Assembly: GCA_041497675.1 (NCBI GenBank) | Contig: JBGQGY010000014.1 | Location: forward strand, 1 to 42,513 | Length of the DNA: 42,513 bases | Source: a bacterium | Lineage (GTDB): Bacteria; Sysuimicrobiota; Sysuimicrobiia; Sysuimicrobiales; Humicultoraceae | Reading direction: 5' to 3' | Part shown: positions 1 to 42,513 of the stretch, piece by piece | Position numbering within the stretch: position 1 is the first letter of the stretch | Layout: each line of letters opens with the position of its first letter | Position numbers and translations under genes: made by a program | The notes under the pieces: model-generated | Seen by the model: the letters and a program-made list of their open reading frames with translations, nothing else | The model's database searches: none | Told to the model about the DNA's origin: nothing

Positions 1-345
1 CGCCTTGACCAGACCCATCCCGACACCCAGGAGCTGTCCTGACATTTCGGGCCGCTTGGCACCCGGCAGGAGGCTGATCAACAGCGAGAACAGCGCGTAG
101 AGGATGACGTAGGTAACCACAAACCCCACCGTGCGTGCCCAGTCTTCAGTGAACTCCGCTGAGACGATGAGTGAATCGGTCCACTTCGCGATCGGCAGTC
201 CTGCGACCGGCATGGCGATCGCCGAGATGACGTAGGCGGCGATCACCGCACACGCCCCCAGCAGCGGCACGACCACTCCCTTGAGCAGGCCCTGCAGGAC
301 GAACCAGATGGCCATCGCCACCATGACCCAGTCGAGCCACGTCAT
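1..345 (-). CDS. cvpA: CvpA family membrane protein (colicin V production family), 3' end outside window
   Basis: Not in the ORF track. ATG at 345 after AAGGTGAGGGGG reads MTWLDWVMVAMAIWFVLQGLLKGVVVPLLG...GQLLGVGMGLVKA, open to the window edge. MxWLD...GxxKG N-terminus and position after pheT fit CvpA. Confidence 0.75.
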   Translation of the reverse strand, partial: MTWLDWVMVAMAIWFVLQGLLKGVVVPLLGACAVIAAYVISAIAMPVAGLPIAKWTDSLIVSAEFTEDWARTVGFVVTYVILYALFSLLISLLPGAKRPEMSGQLLGVGMGLVKA

Positions 346-399
346 TGCCAGCGCCCCCCCTCACCTTACCCATACCCAGATGGCGTCGATCGGTCGCCA

Positions 400-2466
400 T
401 CAGAGCCGAATCGTCACCGGGAGGCGCTCCGGCAACGCCTCGTGGATCCGCCGGATGACCCCGTCGACCTCTTCTCCTGCCAGCGTCCGGTCCGGGGCCC
501 GGAAGATCAGCGTGTACGCCAGATTGCGCAGCCCCTGGGCGAGGGGCGGTCCGGCATAGACATCGAACAGTTCGACACTCTCAAGGAGAGTTCCCGCGAT
601 CTCGCGGATCGCGGATTCCACCTGAGCCTGCGGCAACGCCTCTGGGGCGACCACGGCCACGTCGCGCCGGACGGCGGGGAAGCGCGGGAATCCGGAGAAG
701 CGCGGCTGCGTCACCGCCCGTTCGAGCAGGCCGCCAAGCGTCATCTCTGCCACGTAGGTCCGCCCGGGCAAGTCAAACCGCGCGGCCACGTCGGGGTGCA
801 ACTCGCCGGCCGCGCCAACGACGTCACCGCCGAAGACGATCTCACCGCCACGAGAGGGGTGTAGCCAGGCGCGTTGAGCGGGGTGAAGCGCCAGCGGTCC
901 GATTCGCAGTTCGGCGAAGAGCGTCTGCAGCGCGCCGCGCAGGTGAAAGAAGGTGACGTCCCGGTCGCCGCCGTCGTGCCGCCAGTCGCCGGTCAGCCAC
1001 GGGCCGCGGAGGGCGAGGGCAAGCGCGCGGCGCTCGTCGATGCCGGCGGTCTGTGCGCGGGCAAACACCCGACCGATCTCGAACAGGTGCACGGCCTCAC
1101 GGCGATGGCTGACGTTGACCCGGACGGCCTCCAGCAGCCCGGGCAGCAGACACGGCCGGAGGTGCGTGTGGTCGCTGGTGAGCGGGTTGCGCAGCGGGAC
1201 CGGGTTGCGCCAGGGATCACCATCCTCGATCCCGAGGCGCTCGAGCAGCCGCACGCTCACCAGCGAGATGGTACACGCCTCCGTGAGCCCGGCGCGGATC
1301 AGGGCGTCGCGCGCGGACGCCTCCGTCTCCAGCTTCGACGCCCGGCGGCCCTGGTGCATGGCTTCGACGGGCAGCGCCTCCGGGATGCGCTCGTAGCCGT
1401 AGTGACGCACGACCTCTTCGATCAGGTCCTCTTCGCGCTCGAGGTCGCGGCGGCCGATGGGCGGCGTTGCACGAATGACGTCGCCGTCACGCCGCAGATC
1501 GATGCCCAGTCGCGTCAGGATGGCCTCGGCGTCGGCGACGGGCACGGTCATGCCGAGCACGCGCCGCAGTCTCGGCAGCCGCAGGACGATGGTCGACCGC
1601 GACACAGGTCGCGGGTACGCGTCGACGCCGCCGCGCAGCACGCGGCCACCGGCGAGCTCGGCGATCAATTGGGCGCACCGGCGCGCGGCCCGGGCCGTCC
1701 CTTCAGGGTCAACTCCGCGCTCGAACCGGGCACTGGCTTCGGTACGCAGACCCAGGCGGCGGCTGGTACGCCGCACGCTGGCCGGGGCAAACGACGCCGC
1801 TTCGAGCAAGACCCGGCGGGTGGTCGCGCTGATCTCGGTCTCGCCGCCGCCCATGATACCGGCGAGCGCCACCGGTCGCCGCGCATCCGCGATCACCAAC
1901 ATCTGCGGATCCAGCTCGCGCGTGACGCCATCGAGTGTGACCAGCCGCTCGCCGGCGGCCGCCGGTCGCACAACGATGCGCCGTTCGGCCAGTGTGTCCA
2001 GGTCGAACGCGTGTTGCGGCTGACCCCACTCCAGCATGACGTAGTTCGTCGCGTCGACAATGTTGTTGATGGGACGGACCCCGGCGGCCTCCAGCCGCGA
2101 GGCCAGCCACGCGGGCGATGGCCCCACCGTCACGCCGGTGATCACTTGCGCGATATAGCGCGGGCACAGACCGGCGTCGGCGATCTGGACGGCGGTCAGC
2201 GTCGACGCGGCCGGATCGTGCTCGTCGAGGCGGTCCTCCGGGAGCCGGACGTCACGCCGGCGCCAGGCCGCCATCTCACGGGCGATCCCGATCAGGCTGA
2301 GCAGATCCGGGCGGTTGGATGCGATCTCGAGGTCGAACACCACCTCATCCCCCGCCTGCTCGACCGACTCGACGCCCAGACCGAGCATGGGCAGTTGCTC
2401 TGCGAGCACCGCCGGCGTCTCGGACACGTCGACATACTCGCGCAGCCAGGACAGCGGGGCTTTCAT
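400..2466 (-). CDS. pheT: Phenylalanine--tRNA ligase beta subunit (short form lacking B2 domain)
   Basis: Start reassigned to MKAPLSWLREYV (ATG overlaps the pheS TGA). Motifs NRPDLLS, INNIVDATNYVMLEWGQPQHAFD, RFERGVD, DLEREEDLIEEV and a C-terminal FDX-ACB domain (RRDVAVV, ELFDVY). Confidence 0.95.
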   Translation of the reverse strand: MKAPLSWLREYVDVSETPAVLAEQLPMLGLGVESVEQAGDEVVFDLEIASNRPDLLSLIGIAREMAAWRRRDVRLPEDRLDEHDPAASTLTAVQIADAGLCPRYIAQVITGVTVGPSPAWLASRLEAAGVRPINNIVDATNYVMLEWGQPQHAFDLDTLAERRIVVRPAAAGERLVTLDGVTRELDPQMLVIADARRPVALAGIMGGGETEISATTRRVLLEAASFAPASVRRTSRRLGLRTEASARFERGVDPEGTARAARRCAQLIAELAGGRVLRGGVDAYPRPVSRSTIVLRLPRLRRVLGMTVPVADAEAILTRLGIDLRRDGDVIRATPPIGRRDLEREEDLIEEVVRHYGYERIPEALPVEAMHQGRRASKLETEASARDALIRAGLTEACTISLVSVRLLERLGIEDGDPWRNPVPLRNPLTSDHTHLRPCLLPGLLEAVRVNVSHRREAVHLFEIGRVFARAQTAGIDERRALALALRGPWLTGDWRHDGGDRDVTFFHLRGALQTLFAELRIGPLALHPAQRAWLHPSRGGEIVFGGDVVGAAGELHPDVAARFDLPGRTYVAEMTLGGLLERAVTQPRFSGFPRFPAVRRDVAVVAPEALPQAQVESAIREIAGTLLESVELFDVYAGPPLAQGLRNLAYTLIFRAPDRTLAGEEVDGVIRRIHEALPERLPVTIRL

Positions 2467-3449
2467 CAGAACTGCCCCAACAACCGCAGATCGTTTTCCC
2501 AGAACAGCCGGATGTCGGGGATGCCGTAGCGCACCATCGCCGGACGGTCGACGCCCAGACCGAATGCAAACGCCGTGTAGCGCTCGGGATCGATCCCGCC
2601 CATTTCCAGCACGCGTGGGTGGAACATGCCGCACCCGCCGAGTTCGAGCCAGCGGCCTTCGAAGGTCACGGCCAGCTCGGCGCTGGGCTCGGTGAAGGGA
2701 AAGTAGCTCGGCTGGAACCGCGTGCGCGTCTGCGGGCCAAACATCTCGCGCGCAAACGTCGCCAGCACGCCCTTGAGGTCGGCAAACGTGATGCAGTCCC
2801 CCACCATGAACCCGTCCACTTGGTGAAAGACCGGCATGTGTGTGGCGTCGACCGTGTCGCGGCGATAGCACCGGCCGCTGGTCACGATCCGCATCGGCGG
2901 TTTCCGTTCGAGCATCACCCGCGTGTCGACCGCGGTGCTCTGCGTGCGCAGCAGCAGATCATCGGCCAGATAGAACGTGTCCTGAGTGTCACGGGCCGGA
3001 TGATCGATCGGCATGTTGAGACGTTCGAAGTTGAACTCTTCGGTCTCGACTTCGGGCCCTTCGACGACTTCGAACCCCAACCCCATGAAGATGCGCTCGA
3101 CTTCGTCGAGCGTGCGGCGCAGGATGTGGCGGCGGCCCACCGGCCCGCGGAGACCCGGCAGCGTGACGTCGATCCGCTCGGCCTCCAGACGCGCGGCCGC
3201 GACGTGCGTGGACAGCTCTGCGGCCCGGGTCGCCATCGCCTCTTCGATGGCGGCGCGCGCCCTGTTGAGGCGCGCGCCAAACGCGGCGCGCTGGGTCTCG
3301 GGCATGCGGGGCAGAGTCGCCATCAACCCGGCCAGCGTGCCGCGCCGGCCCAGCGCGGCACGGCGGACGGCTTCGAGATCCTCGGGCGTCGCCGCGGCGC
3401 AGAGCGCCGCCGTGGTATCTTCCATCAGGCGATCGACCTCGTCGGACAC
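2466..3449 (-). CDS. pheS: Phenylalanine--tRNA ligase alpha subunit
   Basis: HPARDTQDTFY, LLRTQST, FQPSYFPFTEPSAE, WLELGGCGM, AFAFGLG motifs. GTG start at 3449 after AAGGAGG. Confidence 0.95.
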   Translation of the reverse strand: MSDEVDRLMEDTTAALCAAATPEDLEAVRRAALGRRGTLAGLMATLPRMPETQRAAFGARLNRARAAIEEAMATRAAELSTHVAAARLEAERIDVTLPGLRGPVGRRHILRRTLDEVERIFMGLGFEVVEGPEVETEEFNFERLNMPIDHPARDTQDTFYLADDLLLRTQSTAVDTRVMLERKPPMRIVTSGRCYRRDTVDATHMPVFHQVDGFMVGDCITFADLKGVLATFAREMFGPQTRTRFQPSYFPFTEPSAELAVTFEGRWLELGGCGMFHPRVLEMGGIDPERYTAFAFGLGVDRPAMVRYGIPDIRLFWENDLRLLGQF

Positions 3450-3461
3450 GCGACCCTCCTT

Positions 3462-3495
3462 GATCAAAACACTACAGCGATCAAAACACTACAGC
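3462..3495. repeat. Perfect 17-bp tandem duplication (gatcaaaacactacagc x2)
   Basis: Read directly: 3462-3478 is identical to 3479-3495. Confidence 0.9.
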
Positions 3496-3521
3496 GCCTC
3501 CGTCCCAGGGACGAAAGCGCT
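3484..3521 (-). terminator. T-box attenuator terminator
   Basis: AGCGCTTTCGTCCC-T-GGGACGGAGGCGCT hairpin followed by GTAGTGTTTTG; mutually exclusive with the antiterminator. Confidence 0.7.
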
Positions 3522-3727
3522 GCCTCCGCGGTACCACCCTCGCGGATATCGGCGGGACGGTTCCGCGGTACTCGTCTCCGTCAACGTCTTGCGTGCGTCA
3601 GTTCGGCGAGACCCAGCCGATCGTGATCGCTCTCAGACACCTGCGATAGCCAAGGTACGCCCAGACCGATCCGGTTGCCTCGAACACACGCCAGCACAGC
3701 GCTGCAGACCAGCTGGGTTCCATGTCG
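3484..3727 (-). ncRNA. T-box riboswitch leader of pheST (antiterminator/terminator clear, Stem I atypical)
   Basis: Minus strand AGGGTGGTACCGCGG...TTCGTCCCT antiterminator (T-box motif at 3526-3540), overlapping terminator hairpin, and an AGTA/GAA S-turn Stem II-like element just upstream. Lies directly before pheS. Confidence 0.8.
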
Positions 3728-3733
3728 GACGCG

Positions 3734-3763
3734 AGTATAACACACGCGGGGAAATCCTCGCAA
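3734..3763 (-). promoter_or_regulatory. Sigma70/SigA-type promoter for pheST leader
   Basis: TTGCGA - 18 nt - TATACT with extended -10 TG. Confidence 0.6.
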
Positions 3764-3797
3764 GCAAAACGCGCGCCGGGGGCATACCGTTGGGATA

Positions 3798-4589
3798 TTA
3801 GCAGGCGGCCGCGCCCCGGCGAACGACTTCGTACAACAAGAGTGCCGCTGCGACGGCCACGTTCAGCGATTCGGCCGGACCGAACAGCGGGATGCGCACG
3901 CCGGTCCCGACCGCGGACCACACAGGGTCCGATCCGCGGGCCTCGTTCCCGACGATAATCGCCACGGGACGGTCAACGCGGGCTTCACGGTAGTCCACCG
4001 ATCCCCGCGCATCCGCCACCAGCATGCGCACCCCGTGCTGCGCGAGCGCGCCGCTCAGCGACGCGGCGTCCATGGAGACCAGCGGAAGCCGAAAGATCGC
4101 CCCGGCCGTCGCGCGGAGCACCTTCGCGTTGTACGGATCGACGCCGCCCGGTGTGATGGCCATCGCCGTCGCGCCTGCGGCGAGGGCGGTGCGCACCATC
4201 GTCCCAAGGTTGCCGGGATCATGCACCTGATCGGCGACGAGGAGGAAGAGACCGACCGTCTCCAGGACCGCCGTCGCGCCCGGGGCCGGACGCCGCGCGA
4301 TGGCCACGATCCCCTGGCTCGTGTCGACCTGTGCGGCCGCCTGGACGACGCGCGGGGAGGCCGCGTGAACGCGTGCGCCCGCCGCCCGTAGTCGCTCGGC
4401 GAGCGAGACGCGTCGCGTGTCAACCGGATCAGGGTCGACGAGGACCTGGTCGAAGTCAATCCCGCCGGCCAATGCCTCGGTGATCAGGTGGTAGCCGTCG
4501 AGCAAGATGCGATCGTCCGCATCACGGCGGGGCGCTTGGGCCAGCCGGCGAAAGGCCGCCACGACGGGGTGGCGCGTGGACGTGATCAC
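3798..4589 (-). CDS. TrmH/SpoU family RNA methyltransferase
   Basis: MITSTRHP N-terminus, SQGIVA, DPGNLGTMVRTA, IVGNEARG, IPLFGPAESLNVAVAA SPOUT motifs. Confidence 0.92.
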   Translation of the reverse strand: MITSTRHPVVAAFRRLAQAPRRDADDRILLDGYHLITEALAGGIDFDQVLVDPDPVDTRRVSLAERLRAAGARVHAASPRVVQAAAQVDTSQGIVAIARRPAPGATAVLETVGLFLLVADQVHDPGNLGTMVRTALAAGATAMAITPGGVDPYNAKVLRATAGAIFRLPLVSMDAASLSGALAQHGVRMLVADARGSVDYREARVDRPVAIIVGNEARGSDPVWSAVGTGVRIPLFGPAESLNVAVAAALLLYEVVRRGAAAC

Positions 4590-4598
4590 CCCATGAAT

Positions 4599-5249
4599 CT
4601 AGAGGGAACTCTCGAGCTTGGAAAGCTGCTTGTTCTCGCCCACGACGACGAGTACGTCGCCGGCGCGCAGTTGCATCTCGCTATCAGGCGAGATGAGCAG
4701 CTGCCCGTCGCGGCGGATCAACAGCACGCTCACGCCGTACCGGGCGCGCAGGTCCAGGTCCTTGAGCGAGCGACCCGACAAGCGATCGGGCACGCTCAGT
4801 TCTTCGATCGAGAACGTGGGAGACACTTCCATGATGTCCAGCACGCCGGGCGACGCCAGCTGGTGCGCGATTCGCGCGCCCATCTCGCGCTCGGGGCGCA
4901 CGATGAGGTCGGCGCCCACCCGTTCGAGCACCTTCGCCTGTAGGTCATCGACGGCTTTGGCGATGATCTTCTTGCACCCGAGTTCCTTCAACAGGAGCGT
5001 AGTCAAAATGCTCTCCTGGATGAAGTCGCCGATCGCGACGACGACCGCGTCGAAGTTCCCAATCCCGACGCTGCGCAGCGCGTCCGCGTCGGTGGTGTCG
5101 ATCTGCACCGCGTGGGTGACCTCGTCGGCCACCTCGCGCAGCGCCTCTTCATCCTTGTCGATGGCCATGACTTGATGGCCGAGCTGCGTGAGGGTGCTGG
5201 CCACGCTCCGGCCGAAGCGCCCCATTCCAATTACGGCATACTCGCTCAT
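4599..5249 (-). CDS. ktrA: Ktr/Trk potassium uptake regulatory RCK subunit
   Basis: Start reassigned to MSEYAVIGMGRFG (GxGxFG). IVRPEREMG motif and C-terminal TrkA_C domain; adjacent to the membrane subunit. Confidence 0.88.
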   Translation of the reverse strand: MSEYAVIGMGRFGRSVASTLTQLGHQVMAIDKDEEALREVADEVTHAVQIDTTDADALRSVGIGNFDAVVVAIGDFIQESILTTLLLKELGCKKIIAKAVDDLQAKVLERVGADLIVRPEREMGARIAHQLASPGVLDIMEVSPTFSIEELSVPDRLSGRSLKDLDLRARYGVSVLLIRRDGQLLISPDSEMQLRAGDVLVVVGENKQLSKLESSL

Positions 5250-5265
5250 CGTCGAACTCCCATCG

Positions 5266-6618
5266 CTAGCCGAGATACACCCGCTCTTCGGGATACCGGA
5301 CACGCAGCGGTCGCTGCTGCCGAGCCAATCCATACACAACCGTCAACAGGCCCACCCGCCCACTGAACATCGTCATCATGACGATCAACCGGCCCCAGGT
5401 CGAGAGGTCGGGCGTGATACCGGTCGAGAGCCCCACCGTGCCAAACGCCGATGTCACCTCGAACAGGCTCGACAGGAAGTCGCGCCGTTCAACCTCGACC
5501 AGCAGCACGGTCATCGTGACGACGAAGGCCAGAGACACCAGCACGATCGTCACGGCCTTGTAGATCACGGAGACCGGCAACCGTCGGTGGAAGAGCACGG
5601 GCTCGTGGGCGCCCCGAATGGTGCTCCAGATAACGGCAAGCGGTGCAATGAAGGTTGTGGTCTTGATGCCGCCACCGGTCCCGCCGGGTGAGGCGCCGAT
5701 GAACATCAGCGCCACTATCAACATGAGCGTGGACTGCGCCAGGGCCCCGATCGGCACCGTGTTGAACCCCGCGGTTCTCGGCGTCACCGCCTGAAAAAGC
5801 GCGGCCAGCGCCTGCACCGGCGCGGACAACCCGCCCAGGGTCTTCGGGTTCCTGAACTCAAACAGCCAGATCAAGACTGCGCTCCCGACGATCAGGATAG
5901 CGGTGGACAGCAGCACGGTCCGTGAGTGGAGCGTCAGGCGCCTCGACCGCACGTCGAACAGCACCGTGAATCCGAGGCCGCCGACGACGATCAGGCCGGC
6001 GATCGTGAGTGAGACCACCGGGTCGCCAACGTAGCCGGTCAGGCTCCGAAACCCGCCCATCAGGTGGAAACCCGCGTTGTTGAAAGCGGAAATGCTGTGA
6101 AAGACCCCCAGGTAGATCGCGCGACCCACAGGCACCTCACGTACCCAGCGCAACGCCAAGATCGCCGCGCCGATCGCCTCGATCGACAGGGCAAGCACGA
6201 TGAGCCGCTTGGTGAAGCGCACGACCCCGCCCATCTGATAGAGGTTGTAAGCCTCGGTGAGAATGATCCTCTCCCGCAGTCCGATTCGCCACCCCAGCAG
6301 CATAGCCAGCAACGCCCATGACGTCATGTACCCAAATCCGCCGAGCTGGATCAGCAGCATGATGACCAGCTCGCCGAAGGGGGAGTAGTGATCGGCCGTG
6401 TCGACGACGACGAGACCCGTGACGCAGGTGGCGGAGTTCGCGGTAAAGAGCGCGGTCAAGAACGGTGTAGGCTGGCCGTTTTCTGCGGCGATCGGAAGAC
6501 TCAACAGCACCCCGCCTGCCAGGATCACGGCGGCGAAACCGAGCAGGATCGTCTGGGCCGGGGTGAGCCGCAGCCGGGCGGCAATCAGACGCCGTGGTAC
6601 GACGACCGTGCTGGCCAT
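5266..6618 (-). CDS. ktrB: Ktr/TrkH potassium uptake membrane subunit
   Basis: Pore-loop motifs SATCVTGL, SAFNNAGF, PRTAGF, SAFGTVGLS, plus GASPGGTGGGIKTTT. Start ATG 6618 or TTG 6639. Confidence 0.9.
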   Translation of the reverse strand: MASTVVVPRRLIAARLRLTPAQTILLGFAAVILAGGVLLSLPIAAENGQPTPFLTALFTANSATCVTGLVVVDTADHYSPFGELVIMLLIQLGGFGYMTSWALLAMLLGWRIGLRERIILTEAYNLYQMGGVVRFTKRLIVLALSIEAIGAAILALRWVREVPVGRAIYLGVFHSISAFNNAGFHLMGGFRSLTGYVGDPVVSLTIAGLIVVGGLGFTVLFDVRSRRLTLHSRTVLLSTAILIVGSAVLIWLFEFRNPKTLGGLSAPVQALAALFQAVTPRTAGFNTVPIGALAQSTLMLIVALMFIGASPGGTGGGIKTTTFIAPLAVIWSTIRGAHEPVLFHRRLPVSVIYKAVTIVLVSLAFVVTMTVLLVEVERRDFLSSLFEVTSAFGTVGLSTGITPDLSTWGRLIVMMTMFSGRVGLLTVVYGLARQQRPLRVRYPEERVYLG

Positions 6619-6646
6619 CCGACGGAACGACTCCCTCAAGAAGTGA

Positions 6647-6666
6647 GGGCCGGGTTGACCCGGCCC
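6647..6666 (-). terminator. GC-rich hairpin after rplT, possible terminator/processing stem
   Basis: GGGCCGGG-TCAA-CCCGGCCC perfect inverted repeat followed by a weak TCACTTCTT tail. Confidence 0.45.
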
Positions 6667-6692
6667 GACCTGCCGCCGCTACTGCTGCGCGG

Positions 6693-7052
6693 CTATGGCT
6701 GTAGACGTTCCTTCGCCCGAGCGACCAGCTGATCAAACGCCGCGCGATCGCGCACCGCGAGGTCGGCCAGTATCTTACGATTGATCGTGATTCCGGCTTT
6801 GCGCAACCCGCTGATCAGGCGGCTGTACGAGACGCCGCTGCCGCGGGCCGCCGCGTTGATGCGTACCACCCACAGACGCCGGAACTGCCGCTTGCGCAAC
6901 CGCCGGTCGACCAGCGCGCGGGCGAGCGCTCGTACCACGTACTGGTTGGCGAGCTTGTACCAGCGGCTCTTCCCGCCCCGGAACCCTTTCGCCAGCCGGA
7001 GAATCTTCTTGTGCCGGCGCCTGACGGTGATGCCTCGCTTCACTCGTGCCAT
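6693..7052 (-). CDS. rplT: 50S ribosomal protein L20
   Basis: MARVKRG...[13 protein letters not shown]...[14 protein letters not shown]...[10 protein letters not shown]. Confidence 0.98.
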
Positions 7053-7067
7053 AGCCGTCCCACCTTC

Positions 7068-7099
7068 CGCTTGTTAGCGCACGCGCTTGTTAGCGCGCG
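7068..7099. repeat. 16-bp near-perfect tandem duplication between rpmI and rplT
   Basis: cgcttgttagcgcacg / cgcttgttagcgcgcg (one mismatch). Confidence 0.75.
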
Positions 7100-7117
7100 C
7101 TGGCTGCGCAGACGCCG

Positions 7118-7315
7118 TCAGACCCCCGGGAGCAGGGCGCGGATCCGTTCCTCGTCCACCGGGTGCACCGGAACCTCCTGGCGGAGGGAGCGCCTCCGCT
7201 TGGGACGCTTCTTCACTTTGAGATGCCCGCCTTGCTGGCGACCGCGGGTCAGCTTCCCCGAGCCGGTCACGCCGATGCGCTTTGCGGTCCCCTGATGCGT
7301 CTTCGACTTCTTCAC
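7118..7315 (-). CDS. rpmI: 50S ribosomal protein L35
   Basis: KSKTHQGTAKR...TGSGK...HL, 65 aa basic protein between infC and rplT. Confidence 0.95.
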   Translation of the reverse strand: MKKSKTHQGTAKRIGVTGSGKLTRGRQQGGHLKVKKRPKRRRSLRQEVPVHPVDEERIRALLPGV

Positions 7316-7330
7316 ACTCGAACTCCCACT

Positions 7331-7843
7331 CTACCCCTTCTTGGGGGTCATGATCATGATCATGTTGCGACCTTCAAGGAGCGGTATGCGCTCCATGACG
7401 CCGACGTCGGTGAGATCCTGGGCCATGCGAAGCAGGATCACTTCGCCAACCTTCGGATGGGCCATCTCCCGCCCGCGGAACCACATCGCGACACGCACCT
7501 TGTTGCCCTCCTTCAGGAACTCGCGGACTTGTCGGGTTTTCACCTGACGATCATGCTCGCCGATCTTTGGGCTCAGCCGCATGCCCTTCAGGTCCCCGCC
7601 CTTGGAGCGACGGCGGGCCACGTGGTCGCGCTTGCTCTGCTCGTACTTGTACCGCCCAAAGTCCATGATCTTGCAAACCGGCGGGCTGGCCGTCGGCGCC
7701 ACCTCGACGAGATCCATCACGGCTTCCTGCGCTTTGGCCAGGGCCTCACGCGTCGGCACGACACCCAGCTGCTCGCCGTTAGGGCCGATCAGCCGTACTT
7801 CCCGCACCCGGATCCGATCGTTAATTCTCGTCTCGCGCTCGAT
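7331..7843 (-). CDS. infC: Translation initiation factor IF-3 (non-canonical ATC start)
   Basis: RINDRIRVREVRLIG, DLVEVAP, PPVCKIMDFGRYKYE, FRGREM motifs. GAGGAGG RBS lies about 10 nt before ATC at 7843. Confidence 0.93.
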   Translation of the reverse strand: MERETRINDRIRVREVRLIGPNGEQLGVVPTREALAKAQEAVMDLVEVAPTASPPVCKIMDFGRYKYEQSKRDHVARRRSKGGDLKGMRLSPKIGEHDRQVKTRQVREFLKEGNKVRVAMWFRGREMAHPKVGEVILLRMAQDLTDVGVMERIPLLEGRNMIMIMTPKKG

Positions 7844-7894
7844 ACCGTTTCGCCCTCCTCGACAATCGTGACGCGGAAATATCGTCGCAAACGG

Positions 7895-8015
7895 GGAAAG
7901 TAGAAAGGGGACGGCATGAGCCATCCCCATAGCGTCGCCGGTACCACGGCGACCCGAGACGCACCGACCCTGCCCACGGGCGCTCGGGTGAGAAGCGGAT
8001 GGCTTCTACTTCCGC
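7895..8015 (-). ncRNA. L20 leader (ribosomal protein autoregulatory attenuator)
   Basis: AGAAGCCATCCGCTTCTCACC (7987-8007) resembles the Firmicutes L20 leader core. Downstream GGGGATGGC can pair with it or form a terminator GGGGATGGC-TCAT-GCCGTCCCC-TTTCTACTTT (stem 7907-7928). Confidence 0.78.
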
Positions 8016-8031
8016 CTGCACGACCGGACGG

Positions 8032-8061
8032 AGTATAGCACCGGCGGGCGAGTAGCGTCAA
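8032..8061 (-). promoter_or_regulatory. Sigma70/SigA promoter of infC-rpmI-rplT
   Basis: TTGACG - 18 nt - TATACT with extended TG, immediately upstream of the L20 leader. Confidence 0.7.
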
Positions 8062-8115
8062 TCAGCAGGGAGGACCGCCGCATGTCACCGAAAGAGTCAC
8101 CCAAGGAGGTGCCGT

Positions 8116-8919
8116 ATGAGTGAACAACCGCTTGCGCCACCGCCCCGGTCGGCGCTCACCATCCTCGGCACCAGCGCCCTCAGGACTCTGGCGGATGTCG
8201 GCCGTGCCTCTGTGATGATGCTTCAGGCCCTTGGCTGGATGCTCCGCGGCCGGTTGGAGTTGGGCGAGACCATCGAGCAGGTCAAACGCATCGGGTGGGA
8301 CTCTGGGGTGATCATCCTGGTCACCGGGACGTTCAGCGGGATGGTGCTGGCGTTCCAGACCTCGACCACCTTCCTCAGGTTCGGCGCGCAGGGATACGTC
8401 GGTGGCCTCGTCGGCATTTCGCTGGCGCGTGAGGCCGCTCCCATCTTCACGGCCATCACGCTGGCCGGCCGCGTGGGTGCGGGCATCGCCGCCGAGATTG
8501 GGACCATGACGGTCACCGAACAGGTCGACGCGCTGCGCGTGCTGGCGACCAACCCGGTGCGGTTCCTGGTGGTGCCCCGCCTGCTCGCCGCGGCGATGGC
8601 CATGCCGGCGCTCACGGTGCTGGCCGACGTCGTCGGCGGAATCGGCGGATATGTCGTCGCGACCGGCGCGGGGATCCACTCGGGGACGTTTTGGGGGTCG
8701 ATGCGTCAATTTCTCTATACCTATGATGTGTACGTCGGCCTGATCAAGGCCGCCGTGTTCGGGATCATCATCGCCGGGGTTGGCTGCTATCGGGGCCTGG
8801 AGACGAGTGGTGGCGCTGATGGCGTCGGCCGCGCGGCAACCGGGGCAGTTGTCACCGCCATCGTCATGGTGCTGGTCAGCAACTACTTTCTCAATCTGAT
8901 CTTCTTCCGCACGAATTGA
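8116..8919 (+). CDS. mlaE: MlaE family ABC transporter permease (lipid trafficking)
   Basis: REAAPIFTAITLAGRVGAGIAAEIGTMTVTEQVDAL, LVVPRLLA, GGADGVGRA motifs; AAGGAGGT RBS. Confidence 0.93.
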   Translation: MSEQPLAPPPRSALTILGTSALRTLADVGRASVMMLQALGWMLRGRLELGETIEQVKRIGWDSGVIILVTGTFSGMVLAFQTSTTFLRFGAQGYVGGLVGISLAREAAPIFTAITLAGRVGAGIAAEIGTMTVTEQVDALRVLATNPVRFLVVPRLLAAAMAMPALTVLADVVGGIGGYVVATGAGIHSGTFWGSMRQFLYTYDVYVGLIKAAVFGIIIAGVGCYRGLETSGGADGVGRAATGAVVTAIVMVLVSNYFLNLIFFRTN

Positions 8920-9704
8920 CACACGGCGTGGCCACCACCTCTGCTGGGGTCGAGGAGGATCTGGTCGTCTCCGTGCGCGACCTGTGGAAGCGTTTCGGGG
9001 CCACCGTGGCCCTCGCCGGGGTGTCGCTGTCCGTGCGGCGACGTGAGACCCAGGTCATCATGGGCCCCAGCGGGTGCGGCAAAAGCGTGCTGCTCAAGCA
9101 CCTGGTGGGGTTGCTGCGGCCGGACCGCGGCGAGATCCTTGTCTTCGGCCAGGCGGTCCACGCGATGCCCGAGGCGGCGCTCGATGCGTTGCGCATACGT
9201 CTGGGCGTGGTGTTCCAGGCGGCCGCCCTGTTCGACTCGCTCTCGGTGGCGGAGAACGTGGCCTTCCCGCTACGGCGGCACCGCCGCATGTCCGAGACCG
9301 AGATTGCGGCGCGGGTGACCGAGATGCTGGCCAAAGTCGAGATGGTAGGCACAGAATCGAAGATGCCCGCCGAACTCTCAGGCGGCATGCGCAAGCGTGT
9401 CGGCATCGCGCGCGCCCTTGCGCTGGACCCTTCGCTGATCCTGTATGATGAACCCACGGCGGGACTCGATCCGCTCACCGCGCGGACGGTGGACGACCTC
9501 ATCCTCCGCCTGCGCGATGATTTGGGGGTGACGTCGATCGTCGTAACCCACGACTTGGACAGCGCCTTCCGCCTGGCCGATCGGCTGGCCGTCATGGAGG
9601 CCGGGCACTTCGTCGCCGAGGGCCGGACGGACGAGATCCGGGCCTCGACCCAACCGTTCGTCAGACGCTTCCTCGCCACGCACTTCGAGGTCGCGCGCTC
9701 ATGA
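8916..9704 (+). CDS. mlaF: MlaF/Mkl family ABC transporter ATP-binding protein
   Basis: Walker A GPSGCGKS, FQAAALFDSL, LSGGMRKRV, YDEPTAGLDP, VTHD. Start TTG 8916 or GTG 8928. Confidence 0.92.
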   Translation: MTHGVATTSAGVEEDLVVSVRDLWKRFGATVALAGVSLSVRRRETQVIMGPSGCGKSVLLKHLVGLLRPDRGEILVFGQAVHAMPEAALDALRIRLGVVFQAAALFDSLSVAENVAFPLRRHRRMSETEIAARVTEMLAKVEMVGTESKMPAELSGGMRKRVGIARALALDPSLILYDEPTAGLDPLTARTVDDLILRLRDDLGVTSIVVTHDLDSAFRLADRLAVMEAGHFVAEGRTDEIRASTQPFVRRFLATHFEVARS

Positions 9705-11071
9705 CGTCGGAGGTCAAAGCCGGGCTGCTGACCGTCGTGGCGATCGCCATGCTGCTCTACGCAGTGTACTTCCTGAGCGGTGGCCTGGTCCGGGACAGAG
9801 GGTATGAGATCATCGTCCGCGTCGCCAACGCGGGTGGCGTGATCGTCGCCGCCCAGGTGCAGATGGCCGGTATCGACGTGGGTCAGGTCGCGCAGCTGCG
9901 GCTGAATCGCTTCAACCAGGCCGAGATCGTGCTGCGCATTCGGTCCGGTGTGTCGATTCCGACCGGATCGCGGTTTTCATTCGCCACGGCGGGTTTGTTG
10001 GGGCAGCCGTTCGTGACCATCACGCCGGGTCCGGCCGATGCGCCGCCCATGGCGCCCGGCACGGTGATCGCGGGCGAACTCCCCATCACGATTGAGGACC
10101 TGTTCGCGCGGGTGACCTCGGTCGCCACTCGCGCGGAGGAAGCCCTGAAGAACCTGAACCGGCTGATCGGCGATCCGCAGCTGGCCGAGGGACTGAGCGA
10201 GACCGTTCGCAACGCCAAGGACGCCACGGCGGCGATCCGTCAGGCGGCGGAGCACGTGCAGCGGATTGCCGACAACGTCGAGCGGACCACCCGGACGCTC
10301 GATCGGTCGATCAGCAGCGACGTGCCGGCGATCGCAAAGGAACTGCGGGCGATGTCGACCGACCTGGCGGCGGCCGCCCACGACGTTCGATCGATCGTGC
10401 ACGACGTCGCGGCCGACGGCCGAACCGCTTCCCAGGTGAAAGACACGATCGGAGCCATCCAGCGCACCGCCCAGCGGATCGAGAAGATGGCCAACGACCT
10501 CTCGGGCGTGATCAACGAACAGGAAGTGCGATCGGTTCGAGGCTCGATCGCCGAGGTGCAGTCCGCGGTCACCGAGGCCCGGCAGGCCGTGGGTGAAGCC
10601 CGGGGGTTGATTACCCGCGCCTCCACCGTGGTCGACCGCGTCGGTCGCATCCTCCCCGAGCGGCTGGACATCCCGGACTTCCGCACCAGCTACCGGCTGG
10701 AGTACGAGATCTACTACGCGTCGCGGGTGGGGCACGACGTGACGTTTACGTTGCTCCCGGGCGCGCGACGACAGTACATCTTTTCATGGCGCGACATCGG
10801 CCAGACCGGCCGGCTGGGTCTGCAGGTCGGCAACCGGCTCGACGATTACCTCACGTTTCGCTGGGGGTTGATCGACTCGCAGGTCGGCGTCGGGCTCGAC
10901 TATCAGCCGGCGCGGGCGTCTCTCTACTCCGTGGACCTCTACAACTTCAACCAGATCACGCTCAACGTGTACGCGCACTACTTCCTCCAGCCCGAATACG
11001 GCATCTCCTTCCGCTTGACCAACCTTTTCCAAACCCCAGGCCTCGGCATCGGCTACTTCCGCCGGTTCTGA
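9701..11071 (+). CDS. mlaD: MCE/MlaD family protein with long helical linker and C-terminal beta-rich domain
   Basis: N-terminal TM (EVKAGL...), MCE domain (VQMAGIDVGQV, GLLGQPFVTITPG), roughly 190 aa of heptad-like helices, then alternating beta-strands ending in GIGYFRRF. Confidence 0.88.
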   Translation: MTSEVKAGLLTVVAIAMLLYAVYFLSGGLVRDRGYEIIVRVANAGGVIVAAQVQMAGIDVGQVAQLRLNRFNQAEIVLRIRSGVSIPTGSRFSFATAGLLGQPFVTITPGPADAPPMAPGTVIAGELPITIEDLFARVTSVATRAEEALKNLNRLIGDPQLAEGLSETVRNAKDATAAIRQAAEHVQRIADNVERTTRTLDRSISSDVPAIAKELRAMSTDLAAAAHDVRSIVHDVAADGRTASQVKDTIGAIQRTAQRIEKMANDLSGVINEQEVRSVRGSIAEVQSAVTEARQAVGEARGLITRASTVVDRVGRILPERLDIPDFRTSYRLEYEIYYASRVGHDVTFTLLPGARRQYIFSWRDIGQTGRLGLQVGNRLDDYLTFRWGLIDSQVGVGLDYQPARASLYSVDLYNFNQITLNVYAHYFLQPEYGISFRLTNLFQTPGLGIGYFRRF

Positions 11072-11085
11072 GACGCGTCAGAACC

Positions 11086-11121
11086 CAAACAAAGAGAGCA
11101 CTGCGAATCCGCAGTGCTCCC
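11086..11121 (-). terminator. Intrinsic terminator (possibly bidirectional) between micro-ORF and mlaD
   Basis: 10-bp perfect stem GAGCACTGCG-4nt-CGCAGTGCTC (11096-11119), followed on the minus strand by TCTTTGTTT. Confidence 0.8.
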
Positions 11122-11142
11122 AAGATGAAGCGCGGCCTGCGC

Positions 11143-11178
11143 TTACCGCTTCTTCTTGGCCGCCTTCTTCTTCGCCAC
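11143..11178 (-). CDS. Putative 11-aa Lys-rich micropeptide MAKKKAAKKKR
   Basis: GGAGAGGAGG RBS, 8-nt spacer, GTG GCG AAG AAG AAG GCG GCC AAG AAG AAG CGG TAA, then a terminator. Below the ORF-track cutoff. Confidence 0.6.
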   Translation of the reverse strand: MAKKKAAKKKR

Positions 11179-11245
11179 GCTAATCGCCTCCTCTCCAGAA
11201 ACGCCATCGGGAATCTGTTCAATCATTCCCGCATTCGGGGCGAGA

Positions 11246-11274
11246 ACATTCGCGAACCGCCACAAAATTCCTTC
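11246..11274 (-). promoter_or_regulatory. SigH-like promoter upstream of micro-ORF
   Basis: GAAGGAATT - 11 nt - CGCGAATGT resembles the Firmicutes sigmaH consensus (RNAGGAWWW-11/12-RNNGAAT); AT-rich tract upstream. Confidence 0.45.
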
Positions 11275-11322
11275 AGGACGGTTCGATCTTACGTAAAAAT
11301 TCTTTCCCAACGCGTGAGGGGG

Positions 11323-12369
11323 CTAGACGCGGAGCGTTGTCTTGAACGTCTCGACGACGATCGACACGTGTTCGGGGACGATGTGACGGTGAGTAACCAG
11401 TCGAAGCCGGCGCGCGCCGATCACCGACACCCGGACCCCGCGGCTGCGCAGGAGATCGGCGAAGGGGCGCGCCTCGCGCTCGAGGTCGAGTCGAACCATG
11501 TTGGTCTGCACGCGCGCCATGTCGACGCGGACACCGGGCACCGATGTGAGTCCCTCCGCCAGCAACCGCGCGACGCGGTGATCATCGGCAAGGCGGTCGG
11601 TCATCTGCTCGAGGGCGACGACGCCGGCGGCGGCGAGCACGCCGGCCTGACGCATCCCACCGCCCAGCATCTTGCGGAAGTGTCGCGCGCGCGCGATCAG
11701 CTCGCGGTCCCCGCACAGGAGCGAGCCCACCGGCGCCGACAGGCCCTTCGACAAACAGAACCCCACCGAGTCCGCCGGTGCGGCCAGACGCGCCGCCGGG
11801 ACGCCGAGCGCCACCGCGGCGTTGAAGATGCGCGCGCCGTCGAGATGCACGCGGAGACCGTGCCGGTGTGCGGCCTGGGCCAAGTCGTCGACCTGCTCGA
11901 CCGTTGCCACCGTGCCCCCGTGACGGTTGTGAGTGTTTTCGAGACAGACCAGGCGGGTGGGCGCGTAGTGATGGTCCGGCGGGCGCAGGACGGATTCGAG
12001 CTGCGCGGCGCTGATGTGTCCCCACTCGGTGGCCAGCGGTCGTGGGAGCGTCCCGGCCAGCGTGGCGAGCGCGCCGGCTTCCAAGCCGTAGATGTGGGCG
12101 TCGGTCTCGACGACGACCTCATCGCCTTTCTGGGTCTGGCTCATCACCGCCAGGACATTGGCCATCGTCCCGGTCGGCACGAACACGGCCGCCTGCTTGC
12201 CGACGCGCTCGGCGGCGAGTGCCTCGAGCGCATTGATCGTTGGATCCTCTCCGTAGACGTCGTCGCCGACTTCCGCGCGCGCCATGGCGTCACGCATCGC
12301 CTCGGTCGGCTGCGTCACGGTGTCGCTGCGAAGGTCGATCACCGCGCCGACGGAGTGTTCACTCTTCAT
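11323..12369 (-). CDS. ltaE: Low-specificity L-threonine aldolase (PLP)
   Basis: [70 protein letters not shown]. Start ATG 12369 or GTG 12342. Confidence 0.93.
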
Positions 12370-12652
12370 GGTCAGCCCGCGACGCGGCGTACAGACCGAT
12401 CCCCCGACCGGCGACGGCCGAACCCACGTACGCCAGTACGACGAAGAGCACAAACTTCACCCCGAGGGCCACAATCGCCGACGTCGCCTCAAGCGACGGC
12501 GACGGGCTGGCCAGCTGCCCGAGCACGCCGACCGCCATCAAGTCTCGAAAGGCGAGAAAGAACACCACGATGAGAAAGACGATGCCCAACAGGAATACTC
12601 CCAACCCCAGCCACTTGCCGGTCGGGTCGTCCGCCAGCCGTGCGCTCTGCAT
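12359..12652 (-). CDS. Small hypothetical membrane protein (2 TM)
   Basis: ATG 12652 after CAGGAGG; two hydrophobic segments; fills the gap between mtnP and ltaE. Confidence 0.75.
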
Positions 12653-12678
12653 CCCCTGCCTCCTGACGGTCGTGTCCA

Positions 12679-13476
12679 TTATCCGTGAGCGCCGGCGAGC
12701 GCCGAGCCACACGGACACGTGCGCTCGGTGGGCACCGCGGCGATGACGCCGGCCAGCAGATCCCTCAGCCGGCCCAGGTTAGCGCGAAACGCGTTCAGGA
12801 CATCTTCAGCCGTGACGGCGGTGACGTTGGGATCCCCCTCGACGCCGACATCGTAGTCGGTGATCAACGAGATATTCAGGAAGCACAACTCCGCCTCACG
12901 GGCCAAGACCGCTTCCGGGTACTGGGTCATGTTGATGACCTCCCACCCGGCCTGGCGGAACCAGCGGCTTTCGGCTCGAGTCGAAAACCGCGGACCCTGG
13001 ATGACCACGACGGTGCCGGTGCGGCGAACGGGCAGGCGTTGCCGGGTCGCGACCTCCCACGCCACGCCTCTCAGCTGCGGGCAGTACGGGTCGGCCACCC
13101 CGATGTGGATCGTCTCTGGTCCGTCGTAGAACGTGTCCTTCCGGCCGCTCGTCCGATCCACCAGCTGATCGCAGATGACGAAGTCGCCCGGCCTGACGCC
13201 CGGCTGCAGGCTGCCGGCGGCGCACGGCGCGAGGATTCGCGTCACCCCGAGTTGTTTCATCGCCGCGACGTTGGCGCGGTAGTTGATCACGTGCGGGGGC
13301 AACTGGTGCTTGCGACCGTGTCGGGGCAGAAAAGCCACGCGACGGCCGCCGAGCTCACCGACGGTGATCGAGTCACTGGGCGGGCCGTACGGTGTCTCGA
13401 TCTTGAGCTCCTCGGCTCCGTCAAGCAACGAGTAGAAGCCGGAACCACCGAATACGCCGATCTCTGCAACGGCCAT
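12679..13476 (-). CDS. mtnP: S-methyl-5'-thioadenosine phosphorylase
   Basis: IGVFGGSG, ETPYGPPSD, FLPRHG, INYRAN, QGPRFSTRAES, INMT, TDYD, CPC motifs. Start reassigned to MAVAEIG. Confidence 0.92.
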   Translation of the reverse strand: MAVAEIGVFGGSGFYSLLDGAEELKIETPYGPPSDSITVGELGGRRVAFLPRHGRKHQLPPHVINYRANVAAMKQLGVTRILAPCAAGSLQPGVRPGDFVICDQLVDRTSGRKDTFYDGPETIHIGVADPYCPQLRGVAWEVATRQRLPVRRTGTVVVIQGPRFSTRAESRWFRQAGWEVINMTQYPEAVLAREAELCFLNISLITDYDVGVEGDPNVTAVTAEDVLNAFRANLGRLRDLLAGVIAAVPTERTCPCGSALAGAHG

Positions 13477-13490
13477 CTCGATGCCACACC

Positions 13491-14333
13491 TCAGCGGGGG
13501 TCGAAACACATCGGCCCGGGATCGCCGGGCCGGCCAGGTGGTTTCACATTCTGCGAAGACCCGCTCCCCTCCTCCACTTCGGTCCCAGCCGCGGCCGCGA
13601 TCGCTGGGAGGATCTGCTCGGCCGGCCCGTGCAGTGCGACGGCGGCGCGCCGGTCGTATGGGGTGGGTTCTTGATTCACGATGATGAGTTGCCCACCGGC
13701 ATCGAGCGTCTCCTGCGGGAGCCAGGCGGCCGGCGTCACCTGGAGTGACGACCCCGCCACCAGCATGACTGGGCTGGTTCGGGCCATGAGGGTCGCCACC
13801 GCCCACGGCTGTTGGGGCAGTAGATCCTCGAACAGCACGACGTTGGGCTTGAGGAGCGATCCGCAGATGGCGCAGCGCGGCAGCGTCCCGGCCAGCAGCG
13901 CGTCACGGATCGCCGCGATCGGTCTGACGGCCCCGCAGCCGGTGCACAACGCCTCGCGTAGGTTGCCGTGCAGCTCGATCACGCGAAGCGAGCCCGCGGC
14001 CTGGTGGAGCCCGTCGACGTTCTGCGTGATCACGCCGTGCAGCCGGCCGGCCCGTTCGAGGGCCGCGAGCGCGATGTGAGCCGGGTTGGGCGCCGCCCGG
14101 CCGAGCGTGTCCAGCCGCTTGCGGTAGAACGCGTAGAACGCTTCGGGGGTGCGCTCAAACGCGGTCCTCGACGCCACCTTCATCGGATCGACGCCTGCCC
14201 ACAACCCGCCGGGCGAGCGGAAGTCCGGGAGGCCTGAGGCGGTGCTGACCCCGGCGCCGGTCATGGCCACTGCGCGCCCCGCGCGCAGCAGGCGCGCGGC
14301 GGTCGGAATCTCGGTCGACCAGGGCTCGCCCAC
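13491..14333 (-). CDS. cobB: NAD-dependent protein deacylase, Sir2 family
   Basis: [30 protein letters not shown], two CxxC zinc pairs, [18 protein letters not shown]. Confidence 0.9.
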
Positions 14334-14357
14334 GCGCCGCGGTCAGGACCGGCCGTG

Positions 14358-15509
14358 CTACCAGGCCTGCTCGAAGAGGCCGACCATCTCCTCGTACGTC
14401 GTCGCACGGGGATTGACGGCGACGTTGCCGCTCTTCATCGCGTCCGCGGCCATCGCGGGGATCGCATCACGGGTCACGCCGACGTCGCGCAGCCGTTCGG
14501 GGATGCCGAGATCGCGGGACAGCTGCCTGACGGCATCGACGGCGACGTCGGCCGCAGCCCGCGGGGACAGACCATCAGTCGTCTCGCCGAGCGCGTGGGC
14601 CACACGCGGGAAGGTGTCCAGACACCCTGGCAGGTTCCAGTCCATGACGTAGGGCAGCAACAGCGCGTTGGCCACGCCGTGCGGGACGTCGAAGTAGGCG
14701 CCAACCGGGTGAGACATCGCGTGCACGTTGCCCAGACGCGTCCGGGTGAAGGCCATGGCCGCCATCGTGCTGGCCAGGAGCATCTGGGTCCGGGCGTCGA
14801 GATCACCGCCACTCGCATACGCCCGCCGAAGATGGCCTCCGATCAGCCGGATCGCTTCGAGCGCCAGCGTCTTTGAGATCGGATGGTACGCCGTGTTCGT
14901 GTAGCACTCGACGGCGTGTGTCAGCGCATCCATCCCCGTCGCCGCCGTGATCGTCTGCGGCATGCTGACGGTCAGCTCGGGATCACATACCGCGGCCGAG
15001 GGCAGCAAGTGCGTGCTGCCGATCGGCATCTTGAACTTCCGCTGCCGGTCGGTGATGACGGAGAAGATCGTGACCTCACTACCCGTGCCTGACGTCGTGG
15101 GAAGACAGACCAGCGGGGCGACCGGCCCCGGGACGTTGCCGACGCCTTCATATTTCCGGATCGGACCGGGATGCACGGCCAGCAGGGCCACGGCCTTGCC
15201 CACATCCATGGCGCTGCCGCCGCCGACCGCCATCACCCAGGCGCTGCCCGATTTTTTGTAGACGGCAGCCGCGCGCTCGACCGTCTCGACGCTGGGGTTG
15301 GGTTCGACCTGCGTAAACGTCTCCGCGCGCCGGCCCGCCGCCTGGACCTGTGCGCCGACCTTGTCCAGAATCCCGGCAGCCACCACGCCCGGATCCGAGA
15401 TCAGCAGGACGCGCTCGGCGAACCCGGAGATGACCTCCGGGAGCCTGGCGAGGGTGCCGAGGCCAAACGTGATGTCGGTCGCATGTGAAAAGGTGAAGAC
15501 CGGCGGCAT
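14358..15509 (-). CDS. Iron-containing alcohol dehydrogenase
   Basis: AVGGGSAMDVGKA, PTTSGTGSEVT, TGMDALTHAVE, LGNVHAMSH, PHGVANA metal-ligand motifs. Confidence 0.93.
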   Translation of the reverse strand: MPPVFTFSHATDITFGLGTLARLPEVISGFAERVLLISDPGVVAAGILDKVGAQVQAAGRRAETFTQVEPNPSVETVERAAAVYKKSGSAWVMAVGGGSAMDVGKAVALLAVHPGPIRKYEGVGNVPGPVAPLVCLPTTSGTGSEVTIFSVITDRQRKFKMPIGSTHLLPSAAVCDPELTVSMPQTITAATGMDALTHAVECYTNTAYHPISKTLALEAIRLIGGHLRRAYASGGDLDARTQMLLASTMAAMAFTRTRLGNVHAMSHPVGAYFDVPHGVANALLLPYVMDWNLPGCLDTFPRVAHALGETTDGLSPRAAADVAVDAVRQLSRDLGIPERLRDVGVTRDAIPAMAADAMKSGNVAVNPRATTYEEMVGLFEQAW

Positions 15510-15512
15510 CGC

Positions 15513-18245
15513 TCACCCTCTGGTATGGTCGTCGTCGGTCTTCATCCGACGCAGACGCGCGATGTAGAGCCGGGCGGCGGCCTCCATCGACGCGGCCCGG
15601 GCCGCGGCTTCGGAGGGTTCCTCGATGCGCCACCGGTCGGCCGCGGCGTACTCCTCATCCTCCACGACCTGTTCCGGCGGCGGCTGCCGTTTGATGAACG
15701 CCCCCGCCGCAGACGCCAGGCGGCTGAGATGTTGCTCGATCGCAGGAATCCGGCGTAGCGCCACCTCGGCGACGAAACCGGCCAGCGCGAGGCTCGTAAA
15801 GAGCGGCCAGACCGGCCGCGTCCGCCGCACCGGATTCACCGGGGGCGCGAGCGCTTCGGCGGGTTTCGAGATGATCCTGGCGCCTGCTGCTTCGGTCAGG
15901 TACGAGATCAGCGCGCGGTTCAGGCCGACCTGCCGGAGCTCGGGTGAATACGGCACCGCAACCGGCAGCGACGTACGGCCCACCGGCCGGCCGCCTTCGC
16001 TCGCGACAGCGGTAACCAGATAGGCACCGGCAGGCGGCAGCGGCATCGTGGCCTCGTACCAGCCGGGTCTGGACTGCTTCAATTCTAGGCGGGACGCCGG
16101 GGCGCGTTCTCCGGCCACGGTGACGGCCGCCGTCCACGACACGATCGGCGATCCCTCGCCGTCTCGCGCGTCGAGGACGATCCGCACGTGATCCTCTTCG
16201 ATGGCGGCGTGGACGTCGAGGGGGCCGACTTCGCGGCTCATGGTCCAGCGCACCACCTGCGACCAGAAGCGCGCCGCGCGACTCCATCCGGCCCACTCAG
16301 CCGTCCAGCGGTTGCGCGCGTCGGTCGTGATGGCGGCGGCGCGTCCAAGCCCGTAGGTCCAGGTCGCGAGGACGGGATCATCTTGATGCGAGACCAGACC
16401 AATGTCGGCCGCCGGCTTGGGTGCGGTCGCCAGGTAGCCTCGCAGCGGAGGGATCGCGCCGAGATCGCCCAGCACCCCGACGGCGCCGCCGGCTTTCGGT
16501 GTGAACCGCTCCTCGATCACGTAGGCGCGGGTCGCCAGCAGCGCTTCGGCCGTCAGAATCTGGGGAATGCTGTACAGATCCTTTGCCACGTACGATCGGC
16601 CCCGGCCCCAGGTCGCGATATTCTTCATGATGTCCAGGTCGGCATCTCGACCGACGGCCACGGTGCTCAACGTGATGCGATCATCGCTCATCGCGGTGGT
16701 CAGCGTCCGGAAGTCTCCGGGATCGGTCTGGCCGTCCGAGAGGATGATAACGTGCTTCACCTTGGCCTCGATCCGGCGGAGCGCGTTTCGGGCCTCCACC
16801 AGCGCGGGATACATGTTCGTGCCGCCGCCGGCCTTGATGCGGCTGACGGCGTCCAGGATCCGTGCGCGCTGAGACGCCGGCGTCGGCGGCACCAGCCAGC
16901 GCGGCTGCTGGTCGAACGCAATCAGGCCGACGAGGTCGCGCTCGCCCATAAAGTCGATGGTGGACTGTGCGATCTCCTTGGCGACCTCGACTTTGGCCAG
17001 CTCGATGCCGAAACTCCCCATACTCCCCGAGGCGTCGAGGACCAGGATGATGGCCATCGATGGAATCGCCAGTCGATGGCGGACGTCCATGCTGACCGGC
17101 AACGCCTCTTCCAACGGCGTGCCGGCATAGCCGCCAATCCCGAAGGAGTGGGTGCCGCCGATCGCAACTAACCCACCGCCCCCAAGACGCACATAGTCGC
17201 GCAGCGCCGCCATCTGCCGGGGGCTCAAGGCAAACGCCGGAACGTCATCGAGCACGACTGCGGCCGTGCCCTGATAGGCGGCCGGGGAGACCGGCAGCTG
17301 CGCCGGCGTGATCCGGCGCACCGTCAACCCCTGCGCCTCCAGCGCCGCGGGCAGCGGGCCGGTGGGGTCGCCGGCGTAGAGCACAAACGGTTGTCCCTGC
17401 ACGAAGGCGAGCGCGAACGCCCGGTTGTTTCCTGGTTCGGTGTCCGGGTTCGCGTCGATGAGCGCGTCCACCCTGAGGAGCCCCGGCTGCGTGGCCTGCG
17501 GTTCGATTTCGATGGTCGTGCGGCCCGGGCGCAAATTCAGCTCGCGGGACAGCAGGAGCGCGCCGTTCCCGCGCACGCGGAGCGTCGCCTCCGCGGCTTC
17601 AGTGGCACGGATCGTCACCGTCACCGGCAGGCGCTCGCCCACCGCGACGGTCGGCGGCATGGTGACCTCTTCGACCAACACCTCGGGCACGGGTCCGGAC
17701 GCGAGCGGGACAATGGCGATCTCCACCCCGCGGCTGCGCACCGCCGCGATCGCTTCGGTGAGATTCCCCGCGGTCGCCTGCCCATCGGTCATCAGCACGA
17801 TGCGCTGGCCCGGTTGATCGGGCAGCGCCTGGAGCGACCGTTGAATGGCCGCGGCCAAGTTCGTCCCGTCGGGGCGTGGATGCGAAGCGAGCGCCAGGCG
17901 CGGTTGCGCCGACGGTACCTCTTCGAGGATGGCATCCGCGCCAAAGGTGACCAATCCGATGCGCTGCTCGGGCGCGGCGCGCGTACGAACCTCGTCGAGG
18001 AACGCGCGCAGCGTGCGGGCGCCTTCCGGACCGATACTATCCGAGAGGTCGGCCGCAAAGATGACGCTGAGGTCATTGGCCGCGGTGCTGATTTCCATCC
18101 CGGCGGCGGCCAGGATCAGCATCGCGACGACGATCATCCGCAGCGCGACCAACACCGGGCGCACGCTGCGCCCGCGCAGGACCACGGCGACCAGGGGCAG
18201 CAACACCAGCCCGACGAGGATCGACGGCGCGACGAATCTGATCAC
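15513..18245 (-). CDS. Membrane-anchored protein with two VWA domains and a central GATase-like domain
   Basis: GTG start overlaps the upstream TGA. N-terminal TMs; MIDAS DLSDS...TDG; GGGLVAIGGTHSFGIGGYAGTPLEEALPV; second MIDAS DASGS...SDG; C-terminal TM. Confidence 0.85.
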   Translation of the reverse strand: MIRFVAPSILVGLVLLPLVAVVLRGRSVRPVLVALRMIVVAMLILAAAGMEISTAANDLSVIFAADLSDSIGPEGARTLRAFLDEVRTRAAPEQRIGLVTFGADAILEEVPSAQPRLALASHPRPDGTNLAAAIQRSLQALPDQPGQRIVLMTDGQATAGNLTEAIAAVRSRGVEIAIVPLASGPVPEVLVEEVTMPPTVAVGERLPVTVTIRATEAAEATLRVRGNGALLLSRELNLRPGRTTIEIEPQATQPGLLRVDALIDANPDTEPGNNRAFALAFVQGQPFVLYAGDPTGPLPAALEAQGLTVRRITPAQLPVSPAAYQGTAAVVLDDVPAFALSPRQMAALRDYVRLGGGGLVAIGGTHSFGIGGYAGTPLEEALPVSMDVRHRLAIPSMAIILVLDASGSMGSFGIELAKVEVAKEIAQSTIDFMGERDLVGLIAFDQQPRWLVPPTPASQRARILDAVSRIKAGGGTNMYPALVEARNALRRIEAKVKHVIILSDGQTDPGDFRTLTTAMSDDRITLSTVAVGRDADLDIMKNIATWGRGRSYVAKDLYSIPQILTAEALLATRAYVIEERFTPKAGGAVGVLGDLGAIPPLRGYLATAPKPAADIGLVSHQDDPVLATWTYGLGRAAAITTDARNRWTAEWAGWSRAARFWSQVVRWTMSREVGPLDVHAAIEEDHVRIVLDARDGEGSPIVSWTAAVTVAGERAPASRLELKQSRPGWYEATMPLPPAGAYLVTAVASEGGRPVGRTSLPVAVPYSPELRQVGLNRALISYLTEAAGARIISKPAEALAPPVNPVRRTRPVWPLFTSLALAGFVAEVALRRIPAIEQHLSRLASAAGAFIKRQPPPEQVVEDEEYAAADRWRIEEPSEAAARAASMEAAARLYIARLRRMKTDDDHTRG

Positions 18246-20032
18246 GACGGCTCCCCCCGCAGCCGGCGCCGCCTCGCCAGCGTCCGGGCCCACAACCACC
18301 ACTCGAGCGCCACGAGCGCTCCGGCCAAGGCCAGCAGGGGCGGCGTGAGTCTGATCTGGGCGAATACCGGTGTACCCGCGGTCTGGCTCTGCGCGACCGA
18401 CGGCTCGATGGCCAGTGACGATTCGGAGGGATCAACGGTCGAGATGACCCACCGTCGCTCCCATCCGCCGGTGCGCAGGCGGTACTGACCGATTCGGTCC
18501 AGTGCCGGGAGGGCGAAGACGCCCTCTCGTGCCGTGAGCGTCGTCGTGCCGCCGCCCGGGTCGCGCAGTTCGGCCTGTGCCCACGTACCCGCGGGCACGA
18601 TCGGCGCCGCGCCCGGGGTCACGTCGGACGACCCCGCCAGCCAGTCGATGATGTTGGCCATCAACACCGGGAAGGTCGGATGGGTGACCAGATCGGTTCT
18701 CGCGAGGTCGAACGGCAGGACGACGGCGCGGATCCCGTGCCCTTCGTACGCCCACACGACGGGCGCGTCACCTTCGGCCAGGACCACGCCGGCCTCAGGC
18801 CGCACGGCGAGCGCCCCGGCGATGCGAATACCGCGCAGGTCGACCAACCGCATGACGGGATGCGTACCGACAACATTGCGGACGGTCTGCTGGGCGATCG
18901 TCCCTTCGATCTTCACCGGCATGTTCGTCCCGAGCGTGCCGAGCAGCAGGTACGCGCCCGGCGGGAGCATCTGCGGCGGCACGCGATCCAGGACGACGAC
19001 CGGCGCCCGCCCCCACTGTTCGGGGGTTGCCTGCGCCGTCCGTGTGACCCCCGCCGTGGGGACGGCCCCCAGGACGGCGTCGAGCACGGGGTCGGGGTCG
19101 CCGACGACCAGCACCTGCGGCAATCCATCACGGCCAACGGCGACCACAGCGCGGTCGTCGGCCGGCAGCGCGTCGCTGCCGGACAACCGTGCCGTCGCCA
19201 AGCCCGACGTCTCGCTCAGCTCCACAAGGACGACCTGCGCCGCGCCCGGCGCCACCTGCACGGTCCGTTGTGAGACGACGCGTCCGTCGACCTCCACCGT
19301 CAGCGAGCGCGACGCGCTCTCGCCGAACGCGTCGACCCGCAGCATCAGCTGCGTCCGCCCGCGGGCGTCCACCCGCGTGCGCGCCGACGTGATCGCGACG
19401 TTAGGCGCGCCCTTGCCGATCTTGACCCACCGCACGCCCTGCTGCTCCGGCGGCTGATCACTGAACAGATAGGCGACGGCCGGCCGGCCGTCGCTGCGGA
19501 GGCTGACGGCCAGCGCGACCGCCTCGTCGAGGGCCGCGCCGGTGTCGGTCGGCCGCAGCGCCCTGATGGCTGAAATCACTGCCGCCCGGCTCGTGGTCAG
19601 TTCCACCATCAGCCGCGGGTGCACACCCGCGGCAATCAACGCGGCGGGTTGGCGCGGACCGAGGCGGCCGACGATGGCCAGGGCTTCCTGCTGAGCGGCC
19701 GCAAATCGGGTCGGCGGCACGTCGGTCGCCTGCATACTCGCACTCGTATCGATCACCAGCGCCACCGCATCACCGGCGAACCCGCGCAGCGGGAGCGATG
19801 GCCTCGCCAGGGCGAGCACGATCATGGCAATGATCAGGATCTGGACCAGCAAGAGGAGGTTGCGCTCCAGTTTCCGCATCGGGAGACGCGCCACCAGATC
19901 GCGGGTCGCCCGCTCCCACAGCATGACGCTCGGCACGAGGCGGGGCTCCCGCCGCGCCCGCAGCATGTAGAGGATCACCACGAGGGGGATGAGCGACAGC
20001 GCCCAGAGCGCCGACGGCGCGCCGAGGGTCAT
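18242..20032 (-). CDS. BatA-domain VWA protein
   Basis: BatA N-terminus (LSLIPLVVILYML...PSVMLW...LALARP), MIDAS DTSAS, C-terminal TM ending LEWWL. Confidence 0.85.
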   Translation of the reverse strand: MTLGAPSALWALSLIPLVVILYMLRARREPRLVPSVMLWERATRDLVARLPMRKLERNLLLLVQILIIAMIVLALARPSLPLRGFAGDAVALVIDTSASMQATDVPPTRFAAAQQEALAIVGRLGPRQPAALIAAGVHPRLMVELTTSRAAVISAIRALRPTDTGAALDEAVALAVSLRSDGRPAVAYLFSDQPPEQQGVRWVKIGKGAPNVAITSARTRVDARGRTQLMLRVDAFGESASRSLTVEVDGRVVSQRTVQVAPGAAQVVLVELSETSGLATARLSGSDALPADDRAVVAVGRDGLPQVLVVGDPDPVLDAVLGAVPTAGVTRTAQATPEQWGRAPVVVLDRVPPQMLPPGAYLLLGTLGTNMPVKIEGTIAQQTVRNVVGTHPVMRLVDLRGIRIAGALAVRPEAGVVLAEGDAPVVWAYEGHGIRAVVLPFDLARTDLVTHPTFPVLMANIIDWLAGSSDVTPGAAPIVPAGTWAQAELRDPGGGTTTLTAREGVFALPALDRIGQYRLRTGGWERRWVISTVDPSESSLAIEPSVAQSQTAGTPVFAQIRLTPPLLALAGALVALEWWLWARTLARRRRLRGEPS

Positions 20033-20915
20033 CAGGCGATGAGCCCTCCCTGCCGGAGGTAGCGCAACACCAAGTCGTCAAATGGGATCGACGTGGCCGC
20101 GCGCAGATACTCGACCTGCAGGCGAAGACACAATTGTTCTACTTCGGTAAAGTATCGGTCACGAGCCCGCCCATAGGCCTCCGCCGTCGCTGCATCTGCC
20201 GTCACTTCCACTGAGGCCCCCGTCTCGGAATCGACCAGGCGCAGATCGCCTTCGAGCGCCGGGGTCAGCTCTTCATCGGCGAGCAGATGGATGAGGAACG
20301 GTTCGAACCGATGATACCTGGCCAGCCGCAGACCGTCGGTGATGCCCTGCGGGAACATCAGGTCGGAGATCACGATGAGCACGCCGCGCCGCCGCGTCCG
20401 CAAGGTGTAATCCCGGAGCGCGCCGGCCAGGTTGCTGCGCCCCTCAGCCGCGATATCGCCCAGAAAGCGGAAGAGCGTCAGCGTGCCGGCGCGGCCGCGC
20501 CGTGGCGGCAGCACCCGGGCGGGGCCATCGGTGAACGCCACTGCGCCGACGCGGTCGAGATTCGCCAGCCCGATGTAGCCCAGCGCCGCGGCCACGCGGA
20601 CGGCGTAGTCAAGCTTTGGCGGGTGCCCCCACGCCATCGAGCGACTGGCATCGATGAACAGGTGGACGTTGATGTCTTCTTCTTCGCTGAAGAGTTTGAC
20701 GAAGAGCCGATCGAGGCGTGAGTAGATGTTCCAGTCGACATAGCGAAAATCGTCGCCGACCTGATACGAGCGGTAGTCGGCAAACTCGACGCCGCGGCCG
20801 AGCGTGCCGCTGCGGCGCTCGCCTCGTGCGCCGCTACGGTAGAGTCGGCGTGACAGCAGCGTCAGGCGTTCCAACCGAGCCAGGAATCCCGGCTCGAGCA
20901 GCAGCTCGTCCCGGG

Positions 20916-20928
<13 letters not shown>
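20032..20928 (-). CDS. DUF58 domain protein (MoxR-associated)
   Basis: GVEFADYRSYQVGDDFRYVDWNIYSRLDRLFVK, IDASRSM, ISD, LVDSETG. Confidence 0.9.
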
Positions 20929-21914
<986 letters not shown>

Positions 21915-21942
21915 GCGACTGTTCTCCTCCCTCACTCACACA

Positions 21943-23511
21943 TCAGCGCTGGGCGGCCAGCGCCTCAAAATAGCGGCGGACGACCTCGCGGTACTCGGGC
22001 GGGATGCGCATCCGCTGCATGTAGCGGTCCGCGCCCGCGCGCGCGGCGGCGACCGCTGGGCCCTGCGGCGCCCGCACCTGCGCGGTCCGCCCCGGTCCCA
22101 GCAATTCCGAGGTCGTCACGCGGCCCTCGCCCTGCAGACCGCGGAGCCGGTTCTGCTGGCGCTCGGCGTCGAGGCGCGCCGTGCGTTCGCCCAGTTTCTC
22201 GGACACGGACCCTTGTCCAGGCGTCGTGCCCTGGTTGGGACCGGGGGGCGGCTCCGCGCCGCCCGGCTGATCGTTCTGGGGGAGCGGTCGGTTGCCCGGC
22301 GCCACGTTCCCGGGTTGCGCGGCCCCCTTTGGCGTCTCTTCGGTTTCGGTCGCGGACGGCGTGCGGCCCTGTGAGATGTTCTGCGACGATCGCTGGAGGT
22401 CGCGTTGGGCCTGCTGCAGTCCCTCTTCGTCGGCCAGCATCGCGCGCAGGTCGTCAAGATCGGCGGCGCTCTGCGCCATCGTGCGCCGCGCGCCGGCCGT
22501 ATCACCCGCCCCGAGCTGCCGCTGCGCCTGCGCGGCCTGCTCGCGGGTGCGCAGCGGCACGTCGCCTTCCTCGCCGCCGGCGGCGAGCGCGGCGAGCTGT
22601 CGCATGAGGGCCTCGCGTTCCTGAGGGGACTTGCTCTGTGTGAGCCGGTCGGTGATCTCCTGGATCTGCCGCACCGTGCGGTCCGCGGCGGCCCGCCGCT
22701 TGAACAACTCGGACGGCAGATTGGACTGCTGCTGCGCCGGCGGCGTCCGCTCACCGCTCTGCTGGCGGCGCGCGTCCCGCACCTTCTGACGTTCGGATTC
22801 GATCTGACGGCTCAGCGCGTCGATGCGCGCCAGGGCCTCCTGCCGTTCCAGCCGATCGCGTTGCAGCCGCTCGCCCAGACGGCGGAGATCCGGCGCCACG
22901 CGGCGCGTGATGCGGGCGCGGTCGAGGCGGGCCTGCTCTTCCAGATTGTCGGCGGAGCGCTCCAGCCGCCGTCCCTCACGACGGATCGTCTGCACGATCT
23001 GGTGTGCGGGTGTGCCGGGCAGGGCGATCCCAACCAGCCCGTACACCGCCAGCAGCGCCGCGACGGTCAGAACGAGCGCGACCAGCCAGTTGCGACCCGG
23101 ACCCGCCGGCAGACCGCGGCGCAGGTCGAGGGCAAGGGCGGCGTGTGCCGTGTCCGCGAGCAACGCGTGTTCGAGCGACGTTGACCGGTGTACGCCCGTG
23201 ATGACCTCAATCGACGTCGTCAGTCGATCGGCAAGCGCAAACCGATAGTCGACAATCTGGGCCGCCAGACGCGGCGACAGACGCCAGAAGGCGCGAAGCG
23301 CCGCCACCGCGATGATCGCCGCCGCCAGCCCGGCCGCCGGGAGGACGACAAACGGGAGGGTCACGGGTACGACGAGGCGCGCCAGCGCCAGCAGCAGGAC
23401 CAGCGCGGTCCAGTACAGCAGCACGCGCCCGGTCCACTGCCACGCCCGCCGGGCGCCCAACCGGCGCCGCGCGCGCTCGACGATCTCGAGGATCACATCA
23501 CGCTCCATCAC
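21943..23511 (-). CDS. Hypothetical membrane-anchored coiled-coil protein of MoxR/VWA cluster
   Basis: N-terminal TMs, LADRLTTS motif, long Q/R/E-rich helices, G/P/Q linker, C-terminal IPPEYREVVRRYF. Confidence 0.8.
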   Translation of the reverse strand: MMERDVILEIVERARRRLGARRAWQWTGRVLLYWTALVLLLALARLVVPVTLPFVVLPAAGLAAAIIAVAALRAFWRLSPRLAAQIVDYRFALADRLTTSIEVITGVHRSTSLEHALLADTAHAALALDLRRGLPAGPGRNWLVALVLTVAALLAVYGLVGIALPGTPAHQIVQTIRREGRRLERSADNLEEQARLDRARITRRVAPDLRRLGERLQRDRLERQEALARIDALSRQIESERQKVRDARRQQSGERTPPAQQQSNLPSELFKRRAAADRTVRQIQEITDRLTQSKSPQEREALMRQLAALAAGGEEGDVPLRTREQAAQAQRQLGAGDTAGARRTMAQSAADLDDLRAMLADEEGLQQAQRDLQRSSQNISQGRTPSATETEETPKGAAQPGNVAPGNRPLPQNDQPGGAEPPPGPNQGTTPGQGSVSEKLGERTARLDAERQQNRLRGLQGEGRVTTSELLGPGRTAQVRAPQGPAVAAARAGADRYMQRMRIPPEYREVVRRYFEALAAQR

Positions 23512-23533
23512 GCATCCCCTTCGGCGAAGTGCT

Positions 23534-24262
23534 CTATCCGTCCTCCGCGCCGGTGCGCATGACCGTCACATACGAGGCGACGGCCACCACTCCCGCGGCG
23601 GCGGCGACCAGATATCCAGCAATCACGCCGCCCAATGTCCACGACCACCCGGTGCGTACTGCCTCGTCTAACAGCAGCACGGGGTTGGCCGCGTTCCACG
23701 GCGCGGGCAGCCGCGCCGTCCCCACAAACACGCCCACCATCAGCGACCAGTACAGGAACGACCTCGTGAAGTCCGACGAGAACCGCCCGCCCAGCCAGGC
23801 CCCCCACACGCCAAACGCGGTCGCCGCCGCCGCCGTCAACACCGCGGCCCAGGCGGCGGTCGACAGCGGCGCTGCCCGCAGACCGGCGGCCAGCACCGTC
23901 AGCGGTAGGGCGAGGGCGACGAGGTACACGGCGTATCCCGCGCTCGAGATGAGTTTTCCCGCGGCAATCTCGACGGGACCGAACGCGGAGAGCGCGAGAT
24001 CTTGCAGTCCCTTCTCACCCTCGAGCGAGAGTTCGGAGGATGCGAACGCGCCGGTCAGATACGTGACGGCGGCGAGCTGTACGACGAGGAAGGCAAGCAG
24101 CAGGTTGGCCTCACGGAGTTCAAAACGGCCAACCTCGGGAGGCAGAGACAGCAGGAGAAACGCGCTGCAGGCGCCGAGGTAGAGCGTCTGCACCCAGATG
24201 CCGCGCGGCGTGCTCAGCCGGGCCCGCAGGTCACCTCGTGCGACGGGGTTGAGCGCTCGCGT
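23534..24262 (-). CDS. ABC-2-type permease-like membrane protein (start uncertain, probable ACG)
   Basis: The frame extends upstream of the called GTG (24193) through NPVARGDLRARL. Contains E.EKG..DL..S......I..GKL permease motif and about six hydrophobic segments. GAGGTG precedes ACG at 24262. Confidence 0.7.
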   Translation of the reverse strand, partial: TRALNPVARGDLRARLSTPRGIWVQTLYLGACSAFLLLSLPPEVGRFELREANLLLAFLVVQLAAVTYLTGAFASSELSLEGEKGLQDLALSAFGPVEIAAGKLISSAGYAVYLVALALPLTVLAAGLRAAPLSTAAWAAVLTAAAATAFGVWGAWLGGRFSSDFTRSFLYWSLMVGVFVGTARLPAPWNAANPVLLLDEAVRTGWSWTLGGVIAGYLVAAAAGVVAVASYVTVMRTGAEDG

Positions 24263-24282
24263 GACGGCACCTCAGCCGTGGC

Positions 24283-26025
24283 TCATGGAGCTGTGAGGGG
24301 CACGAACACCAGGTGAGGTGTCACCTCGATCCGGCCCTCCCACCTGAGGCTGAACGCTGGATCGCGCAGCCAGCCGACCAGCCAGGTCGGAATTGACTTG
24401 AGTATAGCATCGCTTTCGAGATGCGAGAACGCCCACACCAGCAGCGCGTGATTGAGGTCGGTGCGCTGCAGTCGATCGCGCGACACCCACCGCTGCCCGT
24501 CGAGGGTGATCTGCGCGGTCGGACCGATGGGCCCGACCGCCTGTACGCGACCGGACTGGTAAATCCACACGGGGTCAAGACGCGCTCCGGTGCGATTCTC
24601 CACCGTCAGCATGCCGCCGTCGTCGCGAGGCGCAAGCGTTCCCGTGATATCCAGCCCCACGATCCCTAGACCCGCAAGGCGCAGCCCCGGCGCGCCGGAG
24701 CGCACCAGCGTTCGTCCATCGTGGACGATGGTGACCGCGGCCGGAGGCACGGGACGCAACAACAGCTCCTGGCGCGCGCCGATGGTGAAGTCGCCGGCGT
24801 GGGAGACGACCATGCGGGTGGACATGGCCACCAGCGCGTGGCGCGTCCCCGGCAATCCCTCTGCGACCGCGGAGGCCACGACCCCGGATGCGTCCGCGCG
24901 CGCGAAGACGGCCGCGCGCGCCGCGATGACAGTAGCGGCGGCGACGATGAGGATCGCCGAAGTGATCATCGGGGCGCGCAACACGGCCGCGAGCCGGCTG
25001 AGGCGGCGCGCCGCAAAGATATAGCCGATGATCAGCACGCCGACCAGCGCCTGCGTGCGGACGGGGACCGGCCGCTGCGGCGGCAGAGTCGCCTCGAGTT
25101 CGAATGCGCCGGGCGACGGCGCGTCGGAGAGCAGGACATCCCACGCCCGTCGATCGCCGGGATTCCCGCGGAGCGCGGGATCGGCGACGTCCTGGCTCAA
25201 CACGGTGACGCGGCCGCGACCCGTGCGCCACCGAACCCCCCGGATCCCAGCCGCGTCCACGGGTTCGCTGCCCGGCTTGGCCGCAAGCGGCAGGCTGGAG
25301 GCGCCCGCCCGAAGCCGCGATGAACTCACGGTCACGGGGATCACGTCACGTAGGGTGGGACCCTGGAAGTGCCGCAGATCGTCCCCGGACGGCATCACCA
25401 CCACCCGGCCGCCGGACCAGATCCACTGTTGCAGCGCCTGACGCTGCGGGTCGCTCAGACGACGCTCGTCGAGGTTGCGAATCACGACGAGACGCACGCC
25501 TTCGTACGCCTGCCAGATCTGCGGAAGGTTCTCCGGCAACAGATAGGCGATCTCCATCCGCTGGCCTGGCGCGGGCATCACCTCCAGACCCAGCGGTTCG
25601 TCGGACAGTACGGCGATGAGGTCATCGGTCGGCGTGACACGTGGCAGCGCGACCGAGATGATACTGCGCCCCCCTTCGCTGAGCGTGACCACACCGGGCG
25701 TCCGCGCATCGTAGAGAATCGCCGGGACAAAGATCCTCAGCGTCGCGCCGGGTGCGGCGCGGACGGGAACCGTTTGCTGGACAACCGGGGATCCCGTGGG
25801 TGACGCCGCGGCGAGCGTCACGGTGCCGTCGATACCGGACGCGGGCGCGCGCACATCGATCCACACAGGCGTCCAGCTCGCCATCCGGACACGACCGTCG
25901 AAGCCGATCGACGCCACGGCCAGCGTCTCCGGCGGGGCCGCGGCAGCCGGGTACGAGCACCACCAGACGAGCGCCACGGCGAGTGCCGCGGCGGCCGCTA
26001 CAGGCGACGCGTGGTTGATCCTCAT
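24283..26025 (-). CDS. Exported/membrane hypothetical protein of MoxR/VWA cluster
   Basis: Start reassigned to MRINHASP. Signal-peptide-like N-terminus; GATase-like middle (ALQQWIWSGGRVVV, GRGRV); two internal TMs; C-terminal beta domain. Confidence 0.72.
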   Translation of the reverse strand: MRINHASPVAAAAALAVALVWWCSYPAAAAPPETLAVASIGFDGRVRMASWTPVWIDVRAPASGIDGTVTLAAASPTGSPVVQQTVPVRAAPGATLRIFVPAILYDARTPGVVTLSEGGRSIISVALPRVTPTDDLIAVLSDEPLGLEVMPAPGQRMEIAYLLPENLPQIWQAYEGVRLVVIRNLDERRLSDPQRQALQQWIWSGGRVVVMPSGDDLRHFQGPTLRDVIPVTVSSSRLRAGASSLPLAAKPGSEPVDAAGIRGVRWRTGRGRVTVLSQDVADPALRGNPGDRRAWDVLLSDAPSPGAFELEATLPPQRPVPVRTQALVGVLIIGYIFAARRLSRLAAVLRAPMITSAILIVAAATVIAARAAVFARADASGVVASAVAEGLPGTRHALVAMSTRMVVSHAGDFTIGARQELLLRPVPPAAVTIVHDGRTLVRSGAPGLRLAGLGIVGLDITGTLAPRDDGGMLTVENRTGARLDPVWIYQSGRVQAVGPIGPTAQITLDGQRWVSRDRLQRTDLNHALLVWAFSHLESDAILKSIPTWLVGWLRDPAFSLRWEGRIEVTPHLVFVPLTAP

Positions 26026-26050
26026 GCGACCCGAGGGAGAACGGCGAGAA

Positions 26051-26365
26051 CTAGGTGCCGGTCGTGGGTTTTCTGTCCGTGGAGCTCTTCGCGTCCTTCG
26101 TGTCCTTGGTGTCTTTGGTGTCTTTGGCGTCTTTCGTCTCCGCGCCGCCCGAGGCGGAGGTCTTTGACGGTCCATCGTCGGGCGGCGCGGCCTTCCGATA
26201 GTCCGTCGTATGGAAACCGCTGCCCTTGAAGATCAACCCCACCGACGAGTAGACTTTTCGGCACGCGCTGCCGCATTGCGGGCACGCCGGTACGGGCGAA
26301 CCCACTGGCTGCTGTTGTTCGAAGTCGTGATGGCACTGCGTGCACCGGTATTCGTACAGTGGCAT
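26051..26365 (-). CDS. FmdB family zinc-ribbon protein
   Basis: MPLYEYRCTQC...CPQCG...FKGSGFHTTDY; GGAGG RBS. Confidence 0.93.
   Translation of the reverse strand: MPLYEYRCTQCHHDFEQQQPVGSPVPACPQCGSACRKVYSSVGLIFKGSGFHTTDYRKAAPPDDGPSKTSASGGAETKDAKDTKDTKDTKDAKSSTDRKPTTGT
26090..26134. repeat. 5 x 9-bp imperfect tandem repeat encoding KD(A/T)
   Basis: cgcgtcctt cgtgtcctt ggtgtcttt ggtgtcttt ggcgtcttt, giving KDAKDTKDTKDTKDA. Confidence 0.85.
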
Positions 26366-26427
26366 GGCCGATCCTCCGAACGTGCCGGCACGCGACCTCT
26401 TATCCGAACGTCGAGCCGTCCATCGTT

Positions 26428-26455
26428 ATTCTCGCGCGGCGCTCCCGGCTGTCAA
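26428..26455 (-). promoter_or_regulatory. Possible sigma70 promoter for FmdB gene/MoxR cluster
   Basis: Perfect TTGACA, 16-nt spacer, GAGAAT. Confidence 0.4.
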
Positions 26456-26471
26456 TGATGCGGGGCGCGAT

Positions 26472-27509
26472 TCAACGCTGGAACCGCGCAATCCAGACCG
26501 GCCCGGACAGCGAGCCGGTATTCGTTCCGTACGCGAGACGGAGGTCGTCGGGTGCCCACGCCACCGACAGTACCACCGCAGGATCGGGGAACTCTACGCG
26601 ATAGGTCGCCACCAGCTGGGATGGAGGGCCCGTCACGCCGACCATGTGCACCTCGGCCTGCGCCTCGCCCGCGATGACGCCGTAGGCGATCTTGTCACTC
26701 CCGCGGGACCAGGCGAGTCCTCCAATACGGCCCGCCGGCGGCGACAGCGGGTGAAGACCGGTCCCATCGGTGCGGACGACAAACGCGCGCTGCTTGTCGC
26801 CTTCGGCGGCGACAAACGCAAGCCACTGTCCAGAAGGAGACAGGATTGGATCGAGCGCTGGCCGAGCAGGTCCGGCCACGCGAACAAAATCTGGGTACGC
26901 GATGCGGATGCTCCACCACTCGGTGGTGACTTCTCCGCCCGGCGGCGCGAGCGCGACGAACAGATGCAGCGTATCGGGGAACCAGCCGAGCCCCACGATG
27001 CGTTTGCCGCGAGGCTCCCATTGGATGCGGCGGATGATGGTCCCATCGGGGCTGGTCCACATGAGCTGGTCGTCCTGCCCCTCCGCGCCCCGCACGACGG
27101 CGGCCAGACGATCGCCGCCTGGCGCCCAGGCGATCGCCGTCAGGAACCCGGGCAGACGGATCGTCCGTCGGTTCCGGCCGTCCGGACGCACGGTCGACAG
27201 CGCACCACGGTCGACGTACGCGATCATGTCGGCGGACGCAGACCACGCCACCGCGGTCACGACGGTCCCGTCCGCGATGCGCACACCCGTGCCGTCGCCA
27301 ACCACGTGGACCCACACGCCGTCACGCGTTCCGTACGCGAACCGCTGTCCGTCGCCAGACCAGGCGACGGGGCTCAGCGCGGGACGATCGGTCGCGCGCG
27401 CGGCCTCCTTAACCTCAAGGACGCCGACGCCGACTGGGGCAGGGCGCCGATGGACCTGGCATCCTGCTCCCGCGATGGCGGCCCCAAGCACGATGACCGC
27501 CGCCTGCAT
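26472..27509 (-). CDS. TolB-like beta-propeller (PD40 repeat) protein, probable lipoprotein
   Basis: Repeated AWSGDG/AWAPGG/LSPSG/AWAPDD blades; hydrophobic N-terminus ending AGAGC. Start uncertain. Confidence 0.75.
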   Translation of the reverse strand: MQAAVIVLGAAIAGAGCQVHRRPAPVGVGVLEVKEAARATDRPALSPVAWSGDGQRFAYGTRDGVWVHVVGDGTGVRIADGTVVTAVAWSASADMIAYVDRGALSTVRPDGRNRRTIRLPGFLTAIAWAPGGDRLAAVVRGAEGQDDQLMWTSPDGTIIRRIQWEPRGKRIVGLGWFPDTLHLFVALAPPGGEVTTEWWSIRIAYPDFVRVAGPARPALDPILSPSGQWLAFVAAEGDKQRAFVVRTDGTGLHPLSPPAGRIGGLAWSRGSDKIAYGVIAGEAQAEVHMVGVTGPPSQLVATYRVEFPDPAVVLSVAWAPDDLRLAYGTNTGSLSGPVWIARFQR

Positions 27510-27528
27510 CCACCGCCCGCGACGAGGA

Positions 27529-28731
27529 CTAGCAGACTGGATAGCGGCCCTCGGCCAGGTCCTGAGAAAACTGGCGGATATTGGCAAGCTCGTGATCGAG
27601 CATCTCACGGATTCGGCGTTCGACCGCGGTGCGGCGCGCGTGTTTGGACAGCACGACCTGGGCGGCCGCGATCTTTGGCTGATCGATCGGCACGCCGATC
27701 TGACTCAGCATCCAGATGTAGATTTCCTCGATGCCCGGGACCTCGCGATGAATCTTCGCGGCGATCTGGTTCGTCATGATCGTGTAGATCTTGCCTACGT
27801 GCGAGACCGGGTTCTTGCCGGCGGCGGCCTCCGTGCCCATCGGACGGTTAAGGGCAATGACGCCGTTGACCTTGTTGCCGCGGCCGACCTGCCCGGAGTC
27901 GCCGCTCTCGGCCGACGTGCCGGTGACCGAGAGATACATCCCGCCCAGCCCGCGACCAGGGACATCGAGCGTATTGATATAGAGATGGGTGTGCGTAAAA
28001 CCGTGCTTGCCCTTCGTCCTGTCCATCACCGCGTTGTGCAGGTCGGTCTTGCGCCGGAAGTAGGTACTCTCGCTGTCGATGAAACGATCGACAAACGCGA
28101 CCGCGGCCGTCAGATGCAGCTCGCGGTTGCGGCGGTACCCCATGACCTTGACGTCCTCGCCGACTTCAGGAAACTCCAGTTTGAACTCGCGGGAGTTCAG
28201 CAGGCGTTCGGTGTCCAGGACGATCTGTTCGGTGGGCGACAACGGCGCATACCCGACGGCGGCCGATGTGTCGTTCGCGGGCGCCTCGCTGCGGTCGAAG
28301 ATGTCGACCAGTTCGGGCGACCCGGGCTTGATCTGGACATCGTACTTCACATGCAGCTCGGGGTCGACGAACCTGAGGTACTCTCGGATCCACGCTTTGG
28401 CGGTGTCGATCGCGATCTGCTCCACCGGAATCACCTGGCCCATCGCCGACGCCGTCGCGCGATCGCCGAAGATGAGCCGCATGGGATCGGTGATCCGGCC
28501 ACCACCAAGCTTGATCTCGGCGTCGCCGGCGACGAGAAAGGCTTTGTCGATGTTGTGATGCAGGATCTTGCCAAACCGCTTCAGGTACTCTTTGCTGAGC
28601 GCGATCGAGACCCGCTCCATGATGGCGTCGCAAATGGAATCGGGATGCCCCACGCCTTTGCGTTCGACGATCTCGACCTGGTGCTGGGACACGGGGGTGC
28701 GGGCCAGCACGTCAACAGTGATATTGCGCAT
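27529..28731 (-). CDS. mat: Methionine adenosyltransferase, archaeal-type (SAM synthetase)
   Basis: VEIVERKGVGHPDSICD, HHNIDK, ANDTS, GEDVKVMG, TGTSAESGDSGQVGRGN, EAAAGKNPVSHVGKIY, LSQIG.PID.P are archaeal-type family motifs. AGGAGGT RBS. Confidence 0.92.
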   Translation of the reverse strand: MRNITVDVLARTPVSQHQVEIVERKGVGHPDSICDAIMERVSIALSKEYLKRFGKILHHNIDKAFLVAGDAEIKLGGGRITDPMRLIFGDRATASAMGQVIPVEQIAIDTAKAWIREYLRFVDPELHVKYDVQIKPGSPELVDIFDRSEAPANDTSAAVGYAPLSPTEQIVLDTERLLNSREFKLEFPEVGEDVKVMGYRRNRELHLTAAVAFVDRFIDSESTYFRRKTDLHNAVMDRTKGKHGFTHTHLYINTLDVPGRGLGGMYLSVTGTSAESGDSGQVGRGNKVNGVIALNRPMGTEAAAGKNPVSHVGKIYTIMTNQIAAKIHREVPGIEEIYIWMLSQIGVPIDQPKIAAAQVVLSKHARRTAVERRIREMLDHELANIRQFSQDLAEGRYPVC

Positions 28732-28784
28732 TCCCTACCTCCTACGAGTCGGGGATCAGTTGACCCCCGCCAGGTCACCGACAC

Positions 28785-28793
28785 ACTATAGCA
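28785..28793 (-). promoter_or_regulatory. Extended -10 element upstream of mat
   Basis: TGCTATAGT about 55 nt before the ATG; no clear -35. Confidence 0.4.
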
Positions 28794-28814
28794 AAACCGG
28801 CGTGAGGGGAGAAG

Positions 28815-29486
28815 TCAGCCGGTCCATCCCGCTCGGGGCCGGGCCGTGAAAGGCCGGACGAGCACCACACCGGCGATGAATCCACCGACGTGCGCCCAGA
28901 ACGCGACGGTCACCACGCCGGGCGCCGCGAGAGACCAGAGCCCCTCGACCACCTGCAGGAGAAACCACAGCGACAGCACGAGCACGGCGGGGAGCTCCAT
29001 CAGGCGAATAAACCATCCAAAAAACACGACCGAGAGAATACGAGCGCCGGGATACAGCAGCAGGTAGGCGCCCAGGACGCCCGCGATGGCCCCCGACGCG
29101 CCCACCAGCGGGACGTCGGACCCCGTCTGGGTCACGATGTGCACCAGCGCGGCGAGCGCGCCGCTGAGAAAATAGAAGACGATGAACCGGCCGCGTCCCA
29201 TGGCATCCTCGACGTTGTCGCCGAAGATCCACAGGTACAGCATGTTCCCCAACAGATGGAGCCACGAGCCGTGGAGGAAGTTGTAGGTCAGCAACCCCAC
29301 CGCGGCCCGCGGCCACGGGCCTCCGAGCACGACGCGGGGGATCGCCCCGTACGTCGCATAGAAGACGGCGCGCGTCTCTTCGGTCATCCCCTGCGTATAG
29401 AGAAAGACCGCGGTGCAGGCCGCGATCAGCGTGTAGGCGACGATGGGAACAGATGATGAGCGCGTGCTGTCCCGCAGGGGAATCAC
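28815..29486 (-). CDS. Rhomboid family intramembrane serine protease
   Basis: MIPLRD, FLHGSWLHLLGNMLYLWIFGDNVED, VGASGAIAG (catalytic S), AFWAHVGGF (catalytic H). Confidence 0.93.
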   Translation of the reverse strand: MIPLRDSTRSSSVPIVAYTLIAACTAVFLYTQGMTEETRAVFYATYGAIPRVVLGGPWPRAAVGLLTYNFLHGSWLHLLGNMLYLWIFGDNVEDAMGRGRFIVFYFLSGALAALVHIVTQTGSDVPLVGASGAIAGVLGAYLLLYPGARILSVVFFGWFIRLMELPAVLVLSLWFLLQVVEGLWSLAAPGVVTVAFWAHVGGFIAGVVLVRPFTARPRAGWTG

Positions 29487-29489
29487 GTC

Positions 29490-30140
29490 TTAGATCTCCC
29501 AGCGGGCTTCGTCGACCCCTTCGATCTCACCCAGCGCCACCAGCACATCGCCGCGCGCCACACGCGCGGGGAGCCGCAGGGTCATATCGAGCGTCACCTT
29601 GCTGTCGATCTTGCCCGTGAACTCGACGCGGTCGATGTTGACCCCGAGCATGCCCAGCGCGGTCCCGATTCGACCCAACTGTCCGGGGACATCGACCATC
29701 TGCACCAAGCAGTGACCGATCCCGCGGCGGGGCAACCATCGCTCGATACTCTTGAACAGGGTGAGCACGCCCAGGACGATCGCCGCGGCCCCGACGGCGC
29801 CCCAGTAGTAGCCGATGCCGCACGCCGTGCCGATCGCGGCAACGCTCCATAGGGTGGCGGCCGTCGTCAGCCCATACACGCCGCCCCCGGTGCGCCAGAT
29901 GGTGCCGGCCCCCAGGAAACCGATCCCGACGACGATGTTGCTGGCTATGCGCGCAGGATCGGCGCCGGTGCCAAAGAAGCCGTCCCGCGACTCCAGCGCG
30001 AACAGCGCGGCGCCGACGCACACGAGGATGTTGGTGCGGAAACCGGCAGGCTTGTCGACGCTCTCACGTTCGAAGCCGATGAGGCCGCCGAGCGCCACGG
30101 CCAGGAGCAGCCGGGCGAACACTTCCCAGTCGGGGATCAC
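29490..30140 (-). CDS. MgtC/SapB family protein with C-terminal ACT-like domain
   Basis: GGLIGFERE, PAGFRT, DPARIASNIVVGIGFLGAG, GLTTAATLW; then DVPGQLGRIG..LG..GVNI ACT signature. Confidence 0.9.
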   Translation of the reverse strand: MIPDWEVFARLLLAVALGGLIGFERESVDKPAGFRTNILVCVGAALFALESRDGFFGTGADPARIASNIVVGIGFLGAGTIWRTGGGVYGLTTAATLWSVAAIGTACGIGYYWGAVGAAAIVLGVLTLFKSIERWLPRRGIGHCLVQMVDVPGQLGRIGTALGMLGVNIDRVEFTGKIDSKVTLDMTLRLPARVARGDVLVALGEIEGVDEARWEI

Positions 30141-31285
30141 GGGGTTCGAGACGCCGCCGGCGTCGCCTCGGTCGCCGGCGCGTCGGTCACACCATACCGC
30201 TCGCGGGCGATCTTCCAGACGTGCTCCATCAGCCCGTCGATCAACCGGTCCTCGGGAAGGCTGGCGACGATCTTGCCATCCTGAAAGATGAGGCCCATCC
30301 CGCGACCGCAGGCGACGCCGATGTCCGCCATGCGGGCTTCACCGGGTCCGTTGACCGCGCACCCCATCACCGCGACCTTGACGGGGGCCGGGATGTGCCG
30401 GAGCCGGCGTTCGACTTCTTGCGCGATCTGGATGATGTCCACTTCAGCCCGGCCGCACGATGGGCACGCCACGAACTGGACGCCGCGCGTGCGGAGACCC
30501 AGGCTCTTGAGAATCTCGTAGGCTGCGCGGACCTCTTCGACCGGCTCCGCGGCCAGCGACACCCGGATCGTGTTGCCGATACCCCGCGCGAGCACCGCGC
30601 CGATGCCCACCGCGGACTTGATGCCGCCCGCCCACGCGGTCCCCGCCTCGGTGACACCCAGATGGAGCGGGTAGGGCGTGCGCTCGCTGATCATCAAGTA
30701 CGCGTCGATCATCATCGGCACGTCGGACGCTTTCACCGAGATGACGATGTCATGAAAGTCGAGGTCTTCCAGCACCCGCACGTCGTCGAGGGCGCTTTCG
30801 ACCAGCGCTTCCGCACAGGGTTTGCCGAACTTGCGCAGCGTCGCTTTTGAGAGCGATCCGATGTTGGCGCCGATACGGATTGGCACGCCGCGCGCCTTCG
30901 CCTCACGTGCGACGATCCGGGTCCGCTCGCGGCTGCCGATGTTACCCGGATTGATGCGCAGCTTGTCGATACCCGCGTCCAGCGCTCGGAGCGCCAGCCG
31001 ATGGTCGAAGTGGATATCGGCGACGATCGGCAGCGGGCTGCGCGGCTTGATCGCGGCGAGCGCGTCCGCCGCCTCGACGTCGGGGACCGCGAGGCGGGCG
31101 ATCTCGCACCCCTCGGACGCGAGTTGATAGATCTGCGCCAGCGTCGCGTCGACGTCGCGGGTGTCGGTAATGGTCATCGACTGGACGGAGATGGGCGAGT
31201 CGCCGCCGATCTCAACCCGGCCGACACGTACAGTGCGCGTGCGTGCGCGCGGCAGCGATGTGCCCGCGGGGACGATGCGTGTCAC
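30137..31285 (-). CDS. ispG: 4-hydroxy-3-methylbut-2-en-1-yl diphosphate synthase
   Basis: Start reassigned to the GTG overlapping the rseP stop. PISVQSMT, ADIHFD, LRINPGNIG, HLGVTEAG, CPSCGR, VMGCAVNGPGEA. Confidence 0.95.
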   Translation of the reverse strand: MTRIVPAGTSLPRARTRTVRVGRVEIGGDSPISVQSMTITDTRDVDATLAQIYQLASEGCEIARLAVPDVEAADALAAIKPRSPLPIVADIHFDHRLALRALDAGIDKLRINPGNIGSRERTRIVAREAKARGVPIRIGANIGSLSKATLRKFGKPCAEALVESALDDVRVLEDLDFHDIVISVKASDVPMMIDAYLMISERTPYPLHLGVTEAGTAWAGGIKSAVGIGAVLARGIGNTIRVSLAAEPVEEVRAAYEILKSLGLRTRGVQFVACPSCGRAEVDIIQIAQEVERRLRHIPAPVKVAVMGCAVNGPGEARMADIGVACGRGMGLIFQDGKIVASLPEDRLIDGLMEHVWKIARERYGVTDAPATEATPAASRTP

Positions 31286-32313
31286 CCGTGCAGCCCCAAC
31301 AGACGCAAGATGTCCCGGAAGGTGAGCCCAACGATCAGCAGCAGCAAAAACGCAAACCCCACGGTGTGGATCAGCCCTTCCTGGCGCGCATCGATCGGCC
31401 GGCCCCGCAACCGCTCCACGAGCAGAAACGCCAGACGCCCGCCGTCGAGCGCGGGCACGGGGAGCAGGTTGAAGATCCCGATCATGACGCTGAGAAAGGC
31501 TGCGACGTGGAGGAACTCGTAGAGACCGATGGCCGCAGTCTGCGCCAGCACGCTGCCGGCCGCAACCGGGCCGCCGAGACTCTCGAAGAACCGGCCTTCG
31601 CGGATCAGGTTGCGCACCGCCGGCACCAGACTCGTGGTGTAGACCCAGGTCCGCTCGAAGCCAAACATCAGTGCCTGCAGCGGGCCGACGCGCGTCAGAA
31701 TTGCCTGGGGTTGGAACCCGATGCGTCCAAAGCCCTGCTTGGGGTCGAGACGCGGCGTCACGGTTACGTCGAACTCCCGCTGGTCGCGCCGTATCTTGAG
31801 GGTGAGCGGTTTGCCGGCGCTCTGGTGGATCGTCTCGATGACCTGCTCGCCGCTGGTCACCGCCTCGCCGTTGATCGCCACGATTTCGTCGCCCGACTTC
31901 AACCCCGCCTCCGCGGCGGGCCACCCGCTCTCAAGCGTGCCCACACGCGCGCTGAACCTGGTGGGCTCGCCGAGGACAGCCGCGACGAGCGTCAGGATGA
32001 AGATGGCAGACAGCAGGTTCATCAGCGGCCCGGCGACGATGATGGCCATGCGGGCGCCGATGGTCTTGGTGCGGAAACTCCCAGCCCCGTCGACCCCGTC
32101 GTCCTCTCCTTCCATGCGGACATACCCGCCAAACGGCAGCAGGTTCAGCGAGTACGCCGTCTCACCGCGGCGCCAGCCGATGAGCGTTGGCCCGAATCCC
32201 ATGGCGAACGCGTGGACACGAACGCCCGCTCGTTTGGCCATCAAGAAGTGTCCGAGCTCGTGGAAAAAGATCATTGCTCCGAAGGCCGCGATGGCGGCCA
32301 ATACATTTGGCAC
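31282..32313 (-). CDS. rseP: RIP metalloprotease (site-2 protease, PDZ)
   Basis: HELGH, PFGGYVRM, AGPLMN, PDZ domain, NLLPVPALDGG; GTG start after GAGGTG. Confidence 0.93.
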   Translation of the reverse strand: MPNVLAAIAAFGAMIFFHELGHFLMAKRAGVRVHAFAMGFGPTLIGWRRGETAYSLNLLPFGGYVRMEGEDDGVDGAGSFRTKTIGARMAIIVAGPLMNLLSAIFILTLVAAVLGEPTRFSARVGTLESGWPAAEAGLKSGDEIVAINGEAVTSGEQVIETIHQSAGKPLTLKIRRDQREFDVTVTPRLDPKQGFGRIGFQPQAILTRVGPLQALMFGFERTWVYTTSLVPAVRNLIREGRFFESLGGPVAAGSVLAQTAAIGLYEFLHVAAFLSVMIGIFNLLPVPALDGGRLAFLLVERLRGRPIDARQEGLIHTVGFAFLLLLIVGLTFRDILRLLGLHG

Positions 32314-32318
32314 GTCTG

Positions 32319-33467
32319 TCACCTCGCTACCGGGAGTACCCGCGTGGCCTCTTCCCTGGCCCACGCGTCCGCGCTCATGACCGCCTCGAGCGTCCCCGCC
32401 GGCCGTGTATGGTGCCGGGCCAAGACCTCGCCGACCGTGCTCACAATCTCAGGAAACCGGATGGCGCCGCCCAGGAAGTGCGCGACCGCCACTTCGTTCG
32501 CGGCGTTGAGCACCGCGGTCGCCGTCCCACCGCGGCGCAGCGCCTCGGCTGCCAGGGTCAGCGCCGGGAAGCGCTCCGGTTCCGGTTGTTCAAACGTCAT
32601 CGTCTGCCTCACCCATTCCATCGGCTCGACCAGTCCTGTCCTCCGGTGGGGAGCGGTCAACGCGTACTGGATGGGGCCGCGCATGTCCGGCCGCGAGACC
32701 TGCGCGATCGTGGCGCCGTCGACGAACTCCACCATCGAATGGATCAGGCTCTGCGGGTGAATCACGACGTCGATCTGGTCCGGCGGCACGGCGAATAACC
32801 AGTGCGCCTCGATCACTTCCAGCCCCTTGTTCATCAGGGTAGCGGAGTCGATCGTGACCTTCGGCCCCATATTCCACGTCGGATGAGCCAGGGCCTCCTC
32901 CACGGTCACGTCGCGCAACGCGTCGACCGGTCGGCGCAGAAACGGCCCGCCGGACGCGGTGAGAATCAGCCTGCGGATCGCGCCGCGGTCCTGACCGGCC
33001 AGACACTGATGGATCGCACTGTGCTCGCTGTCGACGGGGATGAGTCGCGCGCGGGCGCGCCGGCACCGCTCGGTGACCAGCGCGCCGCCGGCCACCAGCG
33101 CCTCCTTGGTGGCCAGCGCGACGTCGTGACCGGCCTCCAGCGCCGCGAGCGTCGGGCGCAGTCCCGCGATGCCCACGACCGCCACAAGCACAAGGTCGAC
33201 GTCGGGCATTGCGGCAAGGGTGTCGAGCGCGTCCGCGCCCGCGTGCACCGTCGTGCCCGCGGGCAGACCCTCACGCAGCGCCGACGCGGCGGCGGCGTCC
33301 TCGACCGCGACCGCGCGTGGCCGCCAGCGCCGGGCCTGCGCGAGCAGGCGTTGCGTGTTGGCGCGCGCGCTCAGACCCACAACGGTCACGTCGCCCAGCG
33401 CCTCAACAACCTCCAACGCCGCGCGTCCGATGCTCCCGGTGGACCCGAGGATGACCAGGCGTTTCAC
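32319..33467 (-). CDS. dxr: 1-deoxy-D-xylulose-5-phosphate reductoisomerase
   Basis: ILGSTGSIG, LATKEALV, PVDSEHSAI, LTASGGPF, HPTWNMGPKVTIDSATLMNKGLEVIEA. Confidence 0.96.
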   Translation of the reverse strand: MKRLVILGSTGSIGRAALEVVEALGDVTVVGLSARANTQRLLAQARRWRPRAVAVEDAAAASALREGLPAGTTVHAGADALDTLAAMPDVDLVLVAVVGIAGLRPTLAALEAGHDVALATKEALVAGGALVTERCRRARARLIPVDSEHSAIHQCLAGQDRGAIRRLILTASGGPFLRRPVDALRDVTVEEALAHPTWNMGPKVTIDSATLMNKGLEVIEAHWLFAVPPDQIDVVIHPQSLIHSMVEFVDGATIAQVSRPDMRGPIQYALTAPHRRTGLVEPMEWVRQTMTFEQPEPERFPALTLAAEALRRGGTATAVLNAANEVAVAHFLGGAIRFPEIVSTVGEVLARHHTRPAGTLEAVMSADAWAREEATRVLPVAR

Positions 33468-34273
33468 GTCAACCATCTCCACAAATAATACCCAACAGGC
33501 ACGCCGAACAACACCGCATCGAACCGGTCGAGCACGCCGCCGTGCCCGGGGAGGATCGCCCCCGAGTCCTTCACACCCGCCGCGCGCTTAACCGTGGACT
33601 TCGACAGATCGCCGGCGACACCGGCCAACGCGACGGCCACGCCGATCACTCCCACGCGCACGACGGGCCAATCCATCCGCAGAGCGACAACCACCGCGAT
33701 GGCCAGGGCGACGATCAACCCGCCTGCGAAGCCTTCAACGCTCTTGCCCGGGCTGATGGCGGGCGCCAGCTTGCGGCGGCCAAACTTCACCCCCGCGAAA
33801 TAGGCGCCGATGTCATTCGCCCAGATAATGCCAAGCAGGGCGAGCGTGGCCGGAAAGCCAACCTCACCTCGCAACAGGATAAGATGCGCAAACAGGGCGC
33901 CGACGAACAGCGCGCCCAGCACGTCCACCGCCGGCGACCCGGGAGCCCCGGTGCGGCGCGCCGGCGCCAACCCCAGCGCCGCAGCCACAATGACGACCGC
34001 GACGGTCACCGCGGGGAACAACGCCCAACGGTTCGTGGCGGCGAGCAGAGGGAACAGGAGCGCGCCAATCACGAGGATGGGCGACGGGTGATACCCGGCA
34101 GCGAGCACCAGGCGCCGGAACTCGAGCGCGCCGATCGCGACCAGCAGGAGCACGACCGCGAGCAGGTAGCCGTCCCCCAGCCACACCACGGCGATGAGCG
34201 CGGGCGCGCCGACCACGATCGTGGCGATCCTGGGGAGCAGCGACTGCGCCCGCCACCCCGGGCGGTCAGCCAT
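33464..34273 (-). CDS. cdsA: Phosphatidate cytidylyltransferase
   Basis: DIGAYFAG, ISPGKSVEG, GDLSKS..KR.AGVKDSG.ILPGHGGVLDRFD. Confidence 0.94.
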   Translation of the reverse strand: MADRPGWRAQSLLPRIATIVVGAPALIAVVWLGDGYLLAVVLLLVAIGALEFRRLVLAAGYHPSPILVIGALLFPLLAATNRWALFPAVTVAVVIVAAALGLAPARRTGAPGSPAVDVLGALFVGALFAHLILLRGEVGFPATLALLGIIWANDIGAYFAGVKFGRRKLAPAISPGKSVEGFAGGLIVALAIAVVVALRMDWPVVRVGVIGVAVALAGVAGDLSKSTVKRAAGVKDSGAILPGHGGVLDRFDAVLFGVPVGYYLWRWLT

Positions 34274-35045
34274 CAGCGCCGCCGTCCACCCCCGCGGCGT
34301 CGGCGAGGCCGCCGAAACGACGCCGGCGGCTCTGATAGTCGATCACCGCGGCGATGAGGTGCCGGCGATCGAAATCGGGCCAGAACAGGTCGGCAAAGTA
34401 GAGTTCGGCGTAGGCCGCCTGCCACAGGAGGAAGTTTGACAGACGCTGTTCGAAACCGGTTCGGATCAACAGCTCGGGGTCGGGCAGCCCGGTGGTGTAG
34501 AGCCCGTCCTCGACTGCGCTCTCGTCGATCGCGTCCACCGGCAGCCGGCCACCCGCAACCGCTTCGGCGATGCGCCGCGCCGCGTGCACGAGTTCAGCGC
34601 GACCGCCGTAGTTCACCGCGATATTGAGGATGAGGGCCTGGTTCCCGCGCGTCAGCGCCTCCACGCGCTCGAACTGCTCGCGGATCTCCGGCGGCATCGC
34701 CGACAGGTCTCCTAACATCCGCAGGCGGATCCCAGACCGATGCAGTTCATTGGCCTCCTGGATGAGCGACTCGTGAAACAAGTCCATCAAGGACTCAATC
34801 TCGTCGGGTGAGCGGCGCCAGTTCTCGGTCGAGAACGCGTAGAGCGTGAGAATCGACACACCGATCTCGCGGCAGGCTTCGATGGTCCGCCGGATCGCAT
34901 CCCTCCCGGCGCGATGACCGGTCGCCCGCGGGAGCCCGCGGGACGCCGCCCACCGGCCGTTGCCGTCCATGATGATGGCGATGTGCCGGGGAACGCGCAG
35001 GCGGTCGAGGGTGGCCGGGGGGGGCGCGGGCTCGGGATGATTCAC
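34266..35045 (-). CDS. uppS: Undecaprenyl/isoprenyl diphosphate synthase
   Basis: PRHIAIIMDGNGRWA, LYAFSTENWRR, NYGGR, LIRT..EQRLSNFLLWQ.AYAE, RRFGG. Confidence 0.96.
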   Translation of the reverse strand: MNHPEPAPPPATLDRLRVPRHIAIIMDGNGRWAASRGLPRATGHRAGRDAIRRTIEACREIGVSILTLYAFSTENWRRSPDEIESLMDLFHESLIQEANELHRSGIRLRMLGDLSAMPPEIREQFERVEALTRGNQALILNIAVNYGGRAELVHAARRIAEAVAGGRLPVDAIDESAVEDGLYTTGLPDPELLIRTGFEQRLSNFLLWQAAYAELYFADLFWPDFDRRHLIAAVIDYQSRRRRFGGLADAAGVDGGADG

Positions 35046-35254
35046 TCGGCGTCTCTGGAAACCGGCACGTACCGTTCGCGGGTCACCACCAGATGGACGG
35101 TCGTGCCCTCGGTCAGGGTCTGCCGGACGACGCGCAGCGAACCTTCGAGCGTCACGCGTCGAGGCGTGCGAGTTTCCTCAACCTGAACCTGTAATCCCGC
35201 TGCCTCCAACATCGAACGAGCCGTCTCAAGCTCTCGCCCCAGAACGTCGATCAC
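35042..35254 (-). CDS. Small stand-alone PASTA-like domain protein
   Basis: DVLG..LETARSML..AGL...VVRQ...G..VHLVV pattern; tightly coupled between frr and uppS. Confidence 0.65.
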   Translation of the reverse strand: MIDVLGRELETARSMLEAAGLQVQVEETRTPRRVTLEGSLRVVRQTLTEGTTVHLVVTRERYVPVSRDAE

Positions 35255-35255
35255 G

Positions 35256-35813
35256 TCACACTTCCATGATTTCTTTTTCCTTTGACGCCAATACGCGATC
35301 GAGGTGAGCGATCATCTCGTCGGTGAGGTGTTGCAGGCGCTCCTGGGCCCGGCGGGAATCGTCCTCGGAGACCTCGCCTTCCTCTTCGAGTTCTTCGAGC
35401 ATCTCCTTGGCTTCGCGGCGGACGTTGCGAATCGCCACACGCCCTTCTTCGCCGTGCTTGCGGGCCACTTTGACCAGATCGCGCCGGCGCTCCTCGGTCA
35501 GCGTTGGGATTGGAATGCGGATGAGCGTGCCGTCGGAGTTGGGCACCAGCCCCAGGTCACTCTTGAGGATGGCGCGCTCGATGTCCTTGGTGCTGTTCTT
35601 GTCAAAGGGCTTCACCACCAACATGCGGGGCTCGGGCACCGACGTCACCGCCAGCTGTACCAGCGGCGTCGGCGTCCCGTAGTATTCGACCCGGATGTGC
35701 TCGAGGAGCGCCGGGCTGGCACGCCCGGTGCGCAGGGTGGCGAGCTCGCGCCGCATCGCATCGAGGGTCTTCTGCATGTGCCCCTTGGCATCATTGAAGA
35801 CGTCCTCGATCAT
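35256..35813 (-). CDS. frr: Ribosome recycling factor
   Basis: LRTGRASP, VEYYG, SDLGLVP, LTEERR, RVAIRNVRR; 185 aa. Confidence 0.97.
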   Translation of the reverse strand: MIEDVFNDAKGHMQKTLDAMRRELATLRTGRASPALLEHIRVEYYGTPTPLVQLAVTSVPEPRMLVVKPFDKNSTKDIERAILKSDLGLVPNSDGTLIRIPIPTLTEERRRDLVKVARKHGEEGRVAIRNVRREAKEMLEELEEEGEVSEDDSRRAQERLQHLTDEMIAHLDRVLASKEKEIMEV

Positions 35814-36556
35814 CGCCGGCTCCCCACCAACGTGCCGATGGCTTCACCGAGGACCGCGCGGGTGATGTTGCCGGGGCGCGTGACGTCAAATACGACGATA
35901 TCCATGTTGTTGTCTTTGCAGAGGGCCGCGGCCGTCGCATCCATGACGCGGAGGTCGCGGTTGAGGATGTCCATGTGCTCGAGGTGCGTGTACATGACCG
36001 CGTCGGGATGCTGGCGCGGGTCCTTGTCGTAGACGCCCGCGACACCTTTCGCCATCAGGAGGGCGTCGGCCCCAATCTCGATCGCGCGCAGCGCGGCGGC
36101 CGTGTCGGTGCTGAAGTACGGGCTGCCGGTGCCGGCGACAAAGATCGCCACGCGACCCTTCTCGAGGTGGCGGAGCGCGCGCCGCCGGATGTAGGGTTCG
36201 GCGACCTGGTGCATCTCGACGGACGACATGACGCGCACGACCAGACCGATCTGCTCCATCGCATCCATAAGCGCCAGCCCGTTGATCACCGTGGCCAGGA
36301 TGCCCATGGTGTGCGCGGTGACTTCGTCGATGCTGAGACGTTTGCTCAGGTCGGCCCCGCGAATGAAGTTCCCGCCCCCCACGACAAGGGCCACCTGGAC
36401 GCCCCGCGCCAAGACATCGCGGACTTCGGCGGCCACGAGCTTCAGGACGTTGGGATCAAAACCCACCCTGCCCTCGCCGGCCAGCGCCTCGCCGCTCAGC
36501 TTGAGCACGATCCGCTGGTATACAGGCCGCGCGTCGGATGCCTTGGGGGCATCCAT
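35810..36556 (-). CDS. pyrH: UMP kinase
   Basis: RIVLKLSGEAL, VVGGGNFIRG, AGTGSPYFSTDTAAALRA, VMDATA. Confidence 0.96.
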   Translation of the reverse strand: MDAPKASDARPVYQRIVLKLSGEALAGEGRVGFDPNVLKLVAAEVRDVLARGVQVALVVGGGNFIRGADLSKRLSIDEVTAHTMGILATVINGLALMDAMEQIGLVVRVMSSVEMHQVAEPYIRRRALRHLEKGRVAIFVAGTGSPYFSTDTAAALRAIEIGADALLMAKGVAGVYDKDPRQHPDAVMYTHLEHMDILNRDLRVMDATAAALCKDNNMDIVVFDVTRPGNITRAVLGEAIGTLVGSRR

Positions 36557-36565
36557 CAGATCACC

Positions 36566-37141
36566 TCACTCGCCCAGCTTGAACCGCGCGAACCGCCGTA
36601 TGCGGACGTTCTCACCGGTTCGCGCGGACGCTTCGGTCACCAGATCGCCGACCCGCCGTGCGGCGTCGCGAATGTACGGTTGATCCAGCAGCACGACTTC
36701 CTGCACCCATTGTTGCAGGCGACGGTCGATCTCAGCCTCAGACGCTCCGTCCGCCTCGCGGGCGATCACGGCGCGCTGCTCGGCCACGGCTTCCGCCGAC
36801 ACTTCGTCCTTCGACAGGAAGCGCGGCGAGGTCGCGGCGACCTGCATCGCGAGCTCCTTCGCCAGACGCTTGAACTCCTCGGTGCGGGCCACGAAGTCGG
36901 TCTCACAGTTCACTTCGACCAGCGCGCCCAACCGGCTGCCCGCGTGGACGTAGGCTTCGACCAGGCCCTCGGACGCCTCACGCCCGGCCCGCTTCGCCGC
37001 CGCGGCCAGCCCTTTGACCCGGAGCAGTTCGGCGGCGCGCTCGACATCGCCGCCCGCTTCCTCCAGCGCCTTGCGGCAGTCCATGACGCCGGCGCCCGTG
37101 CGCGTGCGGAGTTCTTTGACGAGTTCTGTCGTCACGGCCAT
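36566..37141 (-). CDS. tsf: Elongation factor Ts (short form)
   Basis: VKELRTRTGAGVMDCRKAL, EVNCETDFVART, GENVRIRRFARF; 191 aa. Confidence 0.96.
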   Translation of the reverse strand: MAVTTELVKELRTRTGAGVMDCRKALEEAGGDVERAAELLRVKGLAAAAKRAGREASEGLVEAYVHAGSRLGALVEVNCETDFVARTEEFKRLAKELAMQVAATSPRFLSKDEVSAEAVAEQRAVIAREADGASEAEIDRRLQQWVQEVVLLDQPYIRDAARRVGDLVTEASARTGENVRIRRFARFKLGE

Positions 37142-37150
37142 GCCCTTCCC

Positions 37151-37957
37151 TTACGCCTCCTCGCGTACGCGATCGCCCGCGAACTCGTGCTCGGCGACCA
37201 CGGCGGTCGTGCCGCCGTCCTCGGTCTCGCCAGCCTCGGCCGCCTCCGCCTCTTCCAGCACTTCGTGCTTCTGCCGTTCCTCAAGCCCTTCCAGACAGGC
37301 ATTGGCGACGCGGTTGGTGATCAGGCGGACCGCCCGGATCGCGTCGTCGTTGCCCGGGATCGCGTAGTCGACTTCGTCCGGATCGCAGTTGGTGTCGAGG
37401 ATCGCGATGACCGGGATGCCGAGCTTACGGGCTTCGGCAACGGCGATGTGCTCTTTGCGTGTGTCGACGATGTAGACGCCGGCCGGCGGCCGGTGCATGT
37501 TCTTGATGCCGCCCAAGTACTTCTCAAGCTTGGCGGCTTCTTCGTTGAGGCGCGCCTGCTCGCGTTTGGGCAGCACGTCCATCACGCCACGGGTCTTCAT
37601 GTCCTCGATCTCGCGCAGCCGCTCGACGCGCTTGCGGATCGTCTGGAAGTTGGTCAGCATCCCGCCCATCCAGCGCTGGTTCACGTGGGGCTGCTGCGCG
37701 CGCGCGGACTCTTCTTGAATCGAGTCCTGCGCCTGCTTTTTGGTGCCGACGAACAGAATGTCGCCGCCCTGCGTCACCGCATCGCGGACGTATCGGTAGG
37801 CCTCCTCGATCAGCGGAACGCTCTTTTGCAGGTCGATGATGTGAATCCCGTTGCGTTCGGTGAAAATGAAGCGGGCCATCTTCGGATTCCACCGGCGGGT
37901 CTGGTGTCCGAAGTGGACCCCCGCCTCCAGCAACTGCTTCATGGTGACGACTGGCAA
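37151..37957 (-). CDS. rpsB: 30S ribosomal protein S2
   Basis: [50 protein letters not shown] start after GAGGAGG. Confidence 0.98.
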
Positions 37958-37964
37958 CCCGTGC

Positions 37965-38090
37965 CTCCTCTTGGGATCCGGCGCCCACCGGTCCCGGATG
38001 GTTTTTGCGTTCCTCCGCGTCCCTCATCCCCGCGGGCCGGGCCGAGGCCTTTCCAGGCACCCTCGGCGGGTCGGGTCGCGTGTGTAGTCG
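37965..38090 (-). ncRNA. rpsB (S2) autoregulatory leader
   Basis: ACACACGCG...GAGGGTGCC arrangement typical of rpsB 5' leaders. Confidence 0.55.
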
Positions 38091-38200
38091 GATCGGCCGC
38101 GGACCGTCTGCGTTTGGCGCATAGAAATCCCGCAAAATCGCGGGGACTTTGCGGGAGCGGTCATCGGTGCGCCGCCGTGCGCCGCGGCAAATCCTCTGGG

Positions 38201-38209
38201 AGTATAGCA
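38201..38209 (-). promoter_or_regulatory. Extended -10 promoter of rpsB-tsf operon
   Basis: TGCTATACT just downstream of the xerC stop; same motif as the infC promoter. Confidence 0.55.
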
Positions 38210-38227
38210 CGCCGGGAGGCCTGCCCG

Positions 38228-39166
38228 CTAGGCGCGGGGGTGGGCCTGGGCGTAGACCCGCTTGAGATGTTCCCTGGAGATGTGCGTGTAGATTTGCGTG
38301 GTCGCCAGGCTGGCGTGCCCCAGCAACTCCTGCACCACCCGGAGATCGGCGCCCCCGTCCAGCAGGTGTGTCGCAAACGTGTGTCGCAGGACGTGCGGGC
38401 TTGTATGCTGCTGTATCGCGGCCGCGCGCACCCACCGGTCGACGATCAATTGGACGGACCGCGTCGACAGCCGGCCGCCGCGGGTGTTGAGGAACACGGC
38501 GTCGGTCGCCACCCGCGACGACAGCGGCCCCGGCCGCTTCCGCCGGTCGCCGTCCAGCAGCTTCGGGCGCGCCTCCGCCAAGTAGCGTCGCAGGGCCGCC
38601 GAGGCTTCCGCGCCGATCAGGACGATGCGCTCCTTCCCGCCTTTCCCACGTACGCGGATCTCGTCGCCGCTGAGGGCCCCGCACTCCAGGCCAACGAGTT
38701 CACCGACACGCACTCCGCCTGCATAGAACATTTCAAGGATCGCACGATCGCGCAACCCGGCCGGGCGGTCAACGGGCGGCGCCGCCAGCAGCGCCGCCAC
38801 CGCGTCATGCGTCAGCGCCTGCGGGAGACGCCGGCCCCGCCGGGGTGCCGCGACCAGCCGCATCGGGCTCAGCGAAACCCGCCCCGCGCGACGGAGGAAC
38901 CGAAAGAACGTGCGGAGGGCGGAGAGATGGCGCGCGATCGATGCGCGGGCGTACTGCCGGTGCATCACCGCCTGGTACCGCCGGACGACCGGGGTGGTCA
39001 CGTCGTCCCAACCATCGAGATCCTGCTCGCGGATGAAACGGGCAAACCCTTCGAGGTCCCGGCGATAGGCCGCCAGGGTGTGCGCCGAAACGTTCTGCTC
39101 GGCCTCAATCGTGCGGAGGAAGGTCTCGATGTCGCGGTCGCGGGTGGTGTCTGCCGCGCGCGCCAC
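38228..39166 (-). CDS. xerC: Tyrosine recombinase XerC
   Basis: RDRAILE.FY..G.RV.EL, GKGGKER, SPHVLRHTFATHLL, VQELLGH, TTQIYTH; downstream of topA as in housekeeping xer loci. Confidence 0.88.
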   Translation of the reverse strand: MARAADTTRDRDIETFLRTIEAEQNVSAHTLAAYRRDLEGFARFIREQDLDGWDDVTTPVVRRYQAVMHRQYARASIARHLSALRTFFRFLRRAGRVSLSPMRLVAAPRRGRRLPQALTHDAVAALLAAPPVDRPAGLRDRAILEMFYAGGVRVGELVGLECGALSGDEIRVRGKGGKERIVLIGAEASAALRRYLAEARPKLLDGDRRKRPGPLSSRVATDAVFLNTRGGRLSTRSVQLIVDRWVRAAAIQQHTSPHVLRHTFATHLLDGGADLRVVQELLGHASLATTQIYTHISREHLKRVYAQAHPRA

Positions 39167-39169
39167 GTG

Positions 39170-41332
39170 CTAGCCCGCCGACACCGCGGCCGGCAGTGGT
39201 TCGGCCGCCGGTTGGCGGTGGCCGCAGGCCTCGTTGATGCAGCGCAACTCGTCGCCCTTGCGCGAGAGCTTGACCACCATCAGGCTCTGGCACTTCGGGC
39301 ACGGCCGCTCGCTCGGCCGGTCCCACGAGGTGAAGTCACAGGCGGGGTAGGCGCTACACCCATAAAACGTTCGAGCGCGCTTCGTCCGACGGGCGACAAC
39401 ATCGGCTCCACATTTGGGGCATTTGACGCCAATTCCGACCGGCCGCGTGTAGCGGCACTCCGGAAAACCCGAGCACGCGATGAACTCGCCGAAGCGGCCG
39501 TGTTTGCGGACGAGCGGCCGGGCGCACTGCGGGCAGGGTTCACCGATCTCGACTTCCGGAAACTCCACGACCGGGATCTTCGCCTCAGCGCTCTGGAGTG
39601 TTTGTGCGAACGGCCCATAGAAGTTTCGGATCAACTGCTGCCAGTCGGCCTGTCCCTCTTCGATACGGTCGAGCTCCCCCTCGAGACCGGCGGTGAAGTC
39701 CAGGTCGACCACGTTGGGGAAATACTCGACCAGCATGTCATTGACCATCCGGCCGATCTCAGTCGGGACCAGACGCCGCTCGCGCAAGGCCACGTAGCCG
39801 CGCTTCTTGATCGTCTCGATGATCGGCGCGTACGTGCTGGGCCGGCCGATGCCTTTCTCTTCAAGCGCGCGCACCAGCGTCGCCTCGCTGTAGCGCGGAA
39901 GCGGTTGGGTGAAGTGCTGTTCCGGCTTGACGTCGTCCAGCCCCACGCCATCGCCCGCCGCCAGGGGAGGCAGCCAGCTTTCGCCGTTGCTCTCACCGTT
40001 GTCGGTGGCCTCACGATACAGGACGAGAAAGCCGGGAAACTTCACGCGGCTCCCCGTCGCGCGGAACATGAACGGCCCGCCCGTGATATCGACCGAAAGC
40101 GTATCGAGGACCGCCGGCGACATCTGGCTCGCGACGAACCGCTCCCAGATCAGCCGGTAGAGCCGGTACTGATCGGAGCGCAGGTGCGCCTTGACCCGTT
40201 CGGGGGTGCGCGCCACGCTGGTGGGCCGGACCGCTTCGTGGGCGCCCTGGGCGCCCGCGCGCGAACGGTAGTGTCGCGCCTTCTCAGGGACGTACGCGTC
40301 GCCGTACGTACGCGCGATGAACTCGCGGGCCTCGTCCTGCGCCGACGCCGCCACGCGCACCGCGTCGGTCCGCATGTAGGTAATCAGCCCGACGGTGCCC
40401 TCGTCGCCCACGTCGAGGCCCTCGTAGAGTTGCTGGGCCACGGCCATGGTGCGCGACGCGGAGTAGCCGAGCCGCCGGTTCGCTTCCTGCTGCATCGAGC
40501 TGGTCGTGAACGGCGGCGATGGGTTGCGCAACTGGTCCTTACGGCGGACGTCGGCGACGGCATAGGTGTGCCGCCGGAGCTCGTCGGTGAGGCCATTGGC
40601 CTCCAACGCCGAGCGGATGACGATCGCGCCGTCGTCGGCGGGCGTGCCGAACCGCTCACCGTTGCGCGAGAACAGGCGTGCCTCGAACGTCTCACCCGCG
40701 GTCGCAAACGCCCCGGCGATCGACCAGTATTCCTGAGGGACGAAGGCCTCGATCTCACGCTCGCGGTCGACAATCATCCGGACCGCGACCGACTGCACGC
40801 GGCCGGCGGACAGGCCGCCGCGGATCTTGCGCCACAACAGCGGGCTCAATTTGTAGCCGACCAGCCGGTCGAGGATCCGCCGGGCCTGTTGAGCATTGAC
40901 CAGATTCTGATCGATCTCGCGCGGGTGCTTCAGCGCACGCTCGATGGCTTCTTTGGTGATCTCATGGAACTCGATGCGGCGGACCTTCGGGTTGACCGCG
41001 CGCAGCACTTCGGACAAGTGCCACGAGATGGCCTCGCCTTCGCGGTCGGGGTCGGTGGCCATGTAGACCGTCGACGCGCGCTTGGCCGCTTCTTTGAGTT
41101 CTTTGATGATGGGACCTTTGCCCTTGATGACGATGTACTTGGGCGCAAAGTCGTCATCGATGTCCACGCCAAGACGGCTCTTTGGGAGGTCCCTCACGTG
41201 CCCCATCGAGGCTTTGACCTCGTAGGGCCGCTTCAGCAGTTTGCTCAGCGTGCGCGCCTTGGTCGGCGATTCGACGACGACGAGGGAGTGGGATTTGGAG
41301 TGGGATTTGGATTTGGATTTGGTCGCGCTCAC
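39170..41332 (-). CDS. topA: DNA topoisomerase I (type IA) with C-terminal zinc ribbons
   Basis: LVVVESPTKA, ATDPDREGEAI, SAGRVQS, LITYMRTD (catalytic Y), AHEAVRPT, GIGRPSTY, C-terminal CxxC repeats. Confidence 0.97.
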   Translation of the reverse strand: MSATKSKSKSHSKSHSLVVVESPTKARTLSKLLKRPYEVKASMGHVRDLPKSRLGVDIDDDFAPKYIVIKGKGPIIKELKEAAKRASTVYMATDPDREGEAISWHLSEVLRAVNPKVRRIEFHEITKEAIERALKHPREIDQNLVNAQQARRILDRLVGYKLSPLLWRKIRGGLSAGRVQSVAVRMIVDREREIEAFVPQEYWSIAGAFATAGETFEARLFSRNGERFGTPADDGAIVIRSALEANGLTDELRRHTYAVADVRRKDQLRNPSPPFTTSSMQQEANRRLGYSASRTMAVAQQLYEGLDVGDEGTVGLITYMRTDAVRVAASAQDEAREFIARTYGDAYVPEKARHYRSRAGAQGAHEAVRPTSVARTPERVKAHLRSDQYRLYRLIWERFVASQMSPAVLDTLSVDITGGPFMFRATGSRVKFPGFLVLYREATDNGESNGESWLPPLAAGDGVGLDDVKPEQHFTQPLPRYSEATLVRALEEKGIGRPSTYAPIIETIKKRGYVALRERRLVPTEIGRMVNDMLVEYFPNVVDLDFTAGLEGELDRIEEGQADWQQLIRNFYGPFAQTLQSAEAKIPVVEFPEVEIGEPCPQCARPLVRKHGRFGEFIACSGFPECRYTRPVGIGVKCPKCGADVVARRTKRARTFYGCSAYPACDFTSWDRPSERPCPKCQSLMVVKLSRKGDELRCINEACGHRQPAAEPLPAAVSAG
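41285..41320. repeat. 6 x 6-bp repeat encoding KSKSKSHSKSHS at TopA N-terminus
   Basis: ggagtg ggattt ggagtg ggattt ggattt ggattt. Confidence 0.8.
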
Positions 41333-41348
41333 GCGATCCTCCGGGTCA

Positions 41349-42512
41349 TCATGAACGATCTCCTCTACTGCCTTGCTGCGGACGATCCTGGCCGCCCCGG
41401 CCGCGGCCTGCCGCCTGCATGACCATCTGCCCCGGCAGCATCTGGATCAGACCACGAATTTCCAACGCGGTCACGGCGGCGGCGATCGCCGCCGCCGACA
41501 GCCCGCTCGCCGCCGCAAGATCATCGAGGGTGCGAGGGCCTGCGCCCAGCAGGGCGAACACCCGCGCTTCCTCGCTCCCATCGACTGTCCCAACCTCCGC
41601 GGAGCCGCCGGCCAGCAGCGGCAGACCGAGGTCTCGCAAGATATCGTCGGCCGTCTCCGCCATCCGCGCCCCTTCGCGCAGCAGGCCGTGCGGCGCACGG
41701 CTGTGGTCGCTAAAGATGCTGCCCGGCACCGCGAAGACCTCGCGGCCCTGATCGAGCGCGTGGTCCGCGGTCACGAGCGACCCGCTGTCATGCGCCCCTT
41801 CCACCAGCACGACGGCCTTGCACAACCCGCTGATGATGCGGTTGCGCCGCGGAAAGTGCGAAGCCAGTGGCGGTGTCCCCGGGGGGAATTCGGTCACCAG
41901 CGCTCCGCGCGCGGCGATAGCGTCCGCGAGCCGTCGGTGTTCCGGCGGATAGATCACATCCGCGCCGCTCCCGAGCACTGCGATTGTCCGTCCACCTCCA
42001 TCCAGTGCGGCCCGATGCGCCGCGCCGTCGATACCGCGCGCCAGACCGCTGACCACCGTTACCCCGGCCGTCGCCAGGTCGAACGCCAGCCGGCCGGCGG
42101 CTGCCAGACCGTAGACGGTCGCGCGCCGCGACCCCACGATGGCCACGGCCGGACGGTCATCGAGCGCCCCTTTGACGAACAGGACCGCCGGGGCGTCCGG
42201 GATAGCCTGCAACTGCGGGGGAAAGGCCGTATCGCGGATCGTCACCACGGTTATCCCCCGGTCCCGCGCCGCCGCGAGGGCGGCGACGGGATCCAGCGAG
42301 CGCCACGCGGCCAGCACCTGATCCCGATCCGCGTGCAGATTGATCAGATCGGGCAGGCACCGCCAGGCCGCCGTAGCCGAGCCGGTTCGATCGACCCAGC
42401 GCGCAATCGTCCGGGGACCAATGCCGGGCAGCATAGTCAACCCCATCCAGGCCGCCACTTCCTCGTCCCCAGGCGGCCCGGCGGACCCCGGCGGGGAGGT
42501 CCCGAAGTTCAA
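41349..42512 (-). CDS. dprA: DNA-processing protein DprA (start at or near window edge)
   Basis: VAIVGSRRAT.YG, VSGLARGIDGAAH, FPRRNRIISGL, SGSLVTA, GREVFAVPG, C-terminal winged helix. Confidence 0.93.
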   Translation of the reverse strand: MNFGTSPPGSAGPPGDEEVAAWMGLTMLPGIGPRTIARWVDRTGSATAAWRCLPDLINLHADRDQVLAAWRSLDPVAALAAARDRGITVVTIRDTAFPPQLQAIPDAPAVLFVKGALDDRPAVAIVGSRRATVYGLAAAGRLAFDLATAGVTVVSGLARGIDGAAHRAALDGGGRTIAVLGSGADVIYPPEHRRLADAIAARGALVTEFPPGTPPLASHFPRRNRIISGLCKAVVLVEGAHDSGSLVTADHALDQGREVFAVPGSIFSDHSRAPHGLLREGARMAETADDILRDLGLPLLAGGSAEVGTVDGSEEARVFALLGAGPRTLDDLAAASGLSAAAIAAAVTALEIRGLIQMLPGQMVMQAAGRGRGGQDRPQQGSRGDRS

Positions 42513-42513
42513 C

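Follow-up and report, generated by a model that had tools for sequence, protein, structure and literature searches.

Several kinds of very small genetic element resemble the locus described here. The ribosomal proteins bS22, bL37, bTHX and eL41 are very short, strongly basic, highly conserved and easily overlooked by annotation; they have more than 20 amino acids, were discovered in ribosome structures and act through binding to rRNA. The histone-H1-like nucleoid proteins (HC2; PF07382) are much longer repeat proteins of AKK-type composition. Amino-acid attenuator leaders, such as those of his, phe and thr, carry runs of codons for the amino acid that is sensed, in a tiny ORF that is followed by hairpins and an intrinsic terminator. 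A C-rich seed is common among the small RNAs of Gram-positive bacteria. Dual-function small RNAs, which encode a small protein, are the kind of RNA reviewed in PMC12612679.

We analyzed a candidate micro-gene of 11 codons in a stretch of bacterial DNA of 42,513 nucleotides (the window) and compared it with each of these systems. The predicted peptide, MAKKKAAKKKR, shares with the four ribosomal proteins the properties of being very short, strongly basic, highly conserved and easily overlooked, but it has 11 residues, has no significant relation in sequence to any entry of Pfam, NCBIfam or the PDB, and is known from sequence alone. The AKK-type composition is common to the peptide and the HC2 proteins, and the micro-gene has no Pfam match. 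Like a dual-function small RNA, the unit combines a promoter motif, a terminator, structure and nucleotide conservation with a small ORF and a good ribosome-binding site; its RNA is purine-rich, in contrast to the C-rich seed of Gram-positive small RNAs. To our knowledge, the ORFs of dual-function small RNAs are all far longer than 11 codons. The tiny ORF with codon runs for one residue, followed by hairpins and an intrinsic terminator, is also the arrangement of attenuator leaders, but no co-oriented gene lies downstream and the terminator is outside the alternative pairings. The conservation described below indicates that selection on the unit is strong and that the unit is real, and the site is probably a real but unannotated micro-gene. 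The features of the locus are listed in Table 1.

Table 1. Features of the micro-gene unit and its borders in window coordinates (feature, position, strand, remarks).
Stop codon of ltaE, TAG	11325-11323	minus	opens the Lys frame
Conserved upstream block TTGGGAAAGAATTTTTACGTAAGATCGAACCG, 32 nt	11310-11279	minus	directly after the ltaE stop
SigH-type motif AGGAATT-N11-CGCGAAT (AGGA-N17-GAAT)	11272-11248	minus	candidate promoter
5' leader hairpin, stem CGGGAAU/AUUCCCG, variable loop	11231-11208	minus	holds a non-conserved ATG (11226)
Shine-Dalgarno sequence GGAGAGGAGG	11196-11187	minus	8 nt before the GTG; identical in L003
11-codon ORF, GTG to TAA, MAKKKAAKKKR	11178-11143	minus	
Alternative long hairpin, codons 3-7 AAGAAGAAGGCGGCC paired with post-stop GGCCGCGCUUCAUCUU	11172-11122	minus	predicted
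Post-stop hairpin AAGCGC-AGGCC-GCGCUU, 6 pairs	11144-11128	minus	begins inside the stop codon
Intrinsic terminator, 12-pair stem-loop and U-tract, tail TTTGTTTGGG	stem 11121-11094, whole 11121-11086	minus	
Convergent MlaD-domain gene	end at 11071		

Every element of the unit is on the minus strand. This orientation is fixed because a U-tract is present on the minus strand and none on the plus strand; a function of the plus strand as the 3' UTR of the mla genes was rejected, as neither hairpin is followed by a T-tract on that strand. The product of ltaE is a threonine-aldolase-type PLP enzyme (Beta_elim_lyase, E 1.8e-106) that scored 325 bits against the NCBIfam low-specificity L-threonine aldolase (cut-off 312), and the convergent MlaD-domain gene is the last in an mlaE-mlaF-mlaD cluster. 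The nearest minus-strand genes past the unit are infC-rpmI-rplT, 3 kb off and with their own leader, where an L20_leader match was found below threshold (33.5 bits, E 2e-4). The gene order of the window (dprA-topA-xerC ... pyrH-uppS-cdsA-dxr-ispG) is one that we take to be Bacillus-like; together with the sub-threshold L20_leader match, it hints at a Bacillota-like lineage. A search for tRNA and tmRNA genes found none.

The ORF reads GTG GCG AAG AAG AAG GCG GCC AAG AAG AAG CGG TAA, in which lysine accounts for six of the 11 codons, all of them AAG, in two runs of three. A degenerate pattern of the ORF had a single match in the window even when two mismatches were allowed, compared with 0.00 expected and none in 100 shuffles. 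The ribosome-binding site GGAGAGGAGG was unpaired in the consensus fold. The GGAGG motif is common, with 119 occurrences over both strands of the window. It is also found in front of mlaE, topA and metK, 5-6 nt from their starts, and the organism therefore uses GGAGG.

All of the elements described in an earlier note on this DNA were recovered. It had placed a strong Shine-Dalgarno sequence and a Lys-rich ORF running from GTG to TAA between ltaE and a convergent mlaD; both were found, on the minus strand and with an 8-nt spacer, and the identity of the two neighbors was confirmed by their Pfam and NCBIfam domain matches. The locally AT-rich patch that it mentioned corresponds to a dip in GC content to 0.49-0.54 at 11150-11349, compared with approximately 0.65-0.75 in the flanking genes. 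The small hairpin at 11128-11144 is there as claimed. The terminator is present with its T-tract, but the stem has 12 pairs rather than 10; the 1.5-kb region contained four terminator-like sites compared with a mean of 1.0 in shuffles. All elements listed for the ORF are present, but the frame is not isolated, as it is open for 59 codons upstream. The open upstream frame, and the database entries of 27-55 aa that already exist at the site, had been missed.

We scanned a genome collection with the degenerate ORF pattern and obtained four loci (L001, L002, L003 and L004). L002 is unrelated and was rejected; its pattern is the tail of a 421-aa protein. In L001 and L004 the pattern is the tail of a 30-aa ORF that is discussed below. 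L003, from an uncultured metagenome-assembled genome, is syntenic and is the one relative that was compared as DNA: over 12 kb it aligns collinearly with the window at 77% identity, and ltaE, the unit and the convergent MlaD-like gene follow one another as in the window. Flanking proteins of the two are 74-82% identical, and four-fold degenerate sites are 46-59% identical. L003 retains the 11-codon ORF with its start and stop, as well as the ribosome-binding site at a distance of 8 nt. Identity was 95% from the ribosome-binding site to the start and 97% in the ORF, where the single change (CGG to AGG) is synonymous, and a 60-nt segment over the ORF ranked among the most conserved in the 12-kb alignment. 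The leader was only 66% identical.

Conservation extended past the stop codon. The 57 non-coding nucleotides from the stop to the terminator were 88% identical in L003, and the 111 nt from the ribosome-binding site to the terminator were 92% identical. Given that four-fold sites were only 46-59% identical, selection therefore acts on the RNA sequence too, and perhaps on nothing else. Conservation of the unit from its ribosome-binding site to its terminator exceeds what a coding role demands. The nine Ala and Lys codons of the ORF are all unchanged in L003. For comparison, 140 of 279 conserved Ala codons in the flanking genes were identical, and AAG was kept in 19 of 22 cases; at these rates, the chance of seeing no change in the nine codons is roughly 5%. 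The unchanged codons are suggestive of constraint at the RNA level. An RNA-level role, which the earlier note had counted as a refutation, remains compatible with the strong conservation of nucleotides in the ORF and on its 3' side.

The comparison set comprised the window, L003 and 13 database relatives, 15 sequences in all; the database relatives were compared as proteins reading through the site (P0001, P0003, P0004, P0005, P0009, P0010, P0011 and P0014-P0019). Residues 2-10 (AKKKAAKKK) were identical in all 15. Residue 11 was always basic (R in 14, K in one), and a stop followed it directly in 14; P0018 extends for five residues. The start position was V in nine and M in six, and an internal M in a called protein means that there is an ATG codon exactly at the proposed start. 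The eight database proteins with V at this position are known as protein, and only GTG could initiate there. All 13 database proteins read EE-A (GAG GAG GC), which ends 8 nt before the start. In the P0011 cluster the residues ahead of the start differ (EEANT vs EEAIS) with EE-A at an unchanged distance, and back-reading gives GGAGG and 8 nt. Judged from these alignments, the conserved start, ribosome-binding site and frame are the signatures expected of a short coding ORF. A lack of conservation of the frame or ribosome-binding site in relatives had been named beforehand as grounds for refutation; both are conserved in L003 and in the 13 database proteins.

The weight of the invariant tail depends on how each relative was found. 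The close relatives (window, P0001, P0003, P0009 and P0010) can be found through upstream words alone; among these, six of the 16 positions of M29-S44 vary, compared with none of the 11 in the tail. This amino-acid variation falls in the loop of the leader hairpin and is confined to that loop and the base triplet before the start. The distant matches were found through the tail itself, and the invariance of their tails is partly ascertainment. The profile search, over 1.84 billion representatives, gave five matches at E up to 0.001. P0006 (1073 aa, eight matched stretches) and P0007 (2151 aa, six stretches) were set aside as repetitive long proteins. P0012 (E 5.8) and P0013 (E 7) were not significant and are outside all counts; P0013 ends in VAKKKAAKKKK. 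An other-frame search for more relatives over the ORF and terminator yielded two candidates, none of which was scored.

The candidate promoter lies upstream of the diverged leader. The extended motif occurs once in the window, compared with 0.06 expected, and five of 100 shuffles contained at least one. Both boxes and their spacing are identical in L003, though the adjoining leader has diverged. A report on a Sporomusa species (PMC12456013) gives the SigH core as AGGA/GAAT with a spacer of 17-18 nt, and this core is said there to resemble the SigH promoters of Bacillus subtilis and Clostridioides difficile. The AGGA-N17-GAAT element agrees with the SigH -35 (AGGA) and -10 (GAAT) boxes and spacer as defined for the Bacillota, and would be a SigH promoter only if the host encodes SigH. 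The AGGAATT-N11-CGCGAAT element to which the earlier note drew attention is present, is conserved in L003 and fits the SigH core. No sigma-70-type promoter was predicted in this region of the window or in L003. The upstream block next to the ltaE stop is almost identical in L003 and is consistent with the translations of P0001 and P0005; it may belong to the promoter or be a site for a regulator.

The RNA of the unit is predicted to fold in the order leader hairpin, unpaired ribosome-binding site, long hairpin and terminator. The seven pairs of the leader hairpin are kept in both DNAs, one of them through a change from U-A to U-G, and its loop differs in sequence and length between the window and L003. 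In the post-stop hairpin, one pair is changed on both sides in L003, from G-C to A-U; this is the only double change, and it carries no statistical weight, with two sequences compared and 243 of 500 shuffles equal. The long hairpin (14 predicted pairs) and the small post-stop hairpin are mutually exclusive, and the long hairpin is the minimum-free-energy and consensus structure in both the window and L003. The terminator stem, which has the same sequence in L003, joins neither of the alternative hairpins. It is present in the window's minimum-free-energy fold, the consensus fold and the centroid fold, and is lacking in the minimum-free-energy fold of L003 (frequency 0.007). Compared with shuffles, the fold of the window RNA had z = -3.8 and that of L003 had z = -2.4, with six of 200 shuffles as good.

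Several other explanations of the locus have to be weighed. It is extremely unlikely that the real gene is one of the longer database ORFs (27, 40 or 55 aa), which would end in a Lys-rich tail. The Lys frame, which is also that of ltaE, has no stop over the 59 codons that reach back to the end of ltaE; possible upstream starts in it are TTG 11310, TTG 11265 and ATG 11226, the last of which is retained among window-type relatives. Because the frame stays open, databases hold "hypothetical proteins" from the window's own DNA: 27 aa (P0008), 40 aa (P0002) and the 55-aa frame. The proteins called at the site across the window and relatives (27, 40, 52, 55 and 57 aa) are mutually inconsistent. In L003, however, the leader between the promoter and the ribosome-binding site has two 1-nt insertions that shift the frame; there are two in-frame stops before the GTG, and no other start codon lies past the last stop. 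The protein P0005 comes from an independent assembly; it, too, follows the L003 frame through the homologous DNA and has TGG in place of the TGA of L003. The upstream differences from L003 are spread over codon positions 1, 2 and 3 (8, 9 and 11 of 44 each), whereas the flanking genes show the usual excess at the third position, with identity of 84-89% at positions 1 and 2 and 53-65% at position 3. In this comparison, the 55-aa frame shows no codon periodicity upstream of the GTG and does not evolve there in the manner of coding DNA. In addition, ATG 11226 lies inside a hairpin stem without a spaced ribosome-binding site, and neither P0011 nor P0005 has an N-terminal part related to that of the window. 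From the frameshifts and stops of L003 and the lack of codon periodicity, we conclude that the 27-, 40- and 55-aa readings are artefacts of reading through the promoter and 5' leader; of the overlapping frames, only that of 11 codons is preserved. An extension of the ltaE C terminus by read-through of its TAG was also rejected: L003 ltaE ends in TAA in another frame, and ltaE already aligns to the end of its family models. The frame shared by ltaE and the Lys ORF in the window is a coincidence. We also consider it improbable that the unit belongs to the ltaE transcript, as a second cistron or an element of its 3' UTR, and lacks a promoter of its own, with the conserved upstream motifs serving 3' processing or stability of the ltaE mRNA. 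The sole minus-strand terminator is that at 11121-11094, and the scan of the 1.5-kb region found none between the ltaE stop (11323) and the ORF; therefore, ltaE transcripts probably carry the unit too. The synteny of ltaE in L003 and the failure to predict a sigma-70-type promoter also favor this explanation. On the other hand, the AGGA-N17-GAAT boxes are conserved next to a leader that is only 66% identical, the AT-rich patch is typical of promoters, and an internal promoter and co-transcription are mutually compatible. The earlier description of the gene as "stand-alone" holds in that there is a conserved promoter motif of its own; it does not hold in the sense of exclusively separate transcription, as no terminator separates the unit from ltaE and co-transcription is probable.

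Two further explanations concern the RNA rather than the extent of the gene. The unit could specify a non-coding structured small RNA of approximately 150 nt, the functional parts of which would be the purine-rich AAGAAGAAG-GCGGCC-AAGAAGAAG and the hairpins; the arrangement of ribosome-binding site, GTG and stop would then be incidental or merely RNA-stabilising. We regard this as the main competing explanation, possible but, on balance, unlikely. It would account for the 92% identity from the ribosome-binding site to the terminator, compared with about 50% at four-fold sites, for the complete lack of synonymous change in the nine Ala and Lys codons, for the identical terminator stem and the one compensatory change in the post-stop hairpin, and for the good fold of the window RNA (z = -3.8). 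Nevertheless, the changes that have occurred respect the frame (codon 1 is GTG or ATG, and codon 11 is CGG, AGG or one for Lys), the ribosome-binding site keeps its distance of 8 nt even where the spacer sequence differs (the P0011 cluster), the stop is retained in 14 of 15 sequences, and the ribosome-binding site is unpaired. The RNA matches no Rfam family, and its fold is weaker in L003 (z = -2.4; 6 of 200 shuffles as good). A lysine-sensing leader peptide, in which stalling at the six Lys codons would switch structures and cause antisense read-through into the mla operon, seems very improbable. Runs of codons for the sensed residue were found, as in attenuator leaders (six Lys codons of 11, in two runs of three), and two mutually exclusive hairpins surround the stop codon. 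In contrast, a competing antiterminator and a co-oriented gene were not found: the terminator stem is part of neither alternative structure and forms in the window's minimum-free-energy fold, the consensus fold and the centroid fold, the 3' end of the convergent gene comes directly after the unit, and infC-rpmI-rplT are 3 kb away with a leader of their own. A terminator outside the switch and the lack of a co-oriented gene argue against attenuation, which the earlier note had already thought unlikely on the second of these grounds.

Searches of family databases and the literature did not assign the unit to anything described. Rfam 15 gave no matches at gathering thresholds in the window, L001, L003 or L004, and at E up to 10 there were three chance-level matches over 11000-11400, far below threshold. 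Pfam had no families for the 55-aa frame. In NCBIfam, the 27-aa frame of the window scored 16.1 bits against the PFL_1563 small-protein family (cut-off 60), and none of nine relatives matched anything. In the PDB, all matches were designed proteins and stood at chance level. At 11 aa, the peptide is shorter than the minimum length of every family tool. The string "AKKKAAKKK" was not found in the literature searched, and no such peptide was found in the literature on lysine-rich small proteins, polycationic sORFs and small ribosomal proteins.

The pattern scan did identify a comparable gene in other organisms. L001 and L004, from candidate-phyla-radiation genomes, have a stand-alone 30-aa AKK-repeat ORF with its own terminator that begins with MAKKKAAKKK and ends with AKKKAAKKKR. 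The two loci are syntenic, with flanks that are 66-72% identical and neighboring proteins that are about 50% identical. The 30-aa protein is 100% identical between them, with four synonymous and no non-synonymous differences, and the ORF is under strong purifying selection. It differs from the 11-codon ORF in being three times longer and AT-rich, in having another gene neighborhood, and in having no evident ribosome-binding site beside its ATG; the two are too short for common descent to be judged. The 30-aa ORF indicates that stand-alone Lys/Ala-rich micro-proteins are real genes elsewhere, which raises the prior for the 11-codon ORF and does not imply kinship. In an Atlas search with the 30-aa ORF, the sole named neighbor was a cluster in which 17% of members have HC2, with a score of 0.86, below the counting level; the other neighbors were unnamed small-protein clusters and serve as a lead only.

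The explanation that we favor, at somewhat better than an even chance, is a translated micro-gene of 11 codons for a polycationic peptide, carried by a structured small RNA that may have a dual function. The unit would consist, in order, of the SigH-type promoter motif, a leader of ~65 nt with its hairpin, the exposed strong ribosome-binding site, the ORF, the post-stop hairpin and the terminator. Transcription would start a few bases past the GAAT box and produce an RNA of ~150 nt, and the ORF would be translated into fMet-AKKKAAKKKR. The initiator Met is removed when Ala follows; because Ala follows here, the peptide would probably be trimmed to the 10-mer AKKKAAKKKR. As a free polycation (+7 for the ten-mer), it would most likely bind a polyanion electrostatically, which could be ribosomal RNA, DNA or polyphosphate. 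Because the mRNA folds tightly and its nucleotide sequence is conserved, it may also play a part as RNA. Binding to the ribosome or nucleoid and expression in stationary phase are purely inferential. Two observations fit a translated ORF less well: codons 3-7 are buried in the predicted 14-pair hairpin, and the total invariance of a peptide that is supposed to act by charge alone is odd. A more specific proposal, which we consider doubtful, is that the micro-gene, which would extend from a promoter to a terminator of its own, is among the shortest free-standing bacterial genes, that its product of 10-11 residues binds stoichiometrically to the ribosome or nucleoid in a Bacillota-like lineage, that a SigH-type promoter switches it on, and that it belongs to a wider, so far unrecognised class of AKK-module micro-proteins that includes the 30-aa ORF.

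The unit provides a clean test of peptide versus RNA function, as the start codon, the recoding of the ORF and the stems can be mutated independently. If only the RNA is functional, then the unit would represent a new conserved small RNA family and would be a warning about small RNAs that look like ORFs. If the ORF is translated, then the gene would be unusually small for one that is conserved and stand-alone, far under the length limits of gene callers, and small polycationic peptides may be an overlooked class of nucleic-acid or ribosome ligands.

The scan of the genome collection with a degenerate pattern of the 11-codon micro-ORF matched four loci. Two of these (L001 and L004, from candidate-phyla-radiation MAGs) carry a stand-alone 30-aa ORF with its own terminator. 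The ORF differs between the two loci at four positions, all synonymous, and the encoded protein is identical; the flanks have 66-72% identity, and the neighbouring proteins are approximately 50% identical. Conservation extends approximately 140 nt 5' of the ORF. No family, PDB match or name was found for this 30-aa ORF. At L002, from a Hyphomicrobiales MAG, the Lys/Ala module is the C-terminal tail of a larger protein, with APKKKVAKKKAAKKKR forming the end of a 421-aa product (1606-2871, plus strand).

Features of the window and of the related loci
Feature	Location	Strand	Remarks
MlaD-domain protein, 456 aa	window 9701-11071	+	counterpart in L003 at 6093-7460 (-)
Conserved region with sub-threshold L20_leader match	window 7893-8047	-	5' of infC-rpmI-rplT
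S-adenosylmethionine synthetase	window 27529-28731	-	Pfam AdoMet_Synthase PF01941, E 1.5e-161
Stand-alone 30-aa ORF MAKKKAAKKKVAKKAAKKKVAKKKAAKKKR	L001 5944-6036; L004 5944-6036	+ in both	own terminator; candidate-phyla-radiation MAGs
13-codon ORF MSPKESPKEVPYE	window 8082-8123	+	GGAGG 8 nt upstream; overlaps mlaE start

The fourth locus, L003, is a syntenic relative of the window. In the 12-kb comparison of the two, the most conserved 60-nt stretch (97%) was 7988-8047. An L20_leader RNA match below threshold (33.5 bits compared to 58.7, E 2e-4) lies at 7893-8017 and shares part of this stretch. The region spanning both is probably a divergent L20 leader, and this putative leader hints at a Bacillota-like lineage. 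The 13-codon ORF at the start of mlaE is probably a chance occurrence, since L003, with an insertion of 34 nt and a deletion of 11 nt at this place, shows no conservation of the region.

The MlaD-domain protein is kept in L003. The domain itself covers only residues 33-110. A long middle section that resembles a coiled coil comes next, and the C-terminal part has GIGYFRRF as its last residues; the terminal aromatic residue recalls outer-membrane beta-barrel proteins. The family of the S-adenosylmethionine synthetase is the archaeal-type one, an unusual choice in a bacterium.

Among the six members of the P0011 cluster, database proteins that read through the micro-ORF site, one (P0018) reads MAKKKAAKKKRKQDRT, five residues beyond the usual stop. 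Either the stop codon varies here, or the contig, of 1.2 kb, contains a sequencing error.

Folding of the whole intergenic RNA (minus strand) paired UCACGC, immediately 3' of the ltaE stop (11317-11312), with GCGUGG (11181-11176), which spans the GTG start of the micro-ORF. L003 keeps this pairing, with A-U changed to G-U. If the pairing is real, then the micro-ORF start would be masked in transcripts reading through from ltaE, and free in the shorter RNA predicted from the micro-ORF's own promoter.
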